In this document: positions 1 to 64,000 of the stretch, in pieces | Numbering within the stretch: the first letter of the stretch is position 1 | Layout of the letters: each line of letters begins with the position of its first letter | Assembly (NCBI GenBank): GCA_039815465.1 | Contig: JBCBZG010000018.1 | Span: 21,377-85,376 of the forward strand | Length of the DNA: 64,000 nt | Direction of reading: 5' to 3' | DNA from: Pseudomonadota bacterium | GTDB lineage: Bacteria > Pseudomonadota > Alphaproteobacteria > Rhodobacterales > Rhodobacteraceae | Translations under genes and position numbers: made by a program | The notes under the pieces: generated by a model | The model's database searches: none | Told to the model about the DNA's origin: nothing | What the model saw: the letters and a program-made list of their open reading frames with translations, nothing else

Positions 1-294
1 CACGATCACCGGCGCAGGGTCTTGGCCCAGCAAGGGCGCGACCTCCCGCAACCAATCCCCCACGGAATAGCTCTGCGCGTAGCCGACATGACCATAAAGC
101 TGATGCGGCGCCGCGCGCAGATCGTCCTCCGGCGGGCGGGCGGTGAGCACGTTCCAACAGTCAAAGACCTGCAACGCATCCGCGTTCACAACCGCCCGTC
201 CATCCGCCTGCGCAATCGCCAGCGCCAGCGCCGACTTGCCAGAGGCCGTGGGCCCCGCGATCAAAACGGGTCGAGAGCGGTCGAAAGTCTCCAT
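1..294 (-). CDS. miaA: tRNA dimethylallyltransferase, N-terminal part (gene runs off window start)
   Basis: Absent from the ORF track because it is edge-truncated. Reverse translation from CAT at 292-294 gives METFDRSRPVLIAGPTASGKSALALAIAQADGRAVVNADALQVFDCWNVLTARP..., matching the GPTASGKS P-loop and N-terminal layout of MiaA. The frame stays open to position 1. Confidence 0.75.
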   Translation of the reverse strand, partial: METFDRSRPVLIAGPTASGKSALALAIAQADGRAVVNADALQVFDCWNVLTARPPEDDLRAAPHQLYGHVGYAQSYSVGDWLREVAPLLGQDPAPVIV

Positions 295-430
295 CGCCGC
301 CAGTTACCGACCGCCGCTGCCACCCGTCAACGCACGCAGCCGCGAAAGCGGGCCCCGAGGCGCTCTTGTCCGTTGATGATCCAACGATTTTCAGACATGG
401 TGCCGCGAAACAACACAGGGCAGGCGACTC

Positions 431-1171
431 GTGACACCATCTGATCCAACGACCGCAGCAGACCCCCGGTTTGAACGCGTTCTTCTTAAAATCTCGGGCG
501 AGGCGCTCATGGGCGATCAGGGCTACGGCCTGCACCCGCCCACCGTCGAACGCATCGCGCGGGAGGTCAAAGGCGTCCACGATCTGGGCGTGGAAATCTG
601 CATGGTCATCGGCGGCGGCAACATCTTCCGCGGGCTCCAGGGCTCCGCCCAGGGGATGGAGCGCACGACGGCCGATTACATGGGCATGCTCGCCACGGTC
701 ATGAACGCGCTCGCCATGCAAAGCGCGCTCGAAGGGCAGGGGCTGCACACGCGCGTCATCTCCGCCATTCCGATGGATCAAGTGTGTGAGCCCTATATCC
801 GCCGCCGCGCCGTGCGCCACCTGGAGAAAAAGCGCGTCTGTATCTTTGCCGCGGGCACCGGCAACCCGTATTTCACCACCGACACCGCCGCCACGCTGCG
901 CGCCAATGAAATGAGCTGCGAGGCGATCTTTAAAGGCACCAAGGTCGACGGGGTCTATGACAAAGACCCAATGAAACACGACGACGCCACGCGCTACGAC
1001 AAAGTCACCTATGACGAGGTGCTGCAAAAACGCCTGAACGTCATGGATGCCTCCGCCATTGCGCTCGCGCGCGACAACAATCTGCCCATCATCGTGTTCT
1101 CCCTGGACGAGCCCGGCGGCTTCCGCGGGATCCTCGCCGGGCAAGGCACGTTTACGCGGGTGCAAGACTAA
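431..1171 (+). CDS. pyrH: UMP kinase
   Basis: 246-aa ORF with a GTG start. Carries [17 protein letters not shown] and [12 protein letters not shown] motifs and sits in pyrH-frr-uppS-cdsA synteny. Confidence 0.95.
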
Positions 1172-1294
1172 CCTGTCAGCATCCCAGCAGCCCGAAACCC
1201 TTCACCCCTCTCACAAATCGCTCTTTCTCTATACATCCACCGCTTTGCCGGGATATACGGCTCCGAAGAGTGACAAAGACAACGACGAGCAGCC

Positions 1295-1861
1295 ATGTCA
1301 GACGAGATTGTCGAACCAGATACAGACGACCTTCAACGTCGTATGGACGGCGCCATCGCCGCGCTCCGCACTGAATTTGCATCCCTTCGCACGGGCCGCG
1401 CATCGGCCTCGATGCTGGAACCCGTGATGGTCGACGCCTACGGCGCCATGACCCCGATCAACCAGGTGGGGACGGTCAATGTGCCCGAGCCGCGGATGGT
1501 GACGGTCAACATTTGGGACAAAAGCCTGGTGGGTAAGGCCGAAAAAGCGATCCGCGAAAGTGGGCTGGGCATCAACCCGCAGCTCAACGGCACCATCATC
1601 ATGCTGCCCATCCCGGAGCTGAACGAGGAACGGCGCCGCGAGCTGACCAAGGTCGCCGCGCAATACGCCGAAAACGCCCGCGTCGCGATCCGCAACTTGC
1701 GCCGCGACGGCAATGATCAGATCAAAAAGGCCAAGGCCGCGGGCATGTCCGAGGATGACCAAAAGCTCTGGGAAGGCGAGGTTCAGGAAATGACCGACGC
1801 CATGATCAAGCAGGTCGATGCCGCGCTCGAGACCAAACAAGCCGAAATTATGCAGGTGTGA
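1295..1861 (+). CDS. frr: ribosome recycling factor
   Basis: 188 aa, RRF-like throughout ([35 protein letters not shown]). Directly follows pyrH. Confidence 0.95.
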
Positions 1862-1871
1862 GTGTAAACGT

Positions 1872-2591
<720 letters not shown>

Positions 2592-2601
2592 GCCCGCGCC
2601 C

Positions 2602-3396
2602 ATGACGCCCTCCCATTGGGAAGACCTCGCGCCGCGCCTGATCTCGGGCGCGGTGATGGCGGCGATTGGTGTCGCAGGTGTGATCCTGGGCGGCGTGTGG
2701 TTTCAGATGCTCACCGTCTTTGTCACCGCCGTGATGGTGTGGGAACTTTGGACGATGATCAGCCCCGATGCGCCGGTGCCGGGGATGCTGCTCGCGGCGG
2801 GTACGGCCTCCGTGCTGTCGGGGCTCTTTGCCGACTCTGTCGTGGCGATCTTTGTGCTCGTGCCGCCAGCGCTCGGGCTTCTCGTCCTCAAGCGGGAGCG
2901 TCTAACATTCGGCGCCTTTGCCGTGGCGATCACTCTCGCTGGGTGGGGGCTCGTCACGTTTCGCGAAACCTATGGGATGGGGTGGATCCTTTGGTTGATC
3001 CTCGTCGTCGTTGTTACTGATATCGCAGGATATTTCGCAGGTCGCGCCTTTGGTGGGCCGAAGTTTTGGCCCGCCGTATCACCCAAAAAAACCTGGTCTG
3101 GCACCGTGGCGGGCTGGGTCGGGGCCGCCATTGTCGGCGTGGCCTTCATGGGCGTGTCGCCCACCGGATGGGGGCTCGTGTGGATATCGGTGTTAGTGAG
3201 CTTTGCCAGCCAAATGGGCGACATCGCCGAATCCGCGCTCAAACGCCGGATGAAGGTGAAAGACAGCTCCACACTCATCCCCGGCCACGGCGGTCTCTTT
3301 GACCGCTTCGACGGGCTGCTCGGCGCGTCGCTCGCGCTGTTGGTGGCCGCCTATGTGCTCGATATCCCGCAGATCATGCTCTGGACGGTGCCGTGA
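2602..3396 (+). CDS. cdsA: phosphatidate cytidylyltransferase
   Basis: 264-aa multi-TM protein with the SPKKTWSG and GHGGLFDRFD signature. Confidence 0.9.
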   Translation: MTPSHWEDLAPRLISGAVMAAIGVAGVILGGVWFQMLTVFVTAVMVWELWTMISPDAPVPGMLLAAGTASVLSGLFADSVVAIFVLVPPALGLLVLKRERLTFGAFAVAITLAGWGLVTFRETYGMGWILWLILVVVVTDIAGYFAGRAFGGPKFWPAVSPKKTWSGTVAGWVGAAIVGVAFMGVSPTGWGLVWISVLVSFASQMGDIAESALKRRMKVKDSSTLIPGHGGLFDRFDGLLGASLALLVAAYVLDIPQIMLWTVP

Positions 3397-3500
3397 CCTT
3401 GGCCCTGGTGTGAAAACGCGCGTGAAACGACGGTGAACCGGGGTTGAAGCGCGGCGCAAATGGCCTCACATCCCACCAAGAGCAGCTGAAAGGGGCGTAA

Positions 3501-4850
3501 ATGGACCTCACCGGTATCATCTCCGCGTTTGGCGGGGTCACGTGGGTGGTTGTGACGTTCATCGTCGCGCTCTCGGTGATCGTCGCGGTCCATGAATACG
3601 GCCACTACATCGTGGGCCGCTGGTGCGGGATTAAGGCGGATGTGTTCTCCGTGGGCTTCGGCAAGCCGCTTTACCAACGCACCGACCGCCACGGGACGGT
3701 CTGGCAAATCGCGCTTTTGCCCTTTGGCGGCTACGTCAAATTCCGCGGCGACGCCAATGCCGCCTCCGCAGGGGCCGATGGCGCTGTCATGTCGTCGCTC
3801 AGCAACGAGGAACGACGCGCGACCATGGCCGGGGCCCCGCTTTGGGCACGGTCGGCCACGGTTGCCGCAGGCCCCGTGTTCAACTTCGTCCTTTCCGCCC
3901 TCATCTTTGCCGCGTTCTTTCTGGTGAATGGGGAGGCCAAGGACCCTCCAACCATCCGCACCCTCGTGCCCATGCCCGTCGTGACGGAGCTTGCGCCAGG
4001 CGATGAAATCGTTGCCGTTGAGGGGCTTGAGGTCACAACGACCGACGATCTCACCGCGCTGCGCGATGAGCTGCCGCGCCAGGCGACGCTGCGCTACACG
4101 GTCCGCCGCGATGGCGCGCAGATCAACGTCACCGGGCCCCATGTCTCCCCGCCGTTGGTGCGGGCCGTGTCGCTCGACAGCGCCGCCCAAGACGCCGGTA
4201 TTGAGGAGGGCGACGTCGTCACCGCCATCGATGGGGAGGCTGTCGCGGTCTTCGACGACATGATCGCAATCGTCCAACGCACCCAAGGCAAACCGCTGTC
4301 CATCGACGTCTGGCGGGCAGGGGAGACGCTGACCTTTACCCTTGAACCCCGCGCCACCGACGAACGCCAGGCTGGCGGCGGGTTCGAGACGAACTACCGC
4401 ATCGGCCTGCGCGGCGGGACGTTCTTTGACCCCGTCACCCAGGCTGTGGGCCCGGTGCAGGCCGTCACGACCGCCGTGTCCCAAGTGTGGCTGATCATCG
4501 TGGCCTCGCTCGACGGGCTTTGGAACATCGTCACGGGCGTCATCGGCACCTGCAACCTGTCAGGCCCCGTGGGCATCGCCACCACCGCGGGCACCATGGC
4601 CGCACTTGGGATCGATGATTTCATCTGGTTCATCGCCTTTATCTCCACCGCGGTGGGGCTCGTGAACCTCTTTCCCATCCCCGTGCTCGATGGCGGGCAC
4701 CTCGTGCTCCACGCCTATGAGGCGATCGCGCGCCGCCCACCGTCGGACCGCGTGATGAGCAGCCTGACGATGGTGGGGCTCTTTTTCGTGCTCTTTGTGA
4801 TGATATTTGGCCTGACCAACGACATCTGGTGCCGATTTATCTTGCCCTAG
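3501..4850 (+). CDS. rseP: RIP zinc metalloprotease (site-2 protease)
   Basis: 449 aa with the HEYGHY zinc motif, a central PDZ-like region and the NLFPIPVLDGGH motif. Position upstream of bamA is canonical. Confidence 0.92.
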   Translation: MDLTGIISAFGGVTWVVVTFIVALSVIVAVHEYGHYIVGRWCGIKADVFSVGFGKPLYQRTDRHGTVWQIALLPFGGYVKFRGDANAASAGADGAVMSSLSNEERRATMAGAPLWARSATVAAGPVFNFVLSALIFAAFFLVNGEAKDPPTIRTLVPMPVVTELAPGDEIVAVEGLEVTTTDDLTALRDELPRQATLRYTVRRDGAQINVTGPHVSPPLVRAVSLDSAAQDAGIEEGDVVTAIDGEAVAVFDDMIAIVQRTQGKPLSIDVWRAGETLTFTLEPRATDERQAGGGFETNYRIGLRGGTFFDPVTQAVGPVQAVTTAVSQVWLIIVASLDGLWNIVTGVIGTCNLSGPVGIATTAGTMAALGIDDFIWFIAFISTAVGLVNLFPIPVLDGGHLVLHAYEAIARRPPSDRVMSSLTMVGLFFVLFVMIFGLTNDIWCRFILP

Positions 4851-4988
4851 CGAACCGCGTGGTGGGGACTGACGTTCGAGGGCTCTCTCGTCACCCCAAT
4901 CGGCCGCGCCAAACGAACTCCCCACCTGTGCCCCATTTCGGCCCCATTCCACCGCGATAGGAGGGCGCAGAGAGAAGGAGCATGTGCC

Positions 4989-5132
4989 ATGCAGACGATT
5001 CACAACAGCGCAAAGGGCCTCGGGCTTTTGGTCAACATCGCCTGGGATCGCCTTTTCTTCGTGGGCGCCATCGCCGCAGCGCTCGTCGCGTCAAGCCAGC
5101 TTGGCAATATCGCGATCCTTGCGGCGTATTAA
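4989..5132 (+). CDS. possible 47-aa small membrane protein
   Basis: Below the ORF-track size cut-off. GAAGGAG lies 8 nt upstream of the ATG. Peptide is MQTIHNSAKGLGLLVNIAWDRLFFVGAIAAALVASSQLGNIAILAAY (hydrophobic). A hairpin follows at 5167-5186. It fills an otherwise empty 392-nt rseP-bamA gap. Confidence 0.35.
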   Translation: MQTIHNSAKGLGLLVNIAWDRLFFVGAIAAALVASSQLGNIAILAAY

Positions 5133-5166
5133 GCACCGCAATCAGCGACCCTGAGCCGAACTCAGA

Positions 5167-5186
5167 AAAGCGGCCATCGCCGCTTT
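5167..5186 (+). terminator. possible weak intrinsic terminator
   Basis: Hairpin aaagcggc-catc-gccgcttt. The U-run is only 3 nt, so this is weak. Confidence 0.35.
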
Positions 5187-5242
5187 GACAGGTTCCGCAA
5201 TACCCGATAACACCAAAGAAAAATCGGGTAGGGGACGCCGTT

Positions 5243-7573
5243 ATGATACGGGTATTGTCCGGGCTAACATATCAGCCCTTGGCGTGGGCACGCCGTTCAG
5301 CAGCACTTATCGCGTTGGGCCTGTCGCTCACCCTGGTGACGGAGGCGTATGCCCAGTCCCAGATCACGCGCGTGGCCATCGACGGCAACCGCCGGATCGA
5401 AACCTCCACCATCTTGTCGTTCGGCGGCATCGAAGTGGGCCGCCCGATGAGCGCCGCCGACGTCAACGACGCCGTCCAGCGCATCCGCGGCACAGGGCTG
5501 TTTGAAAGCGTCGACGCGATCCCATCCGGCAACAGCCTGACCATCGTCGTGGTCGAATTCCCAACCGTGAACCGCATCGCGTTCGAGGGGAACCGCCGCC
5601 TGGCTGATGAGGACCTCGAACGCATCGTGCGCTCCCAGCCGCGGCGCGTCTTTAACCCGGCCATCGCCGAACAGGACGCCGAATCCATCACCCAAGCCTA
5701 TGCCGACCAGGGCCGTCTGGCCGCGACCGTCGACGCCAAGATCATCCGTCGCTCCGACAACCGCGTCGACCTCGTTTATGAGATCACCGAAGGCGGCATT
5801 GTGGAGATTGAGCGGATCAGCTTTGTCGGCAACCGATCCTTCTCCGACCGGCGCCTGCGCGGGATCCTGGAAACCAAGCAGGCGGGCCTTTTACGCGCTA
5901 TCGTGCGCCGCGATACATTCGTCGAAGACCGCATCGAATTCGACAAACAGGTGCTGCGCGACTTCTACAACTCCCGCGGCTATGTGGATTTCGAAACCGT
6001 CAGCGTGGCCTCCGAACTGGCACCTGAACGCGACGGGTTCTTTATCACGTTCAACGTCGTCGAAGGGCAGCAATTCCGCTTTGGAGAGATCACGGCATCG
6101 ACGCTTCTTGGCGATGTGGACGCGGACGAATTCCTCGACGCGCTGCAAATCCGTTCCGGCTCTGTCTATACCCCGTTCGAGGTGGAGCGGAACATCGACC
6201 GGTTGGAGACTTTGGCGCTCAACAACGGGCTTAACTTTATCAGCGTTGTGCCGCGCGTGACCCGCAACGACCGCGACCTGACGCTCGATGTGGATTTTGA
6301 GATCACCCGCGGCCCCCGCGTCTTCGTCGAACGCATCGATATCGAGGGCAACACGACGACGCTCGACCGCGTCATCCGCCGCCAATTCCGCGTGGCCGAA
6401 GGTGACCCGTTCAACCCGCGCGAAATCCGCCGCAGCGCCGAACGCATCCGCGCCCTTGGCTTTTTCGGCGTGGCCGACGTCAACGCGCGCGAGGGCTCCC
6501 GCCCAGACCGTGTGATTGTGGATGTGGATGTCACCGAACAGCCCACGGGATCGCTGTCTTTCGGCGGTAACTACTCGTCCGAGAACGGCTTTGGCGTCGT
6601 GGCAGAGTTCAACGAACGCAACTTTCTGGGCCGAGGTCAGCGCCTCAGCTTCCGGCTGTCCACAAGTGCCGAAAACTCCATCTTTTCGGTCCGCTTTACC
6701 GAACCCGGGATGTTTGACCGCGACCTCCAGGGGTCCTTCAATTTCTCCTACCAGCGCACGGATCTCGACGACGCTCAGTACGACACGTCCGAGCTGCGCA
6801 TCGCGCCTGCGCTCACCTTCCCCGTGTCTGAAAACGGGCGCCTGCAGGTGGGCGGCTTCGGGGCCAACAATGACCTCTTTGACGTGTCTTCTCCGTCCTC
6901 CGGCATCCTCACGGCTGAGGGCGGGCGCGATGACGCCACGAATTACGGACTGTTTTACAACTACAGCTTCGACAACCGCCGCACGGGTCTCGACCCGCAA
7001 TCGGGCTTTGTGCTGCGCTTCGGGCAGGAGTTCGGCTTTGGCGACACCACTTATATCCGCACGACCGCCCTTGCAGCCGCCGAAACCCGCGTTTTGGGTG
7101 AGGATTTGACGCTGCGCGCCACGCTCGAAGGCGGGGCGCTCAACTACTCCTCCGGCGACAGCCGCGTCACCGACCGCTTCTTCCTATCTTCGTCACGTAT
7201 GCGCGGCTTCACCTCCCAGGGCATCGGCCCGCGTGAGGTCGACACCGGCGGCAACACCTTCAACGACGCGCTCGGCGGCGAACTCTTTGCCGTGGCTCGG
7301 CTCGAAGCGGAATTCCCCATCGGCCTGCCGGAGGAATACGGCATCTCCGGCGGGGTGTTCTATGACTACGGCTCTGTCTGGCAGATCGGCAATACGTCCG
7401 GGAGCACTGGCACGGTGTTCTATGATGACTTCACACCACGCTCCGTGGTCGGGTTTTCGCTCTTTTGGACCTCGCCCATCGGTCCGCTGCGGTTCAACTT
7501 CACCGACACGCTCAGCAAAGAAGAGTTCGACGTCGACACCAACTTTGACCTGACGATCTCGACGCGGTTCTGA
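5243..7573 (+). CDS. bamA: outer membrane protein assembly factor BamA
   Basis: 776 aa with a signal peptide, POTRA-type repeats (e.g. ITRVAIDGNRRIE, VNRIAFEGNRRL, IERISFVGNRSF, VERIDIEGNTTT) and a C-terminal barrel ending in ...TISTRF. Confidence 0.95.
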   Translation: MIRVLSGLTYQPLAWARRSAALIALGLSLTLVTEAYAQSQITRVAIDGNRRIETSTILSFGGIEVGRPMSAADVNDAVQRIRGTGLFESVDAIPSGNSLTIVVVEFPTVNRIAFEGNRRLADEDLERIVRSQPRRVFNPAIAEQDAESITQAYADQGRLAATVDAKIIRRSDNRVDLVYEITEGGIVEIERISFVGNRSFSDRRLRGILETKQAGLLRAIVRRDTFVEDRIEFDKQVLRDFYNSRGYVDFETVSVASELAPERDGFFITFNVVEGQQFRFGEITASTLLGDVDADEFLDALQIRSGSVYTPFEVERNIDRLETLALNNGLNFISVVPRVTRNDRDLTLDVDFEITRGPRVFVERIDIEGNTTTLDRVIRRQFRVAEGDPFNPREIRRSAERIRALGFFGVADVNAREGSRPDRVIVDVDVTEQPTGSLSFGGNYSSENGFGVVAEFNERNFLGRGQRLSFRLSTSAENSIFSVRFTEPGMFDRDLQGSFNFSYQRTDLDDAQYDTSELRIAPALTFPVSENGRLQVGGFGANNDLFDVSSPSSGILTAEGGRDDATNYGLFYNYSFDNRRTGLDPQSGFVLRFGQEFGFGDTTYIRTTALAAAETRVLGEDLTLRATLEGGALNYSSGDSRVTDRFFLSSSRMRGFTSQGIGPREVDTGGNTFNDALGGELFAVARLEAEFPIGLPEEYGISGGVFYDYGSVWQIGNTSGSTGTVFYDDFTPRSVVGFSLFWTSPIGPLRFNFTDTLSKEEFDVDTNFDLTISTRF

Positions 7574-8214
7574 TGCTGCGGTCCCTGGCAGGCGCGGTTT
7601 GGCTGGCGGTAACGTTGGCCACGACGCTGCCCGCCTGGGCGCAGGAGGCGACAGGGCTCCCACGCACCCAAGTGCTTACCATCGATTCGTCACGGCTCTA
7701 TCCCGGGACGTTGCTGGGCCAAGCGTTCATCCAAGTCACGCAGGAGGAACAGCGCCGCCACGCCCAGGGCAACCAAGCGCTCGCCGCCGAACTCCGCGCC
7801 GAAGAGCTTGCCCTAACCGAGCTGCGCGAGACGCTCCCGCGCGAAGACTTCGCCCGCCTCGCCGAGGAATTCGACACACGGGTGGAGGCCGCCCGGCGGG
7901 AACGCGACGAGCTCTTGACCGACATCACCACCCGCGCCGAACAGCAGGAACGCGCCTTTCTCCAGCAGGTGCGCCCCATCCTGGGCCAGATCATGGCCGA
8001 AGCGGGCGCCGTCGTGTTGATGGAGGCGCAGTCCGTGGTGCTCGCAGCGAGCGCCATCGACATCACGGACCTGGCCATCACCCGCATCAACGAGGCCACC
8101 CAACCCATCGCCCCGCTCGATGACGTCCCGCTCGAAGATGACGCCGACACCGACACCGACACCGACACAGACGCAGACGCCGGCGACAGCGAACCCAACC
8201 CCCCGGCGGAGTAA
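7573..8214 (+). CDS. skp: OmpH/Skp-family periplasmic chaperone with acidic TD-repeat tail
   Basis: 213 aa with a signal peptide (...TLPAWAQE) and a coiled-coil-rich OmpH-like core. The ATG overlaps the bamA TGA (TGATG). Position between bamA and fabZ is canonical. Confidence 0.85.
   Translation: MLRSLAGAVWLAVTLATTLPAWAQEATGLPRTQVLTIDSSRLYPGTLLGQAFIQVTQEEQRRHAQGNQALAAELRAEELALTELRETLPREDFARLAEEFDTRVEAARRERDELLTDITTRAEQQERAFLQQVRPILGQIMAEAGAVVLMEAQSVVLAASAIDITDLAITRINEATQPIAPLDDVPLEDDADTDTDTDTDADAGDSEPNPPAE
8146..8181 (+). repeat. hexanucleotide (GACACC)n-derived microsatellite inside skp
   Basis: Sequence gacacc gacacc gacacc gacaca gacgca gacgcc, encoding DTDTDTDTDADA. Confidence 0.85.
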
Positions 8215-8296
8215 CGCGCGCTGCCCTGCGCTGCCGCTTGCCAGCACCGCGGCCCCTTGATACGCCCCATAGACCATTGCACGACGGACGAAACCG

Positions 8297-8758
8297 ATGA
8301 CAGACGGCCTCAAAAGCGCGGACATTCAGCTGATCCAGCGCCTCATTCCCCACCGCTACCCGTTTTTGCTCGTCGACCGTGTCACCGATATCGACGGCAC
8401 GGCCTCCGCCACGGGCTGGAAAAACGTGACAATGAACGAGCCGCATTTTCAGGGACATTTCCCCGGCACGCCCATCATGCCCGGCGTCACGATTGTGGAG
8501 GCGATGGCCCAAACAGCCGCCGTCATGGTCGGCGTCGCGCTCGATCTCGCGGACAAAGACCTGCTGATTTACTTTATGGCCATCGACGGCTGCAAATTTC
8601 GGCGCAAGGTCATCCCCGGCGACGTCCTGCGGATGGAGCTTGAGACGCTGCGCGGCAAGGCCGGCGCCAAGGTCTGGAAATTCAAAGGCCGCGCGACCGT
8701 GGATGGGGAGCTCGCCTGCGAGGCGGAGTTCACAGCCATGATGGACCTCACGGCCTAA
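8297..8758 (+). CDS. fabZ: 3-hydroxyacyl-ACP dehydratase
   Basis: 153 aa with hotdog-fold motifs [14 protein letters not shown] and [17 protein letters not shown]. Confidence 0.95.
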
Positions 8759-8760
8759 TC

Positions 8761-9543
8761 GTGGCGGGCATCCATCCCTCCGCTATCGTCGAAGACGGCG
8801 CCGTCATCGACCCAAGCGCCACCGTGGGCCCGTTTTGCATCATCGGCCCCCATGTCACGCTGGGCGCGGGCGTGGTGCTCAAATCCCACGTGGTCGTCAC
8901 CGGCCTGACCGAGATTGGGGAGGACACGACCGTCTTTCCCTTCACCGTGCTGGGCGAAATTCCCCAAGACCTCAAGTTCAAGGGCGAGGATAGCCGCCTC
9001 GTCATCGGCGCGCGCAATCGCATCCGCGAGCATGTGACGATGAACACCGGGACCGAGGGCGGCGGCGGCGTCACACGCATCGGCGACGATGGGCTCTATA
9101 TGGCCGGGTGCCACATCGCCCATGATGCGCATGTGGGCGACAACGTGATTATCGTGAACTCTGCCGCTGTGGCCGGTCACTGCGTGATCGAAGACGACGT
9201 GATCGTGGGCGGGCTCTGCGGCATCCACCAATGGGTGCGCATCGGGCGCGGCGCGATCATCGGCGCGCTATCTATGGTGACCGCTGACGTCATGCCCCAC
9301 GGCCTCGTCCAAGGCGCACGGGGGGAGCTTGACGGCCTCAACCTCGTGGGTCTCAAACGCCGCGGCGTGGCCCGGGCCGACATCACCGCGCTGCGCGCTG
9401 CGTTCCAGATGCTCGCCCAGGGCGAAGGCGCCTTTGTCGACCGCGCCCGACGGCTGGGTGAGGAAAGCGACAGCGCCTATGTCCAGGACATGGTGCGCTT
9501 TATCACCGGCGACAGCGACCGCGGCTTTCTGACCCCAAAATGA
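8761..9543 (+). CDS. lpxA: acyl-ACP--UDP-N-acetylglucosamine O-acyltransferase
   Basis: 260 aa with a GTG start. Hexapeptide-repeat beta-helix (IHPSAIVEDGAVIDPSATVGPFCIIG...) lying between fabZ and lpxI. Confidence 0.93.
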   Translation: MAGIHPSAIVEDGAVIDPSATVGPFCIIGPHVTLGAGVVLKSHVVVTGLTEIGEDTTVFPFTVLGEIPQDLKFKGEDSRLVIGARNRIREHVTMNTGTEGGGGVTRIGDDGLYMAGCHIAHDAHVGDNVIIVNSAAVAGHCVIEDDVIVGGLCGIHQWVRIGRGAIIGALSMVTADVMPHGLVQGARGELDGLNLVGLKRRGVARADITALRAAFQMLAQGEGAFVDRARRLGEESDSAYVQDMVRFITGDSDRGFLTPK

Positions 9544-10424
9544 CGCTCGCGCTTATTGCCGGGGCAGGGGAGCTCCCTGCGCTGATCGCGGAACGGCAGG
9601 AGCGTCCGCCTGTGGTGGCCGCGTTGGCGGGCTTTGCGCCGGACGGCCTGACCCCCGACATCACCTTTCGGATCGAACATCTGGGGTCGACCCTGGCAGA
9701 GCTCAAATCGCGCGGCATCACTCAGATTTGCATGGTGGGCCGCGTCGCACGCCCCGCCGTTGATCCCACCGCCATCGACGCGGCCACCCGCCCTCTGATC
9801 CCGAAACTCATGGCGGCCATGGCCCAGGGGGATGACGGCGCGCTCCGCGGCCTGATCGCGGTGATCGAGGGGGCAGGGTTTGCCGTGCTGGGCGCCCACA
9901 GCCTCGCTGGCGACCTGCTGCCCGCGCCAGGCGTCTTGGCTGGAACCCTGACCGATGGGGCGCAGGCTGACGCCGCCCGCGGCGCGCAAATCGTGACCGC
10001 TATGGGCGCTGCCGATATCGGCCAGGCCTGCGTCGTGGCCCGCGGCCAAGCGCTGGCGGTGGAGGCGCTTCCCGGCACCGATTGGATGCTGCGCTCGCTC
10101 CTCGTTTCAGGCGGGCCTGCACCTTCTGACCTATCGGATCCGCTCGGCATGGTCTCCGATTGGCTCAGCGGCCCGGCTGCCCCCCAGACTAAGCCGACCC
10201 GCGACCCGGCTCTGCCGCCGGGCGGTATCCTCTATAAGGCGCCGAAACCGGGGCAGGAGCTGCGCGTCGACATGCCCACCATCGGCCCCGACACGCTCGC
10301 CCGCGCGGCGGAGGCTGGGTTGGACGGCGTCGTCGTCGCCGCGGGCGGCGTGCTCGTGCTCAACGCCCCGCGCTGCGCGGAGATTGCGGAACGCCACGGC
10401 ATGCTCCTTTGGGTGCGCCCGTGA
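9540..10424 (+). CDS. lpxI: UDP-2,3-diacylglucosamine diphosphatase, LpxI (DUF1009) type
   Basis: 294 aa with an ATGA overlap onto lpxA. The N-terminus LALIAGAGELP and its position between lpxA and lpxB match the Caulobacter-type arrangement. Confidence 0.85.
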   Translation: MTLALIAGAGELPALIAERQERPPVVAALAGFAPDGLTPDITFRIEHLGSTLAELKSRGITQICMVGRVARPAVDPTAIDAATRPLIPKLMAAMAQGDDGALRGLIAVIEGAGFAVLGAHSLAGDLLPAPGVLAGTLTDGAQADAARGAQIVTAMGAADIGQACVVARGQALAVEALPGTDWMLRSLLVSGGPAPSDLSDPLGMVSDWLSGPAAPQTKPTRDPALPPGGILYKAPKPGQELRVDMPTIGPDTLARAAEAGLDGVVVAAGGVLVLNAPRCAEIAERHGMLLWVRP

Positions 10425-11563
10425 AGGTCTTTATCACCGCGGGGGAGCCCTCCGGCGATGCGCTCGGCGCCGCGCTTATCGCGGGGCTGAAAGCCCGCGT
10501 GCCGGGGGTGGAGCTTCGCGGTGTCGCGGGCCCGCGGATGCAAGCCGCTGGGATGGAGAGCCTCTTTCCTATGGAGGAGCTCTCCGTTATGGGCATCGCG
10601 GAGGTGTTGCCAAAGTACTTTGAGCTCAAGCGCCGCATCGCTCAAAGCGCCCAGGCCGCGCTGGATTGGCAGCCCGATGTGATGGTCACCATCGACAGCC
10701 CCGACTTTTCGCTGCGCGTGGCGCGGATTGTCAAAGACGCCAGCCGCATCCGCACCGTTCACTACGTGGCCCCCACAGTCTGGGCCTGGCGGCCAGAGCG
10801 CGCGGTAAAGATGGCGCGCGTGATCGACCATGTGCTCGCGCTGTTTCCGTTCGAGCCGCGCTATATGCAGGATGCGGGCATGGAGTGTGACTTTGTGGGT
10901 CACCCCGTGGCCGCGCTGCCGCGGGTCGCGGCGGCGGACGTCGCGCAGATGCGCGCCGAGCTTGCCGGGGATGGCGAGCAGCTCATCGCGCTTTTGCCTG
11001 GGTCGCGTCGGTCCGAGGTCACGCGGCTCCTTCCTACCTTTGCCGCCGCGCTCGCACGCTCCGACCTCGCGCAGGCGGCCGTTGTGCTGCCGACGCTGCC
11101 GCATCTGGCGGAAACGGTTGAAAGGCTGGCGCAAGCGCTGCCAAGACGGCCTCACGTGCTCGTCACCGATGGGGAGAGTGGCGCTCATCAGCGCCGCGTG
11201 GCCTACCACGCCTCAGATCTCGCCCTCGCGGCCTCGGGCACGGTGTCGCTCGAGCTCGCGGAGGCGCGCACGCCCATGGTCATCGCCTATGACATGAATT
11301 GGCTCACCCGCCAGATCGTGGAGCGTAAGCTCCTGATCGATACCGTGACGCTCGTGAACCTGGTGAGCGAAACCCGCGCCGTGCCTGAGTTCATCGGCAA
11401 AGACTGCCGCGCACCACGCATCGCGCCCGCCCTCGGCGCCGTCGCGGCCGACCCCGGCGCCCAGCTGGCGGCCATGGACGACACCATGGCCAAGCTTGGT
11501 GCAGGTGGGCTGGCCCCCGGCCAACGCGCCGCGGACGCCATCCTGGCCCGCCTCGCGCCCTGA
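10421..11563 (+). CDS. lpxB: lipid-A-disaccharide synthase
   Basis: The N-terminus VKVFITAGEPSGD is typical of LpxB. GTG 10421 overlaps the lpxI TGA (GTGA). The track start TTG 10409 remains an alternative. Confidence 0.93.
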   Translation: MKVFITAGEPSGDALGAALIAGLKARVPGVELRGVAGPRMQAAGMESLFPMEELSVMGIAEVLPKYFELKRRIAQSAQAALDWQPDVMVTIDSPDFSLRVARIVKDASRIRTVHYVAPTVWAWRPERAVKMARVIDHVLALFPFEPRYMQDAGMECDFVGHPVAALPRVAAADVAQMRAELAGDGEQLIALLPGSRRSEVTRLLPTFAAALARSDLAQAAVVLPTLPHLAETVERLAQALPRRPHVLVTDGESGAHQRRVAYHASDLALAASGTVSLELAEARTPMVIAYDMNWLTRQIVERKLLIDTVTLVNLVSETRAVPEFIGKDCRAPRIAPALGAVAADPGAQLAAMDDTMAKLGAGGLAPGQRAADAILARLAP

Positions 11564-11593
11564 CCTGATCATCGCGCGTTCTGCGATGGCGGG

Positions 11594-11700
11594 CCCGCCC
11601 GCCTCCCTTCTGCGCCTTTCAGGCTTGAACCTAAGGGGGCGCGCTGCGCGCGGTCTGCCTTCGGCAGAGGGTGTTTCGGGGCGGGGGCGGTTTTCTTGGC
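11594..11700 (+). repeat. intergenic hairpin-rich repeat element, copy A
   Basis: Shares cccgcctcccttctgcgcc, ggcttgaacct and aagggggcgcgctgcgcgcg blocks with copy B (20801-20915). Contains hairpins gcct-ttc-aggc and ctgcc-ttc-ggcag. Confidence 0.8.
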
Positions 11701-11774
11701 CCAGCCTACGGTCTCGCACTGACGAATGCGTCCGCGCGCGATATGGGACGGGTGTCGCCCAGGGAGGACTTGAA

Positions 11775-12431
11775 ATGACGCTGCACCGCCGCCTGGTGGC
11801 CGAAGGGCTCGGCACCTGTCTATTGCTCGCCACCGTCATTGGATCGGGCATCATGGCCGAGCGATTGGCGGACGGGAATGGTGCGATCGCGCTTCTTGGG
11901 AATACGATCCCGACAGGGGCTATCCTCGTGGTGCTTATCACGATCTTTGGACCGATCTCTGGCGCGCATTTTAACCCCGCGGTCACGCTGTCCTTTGCGC
12001 TAACCCGTCAGATCTCACCGTCTGTGGGCCTGCTGTATGTCATAGCTCAGGTCAGTGGCGGCATTTTTGGCGTGGTACTGGCCCATGTGATGTTCGGCCT
12101 GGCGCTGATTGACCTGTCCACGACGCAGCGCAGTGGCGTGGGGCAATGGGCGGGCGAATGCGTGGCGACCTTTGGCTTAGTGGGCACCATCCTGGCCTGT
12201 CTCAAAGCGCGGGCGGACGCGGTGCCGATGGCGGTTGGGCTCTATATCACGGCGGCTTATTGGTTCACGTCATCCACATCCTTTGCAAACCCCGCCGTCA
12301 CACTCGCGCGGAGCTTGTCGGACACGTTTGCAGGCATCGCCCCCGGGGATGTGCTGCCCTTTATTGCCGTGCAATGTGGTGCCGCAGCGTTTGCGACATG
12401 GGTCTTCCGGTGGTTGCTCGCGGACGCGTAA
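11775..12431 (+). CDS. MIP/aquaporin-family channel
   Basis: 218 aa from ATG 11775, with an AGGGAGGA RBS; the track ORF start at 11496 is spurious. Has a six-TM pattern and two NPA boxes (HFNPAVTLSF, FANPAVTLAR). Confidence 0.85.
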   Translation: MTLHRRLVAEGLGTCLLLATVIGSGIMAERLADGNGAIALLGNTIPTGAILVVLITIFGPISGAHFNPAVTLSFALTRQISPSVGLLYVIAQVSGGIFGVVLAHVMFGLALIDLSTTQRSGVGQWAGECVATFGLVGTILACLKARADAVPMAVGLYITAAYWFTSSTSFANPAVTLARSLSDTFAGIAPGDVLPFIAVQCGAAAFATWVFRWLLADA

Positions 12432-12443
12432 AGGGCAGGCGCA

Positions 12444-13598
12444 TCAGCCTCGCGTGATCCAACCGCCGCCAAACACACGGCTGCCACCAGAATCGACGGC
12501 GGGGTCGTAAAACACGCAGGCCTGACCCGGGCTGATGCCGCGTTCCGGCGCGATGAGTTCTACCGTGGCGGTGCGTGGTCCGGTTGGGCGTATGATCGCC
12601 TCCCGCGGGGGGCGGGTGGAGCGGACTTTGGCGCTCAGGTGCCAGGCCTCGCGGCTCTCGAACGGCTCATCACCCAGCCAGTTCACCTCCGCCACGGGCA
12701 CGTGGCGCGTCGCGAGCAGCTCCTTTGGCCCCACGATCACGCGGCGCGTGTCCACGTCGAGTTTGACCACATAAATCGGCTCGCTCAGGCCACCGATGCC
12801 CAGCCCCTTGCGCTGACCGATTGTGTAGTGGATTACCCCCCGATGCTCGCCCAGGACGCGCCCGTCCACATGGACGATCTCGCCGGGCTCCGCCGCGCCC
12901 GGGCGCAGCTTTTCGATCACCGCAGCGTAGTTGCCATCGGGCACGAAACAGATGTCCTGACTGTCGGGCTTATCGGCCACCGGCAGCCCATGGCGCAGAG
13001 CAAGCGCGCGGGTGTCACCCTTGGACGGCAGGTGCCCCAACGGGAACCGCAAGTAATCGAGCTGTTCTGGCGTCGTCGAAAACAAAAAGTAACTCTGATC
13101 GCGCACCGGATCGGCGGCCATGTGCAGCTCCGCACCCGCAGCGCCCATCTTGCGCTGGATGTAGTGGCCCGTGGCCATGCAATCGGCCTCCAGATCCTTG
13201 GCGGTCTCCAGCAGGTCTTTGAACTTTACGCGTTCGTTACAGCGGATACAGGGCACAGGCGTGGCACCCGCCAAGTAGCTGTCCGCGAATTCGTCGATCA
13301 CCGCCTCTTTGAACATGTTTTCATAGTCGAGCACGTAATGCGGGAACCCCATCCGTTCTGCCACGCGCCGGGCATCGTGGATGTCGCGTCCCGCGCAACA
13401 CGCGCCCTTTTTCGCCAGCGCCGCCCCATGGTCATAAAGCTGGAGCGTCACGCCCACCACGTCGTAACCTTGCGCGGCGAGCTCAGCGGCAACAGCGGAA
13501 CTGTCCACGCCGCCCGACATCGCCACCACCACCCGCGTCTCGGCAGGCGGCTTTGCAAAGCCCAGCGAATTCAGCTCTGTGATCTGATCCAGTGACAT
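12444..13598 (-). CDS. mnmA: tRNA 2-thiouridine(34) synthase
   Basis: Trimmed to ATG 13598, which has GAGGG 7 nt upstream. Carries the PP-loop [11 protein letters not shown] and MnmA-like sequence throughout. Confidence 0.93.
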
Positions 13599-13727
13599 CG
13601 GTGCCCTCATACCCCAAGAGTCTGAAAATATAGGAAAATGCGAAACAGTCTCAAGGGCGTGTTTCATGGAGCGTTAAGCCCGTTTGCCACAGATGTCACC
13701 CCGTAACGATCGAAGGGTGAGAGTTCC

Positions 13728-14006
13728 ATGTTTTTGAAAAAGGTCGACGGGCCGCGCACAGTGATGCTGCCGGATGGCTCGTCCATGAGCCGGGCCGATT
13801 TGCCCCCCGTCACAACCACACGCTGGGTGGCCAGTCGCAAAGCCGCGGTGATCAAAGGGGTGGCCGCTGGGCTGATCACCCGCGAAGAAGCCTGTGAAAT
13901 GTATGATCTCAGCGTAGAGGAGCTGGAAAGCTGGATGCGCGCCGCGGCCGCCCATGGCGAAAAGGCGCTAAAGTCGACACAAATTCAACGGTATCGACAA
14001 CCTTAA
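13728..14006 (+). CDS. sciP: SciP-like small CtrA-inhibitory transcription factor (DUF1153 type)
   Basis: 92 aa. The pattern DLPPVTTTRWVASRKAAVIKGVAAGLITREEACEMYDLSVEELESWM...HGEKALKSTQIQRYRQ matches the DUF1153/SciP layout as I recall it. Lies immediately upstream of ctrA, as in Rhodobacter. Confidence 0.8.
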   Translation: MFLKKVDGPRTVMLPDGSSMSRADLPPVTTTRWVASRKAAVIKGVAAGLITREEACEMYDLSVEELESWMRAAAAHGEKALKSTQIQRYRQP

Positions 14007-14032
14007 GTTGTGGTAATTGTTTTCGACATGTG

Positions 14033-14051
14033 GTAACGTCGCATTAACCAT
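14033..14051 (+). promoter_or_regulatory. CtrA-type box in ctrA leader (GTAA-N7-TTAACCAT)
   Basis: Sequence gtaa cgtcgca ttaaccat. This is one mismatch from TTAA-N7-TTAAC and contains the 8-mer TTAACCAT. It ends 45 nt upstream of the ctrA ATG. Confidence 0.5.
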
Positions 14052-14095
14052 TGCCTGCGATTGTTCTGGGTGAAGACATTCGGAAGGGATGATTC

Positions 14096-14809
14096 ATGCG
14101 CGTTTTGCTAGTCGAAGACGATCCAACCACCGCAAAGAGCATCGAACTGATGCTCACTCATGCGAGCTTGAATGTGTACTCCACCGACATGGGGGAGGAG
14201 GGCATCGATCTCGCAAAGCTCTACGACTACGACTTAATTCTCCTCGACATCAACCTGCCCGACATGAACGGGTTAGAGGTGCTGCGCCAGCTTAGGCTCA
14301 GCCGGATCGAGACACCGATCCTGATTCTGTCCGGGGATGGCGATACGGAAAGCAAGATTAAGGGGTTCGGCTTCGGGGCCGACGATTACCTCACAAAGCC
14401 CTTCCATCGGGAGGAGTTGGTGGCGCGCATCCACGCCATCATCCGCCGCTCCAAAGGGCACGCTCAGTCGATCATTAAGACAGGTCGCGTGGCTGTGAAC
14501 CTCGACGCCAAAACCGTGGAGGTGGAGGGCAAGTCCGTGCACCTAACCGGCAAAGAATACCAAATGCTGGAACTGTTGTCGCTGCGCAAAGGCACGACGC
14601 TCACAAAGGAGATGTTCCTCAACCACCTCTATGGCGGGATGGATGAGCCGGAGCTCAAGATCATCGACGTGTTCATCTGTAAGCTCCGTAAAAAGCTTTC
14701 GACAGCCACCGATGGCGAGAACCATATCGAAACTGTCTGGGGCCGCGGCTACGTGCTGCGCGACCCAGAACCGGCTGTCGTGGACACGGCCCTGCCCATG
14801 CGCGCCTAA
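14096..14809 (+). CDS. ctrA: cell-cycle response regulator CtrA
   Basis: 237-aa OmpR-family regulator. [10 protein letters not shown]...[13 protein letters not shown]...[12 protein letters not shown] is highly characteristic of alphaproteobacterial CtrA, and sciP lies upstream. Confidence 0.95.
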
Positions 14810-14849
14810 GCGCAGCGATACCGCGCGAGACACCTATCTGAGCAGACCC

Positions 14850-14895
14850 AACCCGGGCCAGACGTGACACACGCTGGGCCGGGTTCCTTATTTTA
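14850..14895 (+). terminator. probable intrinsic terminator of ctrA
   Basis: Arms aacccgggccag and ctgggccgggtt (one mismatch) are followed by ccttatttta. Confidence 0.5.
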
Positions 14896-14995
14896 AGCCT
14901 CCCCAAACAACAGGCGCCCGATTCAGGCGGGTCCTTCGCGCCGTGGGCCGTAATATCGTTCGTTCACAGCGTGACGGCTCGGCCCGTGAGGCTGC

Positions 14996-15010
14996 TTAAA
15001 CTCCCGTTAA
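14996..15010. promoter_or_regulatory. perfect CtrA consensus box TTAA-N7-TTAA
   Basis: ttaa actcccg ttaa read directly from the sequence. It lies in the ctrA-downstream spacer, 256 nt upstream of the next start codon. Confidence 0.55.
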
Positions 15011-15183
15011 AAGACCCGGTGGGGAGCGCCGTGCCGTGCCATGCCAGCACCATTCACAAGGGGCAGGCCTCCCACCTCACAAGCTCCAGATCAGCGCAGG
15101 GCGTTACGGAAACGGACGGTCCATATCGCGCGAGTTATCCACCCAAATCGATCACAATTTTTTCTTACATTTGATCTGTTGAT

Positions 15184-15199
15184 TTAGGGTTTTATTAAC
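15184..15199. promoter_or_regulatory. near-consensus CtrA box TTAG-N7-TTAAC
   Basis: ttag ggtttta ttaac, ending 67 nt upstream of GTG 15266, in an AT-rich stretch. Confidence 0.45.
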
Positions 15200-15265
15200 C
15201 CGGCGACCTGTAGTGAGATTGAAAAAAAGAAAGTACAAATCATCAAGAACTACGGGGTAATTGAT

Positions 15266-18213
<2,948 letters not shown>

Positions 18214-20304
18214 ATGGCCAACCGGCCCGAGATCCTGTTTCCGCTCTTTAGCGGGCTCGAAACCCTGCCGGGCATCGGGCCCAAGACCGCGCAAAACATG
18301 GCGACGCTGGGGATCGAGAAACCGCGCGATCTGCTCTTTCACCTGCCGCATTCCGTCATCGACCGCCGCCCCGTGAAAACGGTCAAAGGCGTGGACTTGC
18401 CCGCGACCCTGACGGTCGAAGTCACCGCCACCCGCCACCGCGCCCCCAGCCGCAAGGGCGCGCCTCACCGCATCTTTGTCGAGGACGCAGAGACAGCCTT
18501 CCAGATCGTCTATTTCAGTGCCAGCGGGCGCTACCTCGAAAACCTGCTGCCCGTGGGCGAACCGCGCGTGGTGTCCGGTAAGTTCGAGCTCTTTGACGGG
18601 GAGGCGAACCTGGCCCACCCCGACTACGTCGTGACGCCCGCGGAACTCAGCGATATCCCGGTGTTCGAACCCGTCTACCCGCTCACCGCAGGGGTGACCC
18701 AAAAACAGCTGGCCAAAGGCGCCAAAGCCGCGCTCACACGGGTGCCGGAGCTCCCCGAATGGGCCGACGCCGAGCTCGTCAAGCGGGAGGGGTGGCCCAC
18801 TACGGCAGACGCCCTTCAATCCGCCCACGCGCCGGAAAACCTGGGCGACGTCAGCCCCACCGCCAAGGCGCGGCAGCGGCTGGCCTATGACGAGCTCTTT
18901 GCCCACCAGCTCACGCTCGCGCTGGCCCGCGCCCGCGACCGCCACGCACCGGGCCGCGTGAGCCAAGGCGACGGAACGCTTCGCCAACGCATCCTGGACG
19001 GCCTGCCATTCGTGCCCACAGCCGCCCAGCTGCGCGCCGCCACCGACATCGCCGCCGACATGGCCCAGCCCAAACGTATGAACCGCCTGCTCCAGGGCGA
19101 CGTGGGCGCAGGCAAAACGCTCGTCGCCTTCCTCGCGCTGCTCACCGCGGTGGAGGCAGGCGGGCAGGGCGTCATGATGGCCCCGACGGAGATCCTGGCT
19201 CGACAGCATCTGGCATCGCTCGCGCCCATGGCGGCAGAGGTCGGCGTGCGGCTCGAACTGCTGACAGGCCGCGACAAAGGCGCAGCACGGCAGGAAAAAC
19301 TCCGCGCGCTCGCGGAAGGCGATATCGGCATCCTCGTGGGCACCCACGCCGTGTTCCAGAAGGACGTTGAATTCGCCGACCTACGGCTCGCTATCGTGGA
19401 CGAACAGCACCGCTTTGGCGTCCGCCAACGCCTGCTGCTCGGTGAAAAAGGGGCCGCCGCGGACGTGCTGGTGATGACAGCAACACCCATCCCGCGCTCG
19501 CTCGCCCTGGCGCAATACGGCGATATGGAGGTCTCGATCCTCGACGAAAAACCACCGGGCCGCACGCCCATCCAAACCGCCACAGTGCCCATGGGCCGCC
19601 TCGACGACGTCGTGGCCAAACTCCGCACCGCCGTGGCCGAGGGCAAACAGGCCTATTGGGTCTGCCCCCTGGTGGAAGAAAGCGAAACGCTCGACATGAC
19701 AGCGGCGGAGGAACGGTTCAAACGCCTCCGCGCCGCACTGGGCGAGGGGAACGTGGACCTCGTCCACGGCCAAATGCCGCCCGCCGACAAAGACGCCGCC
19801 ATGGCCCGTTTCATCGCGGGCGAAACGGCGGTGCTCGTGGCCACGACCGTGATCGAGGTCGGCGTGAACGTCCCAAACGCCACGATCATGGTCATCGAGC
19901 GCGCCGAAAGCTTTGGCCTGGCCCAGCTCCACCAGCTGCGCGGACGGGTGGGGCGCGGCAGCCTAACCTCCACCTGTTTGCTGATGTACCAAGCTCCGCT
20001 GACAGAAAGCGGCGAACGGCGTCTGCGCATCCTCCGCGATACCGAAGACGGGTTCCGCATCGCCGAAGAGGACCTCGCCATCCGCGGCGCAGGCGACATG
20101 ATCGGCACCGCGCAGTCGGGCCTTCCACGGTTTCAGGTGGCCAATCTCGAACGACAGGCGGGGCTCATGGCGCTGGCGCAAAGCGACGCGCGCAAGCTGC
20201 TCGCCGATGACCCCACGCTCGACAGCCCGCGCGGCAAGGCGGCCCGTGTTCTGCTTTGGTTCATGGAGCAAGACCGTGCAATCCGTTTGATTTCCGTAGG
20301 TTAG
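18214..20304 (+). CDS. recG: ATP-dependent DNA helicase RecG
   Basis: 696 aa with GDVGAGKT (Walker A), DEQHRFGV and QLHQLRGRVGRG motifs. The start abuts the ligA stop. Confidence 0.97.
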   Translation: MANRPEILFPLFSGLETLPGIGPKTAQNMATLGIEKPRDLLFHLPHSVIDRRPVKTVKGVDLPATLTVEVTATRHRAPSRKGAPHRIFVEDAETAFQIVYFSASGRYLENLLPVGEPRVVSGKFELFDGEANLAHPDYVVTPAELSDIPVFEPVYPLTAGVTQKQLAKGAKAALTRVPELPEWADAELVKREGWPTTADALQSAHAPENLGDVSPTAKARQRLAYDELFAHQLTLALARARDRHAPGRVSQGDGTLRQRILDGLPFVPTAAQLRAATDIAADMAQPKRMNRLLQGDVGAGKTLVAFLALLTAVEAGGQGVMMAPTEILARQHLASLAPMAAEVGVRLELLTGRDKGAARQEKLRALAEGDIGILVGTHAVFQKDVEFADLRLAIVDEQHRFGVRQRLLLGEKGAAADVLVMTATPIPRSLALAQYGDMEVSILDEKPPGRTPIQTATVPMGRLDDVVAKLRTAVAEGKQAYWVCPLVEESETLDMTAAEERFKRLRAALGEGNVDLVHGQMPPADKDAAMARFIAGETAVLVATTVIEVGVNVPNATIMVIERAESFGLAQLHQLRGRVGRGSLTSTCLLMYQAPLTESGERRLRILRDTEDGFRIAEEDLAIRGAGDMIGTAQSGLPRFQVANLERQAGLMALAQSDARKLLADDPTLDSPRGKAARVLLWFMEQDRAIRLISVG

Positions 20305-20332
20305 CGCCGAACTGCGCAAAATGTTCCGATTT

Positions 20333-20347
20333 GTTCGCAAAAAGTTC
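20333..20347 (+). promoter_or_regulatory. alphaproteobacterial-type LexA (SOS) box GTTC-N7-GTTC
   Basis: gttc gcaaaaa gttc read directly. A third GTTC lies 6 nt upstream (20323-20326). The site ends 70 nt upstream of the 37-aa ORF in an AT-rich spacer after recG. Confidence 0.5.
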
Positions 20348-20416
20348 TTTACGTACTGCGGTGGATGTGAGAACAAAAGGTTAACAAATCGTTCACGGCC
20401 CGGAAGGGAGCCCGCC

Positions 20417-20530
20417 ATGATCACCGCCTTCAAGCGCACCCAGACCCGTAAATTTGCCCAAGACCTCGTGGGCGCTGCCGCGCTGCTCGTCATGCTTTAC
20501 GGGGGGCTTTTGCTGCCCTCGATCCTGTAA
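20417..20530 (+). CDS. 37-aa basic-N-terminus single-TM peptide
   Basis: GGAAGGGAG lies 7 nt upstream of the ATG. Peptide is MITAFKRTQTRKFAQDLVGAAALLVMLYGGLLLPSIL. The longer 69-aa track ORF (20321) has no RBS and starts inside the SOS box. Confidence 0.5.
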   Translation: MITAFKRTQTRKFAQDLVGAAALLVMLYGGLLLPSIL

Positions 20531-20667
20531 GTTTCTGCCTGCGGTCCATCTGACGCCCCTGCGCCAGTCCCTCGCGCAGCGCTGCCCCCAGCAGCGACCC
20601 ATTGGCCCCGTGAGTGCTGCCTCGCTCACCGGTGCCCGCGTCACCCCACTTGGATTGCACACCTAGC

Positions 20668-20703
20668 GCCGCGTGTTCCTGCCAGAACACGCGGCCTTTT
20701 TTT
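20668..20703 (+). terminator. intrinsic terminator
   Basis: An 11-bp perfect stem gccgcgtgttc/gaacacgcggc with a 6-nt loop, followed by c+ttttttt. Confidence 0.65.
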
Positions 20704-20800
20704 GCCCGCGCAGCGGCCACCGCCGCGCATGGAAGAGTTTTTGGAAAACTCTTGGCCCCACCCAGAAATCCAACGATGGCGTGTGCCGTGACCGCGAGCC

Positions 20801-20915
20801 CACCCGCCTCCCTTCTGCGCCAGCGTGCGCTGGCTTGAACCTCAAGGGGGCGCGCTGCGCGCGTTCCGCCTGCGGCGGCCCTCCGGGGGAAGTATTTTTG
20901 GACGAAAGAAAGGGA
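20801..20915 (+). repeat. intergenic hairpin-rich repeat element, copy B (full length)
   Basis: The 5' module is shared with copy A. The 3' module ggaagtatttttggacgaaagaaagg is shared with copy C in reverse orientation. Contains hairpins gccagcg-tg-cgctggc and ccgcc-tg-cggcgg. Confidence 0.85.
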
Positions 20916-20953
20916 GGGAGCGAAAACGTATGGCGCGCCTTTGTGACCTATGC

Positions 20954-21397
20954 CTAAGCCGCTTGGGCGGCTGCGTCTTCGACGGCGCCGATGGTGGCGT
21001 CTAGGGCGAGGAGGATAGACGCGTGGCGGTTTTTGAACGGGGCCGCGGCGCGCAGCACATCGAGCCCGTCGAAGGGTGCCGAAGGGGCCGGCCCTTGTGT
21101 TTGCAGCATCGTTCGAAGGGCGTCTCGGGCTTGGATGAGCTCCGGCAGAGTTCGACCGATCGCGTTGGCTCCCACGACGGCTGCGGCCGCTTGGCCCAGG
21201 GCGCAAGCTTTCACATCCTGCCCAAATGCGGCGATGCGCCCGTCCTTGATCACCACATCTACGGCCACCACCGATCCGCATTGTGGGGAGCGCGCGCGGT
21301 GAGTGCCCATGGGCGTTGCGAGGCGTTCCAGATGCGGGATCTGGGTCGTGAGCGCCAGGATGCGCGTGGAGTAGAGTTGCATCAGGTCCTGATCCAT
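20954..21397 (-). CDS. NifU/IscU-like iron-sulfur cluster scaffold protein
   Basis: 147 aa. The conserved Cys contexts SPQCGSVV and KACALGQAAA resemble SufU/IscU-type scaffolds. Confidence 0.75.
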   Translation of the reverse strand: MDQDLMQLYSTRILALTTQIPHLERLATPMGTHRARSPQCGSVVAVDVVIKDGRIAAFGQDVKACALGQAAAAVVGANAIGRTLPELIQARDALRTMLQTQGPAPSAPFDGLDVLRAAAPFKNRHASILLALDATIGAVEDAAAQAA

Positions 21398-21486
21398 GGT
21401 GCCCCGTCCCGTATGCCCCGTGGCATATGTCTTGTGCCCTTGCCGTGTGTCTTAGATAAGCGCAGCCGCTGCAAAAGGAAATTCAC

Positions 21487-21846
21487 ATGTTCGACCCCGC
21501 GACGCTCAAATACGACGACCGTGGCCTCATCCCCGCGATTGCGCAGGCAGAGGATGGGACCGTGCTCATGATGGCCTGGATGAATGCGGAGGCCGTGGCG
21601 CGGACGTTGGAGACGGGGCGGGTGACCTATTGGTCCCGCTCGCGGCAGAGTTTCTGGGTCAAGGGGGAGACGTCGGGCAATGTTCAGGAACTCGTAGATC
21701 TGCGGGTGGATTGTGACCGCGACACGCTTCTGGCCGTGGTGCGGCAGACGGGGCCAGCGTGTCACACGGGGCGTCTGTCGTGTTTTTACACCGCTGTCCG
21801 GGGTGCGGCTGAGGTGGAGATCATGGCGCCCCTAGAGCCCCACTAG
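21487..21846 (+). CDS. hisI: phosphoribosyl-AMP cyclohydrolase (monofunctional)
   Basis: 119 aa with the pattern [17 protein letters not shown]...DCDRDTLL...[12 protein letters not shown]. Confidence 0.93.
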
Positions 21847-22656
21847 GGCGCGGATGTCGGCGGGGGTGGCGCCCTTTGCCCGGTAGGTGTCGATTGCGCG
21901 GGCGTCGTCGCGTTTGGCGAGCCGCTTGCCCGCCGCGTCGCGGATCAGGCGGTGGTGGTGGTAGCGCGGTGGGGCGTGGCCGAGGAGCGCTAGGATCAGG
22001 ACTTGGATGGGGGTGAAGTCAAAAAGGTCGTCGCCCCGGATCACGTCTGTGATTTCCTCGTGGATGTCGTCGAGGGCGGAGGCGAGGAAGTAGGCCACGA
22101 CCCCATCCTTGCGGCCCACCACGACGTCGCCGGATATCTGAGCAAGTGCGGTCGGGTCCGTCTGGTGGCGGCCTCGATGCGTGGGACCTGTCTCGTCGAA
22201 GGTGGGCAGGCCGATGTGATCTATGGCGCGGGCGAGGTCGAGGCGGAGCGCGTCGCCGGCTTGGCGGTCGGCCATGGCTCGGCCGCGGCAGGTGCCAGGG
22301 TAGGCGCCGGGCAGGTGGCCTTCTTGCGGGGCGGAGAGGGCCGCGCGGATGTCGGCGCGTGAGCAGGAGCAGGGGTAGAGGAGGTTCATGGCCTCCAGCT
22401 GCTCAAGCGCAGCTTGGTAGCGGGGCAGGTGCTGGGACTGGCGGAGCGGGGGCTCTGGCCAAGTGAGGCCAAGCCATTCTAGGTCGTCTTCGACCTGCTG
22501 TATCCAGTGATCCTTGGAGCGTTCGAAATCGGTGTCCTCGTGGCGCAACAGGAACGTGCCGCCCGCGTCGCGGGCCATGTCGTGGGCGAGAATCGCGGAG
22601 TAGGCGTGACCGAGGTGCAGCGGCCCCGTGGGGGACGGCGCGAAGCGGGTGATCAT
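21832..22656 (-). CDS. gluQ: tRNA glutamyl-Q(34) synthetase
   Basis: 274 aa. A truncated GluRS catalytic domain ([18 protein letters not shown]) with no anticodon-binding domain. Confidence 0.9.
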
Positions 22657-23267
22657 TGGCGGCGCAGGACGATGACGTCGGAGCCGGTGACTTTCTCGCT
22701 CAGATGCGGGCCGTGCTCGCGGGAGATCAGGGTGGCGGTGCCGGAGGCCAGGACCGCGTCGAGGGCGGCGATGTAGCTGGCGTCTTCGAGCGTTGGGTCG
22801 TTGTAGCTGAAGGCGAGGATGCCAGTGGGGAGGAGGGCGGAGAGGAGCGTGCCCAGCATCTCCGGCGTGGCGGCGCCGAGGGAGACGACGCCGGTGGCGA
22901 TGATGATCCCGTAGGTGCCGGGGATGATGCCAACCTCTCCTGGGGTGCCGACCCAGAGGTCGCGGTAGCAGCCTTTGCCGTGGGCCTGAGCGAGCATGGG
23001 CTCGGAGATGTCGGTGCCGTCGATGACCGTGAACCCTTCATGGGCCATGGCCTGACCTGAGAGCCCGGTGCCGCAGCCGAAATCGAGCACGGGGACGGAG
23101 CGGTCGGGGACGGCGGCGGCCACGGCGGCGGCGATGCGGGCCGGGGTGGCGTAGTTCATGGCCAGCACGTCGGCCTCGTAGGTGGCGGCCCAGTCGGCGT
23201 AGACGGCCTGGGTGTCTTTCACCGATCTGGGGGTCCAGAGTTTGGGCTGAAATGTCTCGTGTACCAT
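22653..23267 (-). CDS. class I SAM-dependent methyltransferase, substrate unknown
   Basis: Trimmed to ATG 23267 (MVHETF...). Motif I is VLDFGCGTGLSG. The stop overlaps the gluQ start (ATGA), and the gene begins 23 nt after trmFO. Confidence 0.85.
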   Translation of the reverse strand: MVHETFQPKLWTPRSVKDTQAVYADWAATYEADVLAMNYATPARIAAAVAAAVPDRSVPVLDFGCGTGLSGQAMAHEGFTVIDGTDISEPMLAQAHGKGCYRDLWVGTPGEVGIIPGTYGIIIATGVVSLGAATPEMLGTLLSALLPTGILAFSYNDPTLEDASYIAALDAVLASGTATLISREHGPHLSEKVTGSDVIVLRRQ

Positions 23268-23290
23268 AGCCTCGAGCCTAGACGGGCCGG

Positions 23291-24643
23291 TTAGGCGGCG
23301 TCTAGGGCCTCCGCTCCGAGCCAGCCCAGAAAATCGGCCTTCGCCCGGTCGGTATAGGCCTTGTAACGGGCCGGGCGGTTCTTGCGTCCGCCCCTCACAT
23401 CGATGGGGGGGAAGAGGCCGAAATTGACGTTCATCGGCTGAAAGGTTTTCGCCTCCGCTCCGCCAGTGATGTGGGTGATCAAAGCGCCCATGGCGGTGGT
23501 TGGCGGGGGGGCGGAAATGGTTTCGCCGCGAAACGCTGCGCACGCTAAGCGCCCGGCGAGGAGGCCCATGGCCGCGCTTTCGACGTAGCCTTCGACGCCC
23601 GTGATCTGGCCTGCGAAGCGGATATTCGGGCGTGATTTCAGGCGCATGGAGCCGTCAAGTAAAGTCGGCGAATTGAGGAATGTGTTGCGGTGGATGCCGC
23701 CCAGGCGCGCAAATTCGGCATGTTGCAGGCCGGGGATCAAACGCAACACCTCTTTTTGCGCTTTGTACTTCATTTTTGTCTGAAAGCCGACAATATTATA
23801 CAGCGTTCCCAGGGCGTTATCCCGACGAAGTTGAACCACTGCGTGAGCTTTAACGTCTGGTTCATGGGGGTTTGTGAGACCCACTGGTTTCATCGGTCCG
23901 TGGCGGAGCGTTTCGCGGCCCCGTTCGGCCATCACCTCGATGGGCAAGCAGCCGTCGAAATAGCCTGCGGTTTCGCCCGGTTTGAACTCCGTTTTCTCCG
24001 CGGCGAGCAGGGCGTCGATGAAGGCCTCGTACTGGTCCTTTGTCATCGGGCAGTTGAGGTAGGCGCGGCGTTCTTCCTCCGTCTCGCCCTTGTCGTAGCG
24101 GGACTGCATCCACGCCTGATCCATATCGATAGACTCGGCATAGATGATGGGCGCGATGGCGTCGAAGAAAGCGAGTGCCTCGGTGCCTGTTTCGGCGCGG
24201 ATCGCTTGGGCCAGTTTGTCGGACGTCAGCGGGCCTGTGGCGATGATCCATTCGCCTGTGTCGGGGAGGGTGTCGATTTCCTCGTATGACACGGACACGT
24301 TGGGCAGCGATTTGAGCCGTGCGGTGACGCTTTCGGCGAAAGGCTCGCGATCCACGGCCAGCGCGCCGCCAGCGGGGAGGCGGTGTTTATCGGCCATCTC
24401 CATGATCAGCCCGCCTGCCTGGCGCATTTCCCAGTGGAGAAGACCCACGGCGTTTTGTTCGTCATCGTCAGAGCGGAAGGAGTTGGAGCAGACCATTTCG
24501 CCTAGATTGCCGGTCTGGTGGGCAAATGTGCCGACCTTTGGCCGCATTTCGTGGATCACGACATCGACGCCTGCGCGCGCGGCTTGCCAGGCGGCCTCGG
24601 ACCCGGCCATGCCGCCGCCTACGATATGGAGTTTGTCTGTCAT
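23291..24643 (-). CDS. trmFO: methylenetetrahydrofolate--tRNA-(uracil54-C5)-methyltransferase
   Basis: 450 aa with the FAD motif [13 protein letters not shown]. Gid/TrmFO-like throughout. Confidence 0.95.
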
Positions 24644-24680
24644 GGGCGCGATTTAGGGTCCATCGAGGCGAAAGGAAAGC

Positions 24681-25466
24681 TCACTGGTCCCATTCCGGCG
24701 GGCGTTTTTCGAGGAAGGCTTGCACGCCTTCGGCAGTGTCGGCCTGGGCCATGTTTTCGACCATGACGGCGCCAGTGTAGTCGTAGGCGTCCGCGAGGGG
24801 CATTTCGATCTGGCGGTAGAACGCCTCCTTGCCGATTTTAACGGCGCTGCCGAGTTTGGACGCGATCTGGGCGGCGAGGGCGGCGGTTTCTGCGTCGAGC
24901 CGTTCAGGGGCCACGACGCGGTTGATGAGCCCTGCGTCGCGGGCCTGGTCCGCGGTGAGGAAGTCGCCCGTCGTCAGCATTTCGAACGCGTGTTTGCGGG
25001 GGATATTGCGGCTAAGCGCCACCATGGGGGTGGAGCAGAAGAGGCCGATATTGACGCCGTTGACGCCGAACCGGGTGCCTGCGGCGGCCACGGCGAGGTC
25101 GGCGGAAGCGACGAGCTGGCAGCCCGCGGCGGTGGCGATGCCGTGGGCCTGGGCGATGACCGGTTGGGGCAGGGTGGGGATCGTCTGCATCATGGTGGCG
25201 CAGCGATCGAACAGGTCCTTCCACGCGGCGCGCCCGCCATCGGGCCCTTGCCGGGCGGCCTGCATTTCGCGGAGGTCGTGGCCCGCGCAGAATGCTTTGC
25301 CCGTGCCGCGCAGCACGATGACGCGGGCGCTGCGGTCGCCCTTGAGCTCATCAAACGCGTCTTGCAGCGCGGCCAACATCGCGTCGGACAGCGCGTTGAG
25401 CCGTTCGGGCGCGTTCATGGTTAATGTGACGACAGCGCCGTCCTGTGTGCGGTCGAGAATTGACAT
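24681..25466 (-). CDS. enoyl-CoA hydratase/isomerase family protein
   Basis: 261-aa crotonase-fold sequence (LNALS...VIVLRGTGKAFCAGHDL). GGAGGAG RBS. Confidence 0.9.
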   Translation of the reverse strand: MSILDRTQDGAVVTLTMNAPERLNALSDAMLAALQDAFDELKGDRSARVIVLRGTGKAFCAGHDLREMQAARQGPDGGRAAWKDLFDRCATMMQTIPTLPQPVIAQAHGIATAAGCQLVASADLAVAAAGTRFGVNGVNIGLFCSTPMVALSRNIPRKHAFEMLTTGDFLTADQARDAGLINRVVAPERLDAETAALAAQIASKLGSAVKIGKEAFYRQIEMPLADAYDYTGAVMVENMAQADTAEGVQAFLEKRPPEWDQ

Positions 25467-25515
25467 AGGCTCCTCCGTTGCTCACCTACCTAGTGCGAGA
25501 GGCAGGAGGCGCGCA

Positions 25516-25539
25516 ATGGACCCCGTGATGGACCCCGTG
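25516..25539 (+). repeat. perfect 12-bp tandem duplication at the start codon
   Basis: atggaccccgtg atggaccccgtg followed by atg, giving MDPVMDPVM. Confidence 0.9.
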
Positions 25540-25947
25540 ATGACGATCCCCGAGTTGGAGCGCTTTTTGGACGAGGCCTTTCCCCAGGTGGCCGATCAGT
25601 TCGGGGTGGAGGAGATCACCGGCGACGGCATCGTGATCCGCCTGAAGGTGGGGGAGCAGCATTTGCGTCCGGGCGGGACGGTGAGCGGGCCGTCGATGTT
25701 TGGGCTCGCCGATGTGGCGGTGTATTTGGCCGTGCTGAGCCGGATCGGGCCAAAGGCGTTGGCGGTGACGACGAATTGTTCGATTGATTTCATGCGAAAG
25801 CCAGCAGCGGCCACGGATTTGATCGCTGAGTGTCGTTTGCTCAAGCTCGGGCGGGTGCTCGCGGTGGGGGATGCGCTGCTGTTTTCGGAGGGGATGGCGG
25901 CGCCGGTGGCGCGGGCGACGCTGACCTATTCGATCCCGCCGAAGTAA
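25516..25947 (+). CDS. PaaI-family (hotdog) thioesterase
   Basis: 143 aa from the first ATG, with GGCAGGAGG 6 nt upstream. The pattern LRPGGTVSGPSMFGLADVA...GDALLFSE is PaaI-like. Confidence 0.85.
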   Translation: MDPVMDPVMTIPELERFLDEAFPQVADQFGVEEITGDGIVIRLKVGEQHLRPGGTVSGPSMFGLADVAVYLAVLSRIGPKALAVTTNCSIDFMRKPAAATDLIAECRLLKLGRVLAVGDALLFSEGMAAPVARATLTYSIPPK

Positions 25948-26051
25948 GCGTTCTACAAATTATGAAGGTGTCTCAGTTGTAGGCTTAGGGATGTCCCCGT
26001 CCGAGGGGGGCATTTCGGCCGCGTCGCGTCTAATCTCAGATTTCAAGATCA

Positions 26052-26080
26052 CAAAAAAGGACGGGGCCGAAGCCCCGCCA
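26052..26080 (-). terminator. intrinsic terminator of the DUF1127 gene
   Basis: The minus strand reads ggcggggc-ttcg-gccccgtcc followed by tttttt. Confidence 0.55.
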
Positions 26081-26095
26081 GGTCAGGAAGATCGT

Positions 26096-26323
26096 TTAGC
26101 GTTGCCAGAAGGGCTTATACGCCTCTTTGTTCGCAGCCTCTTGGGAGAGCCCGACATCGCGGAGGAGGTAGGGGGGCAGCTCCTTGAGCGTTGTGCGGGT
26201 GCGGCTGCGCACAGTCCAATGGGTTACAATGAGCGCGGCGACGATGAGCACGCCAGCCAGCGGGGGAATGCGGCCGGAATCCAAGCGCTTAAGCGCGGTC
26301 TGGGTGAGGGTAAGCGTGGTCAT
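26096..26323 (-). CDS. DUF1127 domain-containing small protein with N-terminal hydrophobic segment
   Basis: Trimmed to MTTLTLTQ... (75 aa). The C-terminus LKELPPYLLRDVGLSQEAANKEAYKPFW matches the DUF1127 pattern. Confidence 0.75.
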   Translation of the reverse strand: MTTLTLTQTALKRLDSGRIPPLAGVLIVAALIVTHWTVRSRTRTTLKELPPYLLRDVGLSQEAANKEAYKPFWQR

Positions 26324-26345
26324 TTTCGGACCCTCCTTTGCAACT

Positions 26346-26359
26346 TTGTATTGATACAA
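26346..26359. promoter_or_regulatory. palindrome TTGTAT-TG-ATACAA, candidate GntR/MocR operator
   Basis: Perfect 6-bp inverted repeat in the 101-nt AT-rich divergent spacer. It fits the general GntR-type GT-Nx-AC operator shape. Confidence 0.3.
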
Positions 26360-26424
26360 TGCCATCCTCTGTGGCATATGTATGAGTACATTGAGTCTTT
26401 GTACCGCTCCAGGAGAATATTGTA

Positions 26425-27849
26425 ATGGATACAAAATGGGTCGAAGGCCTCACATTCCGCGAGGGGCCGAAATACATGGTCGTGCGGGATGCGATCGCGC
26501 GGGCGGTGGAGTTGGGGCACCTGGATACGGGCGCGAAGCTGCCCCCGGTGCGGGATCTGGCCTACCGGCTGTCGATCACGCCGGGCACTGTGGCGCGGGC
26601 CTATTCGATCCTGACGGACCAGGGCGTGCTGCGCGGCGAGGTCGGGCGCGGGACGTTCGTGGCCGACACAAAGACCGCCTTTTTGCCCGAGGTGCCGAGC
26701 GAGGGGCGACCGGCGACCTATTACGACCCGGTGCCCCACGGTACGGCGCTCGACGATGGGCCGGTGTCGCTGATGTCGCCGGGGATCGCGAATAGGGGGC
26801 AGGCGGAGTATCTGCGCAAGCTCCTGACGGAGGTCGCGCAAGACCCGCCGTCTGGGCTCATGCATTACCCCACCCGCGAGAGCTTTCGCGCGGTGCGGGA
26901 GGCCGCCAAACACTGGTTGCGTCATGCGAACCTTGGGACACTCGATGAGATTGATATCGTGATGGCTCATGGCGGGCAGAATGCGATCCTACTGGTGATG
27001 CAAGCTGTGCTGCGGGGGCGGCGCCCTACCGTGCTGGTGGAGGAGCTGTCCTATGCCGGGTTCCGCCGGGCGGCGCAGCTTTTGCGCGCCGATGTGGTGC
27101 CCGTGGCCATGGACGCCCACGGCATCATCCCCAGCGCGCTGGAGGCCGCGGCGGGCCCTGAGGCGCAGCTGTTGTGCATGACACCGAACCTGCACAATCC
27201 CACCTGCCTGTTTACGCCCGAGTGGCGGCGCAGGGAGATCGCGGCGGTGGCGCGGCGGTGCAATTTCCACATTCTGGAGGATGACTGGTATCAGGTGCCG
27301 GGCCTGCCTGCGCCGAGCTACCGGCAGCTTGCGCCGGAGCGGTCGTGGTATGTCTCCTCCATTTCCAAACTCGTGACGCCGTCGCTTCGGATTGGATTTG
27401 CGGTGTCGCCGCCTGGGGGCGGGCGGCATTTGCGGCGCGCGGCGGAGGATGGGTTTTTCGGGCTGGCGACGGTGCTCGCGGATGTGGCGGCCAAGATGAT
27501 GACCGACCCGGTTGTGGAGGCGCTCGTGGACGATGTGCGCGCCACCTACCGGGAGCGCATTCAGGTGCTACTGAACCATCTGGGCGGTTACGACATCACC
27601 TGGCAGACGGACGCGCCGATTTGCTGGCTGAGACTGCCGGAAGGGTGGCGGACCACGGCGTTTTGCACGGCTGCGGAGGCGCAGGGGGTGCGGGTGCGCA
27701 GTGGGGAGGATTTTGCCCCGCGGGAAGCGAACACGCCGCAAGCGGTGCGGATCGCGCTCAATGCGTCGATCCCGTTGGAGCGGTTTGAGGCCGCAGCGCG
27801 GAGCTTGCGGGACCTGCTCGATACGCCGCCGGAGCGGGTGGGGGTTTAG
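26425..27849 (+). CDS. MocR-type regulator (GntR wHTH + PLP aminotransferase-like domain)
   Basis: 474 aa. The N-terminal KLPPVRDLAYRLSITPGTVARAY helix-turn-helix is followed by a long fold-type-I aminotransferase-like C-terminus. Confidence 0.9.
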   Translation: MDTKWVEGLTFREGPKYMVVRDAIARAVELGHLDTGAKLPPVRDLAYRLSITPGTVARAYSILTDQGVLRGEVGRGTFVADTKTAFLPEVPSEGRPATYYDPVPHGTALDDGPVSLMSPGIANRGQAEYLRKLLTEVAQDPPSGLMHYPTRESFRAVREAAKHWLRHANLGTLDEIDIVMAHGGQNAILLVMQAVLRGRRPTVLVEELSYAGFRRAAQLLRADVVPVAMDAHGIIPSALEAAAGPEAQLLCMTPNLHNPTCLFTPEWRRREIAAVARRCNFHILEDDWYQVPGLPAPSYRQLAPERSWYVSSISKLVTPSLRIGFAVSPPGGGRHLRRAAEDGFFGLATVLADVAAKMMTDPVVEALVDDVRATYRERIQVLLNHLGGYDITWQTDAPICWLRLPEGWRTTAFCTAAEAQGVRVRSGEDFAPREANTPQAVRIALNASIPLERFEAAARSLRDLLDTPPERVGV

Positions 27850-27900
27850 GATTGGGACTGCACGGTGACGTCCATCAGGCACGCGACCCAGATCGCACGT

Positions 27901-28929
27901 TTAGGGCAACCCAAGCGCACCCCACGCGATGCCCACACCGATAGCCATCGCCGACAGCGTTGCGGCGTAGCCAAAAAGCTTGGCCGTTGAAAACGGACGC
28001 TCCCCAAAGGTTGTGCCGTGGAGCCCGCAGGCCACGACTTTGTAGGGCGTGCCTTTGTAGGTGTAATGCACGATCCAAACGGGCAGCAGGATGCGGCGGT
28101 AGCGGATGCCTGTGGTGTCGGTTTCAAACCGGATATTGCTGAGCCGCTCTGCCGTGGCCTGCTGGATGCGGTTTTTGATCAACACGGCTTTGTCGGCCTC
28201 ATTGGCGGTTAGCCCGTCGGCCACGGACATATGGTGACGCTCGGCGGCAAAGCCCGCGATGTAGCCCGGGTGGTAGGGGCGCAGCTTTGACGGGTCAAAA
28301 TCGTGCAAGACCCCGTCGCGGATCAAGGGCGTGATATGGGGCGAGGCGGGCGCGAGCAGGTCGTCGAAGGCAAGGCGCAGGTTCCCGCGTTTCGTGCGGT
28401 GGTGTTTGCCGGACTTGTAACGCCCGGTGTACCGGACGAACTCCTTGCAATCGAAGGTAAAGAACGGCGCGTAAAGGCCCACCAATTTGCCGCTTTCAAG
28501 GGCTTGGGGTAGGTCTGCGGGGGCGGCGTGGCGGCCTGCGATCCAGGCCCGGGCGTTGTGCCACCCTGTGTCTTCGACCTGCTCAAAAGGGATCAGGGCC
28601 ATGGTCCCATATTCGGCGGCGCCTGTGGTCACGACGGCCGGTCCATCGCAATAGGGGCAGCGTTGGGCGAGGGATTGACCGGGAAAGATCACTTCGCCGC
28701 CGCAGGTTGCGCAGCCATGGATCAGGTCAGTGGGCGGATGTGGTGCGTCGGGGGCTGCGGGGTCGTGGGCAAAGTCGTCTGTCGCGTCAATGGCGGGGTC
28801 GCGGGGAATGGGGTGGACGCTGCCACAGCTGTCGCAGGTCAGGGCGCCTGCGTCGGGCGCATAGCGACGCTGGCCACCGCAGTCGGGGCATTGCAATTCC
28901 CCTTGGGCGATATCGGGGGACACAGACAT
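27901..28929 (-). CDS. double zinc-ribbon protein with C-terminal TM anchor, function unknown
   Basis: 342 aa with two CxxC...CxxC ribbons (CPDCGG...CDSCGS and CATCGG...CPYCDG) and a C-terminal helix LFGYAATLSAMAIGVGIAWGALGL. Confidence 0.75.
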   Translation of the reverse strand: MSVSPDIAQGELQCPDCGGQRRYAPDAGALTCDSCGSVHPIPRDPAIDATDDFAHDPAAPDAPHPPTDLIHGCATCGGEVIFPGQSLAQRCPYCDGPAVVTTGAAEYGTMALIPFEQVEDTGWHNARAWIAGRHAAPADLPQALESGKLVGLYAPFFTFDCKEFVRYTGRYKSGKHHRTKRGNLRLAFDDLLAPASPHITPLIRDGVLHDFDPSKLRPYHPGYIAGFAAERHHMSVADGLTANEADKAVLIKNRIQQATAERLSNIRFETDTTGIRYRRILLPVWIVHYTYKGTPYKVVACGLHGTTFGERPFSTAKLFGYAATLSAMAIGVGIAWGALGLP

Positions 28930-29246
28930 CAGTCGGCGGCGGCCCCGATAAGCTCAATGAGCAGCCAAAGCCGCAGTTCAGAGCGGTTAATCGCGCCCTC
29001 AAGATCACCCGTGGCGCCCCAATTGCCGATGATCGTCCCGCCAAACCAAAGCACCGCGAGCCAAAGCAGGACCCAAAACCACCCTGCCAGGGCGCGCAAC
29101 TGCGAGGCGGAGCCTTGTTTGAGGCCATGGCGGGCCTCCCCCATGGTGATGAGCTTTTTGGAGGCGCCGTAGCCAACAAGCGTGCCCCCCGCCAAAAGCG
29201 CGAGCGCCGCGAGCGCGGGAAGGAGGAGGTCGGCGAGGGGTGTCAT
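28929..29246 (-). CDS. small membrane protein (105 aa), translationally coupled to the zinc-ribbon gene
   Basis: Has two or three hydrophobic helices. Its TGA shares one nt with the downstream ATG (TGATG). The RBS is weak. Confidence 0.55.
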   Translation of the reverse strand: MTPLADLLLPALAALALLAGGTLVGYGASKKLITMGEARHGLKQGSASQLRALAGWFWVLLWLAVLWFGGTIIGNWGATGDLEGAINRSELRLWLLIELIGAAAD

Positions 29247-29313
29247 GATTGGGGTAAATTGATACCTATTTTCTAAAGTGCTGTTTCAGCGACGTTTTTC
29301 CTGGGTAAATGCG

Positions 29314-29342
29314 CTTGCACTGTGTCACCCGGCCTATATAAC
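29314..29342 (+). promoter_or_regulatory. possible sigma-70 promoter of rplM-rpsI
   Basis: CTTGCA-N17-TATAAC, 38 nt upstream of the rplM ATG. Confidence 0.3.
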
Positions 29343-29379
29343 CGCGCAATCCGAAATCACCACTTCGATGGGTCGACAT

Positions 29380-29838
29380 ATGAAAACCTATACCGCGACG
29401 CCTGCGGATATCGACAAGAAATGGATCATCATTGACGCCGAAGGCGTCGTGCTGGGCCGTCTTGCCTCGATCATCGCGATGCGTCTGAGGGGCAAGCACA
29501 AGCCCACATTCACGCCGCACATGGACATGGGCGACAACGTCATCGTCATCAACGCCGAAAAGGTGCAGCTGACGGGTAAGAAGCGCGAAGAGCGTCATTA
29601 CTGGCACACGGGCCATCCCGGCGGCATCAAGTCGCGCACGAAGGACCAGATGCTGACGGGCGCGCATCCTGAACGGGTTCTGGAGCTGGCTGTGAAGCGT
29701 ATGCTCCCCGGCAACCGCCTGAGCCGCAAGCAGATGACGAACCTGCGCATTTACGCGGGCACCGAGCACCCCCATGAGGCGCAAGCGCCTGAAGTGCTCG
29801 ATGTCAAAGCGATGAACAAGAAAAACACGCGGGTTTAA
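29380..29838 (+). CDS. rplM: 50S ribosomal protein L13
   Basis: Trimmed to [30 protein letters not shown]..., the canonical L13 N-terminus. Confidence 0.97.
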
Positions 29839-29841
29839 GAC

Positions 29842-30333
29842 ATGGCTGATCAAATCTCTTCGCTCGATGAGCTGAACACCATCGCCGAAGGCGCCGAAGC
29901 GCCAGAGGTCGAAGTCTCCATCACCCGTGAGCCCGTTCGTGACGAGCTGGGCCGCTCCTACGCCACCGGTAAGCGCAAGGACGCGGTCGCCCGTGTCTGG
30001 ATCAAGCCGGGCTCCGGCAAGGTCATCGTAAACGGCAAGGACCAGGACGCCTATTTCGCGCGTCCGGTTCTGCAGCTGATCCTGCGCCAGCCGTTCCAGG
30101 TTGCGGGCGTCGAGGGTGAGTTCGACGTGATGGCCACCGTCAAGGGCGGCGGTCTGACGGGGCAGGCGGGGGCCGTGAAGCACGGTATCTCCAAAGCGCT
30201 CCAGCTTTATGACCCCGCGCTGCGTGCCCCGCTGAAAGCCGCAGGCTTCCTGACCCGCGACAGCCGCGTGGTGGAACGTAAGAAGTTCGGTAAGGCGAAA
30301 GCACGTAAGAGCTTCCAGTTCTCCAAGCGTTAA
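29842..30333 (+). CDS. rpsI: 30S ribosomal protein S9
   Basis: 163 aa with the C-terminus ...[29 protein letters not shown]. Confidence 0.97.
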
Positions 30334-30350
30334 ACGCTGCAACAGTTTGG

Positions 30351-30392
30351 AAAGGCCGCGGGGCGTGTTGCGTCCGGCGGCCTTTTCTTTTG
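30351..30392 (+). terminator. intrinsic terminator of rplM-rpsI
   Basis: Arms aaaggccgc...gcggccttt followed by tcttttg. Confidence 0.6.
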
Positions 30393-30412
30393 TGCGCATG
30401 CCGCGGTTCGAC

Positions 30413-30444
30413 AGAAAAAAGGCGGCCATTCGAAAATGGCCGCC
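30413..30444 (-). terminator. intrinsic terminator of the minus-strand membrane-protein gene
   Basis: The minus strand reads ggcggccatt-ttcg-aatggccgcc followed by ttttttt. Confidence 0.6.
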
Positions 30445-30470
30445 AGTCTCCTGATCCGGACGTCGAGTGG

Positions 30471-30899
30471 CTATGGTGGTGTTTGCCCGGACCAGAATTT
30501 GAACCCTGACCAGCCTTTGCGGTAGGCGGCGCCCGCGCCACCGCCGACAAGCATAAGGAGAACGAGGGGGATGAGCATAAGCGCGACGAGCAGCTCGATC
30601 ATCTGAAATGACTGCGCGCCGCGGTCGCAGAAGAACAAGTTCGACGCAAAGAAAACGGCCCCAAAGCCTGCTACGACCCGGGTGCGGATGCCCACCATGA
30701 TGTAGACCCCCGCCATGATGATCAGCCCTACCTGCGCATAGTGCAGCGCCGAGGGCCGATGCGAACATAGGCAAAACGGGTCCCCTTGGATACCGTGGAT
30801 GGGAAGCCCGCCCAGCGTGTGGCTGAGCGCAAAAATGACGAGCGCGTTGCCTGTCACAATGCGAAAGGTGTTGTGCGCAACATAGGTGAAGGTCGGCAT
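30471..30899 (-). CDS. hypothetical integral membrane protein
   Basis: Trimmed to MPTFTYVAHN... (142 aa). Four hydrophobic segments and its own terminator. Confidence 0.65.
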   Translation of the reverse strand: MPTFTYVAHNTFRIVTGNALVIFALSHTLGGLPIHGIQGDPFCLCSHRPSALHYAQVGLIIMAGVYIMVGIRTRVVAGFGAVFFASNLFFCDRGAQSFQMIELLVALMLIPLVLLMLVGGGAGAAYRKGWSGFKFWSGQTPP

Positions 30900-31113
30900 G
30901 TAAGTTCCTGTTTTATTTATTGTTGACGGAAACGTTTGACCGATACGAGACACTGCCGTGAGCGCGATTGGCGCCTGTTCAGGGTGGACCAGCGGGGGCG
31001 CATGCGTCGATAGGGAATGCTGCAACGATGGCTTTGCGGAATTGAGTGAGGCACCAGGTTGTGTGACCGCCCGCGCATGACGCCCCTAGGCTGAACGGCG
31101 CAATGGCGTTGCC

Positions 31114-31965
31114 CTAGGGTGTGCCTGAGCCGCCGAGGAGCGCCTTCCCCATGCAGTCCTGCACCATGTCGATACCCACACGCACGAGCGGGTCGAGTTT
31201 TCGGCTGACATGGTAGCTGATCCAAATGGGGAGCGTCACACGGTCGGTGATCTCCGGGACCGGGACGAGGTCCGCGTCGGCTTCCCCCATGCTGATGGGC
31301 AGCATCATGGCGACGGGCAGCTGCTTGGCCAGGGACATGGCAAGCGCCAAGCTTTCGATCCAAATCCGCGGGCTGTCTTCGAAATGGTCGCGTAGGGGGC
31401 GCTCGGCGGTGTGTTTGCTGGCGCCGTAGCCGATGGACACCCAGCTGCTGGCGGTCTCGGCATAGGAGCTATGCGCATAGGCGCCGAGGTTGAGCGCGCC
31501 AATGCGCTGGCGTACCAGGCGTCCCTCCTCGGGTTCGTTGAAGCCGACGACGAGGTCGGTTTCGGCATAGGCCAAGCTGCGGGGTTTCACCGAGAGGTCA
31601 AATCGTAATTCTGGGTGCGCCTGGGCAAAGCATGGCAGGGTTTTTAGGCCGCTAATCTCCATCAGGCTGTGGTCGCAGGTCAGCCGCAGCACGGAGCCGG
31701 GCACGGGCCCTTGGTTGGAGCTTGCCTCCAAGCCCGTCAGTTGCCGTTCGGTCCGTTCGGCGATGGAGATCAGATTGCGGCACGTCTCCGTAGGTTCCCA
31801 CGCTTTATCGAGGCGCAAAAATAGGGTTTCCCCCATGGTTTCGGTCAACCGCTCGATCCGCCGGGAGACCGTCGCGACGTTCGTGCGCAGCGCGTGCGCC
31901 GCGCCGCTCATGGTGGAATGCCGATACAAGGCTAAACAAAAACGCAGATCGTCCCAGTGTTGCAT
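31114..31965 (-). CDS. LysR-family transcriptional regulator
   Basis: 283 aa with the N-terminal HTH LRFCLALYRHSTMSGAAHALRTNVATVSRRIERLE. Divergent from the ABC operon. Confidence 0.9.
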   Translation of the reverse strand: MQHWDDLRFCLALYRHSTMSGAAHALRTNVATVSRRIERLTETMGETLFLRLDKAWEPTETCRNLISIAERTERQLTGLEASSNQGPVPGSVLRLTCDHSLMEISGLKTLPCFAQAHPELRFDLSVKPRSLAYAETDLVVGFNEPEEGRLVRQRIGALNLGAYAHSSYAETASSWVSIGYGASKHTAERPLRDHFEDSPRIWIESLALAMSLAKQLPVAMMLPISMGEADADLVPVPEITDRVTLPIWISYHVSRKLDPLVRVGIDMVQDCMGKALLGGSGTP

Positions 31966-32174
31966 ATCCTGCCCCTACATGTGTCTGCCGGGGGTCAACA
32001 TGCCCCCAATACAACGGGAACGCCCAGCACCTTGTCGCGAAAAAGCAGGTTTGCACAAATGTTGATAGGTCACCGACCGGTAGATGCCGCTTTCATAGGA
32101 GGGGGTGGACTCGCCTTTCGCATAGCGGGTGATTTTGGTTGCATTTGGAGGGTGCAGTTGGTTCGATCTGCGTC

Positions 32175-33050
32175 ATGGGTGTGGCGCAAAAGTTTGATCG
32201 GTCGGCGCGCAGCGGCGCGTTGCTTGTGGCGCCGCCGTTCCTTTATGCCATTGCCCTGCTTGCCGTTCCGCTGGCGGCCATCGTCATGTTCAGTTTTTGG
32301 ACGCAGAACTATCTGACGCTGGAAACAGACCCGACGCTCGCCAATTATCGGGAGGCTTGGACGGAGCCGCTTTATGGGTTGCTGCTCCAGCGGTCGCTCA
32401 TCATCTCGGGCGCGGTGACGTTTGCGACGGTCGTGTTGGCCTTTCCCATGGCCTATTACGTGAGCTTTTATGTGAAGCCGGAGCGGAAGTCGCTGTGGCT
32501 GTTTTTGATCACGATCCCGTTTTGGACGAGCTACTTGATCCGCGTGTTCCTGTGGAAGGTGATTTTGGGCTTTAACGGGGTGCTCAATAGCGGGCTCTTG
32601 GGCCTTGGGCTGATCGATGAGCCGCTGACGTTTATCCTCTATAACGCCAATGCCGTCGTGATCACGCTGGCCCACGCGTTCGCGCCATTTGCTATCTTGC
32701 CGATCTTTGTCGCGCTGGAGCGCATAGATCGCTCGCTGATCGAGGCTGCGCGCGACCTCGGCGAAAGCCGTCTGATGACGTTCTGGCGGGTGACGCTGCC
32801 GCTGGCGATGCCCGGTGTGGTGGCGGCAGTGCTGATCGTCTTTATCCCCACCATTGGCGATTACGTCACACCGCGCCTGGTGGGCGGGCCCAACGGGCTG
32901 ATGATTGCCAATATGATCCAGACGCAGTTCCTCAAGCTCAACAACGCGCCCATGGGGGCGGCGCTCGCTGTGATTGCGATGCTGAGCGTGTCGGTGATCG
33001 CGCTGCTTTTTGTGTGGGCCAACCGCAAGTTCCTGAGGGTCAAGCAATGA
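32175..33050 (+). CDS. ABC transporter permease (PotB-like)
   Basis: Trimmed to ATG 32175. Six-TM protein with the EAA-type loop IEAARDLGESRLMTFWRVTLP. Confidence 0.88.
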   Translation: MGVAQKFDRSARSGALLVAPPFLYAIALLAVPLAAIVMFSFWTQNYLTLETDPTLANYREAWTEPLYGLLLQRSLIISGAVTFATVVLAFPMAYYVSFYVKPERKSLWLFLITIPFWTSYLIRVFLWKVILGFNGVLNSGLLGLGLIDEPLTFILYNANAVVITLAHAFAPFAILPIFVALERIDRSLIEAARDLGESRLMTFWRVTLPLAMPGVVAAVLIVFIPTIGDYVTPRLVGGPNGLMIANMIQTQFLKLNNAPMGAALAVIAMLSVSVIALLFVWANRKFLRVKQ

Positions 33051-33847
33051 GCCTGCGTGTCTATGCCATTGCGTATCTCGTGTTCCTTTACGCGCCGATC
33101 CTTTTGCTGCCGCTCTTTGCGTTCAACGATTCCACAATCATCGCCTTCCCGCTCAAGGGGTTCACGTTTGGCTGGTTTGTGGAGCTGTGGGAGACGCAAG
33201 CGCTGCATGATGCGGTGAAGAATTCGCTGACGATTGCGGTGCTGACGGCTGTGTTTTCGACCCTTTTGGGGATTTGCGCGGCGCGGGCGTCGGCGAAGTA
33301 TCAGTTCCCATTCAAGGGCGCGATCATGGGGTTGATCATGGTGCCGCTTGTCCTGCCGGAGATCATCGTGGGGGTCTCTCTGCTGGTTGTCGTGGTGCAG
33401 ATCCTGGACTGGAACCTGAGCATGTGGACGGTTGTGTTTGCCCATGTATTGATCTGCACGCCCTTTTCCATCGCGATCCTGAACGGGGCGTTTCAGAACA
33501 TGGACACGTCGTTGGAGGAGGCCGCGCAGGATCTGGGGGAGACGCCCCTGTCGACGTTTCGGCTGGTGACGCTGCCGCTGGTGGCGCCGGGCATCATCTC
33601 CTCCCTCCTGATTTCGTTCACGATCAGTTTGGATGAGTTCATCATCGCGTTCTTTTTGACGGGCTCGGAGCCTACGATGCCGGTCTATATCTGGGGGCTC
33701 CTGCGGTTCCCGCAAAAGCTGCCGGCGGTGATGGCGCTGGGGACAATCCTGGTGGTGTTGTCGATCGTGCTCTTGGTCGTCGCTGAATACTTCCGCCGCC
33801 GCGGCCTCGCGCGGGCGGGGCTGAAAGACAAAGGAGGCTTTCTGTGA
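33047..33847 (+). CDS. ABC transporter permease (PotC-like)
   Basis: ATG 33047 overlaps the upstream TGA (ATGA). Loop motif EEAAQDLGETPLSTFRLVTLP. Confidence 0.88.
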   Translation: MSLRVYAIAYLVFLYAPILLLPLFAFNDSTIIAFPLKGFTFGWFVELWETQALHDAVKNSLTIAVLTAVFSTLLGICAARASAKYQFPFKGAIMGLIMVPLVLPEIIVGVSLLVVVVQILDWNLSMWTVVFAHVLICTPFSIAILNGAFQNMDTSLEEAAQDLGETPLSTFRLVTLPLVAPGIISSLLISFTISLDEFIIAFFLTGSEPTMPVYIWGLLRFPQKLPAVMALGTILVVLSIVLLVVAEYFRRRGLARAGLKDKGGFL

Positions 33848-34932
33848 CAAAGCCCATTATCGAGCTCTCAGGCGTTGAGAAGTATTACGGCGATTACCAT
33901 GCGCTGCGGGACATCTCTTTGAACATCGCGGAGGGGGAGTTTTTCTCGCTTCTGGGACCGTCGGGCTGCGGGAAGACGACGCTGCTCCGCGCGATTGCGG
34001 GGTTTGAGGATGTAAGCGCAGGGGGGCTGCACCTGGGCGGGGCCGATATGGCGGGGGTGCCGCCCAATAAGCGGCCCACGAATATGGTGTTCCAGAGCTA
34101 TGCAATCTTCCCCCATCTCAATGTGGCAGAAAATGTGGCCTTTGGCCTACGCAAGCGCGGCCTGAGCGCGGCGGAGCGGGACGCAAAGGTCGTGGAGGCG
34201 CTGGAGATGGTGGGGCTCGGCGGGTATGGCGCGCGGGCGGCCCATGCGCTGTCGGGCGGGCAACGCCAGCGGGTGGCGCTGGCGCGGGCGCTGGTGCTCC
34301 AACCTAAGGTGCTGTTGCTCGATGAGCCGCTCTCGGCGCTGGACAAAAAGATGCGCGAGCAGATGCAGGGGGAGCTGCGGCGGCTGCAGCGGCAGGTGGG
34401 GATCACGTTTATCCTGGTGACCCATGATCAGGAGGAAGCGCTGATCATGTCCGACCGCATCGCGGTGATGTTTGAGGGGCGGATTGCGCAGGTGGCCGCG
34501 CCGCAAGAGCTCTACCGGCGACCAAAGACCCGGCAGGTGGCCGATTTTATCGGGGTGATGAACTTTTTGCCCGCCCAGGCGCGGGTGGTGGGCGACGCCA
34601 CGGAGGTGGAGATCGCCGGGCTGGGGGCAGCCACGCTGCAACCCGATCAGTGCCCCGGCGGGCCAGTGTCCGGGGCCGCGCAGGTGGGGATCAGGCCCGA
34701 GCTTTTGACACTGCTCTACGACGCGCCCGCGCCGGGGATGAGCGTGGCGGAGGGCGAGGTGGTGGAGCAGTCCTACTACGGCGACATGACCTATTACGAC
34801 GTGGCGCTGCCGGGCGTGCCCGAGCCGCTGACGCTATCGATGAAAAACACCGTTGGCCGCCCGGTGCTGGACCGTGGCGCCAAGGCGCAGGTCGCCTGGG
34901 ACGCCCGGGCCTTGGTGCTACTCTCGGACTAG
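33844..34932 (+). CDS. ABC transporter ATP-binding protein (PotA/FbpC-like)
   Basis: 362 aa with a GTGA overlap. Walker A GPSGCGKTT, signature LSGGQRQRVALARAL, Walker B LLLDEP. Confidence 0.93.
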   Translation: MTKPIIELSGVEKYYGDYHALRDISLNIAEGEFFSLLGPSGCGKTTLLRAIAGFEDVSAGGLHLGGADMAGVPPNKRPTNMVFQSYAIFPHLNVAENVAFGLRKRGLSAAERDAKVVEALEMVGLGGYGARAAHALSGGQRQRVALARALVLQPKVLLLDEPLSALDKKMREQMQGELRRLQRQVGITFILVTHDQEEALIMSDRIAVMFEGRIAQVAAPQELYRRPKTRQVADFIGVMNFLPAQARVVGDATEVEIAGLGAATLQPDQCPGGPVSGAAQVGIRPELLTLLYDAPAPGMSVAEGEVVEQSYYGDMTYYDVALPGVPEPLTLSMKNTVGRPVLDRGAKAQVAWDARALVLLSD

Positions 34933-34984
34933 GGCGCCGATTTCTTTCAAAGAAATCGGTCCGAAATCTTTGTAAGATTTCGGC

Positions 34985-35608
34985 TCACCGGTCCTGATCG
35001 GCGGGGATGAGACCGAGGCCGCGCAGGTAGATGCCGATCCCAGTTTCCAACAGGTCCTCGGGCGGGAACGGGCTTTTGGTGCCGGGCGAACCGCGGGCGT
35101 AAAGTTCCACCACGCCGTGGCTCATAGCCCACACATGGGCCGAAAACATCTGCGGCGGTGGGCGTTTTTCGGGTGGGATATGTTGCGACAGCTCAGCCGC
35201 GGAGCGTTCGAGGACGCCCGTTGCCCGCGCGGACGCCGCGGCGAGTTCGGGCGTGCGCTGCATCGAGATCCCGCTTTCAAACATGGCCACGTAGTGGCCC
35301 GGGAACTTGCGCGCAAAGGCCAGGTAGGCGCGGCCTACCGTCTCGAACGACGCAAGCGCGGACGGCTGCCCCTTTTCATAGGCGTGTTCCATCAGGTCGG
35401 CAAAGATCACAAAGCCCTGGCGTGCGGCTTCTGCAATGAGGTCATCGCGGCCTTCGAAGTGGCGATAGACGGCCGCGGGCGTCACGCCCGCGCTTTTGGC
35501 GGCCTCCGACAGGGTAAAGCCGGTGGGACCTTTTTCCTCCGTCAGGCGCAGGGCTGCGTCGACGAGGGCCTGGCGCAGGTTGCCGTGGTGATAGCCGCGT
35601 TTAGGCAT
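34985..35608 (-). CDS. TetR-family transcriptional regulator
   Basis: Trimmed to [15 protein letters not shown]...[21 protein letters not shown]. The ATG overlaps the ppk2 stop by 8 nt. Confidence 0.9.
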
Positions 35609-36467
35609 GCCAGAGGTCGATCCCTCCGGCGACTTGAGCGTCGGCGGTCCCAAGAGCCGCGTCATCGCGCCCGGCGTAGTCGAAGCGCGTCAGCACGGAC
35701 CGGATCGCTGCCAGCCGCGCGCGGCGTTTGTCGTCGGAGCGGACGATGGTCCAGGGGCAGGGGCTGTCGGTGCGCGTGAGTGTCTCGCCAATGGCGTCGG
35801 TATACGCGTCCCAGCGGTTCAGCCCCTCCACATCGATCCAGCTGAGTTTCCACTGTTTGAGCGGGTCAGCCTCCCGGTCGAGGAAGCGTTTGAGCTGTGT
35901 GGCGCGCCCGACGTTGAGCCAAAGTTTGATCAGGTGGAGCCCGTCGCCGGTGAGCATGTCCTCGAACGGGCCCACCTGCGAAAACCACTGTGCGCGTTGG
36001 GCGGGCGTGCAGAACTCAAACACGTGTTCGACGACGCCGCGGTTGTACCAGGAGCGGTCGAAGAACACGATTTCGCCCGCGGCGGGGAGCTGGGCGATGT
36101 AGCGCTGGAAGTACCAGCTAGCGGCCTCCCGGTCTGAGGGTTTCGACAGGGCCACCACGCGCGCGGATCGCGGATTCAGGTTCTCGCGGAAGCGTTTGAT
36201 CGCGCCGCCCTTACCCGCGGCGTCGCGGCCTTCGAACACGATGGCCACGCGTTGACCGGTGTCTTTGACCCAGGCCAGGAATTTGACGAGCTCGATCTGG
36301 AGCGCGCTGTAGGCGGCCTCGTACTCCTTGCGGCCCATGCGTTTGGCGTAGGGGTAGCTGGGTTCCAGGATCGCGCCTTTGCGGGCGTCCTGGATCGCCG
36401 CGCGCACAGACTGCGGGGCGTGATCCTCGAAATAGCGTGTGATGCCTGCGTCGAACGGTTTTGCCAT
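35601..36467 (-). CDS. ppk2: polyphosphate kinase 2
   Basis: 288 aa with [15 protein letters not shown] (PPK2 Walker A) and FDRSWYNR motifs. Confidence 0.92.
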
Positions 36468-36511
36468 GTGATTTTCTCCCGCCGTTTGCGGAATATGGGC
36501 GCGCGGGGCGC

Positions 36512-37483
36512 TTAGCGCAATCCGGCGCGGGTCGCAGCGCGATCAATGGCGGCGAGTGTGGCGTCTGGGTCCACGTGGTGGGGCATATGGCCCACGCCTT
36601 CGAGCACGGTCAGGTTTGCGCCCGGCACCTGGGTCGACAGCGGGACGGAGTGGACCGTGAGCGGCACGATCGTGTCCGCGTCCCCGTGGATAATTTCGAG
36701 CGGCACATCGATGGCGCCATAGCCCGGGACCATGTCGATGATGTGGGGTTTGAGCCCGTGGACCTGTCGCCCATTGGCGCGCAGCGGTTCGCGCCGCGCG
36801 GTCATGCGGGGGCCGAAGTGGTCGGCGTAGCCCGCGGGCGGGTCTTGCGGGGCAAAGGTGCCTGCCACGCTCGCGTCGATATAGCTTTGGGGCACAAAGG
36901 CCACCGCGAGCGCATTGAGCAGCGCGCCACCGATGGGAGAGGCTGTGATGTTGTAAAACTGGCCGACGCCGCCCTCCCATTCATTGGACACGCCTGCGAG
37001 CATCACGATGCCGCTTAGGTTTTCGGGTCGCTCCAGGGCCCAGGCCATGGCGACGGCGCCGCCGAAGGAATGGCCCACGACGATCGGGGCGTCGGCGCCA
37101 AGCGCGGCGGCGGTTGCTTGTAACAGGCGCGCCTGGTCCTGCGGGCTTTCGGCGTCGCGCGACCAGATGGAATAGCCTGGCTTGCGGCCTGACCATCCCT
37201 GGCCGGGGCGGTCGATGGCGATGACGCGGTAGGTCGGGGCGAGTTGGTCCATGAGCGCAAAGGTGAAATCCCGGCTCGACCCGCCTGCGCCGTGGATCAG
37301 CACCACGTCGGGCCCGTCGCCGCGCACCACGGCGTGCATGCGCACGCCGTCTGCCATGACGAATTGCCCTTCTGGCGGGTAGGCGGCTTCGGCCGCGCGC
37401 TCATTGGCGGCGGCGATGGCGCGCACGCCGAGCACACCGGCACCGGCGAGAAGCGCGAGGAGGATCAGTGTCTTAACGGCCAA
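36512..37483 (-). CDS. alpha/beta hydrolase with N-terminal membrane anchor/signal
   Basis: 323 aa with [10 protein letters not shown], the nucleophile elbow GHSFGG and a C-terminal GVGHMPHH. Confidence 0.85.
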
Positions 37484-38387
37484 TTTTGCTCATATCGAAT
37501 GGCGTGGTCTGGTAGATTTGGTTCAACCAGTTGCCATATAGGAGATGTGCGTGGCTGCGCCAGCGGTTCTGGGGATGTGCCGTTGGGTCATCCCCGGGAT
37601 AATAGTTCCCGGGCACGTTGATCGGCTTACCCGAGGCCACGTCGCGGTCATATTCCTGCTTGAGCGTCCCGCTGTCGTATTCAAAGTGGTTGAGGATATA
37701 GAGCGCGTTGTGCGCGGCATCCTCGATCAGGCAGGGGCCAGTTTCGTCGGAGCCGAGGAGCACGGTCAGACCCGCGTCTTCGACCTCATGGGTGCGGTTT
37801 TCGGTCCAGCGGCTCACGGGTACGACACAGTCATCTGAGAACCCCCGCAGAAACGGAGAGGCGGGCGCGAGGTTGGCATGGCGGAAGCAGCCGAATGCCT
37901 TTTTCGGCAGGATATGCTTTGGGACCCGGTGGAAATGCCACATCATCGCCATCCCCCCCCAGCAGACGCCAAAGGTGGACTGCACGTTGGTCTGGGTCCA
38001 ATCCATCACCTCGCGCAGCTCGTCCCAATAGGTCACATCCTCGAAATCGAGATGCTCGATCGGGGCGCCGGTGATGATGAGCCCATCGAACCGCTCGCCT
38101 TTGACCTCCTGAAAGGGGCGGTAGAACGCCTCCATATGTTCGGCGGCGGTGTTCTTGGTCTTGTGCTCGCTCATGCGGATCAGGTGGAATTCGATCTGGA
38201 GCGGCGTGGCGCCAATGAGACGGGCGAACTGCGTTTCCGTCTGGATCTTTTTCGGCATGAGGTTGAGGAGCGCGATGCGCAGCGGGCGGATGTCCTGACG
38301 CGCGGCTTCGCCTTCGTCCATGACCATGACGCCCTCGTTGGTGAGGACGTTATAAGCGGGCAGGTCGGACGGCAGCTTGATCGGCAT
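37473..38387 (-). CDS. metA: homoserine O-acyltransferase (MetA family)
   Basis: 304 aa. [20 protein letters not shown]...[14 protein letters not shown]...GVCWGG is the MetA signature. Confidence 0.93.
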
Positions 38388-38416
38388 GGGGGCTCTCGCT
38401 GTGGTGGAGCGACGGT

Positions 38417-39286
38417 TTAGGCCGCTTTGATGCGGGCTTCAATGGCGTCGGCCACGGCCTGGACGAAGTCCGCCTCGGAGGAGATCGTCTCGAACACCTC
38501 GCCGGGGATGGTGACACCCCAGTCGGCCATGGCCGCGTAGCGTGGCTGGCGGTGGGCGAGCGCGCGGGCATAGGTCCAGCGGACGAAGGCGTCGGGGTCG
38601 ACCTGCGCTTCTGTTTCGCCGGTCTCTGCGAGGTAGGTTTGCCAGGCGTTGGTGAGGAACTCTGGCTGGTAGCACATCGGCTTTGGGTCGCGGTCGAAGC
38701 GCTCGATGAGGGCTGCTGTGTGGGCGTCGCTTCCCTTAATCCAGATTGGGAGCATCGACTTGGAAAGCTCTGATAATACGGGGTCATTGGGGTTCGTGGC
38801 GTCCACGATCTCGCAGAGGGACCCGCTCGAGTCACAGATGAAGTTGGGGTAGCCGTACAGCCCTTTCGCTTTGTCGGAAAACCAGATCGCATCGAGCGTC
38901 GCGTCGCGTTCGGCCCCGTGGTGGAGCGTTTGGCGGCGTTCATATTCCGCGAGCGTCAGGCCGCCCTTGGCCGGGTCGCCGGGTTTCCCCAGATAGGTGC
39001 TGAGCGGTGCCAAGTTTTCGAAGGTGATGTTGGAGGCGACGTAGATTGAGTCCGACAGCAAAAGCTCGGCGAGGAACGGGTTCTTCATCGCCTCCGCCTT
39101 AAAGTTATCTGCGATGTGTTCGCCCATGTAGCGCGTGCCGATGCGGTAATCGACGGAGTAGTGGAACCAGTTCCCGCCCGCGCGCAGGATGCGGGAGACA
39201 TAGGTTTTCCCAAGGCCCGACATCGCAAAAAGGCACACACGCTTTTCGGGGGCGTCGCGCCAGGCGCTGGCTGAGGGGTAGAGCAT
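38417..39286 (-). CDS. uncharacterised P-loop-like protein
   Basis: 289 aa with the N-terminal Walker-A-like motif [13 protein letters not shown] recognise no other family signature. Its stop lies 29 nt upstream of the metA start. Confidence 0.7.
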
Positions 39287-39342
39287 GGGGGCCTCCGTTG
39301 TCGCTGCGCTGTGATAGCGGCGCGCGCGGCGGCGGGAAAGAG

Positions 39343-40242
39343 CTAACGGCGTAGCGGGAGGCGCCCTGACAGGATCAAAAGTCCGAGTGCGAGCACGCCA
39401 AACCCTAGGAGCGCGCGGGAGGCGAGTGTCTCCCCCAGAAAGAGGGTGCCGAGCACGATGGCCACGGGCGCCACGAGCAGCGTGCAGAGCATCACGTTGC
39501 CCGAGCCCGCCGCCGCAAGGACCCGGTAGTAGAGCGCGTAGGCGAGCGCAGTGGCGAGCAGCGTGAGGTAAGCCAGCGCCAGCACCGTGTGCAGATCGAG
39601 GGCGAGCTGGATAGGCCCCTCGACCGTCCAGGCCACGGGCACCATGAGCGCCGTGGAGGCCGTGAGCATCCCCGCCGCTGCTACAAGCGGGTGCACGCCC
39701 GCGAGGAACCGCCGCGCCCAGACGCCTGCGAGGGCGTATGAGATCGTGGAAGCCACCACTGCGAGTTGCGCGATATTGCGCGGGTCAAAGGCCGTGAGGC
39801 TTTGGAGCCCGATGGCCGTGGCCACGCCCAAAAAGCCCAGCATGACCCCGACAAGCCGCGGCAGCGTCAGTCGTTCATCGGCCATAAAGAGCGCGGCGAT
39901 CAGCACCCCCCACACCGCCGTGCCCGCGTTCAGGATCGCCGTGAGCCCACTTTCGATATGGAGCTGCCCCCAGGCTTGGAGCGTGAACGGGATGGCGTTG
40001 TTGAGGATGCCCATGCCGATGAACCCGATCAGCACCCGCCGCCCGCGCGGGATTGGCAGGCGCGCGACCAGCACGACGAGCCAAAGCGCGAGCGCGGCCC
40101 AAAACACGCGGTGGGCTACAATGGTGAGCGGCCCAAGCGCGTCGAGCGCCACGCGAACATTGAGAAACGTCCCACCCCAAAGCAGGCTGAGCGCGGCAAG
40201 CTGGCCCCAAGCAGAGGCGGTCATGGTCTGTTGCTGTGTCAT
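39343..40242 (-). CDS. DMT-superfamily (EamA-like) transporter
   Basis: 299 aa with a ten-TM pattern and duplicated EamA-type halves. Confidence 0.88.
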   Translation of the reverse strand: MTQQQTMTASAWGQLAALSLLWGGTFLNVRVALDALGPLTIVAHRVFWAALALWLVVLVARLPIPRGRRVLIGFIGMGILNNAIPFTLQAWGQLHIESGLTAILNAGTAVWGVLIAALFMADERLTLPRLVGVMLGFLGVATAIGLQSLTAFDPRNIAQLAVVASTISYALAGVWARRFLAGVHPLVAAAGMLTASTALMVPVAWTVEGPIQLALDLHTVLALAYLTLLATALAYALYYRVLAAAGSGNVMLCTLLVAPVAIVLGTLFLGETLASRALLGFGVLALGLLILSGRLPLRR

Positions 40243-40292
40243 GAAACGCGCTTAGCAGAGCGGGCAGGGCGAGCCAGCCCGAAACCTGCGCA

Positions 40293-40326
40293 AAGAAAGA
40301 CCCCGGCCGCGAGGGGCCGGGGTTTT
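40293..40326 (-). terminator. intrinsic terminator of the fadL-like gene
   Basis: The minus strand reads accccggcc-cctcgc-ggccggggt followed by ctttctttg. Confidence 0.5.
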
Positions 40327-40347
40327 GAGTGCGGGTTTGCGCGACGT

Positions 40348-41691
40348 TTAGAAGCTCCACTGAGCCTGGAAGCCGACCCCTACAACGCTGTTGTCGGTGG
40401 AACGCGCAAAGGTGTTACCACCTGCTGTCAAATCAGCGTCGCCTGGGATCGTATAGTTGACGCCGCCGGAAAGGATCGCATCATCGGTCTCGTAACGCAG
40501 GCCAACGGTCAAGCCGATCAAGCCATCCGTTGGCCCGAGCGGGGAGACACCGCTGTTGCTGGCGTCTTCATAAGACAGCGTCACTGATCCCGCGAGCTCG
40601 TCGCTGAAGCGGCGTGCAACGCCCAAACGGTAGGAGTACGAGTCACCCAGGTCAGCAAGGTCCGTGTTGATCCGGGCCGGTGTGACGTCAAAAGCGCCCC
40701 ATTCAGCCCAGCGAACGCTCGCTGTCAGGAGCGTGTCGGCTGCGATCCCAGTCTGGAAATCCAGATTGATCGATTGAGGCGTCTCGAATTCGATGTCGTT
40801 CGTTGATGCGGCGCCAGAAGTGATGATCGCATTCTGCTCCGTTGCGGATGTGTCATGGGTGATCCCGCTATGATACGTGATCGCCGCACGCAGGGCGATA
40901 TCTGGAATCTCATACGCGGCGCCGATGGAGTACCCGACCCCGTAGCTGCTTTCGATGTCCACAGTGTAGCCACCGCCCGCAATTGAAGCGCCAGCGAGGG
41001 TTTGAACATCAGCGGCTGTATCAACATTCAGGCCTGCTGGATTTGCGCCGCCGAGGAACGCTGCAAGAGCGGCGTTCCCCGCGATTGTACCGTCATATGC
41101 CGCGACTGCTGCCGCGTTGCCAGCGGCCGCTCCTTGCACAACCTGTTCCGATAGAGTTGCAGGACGACCGCCCCCGGCAAAGAAGCCTGCGATCAGCTGT
41201 TCGGCAGCACCAGCCGCAAAACCAGCGTTGTAGGATTGTCCGCCCAGTGCAACATCGCCTTGCGCCTGCTGAAGCCGCAGCCCACCAAACACGCTCACGT
41301 TGCCGTTCACCTTGTAACGACCATACATGCTGATGGCGTTGGTGCTGATGTCGGCCTTGGTTCCGCCAAACGAACTGGTCGCCTGTGGAGCGTCATAGTT
41401 CACGGCAGCGCCGAATGGCTGGTCGAACACCAGGGTCATGCTGAGCTGATCATTGACCTCGCGCGTATAGGTTGCGCCGATCTGTGTATAGGATTCCGCC
41501 GGGGAATATGTCGTCGCCGTCCCGGTGTCCGCAGCGTTGATGGACGGATTGACCACCCCAAAGCTGAACGACGTGGCGCCGTTCTCATTGAAGATCGCCC
41601 CGGTGCCCTGGCCTGAGCGGTCAAGCCCGCCGGCCATGGCTCCGCTTGTCATCCCTACAAGCGCAACGGTCGATAAAAGCAACTTTTTCAT
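40348..41691 (-). CDS. outer-membrane transport protein, OmpP1/FadL/TodX family
   Basis: 447 aa with a signal peptide (...SGAMAGG). The GGLDRSGQGTGAIFNENG start is typical of the family, and the barrel terminus is ...GFQAQWSF. Confidence 0.8.
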   Translation of the reverse strand: MKKLLLSTVALVGMTSGAMAGGLDRSGQGTGAIFNENGATSFSFGVVNPSINAADTGTATTYSPAESYTQIGATYTREVNDQLSMTLVFDQPFGAAVNYDAPQATSSFGGTKADISTNAISMYGRYKVNGNVSVFGGLRLQQAQGDVALGGQSYNAGFAAGAAEQLIAGFFAGGGRPATLSEQVVQGAAAGNAAAVAAYDGTIAGNAALAAFLGGANPAGLNVDTAADVQTLAGASIAGGGYTVDIESSYGVGYSIGAAYEIPDIALRAAITYHSGITHDTSATEQNAIITSGAASTNDIEFETPQSINLDFQTGIAADTLLTASVRWAEWGAFDVTPARINTDLADLGDSYSYRLGVARRFSDELAGSVTLSYEDASNSGVSPLGPTDGLIGLTVGLRYETDDAILSGGVNYTIPGDADLTAGGNTFARSTDNSVVGVGFQAQWSF

Positions 41692-41803
41692 GGTACAGTC
41701 CTCCCTGCCACGCTCCCTAGTGGCTGTTGGTAACTTTATTGCGGCAAAAGCTTATTTTTGGTCAAACCATGACGCCGCGTCAGTCGGAGGTCGTCACGTA
41801 CCG

Positions 41804-42691
41804 TCACATTTTGGCCATACGGGCTTGGTGCAGGATATTTGCATAATTCGCGGCGAAAATGATCGCGGCGCCGAGGAAGACGAGGGGGTCGAGGGTCTCC
41901 CCGTAGACGGCCATACCGACGAGCGCGATGACGGGTAGGCGGGCGAAGTCGACGGGCATAACCACGCTGGCGGGCGCGAGTGTCAGCGCCTTTGTCAGGC
42001 AGAAATGGGCCACGAGCCCGGCGAGGCCGATGAGCACCAGCCAGGGCACGGAGGCCGCTGACGGCAGCGCGATGTCGCCGTCATAGCCCGCGCAGATCAC
42101 GCCGAAGACGGCCTGCATGACGGTCAGGTAAAAGAGGATGCAGGTGATCGTTTCGGTGCGCGTGAGCATCTTTGTAAAGATGGCAGACCCTGCAAAGCCC
42201 AGCGCGGCGGCGGCGGCGATGAGGATGCCGGGCTCTGGCGCGGAAAAGTCTGGGCGCGCGACGATCCAGACGCCAAAGAACCCCAGGGCCGCGAAAGCGA
42301 TTTTCACGAGCGTCAGCCGTTCGCCCAGAAAGATCGGCGCCAGGAGCAGCACCCAGATGGGGGACGTAAACTCCAACGCGAAAAGCTGGGCGAGGGGGAT
42401 GACGGTGAGCGCGTAGAACCAGCAATTCTGGCCAAAGAAATGCGCGAGGTTGCGCGCGGCATGCAGGCCCAGGCTGCGGGTTGTGACCTGGCCCAATGTG
42501 CCCGCCATGCGCGCCACGCTGACCACCACGACGATCCCGATAAAGCTGCGGTACATCATGATTTCGAACGTATCGAGCTCGAAACTCACAGCGCGGCCTG
42601 CGATGGCCATGGAGGTGAAGGCCACGATCGCGCCAATCATCCAGATCGCGCCTTGGACGGTGGGGCTAAAGCGGGGCGCGGCGGCGGTCAT
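41804..42691 (-). CDS. DMT-superfamily (EamA-like) transporter
   Basis: 295 aa with a ten-TM pattern. The ATG overlaps the upstream stop (ATGA). Confidence 0.88.
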   Translation of the reverse strand: MTAAAPRFSPTVQGAIWMIGAIVAFTSMAIAGRAVSFELDTFEIMMYRSFIGIVVVVSVARMAGTLGQVTTRSLGLHAARNLAHFFGQNCWFYALTVIPLAQLFALEFTSPIWVLLLAPIFLGERLTLVKIAFAALGFFGVWIVARPDFSAPEPGILIAAAAALGFAGSAIFTKMLTRTETITCILFYLTVMQAVFGVICAGYDGDIALPSAASVPWLVLIGLAGLVAHFCLTKALTLAPASVVMPVDFARLPVIALVGMAVYGETLDPLVFLGAAIIFAANYANILHQARMAKM

Positions 42692-43035
42692 GGGCGCACC
42701 GCACAGCAGCCGTGGAGCAGGATCGGGGATTGGCCGCGCTGGGTCAGGACCTGCGCCTCGTGCGTGCCGCCGGGGCAGGCACGATCATGGAGGATCACGA
42801 TGGCGGTGTCGCGGTCCCCGATGAGCGACAAGGCGCGGGGCCATTCGGCGCCCTCGGCGAAGGCGGTGTGGGGGATGTCCATGCGTGTGGCGGCGGGAAA
42901 AAAGAACTCCGCCTGCGTGTCCAAAAGCTCCAGCCGCCAGCCCGCATCCGCACCGAGACCGGTGCAGGTCGCCGTCACCTGTGCACTTACGGGCAGCGCG
43001 AGGAGCATCAACGCTCCGGTCAGGTGTGGCGACAT
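42688..43035 (-). CDS. small secreted Cys-containing protein, unknown function
   Basis: 115 aa with a signal peptide (LMLLALPVSAQV) and 5 Cys including a C-terminal CC. Coupled to the DMT gene. Confidence 0.6.
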   Translation of the reverse strand: MSPHLTGALMLLALPVSAQVTATCTGLGADAGWRLELLDTQAEFFFPAATRMDIPHTAFAEGAEWPRALSLIGDRDTAIVILHDRACPGGTHEAQVLTQRGQSPILLHGCCAVRP

Positions 43036-43053
43036 GGGGTGTCCTTTGGCCGG

Positions 43054-43725
43054 TTAGGTGCGCTGTTCGGGCGGCAAGAGGGAGGTCGTCACGACCTGGC
43101 GCAGACCCTGGGGCCGCTTTTCGAACACGATCATGGAATCGTAGAAGGCCATGGAATCCGTGGCGCGTGTGAAGTCTGAGATCGCCAGCCGCCCGCGGGT
43201 GTGGACCGCGTTCATCGCGTCGATCAGGCCCTTGGAGTATTCGATGAACGTCCCAGGCCGCCCGAGGCCCCCGCCATAGCGGCGCCAGTAGCAGGTGTGG
43301 GCGTCTTCGACCATGTACACGCCATCCTCGGCGATGCGGTAGTAAAGCATCTCGAAGCTCGCGATGAGGTGTTTCATCACGTGGCTACCATCGTCGAGCA
43401 CGATGTCGATGTCGGGGTATTTCTCAAAGATCTTTTCGATGACCTCTGGGTCGTCTTGGGAGCCGATAAAGACCTCGATCCCCTCGGCCTCGTGCGCTTT
43501 GCATTCGGGGTTGATGTCGAGCCCCACGATCTTGGCCTGATCACCGAAATACCATTTCCACATGGCCAACGATCCGCCGTCAAACACGCCGATTTCCAGC
43601 ATGGTAATGGGTTTGCCGCGGAAGCGTTCAAAGTGGCGCTCGTAGACGTCGAAATAGTGCACCCATTTCGACACGGGCTTGTTGAAGTTATTGAGAAAAT
43701 ACCTGTGAAGGTCTCCTGACGCCAT
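43054..43725 (-). CDS. class I SAM-dependent methyltransferase, CmcI (cephalosporin hydroxylase-like) family
   Basis: 223 aa. VSKWVHYFDVYERHFERFRGKPITMLEIGVFDGGSLAMWKWYFG...VGLDINP is typical of that family as I recall it. Confidence 0.75.
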   Translation of the reverse strand: MASGDLHRYFLNNFNKPVSKWVHYFDVYERHFERFRGKPITMLEIGVFDGGSLAMWKWYFGDQAKIVGLDINPECKAHEAEGIEVFIGSQDDPEVIEKIFEKYPDIDIVLDDGSHVMKHLIASFEMLYYRIAEDGVYMVEDAHTCYWRRYGGGLGRPGTFIEYSKGLIDAMNAVHTRGRLAISDFTRATDSMAFYDSMIVFEKRPQGLRQVVTTSLLPPEQRT

Positions 43726-43776
43726 GGGTCGTCCTTCCTGCTCTACGGCCCGGGCGCGTACGGATGCGCGGCGGGC

Positions 43777-45330
43777 TTATTCCCACTCGATCGTGCCGGG
43801 CGGTTTTGAGGTGATGTCGTATGTCACCCGATTGATACCACGCACTTCGTTAATGATCCGCGTGGCTGTTTCCCCGAGGAATTCATGGGTGAATGGGTAG
43901 TAATCCGCGGTCATGCCGTCAACGCTTGTGACGGCGCGCAGCGCGCAGGCGTAGTCGTAGGTGCGTCCGTCGCCCATGACGCCCACCGTGCGCACCGGCA
44001 GGATCGCCGCGTAGGCTTGCCAGATCTCGTCATAGAGCCCGTGTTTGCGGATTTGGTCGATATAGACGGCGTCCGCTTCGCGCAGGATGTCGAGCTTGGC
44101 GCGCGTGATCTCCCCCGGGCAGCGGATGGCGAGGCCTGGACCGGGGAAGGGGTGGCGCGCGATGAAATGGGCGGGCAGGCCTAACTCGCGGCCCAGCGCG
44201 CGCACCTCGTCCTTGAAGAGTTCGCGGAGCGGTTCGACCAGCGTGAGCCCCATCTTTTCGGGGAGCCCGCCCACGTTGTGGTGGCTTTTGATCGTCACCG
44301 ACGGGCCACCGCTGAAGCTGACGCTTTCGATGACGTCGGGGTAAAGCGTGCCCTGGGCCAGAAAACGGGCGCCGTCGATCTGGTCGGCGTATTTCTGGAA
44401 GACGTCGATAAAGAGCCGCCCGATGATTTTGCGCTTTGTCTCCGGGTCGGATTGGCCTTCGAGCTCGCCGAGGAACAGGTCCTGTTCCTCGGCGTGGATG
44501 ACTTGCAGGTTCATGTGATCGCGGAACATGCCCACGACCTCCTTTGCCTCATCCTTGCGCAGCAGCCCGTGGTCCACAAAGACGCAGGTCAGTTGGTCGC
44601 CCACGGCCTCATGGATCAGCGCCGCGGCGACAGAGGAATCCACGCCGCCAGACAGCGCGCAGATCACCTGGGCGTCGCCCACTTGGTCGCGGATCGCGGC
44701 AACAGCTTGCTCGCGGTAGGCACCCATGGTCCAGTCACCGCTAAAGCCTGCGAGGCGCACGAAGTTTTCGTAGAGCGTTGCGCCGCGCGGGGTGTGGTGC
44801 ACCTCCGGATGGAACTGCACAGCAAAAAAGCGGCGCGAGAGGTCGGCTGTGATCGCGTAGGGCGCGTTGGGGGAGGTTCCGTAGACCTCGAACCCCGGGG
44901 CGATGGCGCTGACATGGTCGCCATGGGACATCCAAACTTGTTCGTCGCCCTCGGTGAACCAGCCCTCTAGCAGGGGCAAGCCAGGGCCTGGCGCCACGTA
45001 GGCGCGCCCAAATTCGGCCGTGCCGTGCCCGCGCTCCACGCGCCCGCCGAGCATTTGCATCATCACTTGCTGCCCGTAGCAGATGCCCAGGATCGGCACG
45101 CCGAGATCGAACACGGCTGCAGGCGGGCGGGGGGAGCCGTCGTCGATGACCGATGCGGGTCCGCCGGAGAAAATCACCGCCTTGGGCGCAAAGTCCGCCA
45201 GGAACGCCTCCGTCACGTTTTGGAAGGGGTGGATTTCGCAGTAAACGCTGAGCTCCCGCAGGCGGCGCGCGATGAGCTGCGTGACCTGGGAGCCAAAATC
45301 GATGATCAGAAGCTTTTCGGTACTGTCCAT
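43777..45330 (-). CDS. guaA: GMP synthase (glutamine-hydrolysing)
   Basis: Trimmed to [23 protein letters not shown]... (517 aa). GATase domain, PP-loop ALSGGVDSS and C-terminus ...KPPGTIEWE. Confidence 0.96.
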
Positions 45331-45509
45331 GGGCTGCGCTTTAGGCTCAGTCACGCCGTTCTGCAATTGGCTTGATGTCAAATGCCGCCGGGCAGGTCGG
45401 TGTAGGGGCGCCAAATCCTTCGCCATGGGATGTAAGAGGTCGTTTTCTGGCGCAGCATTGCGGGGGGAAGTGCTTAGAACCGCCCCGAGGACAAAGGGGG
45501 AGCCTGACC

Positions 45510-47056
45510 ATGACTGACGCACCAGTACGTTCGCGCCGGGCCCGTGGCGGCGGTGGGGCTGCGCGCCGGGCGGCGCGCACAGGCATCAAGATCGAGGCGG
45601 CCAAGTTCATTGAGCGCAATATCCCAGTGACGGATTTGTTGAGCTCTGAAGCGTTGGATTTGATCGAGGACCGCGCCGAGCAGGTGTTGGAAGAGATCGG
45701 GGTGGCCTTTGTCGACAACCCGGAGGCGCTCGCACGCTGGAAAGACGCAGGCGCCGATGTCGATGGCGAACGCGTGCGGTTGCCCCGCGGGCTCGCCCGG
45801 ACGCTGTGTGCGACGGCGCCGGGCCGGTTCACCCAGCACGCGCGCAACGCGGAGCGTAACGTGGAGATCGGGGGAAACAGCCTAGTCTGTGCGCCGGTCT
45901 ACGGCCCGCCCTTTGTGCGCGACGCCACGGGCGGTCGCCGCTACGCGACGATGGCGGATTTCGAAAAATTCGTGAAGCTGGGGTACATGTCCAAGTGGCT
46001 GCACCATTCCGGCGGCACGGTCTGTGAGCCCACGGATGTGGCCGTCAACAAGCGTCACCTGGATATGTTGCGCGCCCATATGGTGTTGAGCGACAAGCCA
46101 TTCATGGGCTCCGTCACAGAGCCGTCGCGCGCCCAAGACAGTGTCGAGATGTGCGAGATCCTGTTTGGTAAGGACTTCGTGCAGCAGAACACGGTGATGA
46201 CCTCGCTTATCAACATCAACTCTCCCCTGACATTCGACAGCGTGATGATGGGCGCGTTGGAGGTTTACGCCAAGAACAATCAGGCTTGCATCGTGTCGCC
46301 CTTTATCGTCGGCGGCGCGATGGCGCCGGTGTCTGTGGCGGGTACGCTTGTGCAGGTTCTGGCAGAGGTGTTGGCGGGCATTGCCTATAGCCAGCTTGTG
46401 CGGCCTGGGGCGCCGGTGATCTTTGGGACCTTTGTGACATCAATCGATATGAACAGCGGCGCGCCGACCTTTGGCACGCCGGAAGCCTCCCAGATCCTCT
46501 ACGGCGCGGGGCAGCTTGCGCGGCGGATGGGGCTGCCGTTCCGGTCGGGCGGGGGGCTGTGTGGATCAAAGCTGCCTGATGCGCAGCGGGGTACGAGACG
46601 GCCCATACGCTCAACGCCGCGCTCATGGGCGGTGTGAATTTCATGCTGCATTCTTGCGGGTGGCTCGAAGGCGGGCTGGTGTCGTCGTTTGAGAAATTCG
46701 TGATGGATGCCGACCAGCTCGGTACCCTGCACAAGATGGCCGCGGGCGTGGCCCATGACGAAAATGCGCTCGCCATGGACGCGCTGCGCGAGGTAGGGCC
46801 GGGGGGGCACTATTTAGACGCCGCCCACACCCATGCCAATTACAAGGACGCGTTCTGGCGGTCCGAGGTGTTGGACTACAAACCGTTTGAGACCTGGGCC
46901 GATGAGGGCGCGCGGGACACCCAAGCGCTCGCTGCGGCCCGGGTGGAGCAGATGCTCGCCGCCTATCAGCAGCCGCAGCTTGATCCCGCGATCATGGGCG
47001 CCATCGACGCCTATGTGGCGGAGAAAAAGGCGTCGATGCCGGACGCCTTCGTTTAG
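45510..47056 (+). pseudogene. MttB-superfamily (trimethylamine/betaine-type) methyltransferase gene interrupted by a 1-nt frameshift
   Basis: ATG 45510 follows AAAGGGGGAG. Frame 1 is MttB-like up to ...GSKLPDAQ (46586). The sequence continues as AGYETAHTLNAALMGGVNFMLHSCGWLEGGL... in the -1 frame to 47056. Combined length is about 515 aa, as expected for the family. Confidence 0.8.
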
Positions 47057-47066
47057 GCTGCGTTTC

Positions 47067-47360
47067 CTACAGCGCTTGGGCGCGGTCTTGCAGCAGCCGG
47101 GCCTCGCCCATGAGCGCGATCAGCACCTCCACATGGCGCGCGACAGAGTACGATCCGCTGTGTTCGCGGCGCGCTGAGTCGTGCATCGCCTCAAGCTCCA
47201 TCAGCTTGAGCGCGGCTGGGCCCGGGGACGGGAGCGCGGCGTGGGGCAGGAGGCGCCCAAGCGCGCGGTTGCGGTCATATTGGGCCAGCCCGTGCCGTGC
47301 GGCAGAGATCAGCAAGCGGGGGCGGCGCAGTGTGGACAGCATTGTGTAGATATCTTGCAT
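47067..47360 (-). CDS. DUF6477-like small protein (rcc01866-type neighbour of gafA)
   Basis: Trimmed to MQDIYTMLSTLRRPRLLISAARHGLAQYDRNRALGRLL... (97 aa). The family assignment is from memory of the pattern and its synteny with the GafA-like gene. Confidence 0.55.
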   Translation of the reverse strand: MQDIYTMLSTLRRPRLLISAARHGLAQYDRNRALGRLLPHAALPSPGPAALKLMELEAMHDSARREHSGSYSVARHVEVLIALMGEARLLQDRAQAL

Positions 47361-47491
47361 GGGAGGATGCCTTTCTGGTACCTGAATACCGTGCCACAAC
47401 CCAAGCGTGTGTTGCGCATCCCCCAAAATAGCGAGCGGTTCCTTCAGAACTGTTTATAATTTAGCGACAATTGTTGCTTTATCAGCGATTG

Positions 47492-47506
47492 TTAACCTTC
47501 CGGTAA
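47492..47506. promoter_or_regulatory. CtrA-type box (TTAA-N7-GTAA; opposite strand TTAC-N7-TTAAC)
   Basis: ttaa ccttccg gtaa, ending 92 nt upstream of the gafA-like ATG. One mismatch from consensus. Confidence 0.4.
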
Positions 47507-47534
47507 TAAATGCACGCCAAGGTTGTGTCGCGCC

Positions 47535-47558
47535 TGGATAAGTCTGTGGATAAGTCTG
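47535..47558 (+). repeat. perfect 12-bp tandem direct repeat tggataagtctg x2
   Basis: Read directly from the sequence. It ends 40 nt upstream of the gafA-like ATG. Confidence 0.9.
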
Positions 47559-47597
47559 GGTATACGATGTGGACACAGGTGAGAGAGGTGCAGTCCC

Positions 47598-48752
47598 ATG
47601 CACGCCGCACCCCAAATTGGATCAGGCCAAGGATTGCCGGGCTGGCTGCCCAGACCGGTAAAACACTACCTCATTCATACCGAGGGGGGGCTGTCGATCC
47701 GCGCTGTGGCGCGATTGTCGGGCTGCAACCCATCGACCGTGTCCCGCCAGGTGCGCAAGTTAGAGCTGCGCCGGGACGATCCGCTGGTGGACGAAGGGCT
47801 ACGCCATATCGGCAGCGCTCATTTTCACAGGGCCGCGCGCCCCAAAGTCTCACAGGATCCTGCGATGAAATACACAGCCATCTCCGCCCCCGACGCGCCC
47901 GACATGCCTGAGACCGATGCCCCGAGCGAGGCAGAGATTGCCCGCCAGGGGGAGCGTATCCTGCGCAGGCTCTGCGAGGCGGGCGCGGTTCTGGCAGTGG
48001 CGCGCGACATGGATAAGGCCGTGATCGTGCGCGACGGGCCAGAGAACGCCGCCACAAAGACCGCCGTCGTCGATCGCCAGATCGCACAAGCGCTCGCGAT
48101 CAAGGACTGGATCGCGTGTGATAACCCCGAGGCCCGCATCGCGCGCTACCGGATCACGAGCGTGGGGCGCAGCGCGCTCAAGCGGCTGCTGGCGCAGGCC
48201 GAAAGCCGCGCGGCGGGGTTTAACGAGAGCCAAAGCGCCTTTGCCGGTCAGCACCAGGACTGGGCTGAACGCGCGGTGATGGATGACGGCGAGGCGCGCC
48301 CGCGCCGGGTGCGCTACAATCTGGGCGAAAGCCCCCTGACGGCGCTGGCGCGGCGCAAGGACAAAGCGGGGCAGCCCTTTCTCAGCGAGGAGCTTGTGGT
48401 GGCCGGTGAACGCCTCCGCGAGGACTTCGAGTTGGCACAGATGGGCCCGCGCGTGGCGCAGAACTGGGAACGGTTCCTGACAGGGGGGCAAAGCGGCGGG
48501 TTCACGAGCACCGATGGGCTCGGCGGGCCGGAGGCTGCGCGCACCCGCGTGCAGGATGCGCTGGCCGATTTGGGGCCGGGCCTGGGCGATGTGGTGTTGC
48601 GCTGCTGCTGTTTTTTGGAAGGGCTTGAGACCGCCGAAAAGCGGATGGGGTGGTCAGCGCGCTCTGGCAAGATAGTTCTTCGCATAGCTTTGAGCCATCT
48701 CAAGCAGCACTACGACGCCAGACACGGTCGGTTTGGTCCGATGATTGGATAG
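47598..48752 (+). CDS. gafA: GafA-like transcriptional activator (N-terminal HTH + DUF6456-type C-terminal domain)
   Basis: 384 aa. HTH is LSIRAVARLSGCNPSTVSRQVRKLE. The C-terminus NLGESPLTALARRKDKAGQPFLSEELVVAGERLREDFELAQMGPRV...LRCCCFLEGLETAEKRMGWSARSGKIVLRIAL matches my recollection of GafA/GafZ-type proteins. Needs a database check. Confidence 0.6.
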   Translation: MHAAPQIGSGQGLPGWLPRPVKHYLIHTEGGLSIRAVARLSGCNPSTVSRQVRKLELRRDDPLVDEGLRHIGSAHFHRAARPKVSQDPAMKYTAISAPDAPDMPETDAPSEAEIARQGERILRRLCEAGAVLAVARDMDKAVIVRDGPENAATKTAVVDRQIAQALAIKDWIACDNPEARIARYRITSVGRSALKRLLAQAESRAAGFNESQSAFAGQHQDWAERAVMDDGEARPRRVRYNLGESPLTALARRKDKAGQPFLSEELVVAGERLREDFELAQMGPRVAQNWERFLTGGQSGGFTSTDGLGGPEAARTRVQDALADLGPGLGDVVLRCCCFLEGLETAEKRMGWSARSGKIVLRIALSHLKQHYDARHGRFGPMIG

Positions 48753-48855
48753 GCTTCTCGTGGTGGTGTGGGTCCCCCAGGTCCCATGCCGCCGCGAAGA
48801 GGACGGCGCGCGGGAGCGCTCTCTTCCCGCGTGCCACTCCTGCTTTGTAACACGC

Positions 48856-49047
48856 TTATTCGGCGAGGCGGATTTCTGGCCCAGAGCGCAGGTTGACGCC
48901 GGGGCGTTCGAGTTCGAGGCCCAAGAGCCGCTCCCCCCCCACAATGACGGCCGCGCAGCCCACGACGGTGAGCACGATCAGAACCATCTTTTTAGACGGC
49001 GGGTTGCGCGCCATGCGGGCCGCGCGCACGAGCCACATGGGCCCCAT
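48856..49047 (-). CDS. possible 63-aa membrane-anchored peptide coupled to hpt
   Basis: The ATG shares one nt with the hpt TGA (TGATG). One TM helix (MVLIVLTVVGCAAVIVGG). No independent support. Confidence 0.35.
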   Translation of the reverse strand: MGPMWLVRAARMARNPPSKKMVLIVLTVVGCAAVIVGGERLLGLELERPGVNLRSGPEIRLAE

Positions 49048-49610
49048 CAGAGAAACCTCACCTTGCCGATATGGTCGAGATTGCGGTCGCGCTGCGCATA
49101 ATCGATGCCGTAGCCTACGACGAACTCGTCGGGGATCTCAAAGCCGGTGTAGTCGGCCTTGAACGGCACTTTGCGGCGCGACGGCTTGTCGAGAAGCGCG
49201 ATGGTGCGCAGTTTGGCGGGTTTGCGGCTGCTGAGGTGCGCCACGATCGCCTCCATCGTGTAGCCGGTGTCGACGATGTCTTCGACGACGAGCACATCGC
49301 GCCCCTCGATAGCGCCGCGCAGGTCCTTGAGGATGCGCACCTCGCCAGAACTTTCCATGCCCATGCCGTAGCTTGAGACCTCGATGAAATCGACTTCGAT
49401 GGGCAGCGCGAGCTCCCGCACGAGGTCGGCGATAAAGATAAACGAGCCGCGCAGGATGCCCACGACGACGACTTTGTCGGTGTCGGCAAAGGCGCCCTCG
49501 ATTTCGCGCGCGAGTGCTTCGATGCGGGCGGCGATGCTTTTGGCGCTGATCATCTTGTCGATGACATACGCGGGCGGGGTGGTTTCGGTGCTTGTTTCTG
49601 GCTCTGCCAT
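49047..49610 (-). CDS. hpt: hypoxanthine phosphoribosyltransferase
   Basis: 187 aa with the PRPP motif [14 protein letters not shown]. Confidence 0.93.
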
Positions 49611-49683
49611 GGACGTCCTCGGGATTGCCCTAGATCATGGCCCCCGTGTAAACGCATCCCGCGAGCGACGCAGCAGGAAAGAC

Positions 49684-50127
49684 ATGCCTACCCATTCGGA
49701 AACGCGACAGCTGCCTTATACGGCGGATCAGATGTATGCTTTGGTTGCTGATGTGGCCGATTACCCCAAGTTCATCCCCTGGTGTGCTGCGGCGCGGATC
49801 CGCTCGCGGGAGCCCTTTGGCGAGGGGGAGCTGATGCTGGCGGATTTGGTGATCTCTTTCAAAGTGTTTCGGGAGCGGTTTGGCAGCCGGGTGGAGCTGT
49901 TTCCCGGGGATCGTCAGATCAACACCGAATATATCGACGGGCCGTTCCGCTACATGAAATCAACCTGGTCGTTTGAAGACGCCGACGGCGGCTGTTCGGT
50001 GTCGTTCTTTGTGGATTTCGAGTTTAAGAACGCGGTGCTGCAGGGGCTGATCGGGATGGTGTTTAACGATGCGATGCAGCGGATCGTGCGCGCCTTTGAG
50101 CGGCGCGCGGCGGAGCTTTATGGTTGA
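49684..50127 (+). CDS. ratA: SRPBCC protein, RatA/COQ10 family
   Basis: Trimmed to MPTHSETRQLPYTADQMYALVADVADYPKFIPWC... (147 aa). Confidence 0.85.
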   Translation: MPTHSETRQLPYTADQMYALVADVADYPKFIPWCAAARIRSREPFGEGELMLADLVISFKVFRERFGSRVELFPGDRQINTEYIDGPFRYMKSTWSFEDADGGCSVSFFVDFEFKNAVLQGLIGMVFNDAMQRIVRAFERRAAELYG

Positions 50128-50582
50128 GCGGCGTCTAAGAGCAGCTTGAGCGCGTGGTCACGGGCGGCGGCGCGCACCTGGGCGCGGCCTAAGGCGCCGA
50201 ACTCAACCGTTTCCGTTGTCACGCCCTGCGCAGTGGCGAGGCCAAAGCACACGCGCCCTTCGGGTTTGTGATCGGACCCGCCGGGGCCCGCAATGCCGGT
50301 GATCGCAACGGAGAGGTCCGCGCCCGCGCGGCTGCGGGCACCCTGCGCCATCTGATGCGCGACGGCCTCTGACACGGCGCCGTGGGTTGCGAGCGTTGCG
50401 GTCGTAACGCCGAGGAGATCGGTTTTGGCGCTGTTGGAATAGGTGATGTAGCCGCGCTCAAAGACGGCGGAGGAGCCCGCGACATCGGTTATGGCGGCGG
50501 CCACAAGGCCCCCGGTGCAGCTTTCGGCCGTCGTTACAGTCAGGCCCTTGCGGGTCAGGAGCGTGACAAGGGCGGCGCTCAT
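50118..50582 (-). CDS. pncC: CinA-family nicotinamide-nucleotide amidohydrolase
   Basis: 154 aa with TAESCTGGLVAAAITDVAGSS and GIAGPGG motifs. Confidence 0.88.
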   Translation of the reverse strand: MSAALVTLLTRKGLTVTTAESCTGGLVAAAITDVAGSSAVFERGYITYSNSAKTDLLGVTTATLATHGAVSEAVAHQMAQGARSRAGADLSVAITGIAGPGGSDHKPEGRVCFGLATAQGVTTETVEFGALGRAQVRAAARDHALKLLLDAAQP

Positions 50583-51070
50583 AGCGCGCTGCCAAAGACG
50601 GCGAGCCCCGCGGCCACGACGATGGCGATCCAGGCCAGGGCGGCCAGCACCCCGGCAAGGATATCGTCCAACATCACCCCGAGCGCGTCATCGCGGCGAT
50701 CGGCCCAGCTCACTGGCCAGGGCTTCCAAATGTCAAAGAGCCGAAAAAGCCCAAAACCCAGCGCGAGCAGCGCCCCAAACACCGTGGGGGAGGCCGCGGG
50801 GATCATCACGGCCAGCGGCACCAGTGTCACCCATTGGCCTGCAACCTCGTCGATGACGATGCGGGACGGGTCGTGATCGTCTGGCCCTGCCTCCCGCTTT
50901 GTGGCCCAGACGCCCAGGGCAAAGGCCACGGCTGCGCCCAGCATCAACGCCGTCGGCCCGCCATAGGCAATGATCGGCCAGGCAAGGAGCGCACCCGCGA
51001 GCGAACCCCAGGTCCCCGGCGCCGGGCGCAGGTAGCCCACATAGAAAAAGGTTGCGATCAGCCGAGCCAT
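50579..51070 (-). CDS. pgpA: phosphatidylglycerophosphatase A
   Basis: 163 aa with [20 protein letters not shown] and DIWKPWP motifs. Confidence 0.9.
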
Positions 51071-51241
51071 GGCGCGTATCTACGGGGCCGCGCGGAATGG
51101 GGCAAGGGAGTGCGCTTGAGCCGCAGTGTGTGCACAAAATTTAGGCACCGCCAGAATTCTCCCGCCTGCGATGCCCCTGAATCTTGCGGCTTTCGCGCCA
51201 TCGGAGCTACATCCGGTGAAACGCCTAAGGAATTAGCATCG

Positions 51242-52228
51242 GTGACATTTCTGGCACAAGTTGACGGGGCAAGCGCTACGCCGCCCGTCATGCTCGCCCC
51301 ACTTGCAGGGATCACGGACCTGCCTTTTCGCAACTTGGTCGCGTCCTTTGGGGCGGACCTGGTGGTGAGCGAGATGATTGCCTCCCAAGAGATGGTGGAA
51401 GCCAAGGGGTCAACCCGCGACCGGGCGGAGCTTGGCACCAATGTCGAAGGCACGGCCGTGCAGATCGCAGGCCGCGATGCGCGCTGGATGGCGGAGGCCG
51501 CAAAGCTTTTGGCCGGGCAGGGCGCGCGCGTCATCGACATCAATATGGGCTGCCCCGCGAAAAAGGTGACAAACGGGTATTCGGGCTCCGCGCTGCTCAA
51601 GGACCTCGACCATGCGCTTGGGTTGATCGAGGCGGTGGTGGCAGCCGTTGATGTGCCGGTGACGCTCAAGACCCGGCTGGGCTGGGACGACGCCACGCTC
51701 AACGCGCCAGAGCTTGCGGTGCGGGCGGAGGCGGCGGGCGTTGCGCGGATCACGATCCACGGGCGCACGCGCTGCCAGTTCTATCAGGGCGCGGCAGATT
51801 GGGCCGCGGTGCGTCGGGTCGTGGACGCGGTGTCGATCCCTGTGATTGTGAATGGTGATATTTGCACGCTTGCTGACGCGCGTCGCGCTTTGGCGGAAAG
51901 CGGGGCCGCTGGTGTTATGGTCGGTCGTGGTAGCCAGGGCGCGCCCTGGCGGCTGAGCCAGATTCGCGACGGGCTGGCCGGGCGGCGCCCAAGGCCGGAA
52001 CCGGAGGCCCCCGAGCTCGCGGAGATTGCCTGCGGCCACTATGAGGCCACGGTGGCGTTTTACGGCGCGCCGCTCGGTGTGCGCGTCGCACGCAAACATT
52101 TGGGCTGGTACATGGACCGCGCGGGGACCCCGCCTGCGCTGCGTCGTGACATCCTGACCGCACCGGACCCGGCTCAGGTTCTACGCGCGCTCCCCGCGGC
52201 GCTCGGTGCAGGAGCGCTGGCGGCATGA
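51242..52228 (+). CDS. dusB: tRNA-dihydrouridine synthase (NifR3/DusB)
   Basis: [20 protein letters not shown] and TIHGRTR motifs. The start is uncertain between GTG 51242 and ATG 51290; the track start at 50834 is spurious. Forms the classical nifR3-ntrB-ntrC operon. Confidence 0.9.
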
Positions 52229-53292
52229 GAAGCTTTGATGATCTCTGGTCATCGCTGCCGGTGCCTGCGATCACGGTATCAAAGGACGATCTGATCAGCG
52301 ATGTGAACCCAGCGGCAGAGGCGTTTTTGAACCAATCGGCGCGCGCGCTGCGCAACCAGCCGGTTTGGGACCGGGTGATGGTGGACGCGCCGATGGATGC
52401 CGCGCTCGTCCGTGCGCGGGCTGACCACGTGCCGCTGTTTGTTAATGACGTCGATGTGGGCTCGGGGGAGCGGCCGCCGCTTCAGTGCAATATCCAGATC
52501 GCGCCGCTGCAAAACAGCGACGGGGAGATGCTTTTTCTGATCGAGCCGCGGGAATATGCGGGCCGTGTGAACCGCAATTCCAAGTCCAAGACGGCCGCGA
52601 AATCAGCCATCGGCATGTCGGAGATGTTGGCCCACGAGATCAAGAACCCGCTCGCAGGGATCACGGGAGCCGCGCAGCTTTTGAGTATGAACCTGTCGAA
52701 TGGCGACCGGGAGATGACGGACCTGATCGTCGAAGAAACGCGCCGGATCCTCAAGCTGTTGGAACAGGTGGAGGAGTTTGGGAACGTCTCCCCCCCCCAG
52801 CTCAAGGCGGTGAATATCCACGACGTGCTCGACCGGGCGCGGCGATCTGCGCTGTTGGGCTATGCCGGTCATATGCAGATCAAGGAGGCGTATGACCCGT
52901 CGTTGCCGCCGACGCTGGGCGATGCGGATCAGCTGCTTCAGGTGCTGCTCAACCTCATCAAGAACGCGTCAGAGGCTGCAGACCCCGCGGGGGGTACGAT
53001 CACGCTGCGCACGTATTACCAGCCTAGCTTGCGCCTGCGGCGCAGCGACGGCACGGGCCGCACGCTGCCGCTCCAGATTGAGGTGATTGATGACGGTCCG
53101 GGGCTGCCCGATGACATCGCGTCTGACATCTGGGAGCCGTTTGTGTCGGGGCGCGAGAATGGCACTGGGCTTGGCCTGGCGCTGGTGTCGAAAATCATTG
53201 CTGACCACGACGGGTGGATCAATGTCGAAAGCGTGCCTGGGCGCACGTGCTTTCGCCTGTCCCTCCCTGTGGCGCCGAAGGAGGAGCAGTAG
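52225..53292 (+). CDS. ntrB: nitrogen regulation sensor histidine kinase NtrB
   Basis: 355 aa with an ATGA overlap onto dusB. PAS domain, H-box [12 protein letters not shown], and N/G boxes. Confidence 0.92.
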
Positions 53293-53297
53293 CCGCC

Positions 53298-54662
53298 ATG
53301 GACGGAACGGTACTTATTGCAGACGACGACCGCACCATTCGTACGGTGCTGACTCAGGCGCTGACGCGCGCGGGGTGCAAGGTCCATGCGACGTCCTCGC
53401 TCATGACGCTGTTGCGCTGGGTGGAGGAAGGCAAGGGCGATCTTGTGATCTCGGACGTCATTATGCCCGACGGCAACGGGCTCGACGCTTTGCCGCGGAT
53501 TGGGGAGGTGCGCCCGGGGCTGCCCGTGATCGTGATTTCGGCGCAGAACACCATCGTGACAGCGATCCAGGCGACCGAAAAGGACGCCTATGATTACCTG
53601 CCCAAGCCTTTCGACCTGCCCGATCTGATGAAGCGCGCGAACCGCGCGCTGGAGCTCAAACGGCGCGCGCCGGGCACCGCCCAGGGCGATGCAGAGGAGA
53701 CCGATGATCTGCCGCTGGTGGGCCGCACGCCTGCCATGCAGGCGCTCTACCGGCTCGTGGCGCGGGTGATGAATGCGGAGCTACCGGTGCTGATCACGGG
53801 CGAAAGCGGCACCGGCAAGAGCTTGATTGCGCGCGCGATCCACGATTTCTCCGACAGGCGCACCTCGCCGTTTATCACCGTGTCCGCTGAGGACCTTGAG
53901 GGGATGGACGGCCCATCAGCGATGCTGGCGCGGGCGCGCAGTGGGTCGCTTTTGTTTGATGAGGTGGGCGATCTGCCCGAGGACGCGCAGACGCGGGTGG
54001 TGCGGATGCTCGACAGTCTGACCGATGCGTCCCCACGGATCATGGCCACCAGCCAGGTCGATCTGACGGCCAAGATGGAAGCGGGGGAGTTTCGCCAGGA
54101 CCTGTTCTACCGCTTGAGCGGCGTGACCATGAGCGTGCCCGCCCTGCGCGAACGCGTCGATGACATCCCGCTTTTGGCGGAGCATTTCCTGGCCCGTGCC
54201 GCGCGCGAGGGCGCCCCCCAGCGGCGGTTGAGCGAGGACGCGACCGAGCTTGTGCGCACCTATTCCTGGCCGGGCAATGTGCGGCAGCTTGAAAACGCGA
54301 TCCGGCGGCTCGTCGTCACCGCGGCAGAAGAAGACGTATCGCGCACGGATGTGGAGATGGTGCTGGGCAACCAGCCCGCGCTCGACCCCGTGGTGGGGTC
54401 CGTCGATACGGAGAAGCTGTCGACATCAGTGGGTAAGCATCTGCGGCGGTACTTTGACCTACATGGTGGGGCGTTGCCTGCGCCGGGGCTCTACCAGCGG
54501 ATCCTACGCGAAATCGAGTTGCCCCTGATTGAGATCGCGCTCGACGCCACGGCGGGGAACCAAGCGAAATGCGCGGATTTGCTCGGCATCAACCGCAATA
54601 CGCTGCGCAAAAAGATCACCGACCTCGATATTCGCGTGACACGTCGTCGAAAACTGATGTAA
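53298..54662 (+). CDS. ntrC: nitrogen regulation response regulator NtrC (sigma-54 activator)
   Basis: Trimmed to [11 protein letters not shown]... Receiver domain, AAA+ ([14 protein letters not shown]-region equivalent) and a C-terminal Fis-type HTH. Confidence 0.95.
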
Positions 54663-54757
54663 ACTTGCCACAAAGCGTGGCGTGGCTGCCGCACATGGTG
54701 CGGGCCAAAAGACTGCGCAGGTAGCAGAGCGCGGCCCAATGTGGCTGCGGCAGTCAG

Positions 54758-57031
54758 GTGGGCTTTGTGGACATTGCGGGCCAAAGCGGGATCTTAGCGC
54801 GTCTGTCACGGCTGCGCAGGGACCGGTCTGTGCAATCGGCGACGACGGCGGTGCTGGTGGCCCTTGGGCCGGTTTTGGCGTTCATGACGTTTGTGGCGCT
54901 CGGGCCGCTCGATCAGGGGGCAGGGGCGGTGCCGCTGCGTTTTGTCCTGACGCTTGATTTTATCTATGTGCTCGTGATCGCGGCCCTGGTGCTGAACCGT
55001 GTGGCGCATATGATCACGGCGCGCCGGGCGCGGTCGGCCGGGTCGCGGCTGCACTTGCGGCTCACGGGTGTGTTCACAATCCTCGCGCTTATTCCCACGA
55101 TCCTGGTCGCCGTCTTTGCGGTGCTCACGGTGAACACGGGGCTTGAGGGTTGGTTTTCAGAGCGGGTGCGCAGCGTTATCGGCGCCTCGCTCGCCGCCGC
55201 CGAAGCCTATGCAGAAGAGGAGCGGGAGGGGCTGCGCAACGACACGCTCGTTGTGTCCCGCGTGCTCAACGGCGAGCGGACCGCGCTCCCGCTGATGTCT
55301 GACGCGGGCTTTGACGGGGAGGTGCGTCAGATCCTGGCACGTGTGCAGCCGCGCATCCAGCGGGGCCTCAAGGAAGCGTTCGTGATCAACAGTCTGGGGG
55401 AGATCAAGTCGCGCGGCACGGCGTCCTACGAGTTTGACTATGACGCGCCCAAGGCGGCTGATTTCGAAGCTCTCGCAGAAAGTGAGGTTTTGCTCATAGA
55501 AGATTGGGCGCAAAACGAATTTCGGGCGCTTGTGCGCCTCTCGTCCTTTACCGATCGCTATCTGTACCTGAGCCGCGAGGTGGATGGGGACATCCTGACG
55601 CTGCTTGATGAGACGCAGGAATCTGCGCTGCTCTATCAACAGCTGGAAAACGAGCGCGGGACGCTGCTTTATCAGTTTGGGCTGCTCTACCTTGGCTTTG
55701 CGGTGATCCTGATCCTTGCCGCAACCTGGGCGGGGCTGTGGTTTGCGGAGCGGTTGGCGCGGCCGGTGGGGCGGCTTGCCGGCGCGGCGCAGCGGGTGGG
55801 CGCTGGTGACATGGATGTTCGCGTTCCCGACGAGGCCGGCGATGACGAGATCGCAATGCTGGGGCGCTATTTCAACCAGATGACCGAGCAGTTGAAAGCG
55901 CAGCGCGACGTGCTGATCGCCAATACCGAGCAGATTGAGCGACGGCGACGGCTTTTTGACTCGGTCCTTGGGTCAGTGACGTCTGGGGTGGTGGGCTTGG
56001 ATGCTGAGGGACGCATCACGCTCATCAACCGCGCGGCGGGGGATGTACTGGGGCTGAAACACGATGTGGAAGGGATGACGCTCGCAGACGCAATCCCCGA
56101 GTTCGCCGCCCTGTTTGAGGAGCTGCGCGCGTCGCGCAAAAGCGTGACGGAGCGGGAGATCCGGTTGAGCCGCCGAGGCGCGCAGGAAATCCTGTTGGTG
56201 CGTATGGCCACGCGCCGGTCCGAGGGCGACGGGTCGGAGGGCTACGTGGTAGCGTTCGAGGATGTCACAGGCCTCGTCAGTGCCCAGCGCATGGCCGCGT
56301 GGGGCGATGTCGCGCGCCGGATCGCGCACGAGATCAAGAACCCGCTCACACCGATCCAGCTGAGCGCGGAGCGCATCAAGCGCAAGTTCAGCCCGCGCCT
56401 GGGCGAGGACTCTGAGACGCTCGATCAGATGACGGATGTGATTGTGCGCCAGACCAATGACCTGCGCCGGATCGTGGATGAGTTTTCAAAATTCGCGCGG
56501 ATGCCGGAACCGCAGCGTCGCCCTGCCGACCTGGGGGAGCTGCTGCGGGCGGCGGTGTTGTTGCAGGAGAATGGCAATCCGGGGGTGCGTTACCGGGCGG
56601 ATGTGGCGAAGGGGCCGACTACGACGGTGATCGATGAAACCATGATCTCCCAAGCGCTCACCAATGTGTTGAAGAATGCGGCGGAAGCCATTGAAAGCCG
56701 TAAGGAAAGTGGTGCGGATTTTGAGCCTGAGATTCGCGTCTCACTGGAGCGGCACGGGCAGGATTGCCGGGTGCGCGTCTCCGACAATGGCATTGGGCTG
56801 CCCGTGGATCGGATGCGCCTTTTTGAGCCCTATGTCACGAGCCGCGCGCAGGGGACGGGCCTTGGCCTGCCGATCGTGCTGAAGATCATCGAAGAACACG
56901 CAGGGACGCTCACGCTCCATGATGCGGAGCCGTTTGAGCCGACCTCGGACCACGTGGGGGCGCGCGTTGATATCACGCTGCCCCTCGCCACCAACGACAC
57001 ACTCGAGCCAGTAGAAGAAGCGGTAGTATAG
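54758..57031 (+). CDS. ntrY: sensor histidine kinase NtrY
   Basis: 757 aa with N-terminal TM helices, HAMP, PAS, H-box [12 protein letters not shown] and an HATPase domain. The GTG start is uncertain. Confidence 0.92.
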   Translation: MGFVDIAGQSGILARLSRLRRDRSVQSATTAVLVALGPVLAFMTFVALGPLDQGAGAVPLRFVLTLDFIYVLVIAALVLNRVAHMITARRARSAGSRLHLRLTGVFTILALIPTILVAVFAVLTVNTGLEGWFSERVRSVIGASLAAAEAYAEEEREGLRNDTLVVSRVLNGERTALPLMSDAGFDGEVRQILARVQPRIQRGLKEAFVINSLGEIKSRGTASYEFDYDAPKAADFEALAESEVLLIEDWAQNEFRALVRLSSFTDRYLYLSREVDGDILTLLDETQESALLYQQLENERGTLLYQFGLLYLGFAVILILAATWAGLWFAERLARPVGRLAGAAQRVGAGDMDVRVPDEAGDDEIAMLGRYFNQMTEQLKAQRDVLIANTEQIERRRRLFDSVLGSVTSGVVGLDAEGRITLINRAAGDVLGLKHDVEGMTLADAIPEFAALFEELRASRKSVTEREIRLSRRGAQEILLVRMATRRSEGDGSEGYVVAFEDVTGLVSAQRMAAWGDVARRIAHEIKNPLTPIQLSAERIKRKFSPRLGEDSETLDQMTDVIVRQTNDLRRIVDEFSKFARMPEPQRRPADLGELLRAAVLLQENGNPGVRYRADVAKGPTTTVIDETMISQALTNVLKNAAEAIESRKESGADFEPEIRVSLERHGQDCRVRVSDNGIGLPVDRMRLFEPYVTSRAQGTGLGLPIVLKIIEEHAGTLTLHDAEPFEPTSDHVGARVDITLPLATNDTLEPVEEAVV

Positions 57032-57033
57032 CC

Positions 57034-58440
57034 ATGTCAGACATCCTGATCGTAGACGACGAAAAAGACATTCGCGAGCTTATCTCGGACATCTTGGAGG
57101 ACGAGGGGTTCACAACGCGCCTTGCGGCCAACTCCGACGAGGCGATGGCCCAGATCACGAGCGAACCACCCGCGCTTTTGATCCTTGATATCTGGCTCAA
57201 AGACAGTCGGATGGACGGGATCGACATTCTTAAGGCCGTTAAGCGCGACAACCCGGATGTGCCCGTGGTGATCATCTCCGGCCATGGGAATATCGAGATC
57301 GCGGTGGCTGCGATCCGCCAGGGGGCCTACGATTTCATCGAAAAGCCTTTCAATATCGACCAGTTGCTCGTCGTGATCCGCCGCGCGATGGAGACATCAA
57401 GCCTGCGCCGCGAGAACCAAAAGCTTAAGCAGCTTGAAAGCGGGCCGGTGATGATGGTGGGCGAGGGCGCGACGTTCCGTGCGATGATGTCCCAGCTCGA
57501 CAAGGTAACGAAATCCAATGGCCGCGTGATGCTCACCGGCGCGCCAGGGTCCGGTAAGGAGGCCGCGGCGCGTTACATCCATGCGCATTCGAACCGGGCG
57601 CGGGCGCCGTTTGTCGTTGTCAATTCCGCTGCGATTGAACCCGACCGGATGGAGGAGGTCTTGTTTGGCCGCGAAACGCCCGATCGCGGGGTGGAGAAAG
57701 GGCTGCTTGAGCAAGCCCATGGCGGTGTGATCTTTTTCGACGAGGTCGCGGATATGCCGCTGGGCACGCAGTCAAAGATCCTGCGCGTGCTCGTCGATCA
57801 GCAGTTCCAGCGTGTCGGCGGCGTCGACAAGGTGCGCGTGGACTTGCGCGTGATATCGAGCACGAACAGAGACTTGCGCGCCGCTGTTGATGCAGGAACC
57901 TTCCGGCCAGAGCTCTTTCACCGGCTCAGCGTTGTGCCGATCCAGGTGCCATCGCTTGAGGACCGGCGGGAGGACATCCCGCTGCTCGCGCAGCATTTCA
58001 TCACCGAGTTTAACGCGAGCCAGGGCCTGCCCAACCGCGAGATTTCCGAGGACGCTGAGGCGCTGATGCAGACGATGGTGTGGCCGGGCAATGTGCGGCA
58101 GCTCAAAAACGTTATGGAACGCGTGCTGATCCTGGGTTCGGAAACTGGGCCTGTGACGGCCCATGAACTGCCCCAAGGTGAGGGCGCAGAGGCGGAGAAC
58201 CGCGTGGTGCTGTCGGGCGCGCTGGCCTCGCTCAGCCTGCGGGAGGCGCGGGAGCTCTTTGAGCGCGAATATCTTCTGACCCAGATCAACCGTTTTGGCG
58301 GCAACATTTCCCGCACGGCGTCTTTCGTGGGGATGGAACGGTCGGCGCTGCACCGAAAGCTCAAGAGCCTGGGCGTTGTCACGACCAACAAATCCGGCGC
58401 CCGCGTGGCGGAGTTCGAAGGTCAGGACGCGGCTGAGTAG
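57034..58440 (+). CDS. ntrX: response regulator NtrX
   Basis: 468 aa with a receiver domain (ILIVDDEKDIR), AAA+ (GAPGSGKE) and an HTH. Follows ntrY. Confidence 0.93.
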   Translation: MSDILIVDDEKDIRELISDILEDEGFTTRLAANSDEAMAQITSEPPALLILDIWLKDSRMDGIDILKAVKRDNPDVPVVIISGHGNIEIAVAAIRQGAYDFIEKPFNIDQLLVVIRRAMETSSLRRENQKLKQLESGPVMMVGEGATFRAMMSQLDKVTKSNGRVMLTGAPGSGKEAAARYIHAHSNRARAPFVVVNSAAIEPDRMEEVLFGRETPDRGVEKGLLEQAHGGVIFFDEVADMPLGTQSKILRVLVDQQFQRVGGVDKVRVDLRVISSTNRDLRAAVDAGTFRPELFHRLSVVPIQVPSLEDRREDIPLLAQHFITEFNASQGLPNREISEDAEALMQTMVWPGNVRQLKNVMERVLILGSETGPVTAHELPQGEGAEAENRVVLSGALASLSLREARELFEREYLLTQINRFGGNISRTASFVGMERSALHRKLKSLGVVTTNKSGARVAEFEGQDAAE

Positions 58441-58532
58441 GCACCCAGCCTCATGTCCCATGGTTGACGGGCAAAGGCTCCCATGCCAAGTCTTTGCGAC
58501 TGAGAGCCGTCACAACGGGACAGCGCGACCGA

Positions 58533-59909
58533 ATGAAGGTAATCATTTGCGGGGCCGGACAGGTCGGGTGGCAGATTGCGCGCCACCTGTCGGGCGAAAA
58601 GAACGACGTCACTGTCGTTGACCTCGACTCCGATCTTGTGCGCCGCGCGACCGATACGCTCGACGTCCAAGGCATCACGGGGCATGCCAGCTATCCGGAC
58701 GTGCTGGAGCGTGCGGGGGCGCAGGACGCCGATATGGTGATCGCGGCCACCCATTCCGACGAGGTCAATATGGTGACCTGCCAGGTCGCTCATTCGATCT
58801 TTGAGGTGCCGCGCAAGATCGCGCGGCTGCGGGCGCAAAGCTACCTCGACGCGATTTACGCCGACATTTACCGCCGCGATCACCTGCCGATTGACGTGGT
58901 GATTTCACCAGAGCTTGAGGTGGCGGAGGCCGCGTTGCGCCGCCTGAACGCGCCTGCGGCGTTTGACACAGAGCTCTTTTTTGGCGGGCGGGCGCAGCTC
59001 CTCGGGATTATGATCGGGGAGGCGTGCCCGGTCATGAACACGCCGCTGCGCCAGTTGACGGAGCTGTTTTCGACGCTGCGCGCGCGGATTTTGGGGATCC
59101 GACGCGGTGAAAAGCTTTTTGTGCCCACGGCTGACGACCACCTCGAAGACGGCGACGCCTGCTACGTCATGGCCCATATCGAGGACGTGCCGCGCACCAT
59201 CGAAGTGTTCGGCAAGCAGTCCAAAAAGCAGGAGCGCATCGTGATCCTGGGCGGCGGCAATGTGGGGCTGAAAGTCGCGCAGAGCCTGGAAAGCCGTACG
59301 GAGCGCATCCGCGCGCGCATCATCGAAAAGAACCGCAGTTGCGCCGAACGGGCCGCCGATGCGCTGGAGCGGACGATTGTGCTCCACGGTGACGGGCTAG
59401 ACCGTGCGCTGATGGAAGAGGCCGGGATCGCCCGCGCCGATGCGATCCTGGCGGTGACTGATGATGACAAAACCAACCTGCTCGCCGCTGTACGCGCCAA
59501 GCAGGCGGGCGCGCAGATGGCAATTTGTCTGATCAACGATCCCACGCTTTTGCCGCTGCTTGATGCGCTTGATGTCGATGCGCATATTAACCCGCGCTCC
59601 ACCACGGTGAGCTCGATCCTGCGCCATATCCGCCATGGTCGCGTGAAAGGTGTATACTCCATCGGTGATGCGGAGGCCGAGGTGATCGAGGCGCAGGTTC
59701 TGTCGACCTCCCCCATTGCGGGCCGCAAGATCGAAGAGATCGATTTCCCCAAGGGCGTGCTCGTCGGTGCGATCCAGTCGGGCGGCGATATCATCGCGCC
59801 CTTGGCCCATACTGTGATCAAAGAGGGCGATGTGGTCGCCATTTTCGCCATGAGCGGCGACGTGAGCGAGGTGGAACGCTTACTGCAAGTGTCCATCGAC
59901 TTTTTCTAG
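58533..59909 (+). CDS. trkA: Trk potassium uptake protein TrkA
   Basis: Trimmed to MKVIICGAGQVGWQIARHL. Has duplicated RCK/NAD-binding halves (second is IVILGGGNVG). Confidence 0.95.
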   Translation: MKVIICGAGQVGWQIARHLSGEKNDVTVVDLDSDLVRRATDTLDVQGITGHASYPDVLERAGAQDADMVIAATHSDEVNMVTCQVAHSIFEVPRKIARLRAQSYLDAIYADIYRRDHLPIDVVISPELEVAEAALRRLNAPAAFDTELFFGGRAQLLGIMIGEACPVMNTPLRQLTELFSTLRARILGIRRGEKLFVPTADDHLEDGDACYVMAHIEDVPRTIEVFGKQSKKQERIVILGGGNVGLKVAQSLESRTERIRARIIEKNRSCAERAADALERTIVLHGDGLDRALMEEAGIARADAILAVTDDDKTNLLAAVRAKQAGAQMAICLINDPTLLPLLDALDVDAHINPRSTTVSSILRHIRHGRVKGVYSIGDAEAEVIEAQVLSTSPIAGRKIEEIDFPKGVLVGAIQSGGDIIAPLAHTVIKEGDVVAIFAMSGDVSEVERLLQVSIDFF

Positions 59910-59915
59910 AAACCC

Positions 59916-61430
59916 ATGCGCGCGTTTTTCTACTCGCTCCCGATCCTGGTCATCATGGCGGGCCTGTCGGCGCTGTTGATGCTGGTGCCCGCCAGTGTGG
60001 CGCTCGACGCGCGCGATTATGAGAGCGCGCAGGCGTTTTTCTGGTCTGCGGTCTTTATCCTGATCGTGACAGGCATGGTCGCCATCGTGACCCAAGGGCG
60101 CCGGGGCCCGTCTGTCGTGCGCTCGCAGCTTTGGGCGCTGCTCGGTGCGTTTGTGGCGCTGCCGCTTATGCTGGCGCTGCCGTTTCACGGATCGCTTGGG
60201 GATACGTCCTGGACGAACGCCTATTTCGAGATGGTGTCGGCCATGACCACTACGGGCGCCACCGTCTATCCCGCACCCGGGCGCCTGACAGCGGCGGAGG
60301 AACTGTGGCGCGCGCTTGTCGCTTGGGGCGGTGGGCTGTTCATGTGGTCGGCCGCGGTGTCGGTGCTCGCGCCCATGGGGCTCGGGGGGTATGAGGTTGC
60401 GCAAAAGCGCGGCCCGGCCACTGGGCTTGGCGCGCAACAGGGACAGGAGCGGCTCACAACGGAGCGGTTTTTGCGCGCGGCCTCCCAACTGACACCGATC
60501 TATGTGGGCCTCACGCTCGCGCTTTTCATCGCGCTACTTGTGGCGGGCGACGCGCCTTTGACGGCGGGCGTGCACGCGATGTCGACGCTCGCCACCGCGG
60601 GCCTCTCGCCGGTGGGGGGCCTCGAAAACAGTGCCTCGGGCCGCGTGGGGGAGGCGATCATTGTCCTCTTTTTCGTCTTTGCGCTGTCGCGGCGGACCTT
60701 CACAGAAGGCGTGCTGGCCGAACAAAGCCGCGATCTGCGCGAGGACCCGGAGCTGCGCATCGCGCTGGCGATTGTGGCCGCCATCGCGCTTGGCCTGTTT
60801 CTGCGTCACTATCTGGCGGCGAGCCAGATTGACGGGGCGGCGGGCGTCGTGTCGGCCTTTCGTGCGCTTTGGGGGTCGCTTTTCACCGCGCTTTCGTTCC
60901 TGACGACGACGGGCTATGCCTCCACCGATTGGATCACGGCGCGGTCCTGGTCGGGGATCGAGGCGCCGGGGCTCTTGCTCATGGGGCTTGCGTTGGTGGG
61001 GGGCGGCGTGGCCACGACCGCGGGTGGGGTGAAGCTCTTGCGCATTTACGCGCTCCTGAAACACGGCGAGCGGGAGATCGGGCGCCTCGTCTTCCCAAAC
61101 TCCGTCGCGGGGGCGGGCCGCTTTGCGCGCCATGTGCGCCGCGAGGGGGCGTTTATCGCGTGGATCGTGTTTATGCTGCTTGCCGTGTCGCTGTGCGTCA
61201 TCATGCTTGCGCTGTCGGCGGCGGGCACCGATTTCGAGGCCGCATTGGTGCTGACGGTGGCGTCGCTGTCCAATACCGGGCCCCTCGCCAATTTCGCCTC
61301 GGACCAACCTATTGACATCGCGAGCCTTTCAGCCGCCGCCAAATACATCCTCGCCGCCGCCATGGTCGTCGGACGGCTGGAGACATTGGTGATCGTGGCG
61401 CTGCTCAATCCAGCGTTTTGGCGAGCCTAA
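59916..61430 (+). CDS. trkH: Trk-type potassium transporter membrane subunit TrkH
   Basis: 504-aa polytopic protein with repeated pore-loop-like TTTG/TAG/NTGP segments. Confidence 0.92.
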   Translation: MRAFFYSLPILVIMAGLSALLMLVPASVALDARDYESAQAFFWSAVFILIVTGMVAIVTQGRRGPSVVRSQLWALLGAFVALPLMLALPFHGSLGDTSWTNAYFEMVSAMTTTGATVYPAPGRLTAAEELWRALVAWGGGLFMWSAAVSVLAPMGLGGYEVAQKRGPATGLGAQQGQERLTTERFLRAASQLTPIYVGLTLALFIALLVAGDAPLTAGVHAMSTLATAGLSPVGGLENSASGRVGEAIIVLFFVFALSRRTFTEGVLAEQSRDLREDPELRIALAIVAAIALGLFLRHYLAASQIDGAAGVVSAFRALWGSLFTALSFLTTTGYASTDWITARSWSGIEAPGLLLMGLALVGGGVATTAGGVKLLRIYALLKHGEREIGRLVFPNSVAGAGRFARHVRREGAFIAWIVFMLLAVSLCVIMLALSAAGTDFEAALVLTVASLSNTGPLANFASDQPIDIASLSAAAKYILAAAMVVGRLETLVIVALLNPAFWRA

Positions 61431-61585
61431 TGCCGCACTCGCAGCATTTTTGCATCACTGGCAAGCACAGGGGCTTGTATTCCGCGCGGAATCCAATTCC
61501 ATTACACGAGTTACGAGAACAAGACGTCACGATACACGCGCAACGCGCGGGACATAGGCGTCGGGAATGAGGTGGAGCCGGACCA

Positions 61586-61819
61586 ATGGCATCAGATCGA
61601 CAGAACCTGCAGGACGCATTTCTAAATCACGTCCGAAAGACAAAGGTGCCGGTGACGATCTTTCTGATCAACGGCGTCAAACTGCAGGGCGTGATTACGT
61701 GGTTCGATAATTTCTGCGTTCTCTTGCGCCGCGATGGGCAATCGCAACTGGTCTACAAACACGCGATCTCGACGATCATGCCCTCGCAACCCATTTCTTT
61801 GTACGACGGGGAAGAATGA
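61586..61819 (+). CDS. hfq: RNA chaperone Hfq
   Basis: 77 aa. [60 protein letters not shown] matches the Sm1/Sm2 motifs. Confidence 0.97.
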
Positions 61820-61838
61820 TTTCCCCATAAGGGGCATC

Positions 61839-63122
61839 ATGGCTGACCTGACAACAACCGAAACAAAAGCAACCCGCGCTTGGGTGCTGCATCCTGACAT
61901 CCGCACGGAGAGCCAGCGGCGCTTGCCCGAGCATGCCCTGGCCGAAGCGGTGTCGCTTGCCGTGGCGCTCCCTGACCTCAGCGTGGAGGGGTCTGACATC
62001 GTGCGTCTGCCCAAGGCGCATCCGGGTATGCTCTTTGGCACTGGTAAGATCGCGGAGCTTGGCGCGGTCTTTAAGGCGCAGGAGATTGAGCTGGTGCTGA
62101 TTGACGGGCCGGTGACGCCCGTTCAGCAGCGCAACTTGGAACGGGAATGGAAGGTTAAGCTGCTCGACCGGACGGGGCTTATTCTGGAAATCTTCTCGGA
62201 CCGAGCGGCCACGCGTGAAGGCGTGTTGCAGGTGGAAATGGCGCATCTCAGCTACCAGCGCACGCGGCTTGTGCGTGCCTGGACCCACTTGGAACGCCAG
62301 CGGGGCGGGCTCGGGTTCGTGGGGGGGCCCGGCGAGACCCAGATCGAGGCGGACCGCCGCGCCATCGACACGCAGCTCACGCGCCTTAAGCGGCAGTTGG
62401 GCAAAGTGGTGCAAACCCGCGGTCTCCACCGGATGTCGCGGGCCAAGGTGCCCTATCCCGTGGTTGCGCTTGTGGGCTACACGAACGCGGGCAAGTCCAC
62501 GCTCTTTAACCGCCTCACGGGGGCAAAGGTGATGGCCAAAGACATGCTTTTTGCCACGCTCGACCCGACCATGCGCGCGGTGGCGCTGCCGGACGGCACG
62601 GATGTGATCATGTCTGATACGGTGGGCTTTATCTCTGACCTGCCAACAGAACTCGTCGCGGCCTTCCGCGCCACGCTGGAGGAGGTCACCGCCGCCGACA
62701 TCATCCTCCATGTCCGCGATATCGCCCACCCGGAGACGGAGCAACAATGCGCCGATGTGGCCGATATCCTAGCCGGGCTTGGCATCCCAGAGGACACCCC
62801 GCGGCTGGAGGTCTGGAACAAGATGGACGGGCTCGACCCAGAAACGTTGGAGACACGCCAGAACCAGGCCGCCCGCGACGACGCGATCTTCATGACCTCC
62901 GCGCTCACAGGGCAGGGGATGGAACCGCTCCTCGCCGATATCTCCGCCCGGCTGAAACCCAAGACACGGGTGGAAACCCTGACGCTCACCCATGCAGACG
63001 GCCGCAAACGCGCCTGGCTTTATGATCAGGGCGTCGTCACGGGAGAGGCGCAGTCAGACACAGGCGCCGAGCTCACCGTAGACTGGTCCACCACCCAGGC
63101 CGCGCGGTACGAAAAGCTCTGA
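61839..63122 (+). CDS. hflX: GTPase HflX
   Basis: Trimmed to MADLTTTE... (427 aa). G1 is GYTNAGKST, G3 is SDTVGF, G4 is NKMD. Confidence 0.95.
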   Translation: MADLTTTETKATRAWVLHPDIRTESQRRLPEHALAEAVSLAVALPDLSVEGSDIVRLPKAHPGMLFGTGKIAELGAVFKAQEIELVLIDGPVTPVQQRNLEREWKVKLLDRTGLILEIFSDRAATREGVLQVEMAHLSYQRTRLVRAWTHLERQRGGLGFVGGPGETQIEADRRAIDTQLTRLKRQLGKVVQTRGLHRMSRAKVPYPVVALVGYTNAGKSTLFNRLTGAKVMAKDMLFATLDPTMRAVALPDGTDVIMSDTVGFISDLPTELVAAFRATLEEVTAADIILHVRDIAHPETEQQCADVADILAGLGIPEDTPRLEVWNKMDGLDPETLETRQNQAARDDAIFMTSALTGQGMEPLLADISARLKPKTRVETLTLTHADGRKRAWLYDQGVVTGEAQSDTGAELTVDWSTTQAARYEKL

Positions 63123-63124
63123 TC

Positions 63125-63175
63125 TGCCTTTCTTTCGTCCAAAAATACTTCCGCCGGAGGCAACCCGGCGGCGCC
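63125..63175 (-). repeat. intergenic repeat element, copy C (3' module only, inverted)
   Basis: The reverse complement reads ccgccgg-gttgcct-ccggcgg aagtatttttggacgaaagaaagg. This is identical over 25 nt to the 3' module of copy B. Confidence 0.8.
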
Positions 63176-63236
63176 ATTCGCGTTATGTCTGGACCAGAGC
63201 GCGCCCCGCGCCACACACCCCATCGAAGGAGCGCCC

Positions 63237-63470
63237 ATGCTCGAAGACAAACGCAAAGACCTCGATGCGGAGCGCCGCAAGGTCCTGCTCCAGCGGCTGG
63301 TGACGGAATTGAGCCAGGAAAGCCCAGATGTGTACTACTTGCCCACCGCGCAGATCGCGATGATGATCCATGGCGATGTGGAATCGGGTCGGGGGCTCAA
63401 CGGGGATGAACGCGCGTTGCTGCGCCCGCTCAGCGCCCGCGACATCGAGGTGATCTTGAGCCTGCGGTGA
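63237..63470 (+). CDS. hypothetical 77-aa protein
   Basis: GAAGGAG lies 7 nt upstream of the ATG. Charged, helical-looking sequence with no recognisable motif. Confidence 0.55.
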   Translation: MLEDKRKDLDAERRKVLLQRLVTELSQESPDVYYLPTAQIAMMIHGDVESGRGLNGDERALLRPLSARDIEVILSLR

Positions 63471-63475
63471 CGGAC

Positions 63476-64000
63476 TTACCGCGGTTCGAGCACCGTCACG
63501 CCAATCGCGGCCGCCCGCGCGAGCTCGGGGTCGAGCGACATGGTTACGTATTCGCCGCGCCGCCACAGCTCCCCCAGGTCGTCATAGTGGCGCGACAAGA
63601 GATGCCCCGACTGCCCCGTGGAGATGATGAAGACTGACGAGTCCGGGTCCGCGAAATCATAGACGCCGCGATAGCCCGCGCCGTGCACGTTGCGGAACGG
63701 CTGGGGCCCTGTGCCGCGCGTCTTGGCCCGTTGCAGCGTGTGATCGCCGCCTGACGTCGACTGCCTAATGTTCACAAACCAACGCAGGCCCCGGATGTCG
63801 CCCAGCACCGGATGATCATGGGTGGCCTCATGGGCGTCCCCCCAACGGAGGGAGGAGATGCGGGCATTCCCATAAGTCTCCTCAATCCACAGGATCGCGT
63901 CGTCGAGCGCGAGGCGCGCGATGTCCGTGCAGCTTTCGACCACAGCCGACTGCACCACGTCGCACCAGGCCGCCGCGCCGTCTACGTCCCGGTAGACTCG
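63476..64000 (-). CDS. penicillin acylase (Ntn-hydrolase) family protein, C-terminal part (gene continues beyond window end)
   Basis: ...FIISTGQSGHLLSRHYDDLGELWRRGEYVTM... is the typical family C-terminus. The frame stays open from 63958 to 64000. Confidence 0.8.
   Translation of the reverse strand, partial: RVYRDVDGAAAWCDVVQSAVVESCTDIARLALDDAILWIEETYGNARISSLRWGDAHEATHDHPVLGDIRGLRWFVNIRQSTSGGDHTLQRAKTRGTGPQPFRNVHGAGYRGVYDFADPDSSVFIISTGQSGHLLSRHYDDLGELWRRGEYVTMSLDPELARAAAIGVTVLEPR

Follow-up and report, generated by a model that had tools for sequence, protein, structure and literature searches.

A conserved small gene following recG in Rhodobacterales, predicted to encode a LexA-controlled membrane peptide with a structured 3´ UTR

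Directly 3´ of recG, we identified a small gene that is best explained as a LexA-repressed (SOS) transcription unit in its own right, about 320-340 nt long, that encodes a membrane peptide and ends in a structured RNA tail; we put the probability of this reading as a whole at about 0.7. Conservation, purifying selection, a match to a LexA PSSM and RNA covariation support it in silico. In this model, LexA in the undamaged cell would occupy box 1 (20329-20351), beside a -35-like hexamer, and also the inverted, better-matching box 2 (20367-20389), over a -10-like element and the predicted start. DNA damage would lead to RecA-stimulated self-cleavage of LexA and free the promoter. Translation from a strong Shine-Dalgarno (SD) sequence and ATG (20417) would then give a peptide of 37 aa, or 40 aa in most relatives. 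This peptide would keep its basic N-terminus (~16 residues) in the cytoplasm and span the inner membrane with its uncharged C-terminal helix. The 3´ UTR would probably control the stability or translation of the message, or be the source of a 3´ UTR-derived regulatory RNA, and the peptide may act as an SOS-induced division inhibitor by binding a membrane component of the divisome. Positions given here are those of the window, the whole 64,000-nt stretch of DNA that was analyzed. Every element that a preliminary description had placed at this locus was found where it had put it, and the module, with the additions made here, reads as follows.

20323-20347, + strand: triple direct repeat GTTC-N6-GTTC-N7-GTTC, with GTTC at 20323, 20333 and 20344
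20329-20351, + strand: LexA-type box 1, ATTTGTTCGCAAAAAGTTCTTTA, core GTTC-N7-GTTC at 20333-20347, adjoining the -35-like hexamer
20348-20353, + strand: putative -35-like hexamer TTTACG, preceded by a conserved A-tract
20367-20389, - strand: LexA-type box 2, ATTTGTTAACCTTTTGTTCTCAC (GTTA-N7-GTTC), overlapping the -10-like region and the predicted start
20368-20376, + strand: putative extended -10-like element TGnGAACAA, 17 nt past the -35-like hexamer
20402-20410, + strand: SD sequence GGAAGGGAG, 6 nt ahead of the ATG
20417-20530, + strand: small ORF MITAFKRTQTRKFAQDLVGAAALLVMLYGGLLLPSIL, 37 codons plus stop (ATG at 20417, TAA at 20528-20530)
20531-20667, + strand: structured 3´ UTR of 137 nt, with single-stranded UUUCUGCCUGC, then hairpins with C/U-rich loops inside long-range closing stems
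20668-20703, + strand: intrinsic terminator, with an 11-bp stem (hairpin 20668-20695) and a 6-nt loop, followed by CTTTTTTT

The recG stop codon lies at 20302-20304 (NCBIfam RecG match of 1096 bits), and the module is found 3´ of recG in the 80 Rhodobacterales genomes examined. Across these genomes the peptide gene is present as a single copy per locus in fixed synteny, the order ligA-recG-peptide-(SufU-like)-hisI being kept in 73-78 of the 80 loci, with the SufU-like gene convergent on the other side of the unit. A search with the family profile returned 581 cluster representatives at E<=1e-3, and tblastn against collections of 72,556 plasmids and 50,697 phage records gave no match to the peptide. 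As far as seen, the family is confined to Rhodobacterales and always lies beside recG. The preliminary description had supposed that the gene was missed by annotation, and no called gene is on record for this sequence; elsewhere, many genomes carry it annotated as "hypothetical protein," with no other label. Gene callers either miss the ORF or lengthen it to a spurious upstream ATG within the operator. In D. shibae, a 400-nt unannotated gap follows recG, and the LexA site table there covers only the regions upstream of annotated genes.

The ORF is almost certainly a real protein-coding gene, judging from how it has been kept among relatives. An SD sequence, an ATG and an ORF of 36-45 aa are present in 80 of 81 sequences (the window included), the length being exactly 40 aa in 49, and a GGAG- or AGGAG-type motif stands ahead of the aligned ATG in the related loci. 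Differences at the three codon positions (0.47, 0.31 and 0.60) follow the order 3>1>2, the median dN/dS of 0.43 indicates purifying selection, and the other frames contain stops. These results uphold the earlier proposal that the small ORF is genuine, its reading frame being preserved in relatives, and that it is preceded by a strong ribosome binding site. A 69-aa ORF starting from the ATG at 20321 was also considered; this ATG falls within the GTTC repeat, the extension is in differing frames in different genomes, and we rejected it because the SD sequence and the aligned ATG sit at 20417. The conserved DNA upstream is likewise non-coding, since its frame relative to the ORF varies between loci.

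The peptide is predicted to be a very small protein anchored in the inner membrane by a single transmembrane helix. Its N-terminal ~16 residues are basic and its C-terminal ~21 uncharged and hydrophobic, a pattern conserved in the alignment, and AF2 models a single helix over residues 3-36 (pLDDT 79.6), in keeping with the basic N-terminus and single transmembrane helix that had been suggested for it. Searches of Pfam and NCBIfam with 78 members gave no match at E<=1 beyond scattered chance ones.

About 135 nt of untranslated RNA had been noted between the ORF and the terminator. The stretch is there, at 137 nt, but is better described as a conserved structured RNA than as a passive spacer, and we think it very likely that this structure is functional. 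R1, a covariance model built from six relatives, places a single + strand match in each of 77 of the 81 sequences: in the window, at 20528-20703 (25.5 bits, E 3e-5), and in 76 of the 80 related loci. In the R1 alignment, 90.4% of cells are paired, compared with 67.5% in shuffles, and double changes occur at 40 of 43 pairs; RNAalifold independently recovers the closing stems. The loop motifs, which include the C/U-rich GUCCCA, CUGCCU and UGCCUC, recur over loci, their sequences kept while the stems vary, and the single-stranded UUUCUGCCUGC is conserved. Nothing in Rfam overlaps the 3´ UTR at E<=5 for the window or E<=1 for eight representative loci; a weak ROSE_3 match within recG (E=4.6) is at the level of chance. 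One terminator-like site in the window is not above what shuffles give, and a homologous terminator lies ~110-250 nt past the stop codon in at least 76 of the 80 loci, mostly at 150-200 nt. Compensatory changes are seen in its stem, where GCCGCCGC...GCGGCGG is conserved. The good intrinsic terminator reported earlier at 20668-20703 is real.

Such a tail raises the question of whether the RNA, rather than the peptide, is the main product. The locus would then give rise to an SOS-induced dual-function or 3´ UTR-derived regulatory RNA whose C/U-rich loops pair with target mRNAs, with the peptide secondary, a reading that overlaps our preferred one. The strong covariation, the conserved loops on variable stems, the conserved single-stranded segment and the long terminator U-run, as in Hfq-type sRNAs, all point in this direction, as does the similar ccaF1-CcsR arrangement of R. 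sphaeroides. However, the 3´ UTR matches no Rfam family, and the peptide is not incidental, because the ORF itself is under purifying selection with conserved length and SD sequence. We therefore regard this reading as rather unlikely, if still the strongest of the alternatives to an SOS unit with the peptide as its principal product.

A type I toxin-like SOS peptide, acting in the manner of TisB or DinQ, is less likely again. Such a peptide would insert into the inner membrane and cause loss of proton-motive force and dormancy, and the structured 3´ UTR would keep the primary transcript translationally inert until processing, comparable to the hok fold-back. A small hydrophobic peptide behind LexA-type boxes fits this picture, as does an mRNA with a long conserved structured non-coding part, and the SD sequence is paired in the whole-mRNA MFE folds of most loci, mainly with LP codons. 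A hok-like fold-back of the 5´ UTR or SD sequence onto 3´ UTR loops is nonetheless not supported: in most loci UGCCUCUU could pair with AAGAGGCA, but loci with divergent 5´ sequence, the window included, have no compensating change opposite it, and the closing stems of the RNA are confined to the 3´ UTR, with no covarying 5´-3´ pairing found. No toxin family model matches the peptide, Pfam TisB_toxin included. On the minus strand, the region from 19800 to 22000 contains no promoter- or terminator-like site, and the conserved features, all read on the + strand, give no hint of an antisense antitoxin. The pore-forming helix of TisB carries charged residues, and type I loci are spread in a patchy, multicopy fashion; the helix encoded here lacks such residues, and the gene is found once per locus in strict synteny, with no plasmid or phage match. 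A classical type I toxin is thus disfavored by the strict chromosomal synteny together with the lack of a detectable antisense gene.

Evidence for the preferred reading, an SOS transcription unit, comes from the DNA between recG and the ORF. The triple GTTC repeat occurs once in the 64-kb window and in none of 100 shuffles; 71 of the 80 related loci have a single copy of it at the corresponding position, and its consensus is ttTGTTCnCAAATGTTCTcAAAAAGTTCTTTAC. The bare GTTC-N7-GTTC motif, by comparison, is at chance in the window (2 found versus 1.83 expected, the other copy being at 20248 within recG), and we dropped it as a basis for significance, which derives instead from the composite and its conservation. 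An exact GTTC-N7-GTTC, at 20333-20347 in the window, lies within 135 nt of the recG stop codon in 73 of the 81 sequences.

Potential LexA sites were scored with an independent PSSM made from 80 published alphaproteobacterial sites, leaving out the one post-recG site (PMC3323433, Additional file 4). With this PSSM, which is biased to AT-rich DNA while the genome is GC-rich, box 2 gives 20.2 bits, the top match on both strands of the whole window, and box 1 gives 14.6 bits, rank 4 among about 128,000 window positions. For comparison, 14 control sites at recA, lexA, uvrA, ruvC and other SOS genes, all of them published sites of R. sphaeroides and P. denitrificans rather than the source organism's own, range from 5.6 to 32 bits, and both boxes fall at their level. 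High matches at 15218 and 30900 lie in AT-rich DNA, have imperfect cores and look like artefacts. Over the 80 loci, box 1 has a median of 16.3 bits (>=12 bits in 76) and box 2 a median of 19.1 bits (>=12 bits in 77), their offset is fixed at 38 nt, and in 74 loci the two outscore everything else in ~6.9 kb, the median elsewhere being 7.0 bits. The core of box 2 has one mismatch, GTTA in the window and GTTG in most relatives, and the box is much like the tabulated ruvC and recA LexA sites. Box 1 departs from most known sites, which have a T-rich spacer followed by TGTTC, in that its spacer is A-rich and its second half carries AGTTC; its A-tract may possibly double as an UP-like element.

From sequence alone, the preliminary description had recognized the GTTC repeats as the LexA operator form. 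That part holds, the repeats scoring like known Rhodobacterales sites and being kept in 80 of 80 loci, as does the statement that no upstream minus-strand gene could use the operator. What it overlooked is the best-scoring box, on the minus strand at 20367-20389, and the CtrA-like half-match that it reported, TTAAC-N6-TTCA, is present at 20381-20395 but is really part of this box. A CtrA site (TTAA-N7-TTAAC) was rejected: the window has only TTAAC-N6-TTCA, and relatives have GGCAAC or GTCAAC at that position.

The two boxes appear to flank a conserved promoter-like core. At the -35-like position relatives carry TTTACA, TTGACG, TTGCAT or TTGATT, (A/G)TGAGAACAAAG is nearly invariant over the 80 loci, and GAACA follows GTTCT at a distance of 32 nt in 77 of them. 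We infer that transcription starts near 20383, ~7 nt after TGAGAACAA, and would end at the GCGGCGG-U7 terminator. A sigma-70-type consensus scan gave no promoter at this region, the -10-like hexamer GAACAA being a poor one.

The PSSM scores and the conservation of the two boxes make it likely that the unit is under LexA/SOS control. An improbable alternative is that the GTTC repeats are bound by another regulator, for example of the OmpR/CtrA type, and that the unit lies outside the SOS regulon. The repeats do have a periodicity of ~10-11 bp with one spacing, N6, that is not LexA's; the spacer of box 1 is atypically A-rich, and ctrA is 6 kb upstream of the locus. Against this, the independent LexA PSSM ranks both boxes best in most loci, 73 of the 81 sequences keep the N7 spacing unchanged, box 2 resembles known ruvC and recA sites, and the TTAAC of the window is not conserved. 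Least probable by far is that there is no separate gene and that the DNA, with a chance ORF, belongs to the 3´ end of a ligA-recG transcript and serves recG termination or stability: the only terminator is indeed the one at 20668-20703, with none found between recG and the ORF, so that read-through from recG is possible, but 80 genomes retain the ORF together with its SD sequence, at a fixed length and with dN/dS of 0.43, operator-like boxes stand at constant spacing on either side of the promoter-like core, and in four loci (L004, L030, L049 and L061) the intact module is shifted ~100-1400 nt from recG.

For the peptide, a division inhibitor analogous to SidA seems the most likely role, a TisB-like toxin a less likely one, and a dual peptide/RNA regulator is possible. 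SOS regulons usually contain a small division inhibitor. We counted in favor of this role the hydrophobic helix without a charged residue and the single-copy, strictly syntenic gene without plasmid or phage matches, but the specific assignment is tentative. SOS-induced division inhibitors are known from gamma-proteobacteria (SulA), Caulobacter (SidA) and several Gram-positives. An inhibitor of the SidA type stops constriction by way of FtsW, FtsI or FtsN and accounts for the filamentation of a lexA mutant. In the literature searched, we found none described for Rhodobacterales, which comprise abundant marine roseobacters and the model genera Rhodobacter and Paracoccus. The gene is well placed to be the brake that these bacteria would apply to cell division after DNA damage, and offers a concrete candidate for their missing SOS effector. 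The peptide and its RNA are a conserved small-protein family and a structured RNA motif new to Pfam, NCBIfam and Rfam. In P. denitrificans, a predicted LexA site has been tabulated at +2092 from the recG start, that is, just beyond the recG stop codon (PMC3323433); this site, listed under recG, probably belongs to the unannotated gene described here.

A more speculative extension, which we consider doubtful, is that all Rhodobacterales, marine roseobacters among them, share a hitherto unrecognized bifunctional SOS transcript, in which the 40-aa peptide would serve as the order's missing DNA-damage division checkpoint and the released 3´ UTR, with its three C/U-rich loops, as an RNA that reprograms other mRNAs in the course of the SOS response. 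LexA and CtrA have been reported to control the production of gene-transfer agents in Rhodobacterales, and if the transcript were bifunctional, the RNA might tie into this network.

Several known systems resemble parts of the module. The operator agrees with the alphaproteobacterial LexA operator in its core tetranucleotides and their 7-nt spacing; the T/G preferences flanking box 2 and the start-codon distances (about -39 and -77) are also within the range of tabulated sites. It differs in that two boxes of opposite orientation bracket the promoter core, with a third GTTC at N6, and in the A-tract spacer of box 1.

The overall layout recalls ccaF1 (RSP_6037)-CcsR1-4 of R. sphaeroides, where a small ORF is followed on one transcript by sRNA hairpins with C-rich loops and a terminator. 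The protein there, CcaF1, is soluble and of the DUF1127 type, the promoter depends on RpoHI/HII, and the loops carry the motif CCUCCUCCC. Both systems belong to Rhodobacterales and combine a small ORF with C-rich-loop hairpins, a terminator and a stress-responsive promoter (here a putative one), but no Rfam family, that of CcsR included, matches the 3´ UTR found here.

With TisB/IstR-1 and DinQ/AgrB of E. coli, the module has in common a small hydrophobic inner-membrane peptide under LexA control (both predicted here) and an mRNA with extensive non-coding structure, regulatory in those systems. It differs from them in having no toxin model match and no detectable antisense or divergent sRNA gene, in its strict synteny, single copy and uncharged helix, and in the place of the conserved structure, which is in the 3´ UTR here and in the 5´ UTR there.

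The preliminary description had drawn a parallel to both SidA and TisB; it stands as a likeness of architecture alone, the family-model searches having given no match. SidA is a 29-aa LexA-controlled inner-membrane protein (PMC4211646). The peptide described here shares with SidA of Caulobacter crescentus its alphaproteobacterial setting, LexA-type boxes of the GTTC-N7-GTTC form and, as predicted here, both a stand-alone unit and a very small peptide that passes the inner membrane once (29 aa in SidA, 37-42 aa here; PMC4211646, PMC12700426). In contrast to SidA, the family lies beside recG, has about 16-20 conserved N-terminal residues that are predicted to be cytoplasmic, and is preceded by two convergent boxes and followed by a long conserved structured 3´ UTR. 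These similarities suggest that the peptide and SidA may be functional analogs, likened by architecture rather than by sequence.

We rate the module downstream of recG, made up of LexA-type boxes, a small ORF, a 3´ UTR and a terminator, as a putative SOS-regulated gene for a small membrane peptide, with two boxes in its operator and a 3´ UTR that is structured and conserved. The GTTC repeats, ribosome binding site, ORF, 3´ stretch and terminator of the preliminary description were all found where it had placed them, in the 650-nt gap between recG and a SufU/NifU-like gene, and a terminator scan detected no other terminator-like site in 19800-22000.

Features in and around the module (genes by family search; box scores from a LexA PSSM)
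14096-14809, plus strand: ctrA, cell-cycle regulator (NCBIfam Rhodobacterales CtrA, 422 bits)
16030-18213, plus strand: ligA
18214-20304, plus strand: recG
20323, 20333 and 20344, plus strand: GTTC repeats (spacings N6 and N7)
20329-20351, plus strand: LexA-type box 1 (14.6 bits, fourth in the window)
20367-20389, minus strand: LexA-type box 2, ATTTGTTAACCTTTTGTTCTCAC (20.2 bits, best match in the window on either strand)
20402-20410, plus strand: Shine-Dalgarno sequence, GGAAGGGAG
ATG 20417 to TAA 20528-20530, plus strand: ORF of 37 codons, followed by a 3´ stretch of 137 nt
20668-20703, plus strand: terminator, an 11-pair hairpin then CTTTTTTT
20954-21397, minus strand: SufU/NifU-like gene
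21487-21846, plus strand: hisI
21832-22656, minus strand: gluQRS

The ctrA gene lies ~6 kb upstream of the module; between it and the next ORF (15266-15883), for which the family search gave no match, the intergenic DNA is very AT-rich (15100-15260). The SufU-like product scored 38.7 bits against SufU TIGR01994, far below the 92.5-bit cut-off, and had no Pfam match at E<=0.01.

Singly, the features of the module are at chance level, but the composite is not. The window contains two copies of GTTC-N7-GTTC, where 1.83 would be expected, and the count of terminator-like sites (one) is below the shuffle mean, neither being significant alone; GTTC-N6-GTTC-N7-GTTC occurs once, and in 0/100 shuffles. 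The second exact GTTC-N7-GTTC, GTTCTGCTTTGGTTC (20248-20262, plus strand; 11.2 bits), falls in the final 60 nt of recG and is probably due to chance.

Relatives were collected with the RecG C-terminus as query, one genome per species, giving as best RecG matches 80 Rhodobacterales loci (76-84% RecG identity), exclusive of the source genome. The tblastn check proposed earlier placed a homologue of the peptide 100-230 nt past the recG stop in most of them. Anchored on conserved DNA, a Shine-Dalgarno sequence, ATG and 36-45-codon ORF (exactly 40 codons in 49) were present in 80 of the 81 sequences (loci plus window), the other being truncated by a contig end. The order ligA-recG-peptide-(SufU-like, minus strand)-hisI is kept in 73-78 loci, with the convergent SufU-like gene at the same position in 75/81 sequences. 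In four loci (L004, L030, L049 and L061) the module is intact though displaced ~100-1400 nt by inserted DNA; in L061 some 1.3 kb separate it from the recG stop, and the insert in L049 (a Pseudodonghicola MAG; 3900-4030) begins with two near-identical ~68-nt units (GCGCGCCCGGAAAAAGGTCCGGTGGACCTTTTTCAGCGCCGAACGGGCGAAGCCCCGGG...). Searches of plasmid and phage collections did not find the gene. Judged by these 80 best RecG matches, it appears to be universal, single-copy and syntenic in Rhodobacterales.

The pattern of substitution argues that the small ORF is indeed a gene. Averaged over sequence pairs, the differences are 0.47 at first, 0.31 at second and 0.60 at third codon positions, median dN/dS is 0.43 (Nei-Gojobori, with synonymous sites near saturation), and among the 49 40-codon sequences stops are confined to the +1 (49/49) and +2 (17/49) frames, with 0/49 in the ORF frame. 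The peptide consensus in the related loci is MxxxIKxxxxRSxxTL(L)xDAxGxxAL(x)VMLxxGLHLPxxx. A family profile gave 581 matches at E<=1e-3 among 1.84 billion cluster representatives; the 150 matches listed are ~40 aa long, or 50-79 aa where gene callers took an upstream start. No Pfam domain is recorded for these proteins, and neither Pfam nor NCBIfam gave a family match for the window peptide or for 78 members. The suggestion that annotation would miss the gene holds for the exact window peptide, which is not recorded among called genes in either its 37-aa or its 69-aa form, but not for the family, which is annotated elsewhere, if only as "hypothetical protein". AlphaFold2 with the family alignment returned one unbroken helix (residues 3-36, mean pLDDT 79.6). 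The N-terminal 16 residues of the window peptide include four K/R and one D, and the other 21 are uncharged, a distribution that by the positive-inside rule suggests an N-in, C-out, tail-anchored topology.

Conservation is higher in the DNA upstream of the ORF than in the coding sequence; the consensus in the related loci is ttTGTTCnCAAATGTTCTcAAAAAGTTCTTTAC, ~12 variable nt and (A/G)TGAGAACAAAGnGGCAACAAAg, the two blocks being 32 nt apart in 77/80. When translated, the upstream block stands in a frame relative to the ORF that varies between genomes; what is conserved must therefore be the DNA or RNA and not a protein sequence, and a 69-aa ORF from the in-frame ATG at 20321, which sits within the GTTC repeats (aATGTTC), is thus ruled out. 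Gene callers chose the equivalent ATG in many genomes, and the N-terminal parts (MFxxxLKKFFT..., MFLKSSL...) of the 50-79-aa database entries (P0011, P0060, P0067, P0128 and others) are translated operator, not protein.

The LexA PSSM was built from alphaproteobacterial sites in Sanchez-Alberola et al. 2012 (PMC3323433, Additional file 4), as 80 distinct 23-mers from Agrobacterium, Brucella, Ochrobactrum, Sinorhizobium, Paracoccus and Rhodobacter, leaving out the one site listed after recG. Both the site first noted, box 1, and box 2 score within the leave-one-out range of 14 control sites from R. sphaeroides and P. denitrificans (5.6 to 32 bits). Median scores across the 80 loci are 16.3 bits for the forward box and 19.1 bits for the reverse box, against a median of 7.0 bits for the best score elsewhere per ~6.9-kb locus, and both boxes outscore all else in 74/80. 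The region thus holds two oppositely oriented LexA-type boxes and, one turn of the helix upstream, a further GTTC. A CtrA-like reading of TTAAC was dropped because most relatives have GGCAAC in its place and the sequence is part of the reverse box. The PSSM favors AT-rich DNA, and an 18-bit match at 15218-15240 (minus strand) is a spurious product of the AT-rich stretch after ctrA. Another match, GTAAGTTCCTGTTTTATTTATTG (30900-30922, plus strand; 16.7 bits), has a true GTTC in its first half alone and adjoins the apparent start (CAT) of a minus-strand ORF; ORFs nearby gave no family match except a LysR-type regulator (31114-31965, minus strand).

A promoter may overlap the boxes. We infer that the hexamer directly 3´ of box 1, TTTACG in the window and TTTACA, TTGACG, TTGCAT or TTGATT in relatives, is -35-like, and TG-n-GAACAA, 17 nt beyond it within box 2, would be an extended -10-like element. 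The box 1 spacer has a conserved A-tract and is A-rich, whereas ordinary LexA sites are T-rich, which may be because the A-tract occupies the position of a proximal UP element. Transcription is predicted to start near 20383, with a ~34-nt leader. A generic sigma-70 scan called no promoter between recG and the ORF; since this interval lacks a terminator, some read-through is possible.

We found a single earlier trace: a supplementary table of 2012 (PMC3323433) gives, unexplained, a LexA site predicted at "+2092" from the start of P. denitrificans recG (Pden_4082), which puts it just past the stop codon. Filed under recG in the table, it is evidently the operator of the module and, given its position beyond the recG stop, probably belongs to an unannotated peptide gene. 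For R. sphaeroides recG (RSP_2623) a site is listed at -16 (PMC3323433), which suggests a different arrangement there.

The stretch after the ORF had been described as untranslated RNA ending in a terminator; the terminator is present and conserved, but the untranslated stretch appears to be a structured RNA. In nearly all loci a terminator follows the ORF stop, mostly at 150-200 nt (range about 110-250 nt), with a conserved stem (GCCGCCGC...GCGGCGG, then U7). Conservation of this stem sequence is unusually high across the order. UUUCUGCCUGC directly follows the ORF stop in related loci, and independent MFE folds share hairpin loops (G)UCCCA, CUGCC(U) and UGCCU(C) on varying stems. A covariance model built from six closely related sequences gave exactly one match each in 77/81 sequences, always on the plus strand directly after the ORF. 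In the alignment fitted to this model, standard pairs make up 90.4% of cells against 67.5% in shuffles (0/500 as high), changes occur on both sides in 40/43 pairs, double-change cells number 609 against 176, and the covariation score is 0.37 against 0.04-0.06 with partners slid 1-3 columns. RNAalifold on the same alignment, without the model structure, recovered the terminator as well as two long-range closing stems, and 22/25 pairs show compensatory changes. The window is among the weakest matches to the covariance model (20528-20703, 25.5 bits, E 3e-5) and its terminator stem (20668-20695) deviates (GCCGCGTGTTC...GAACACGCGGC); it is therefore a divergent member. A 5´-3´ pairing of UGCCUCUU with AAGAGGCA was unsupported, no compensating change occurring where the 5´ sequence differs. 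Rfam 15 gave no match in the window or eight representative loci, and the curated libraries searched contain neither the protein family nor the RNA motif.

In the model we propose, LexA would repress a promoter bracketed by the two boxes; DNA damage would lift this repression, an mRNA of ~320-340 nt would be transcribed, and a tail-anchored ~40-aa peptide would build up in the inner membrane, while the folded 3´ UTR might modulate the message or serve as a regulatory RNA. By analogy, we favor a role for the peptide as an SOS division inhibitor. To our knowledge such inhibitors are a near-universal SOS function, and we found none described for Rhodobacterales in the literature searched. This role is also suggested by the universal, single-copy and syntenic occurrence of the gene and its absence from plasmid and phage collections, and because SidA, the division inhibitor of Caulobacter, is also a very small membrane protein under LexA control (PMC4211646, PMC12700426). 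A dual function as peptide and RNA is compatible with all of the data. A TisB-like toxin, which the architecture would also fit, is less likely: the uncharged helix with conserved small residues suits helix-helix binding, as the division-inhibitor role would have it, and not pore formation.

The parallel with SidA and TisB drawn in the preliminary description stands in part. Tested for membership of the TisB family, the peptide was found not to belong, and the likeness to SidA is an analogy of architecture. In that respect the module appears to be built like the sidA and tisB units.
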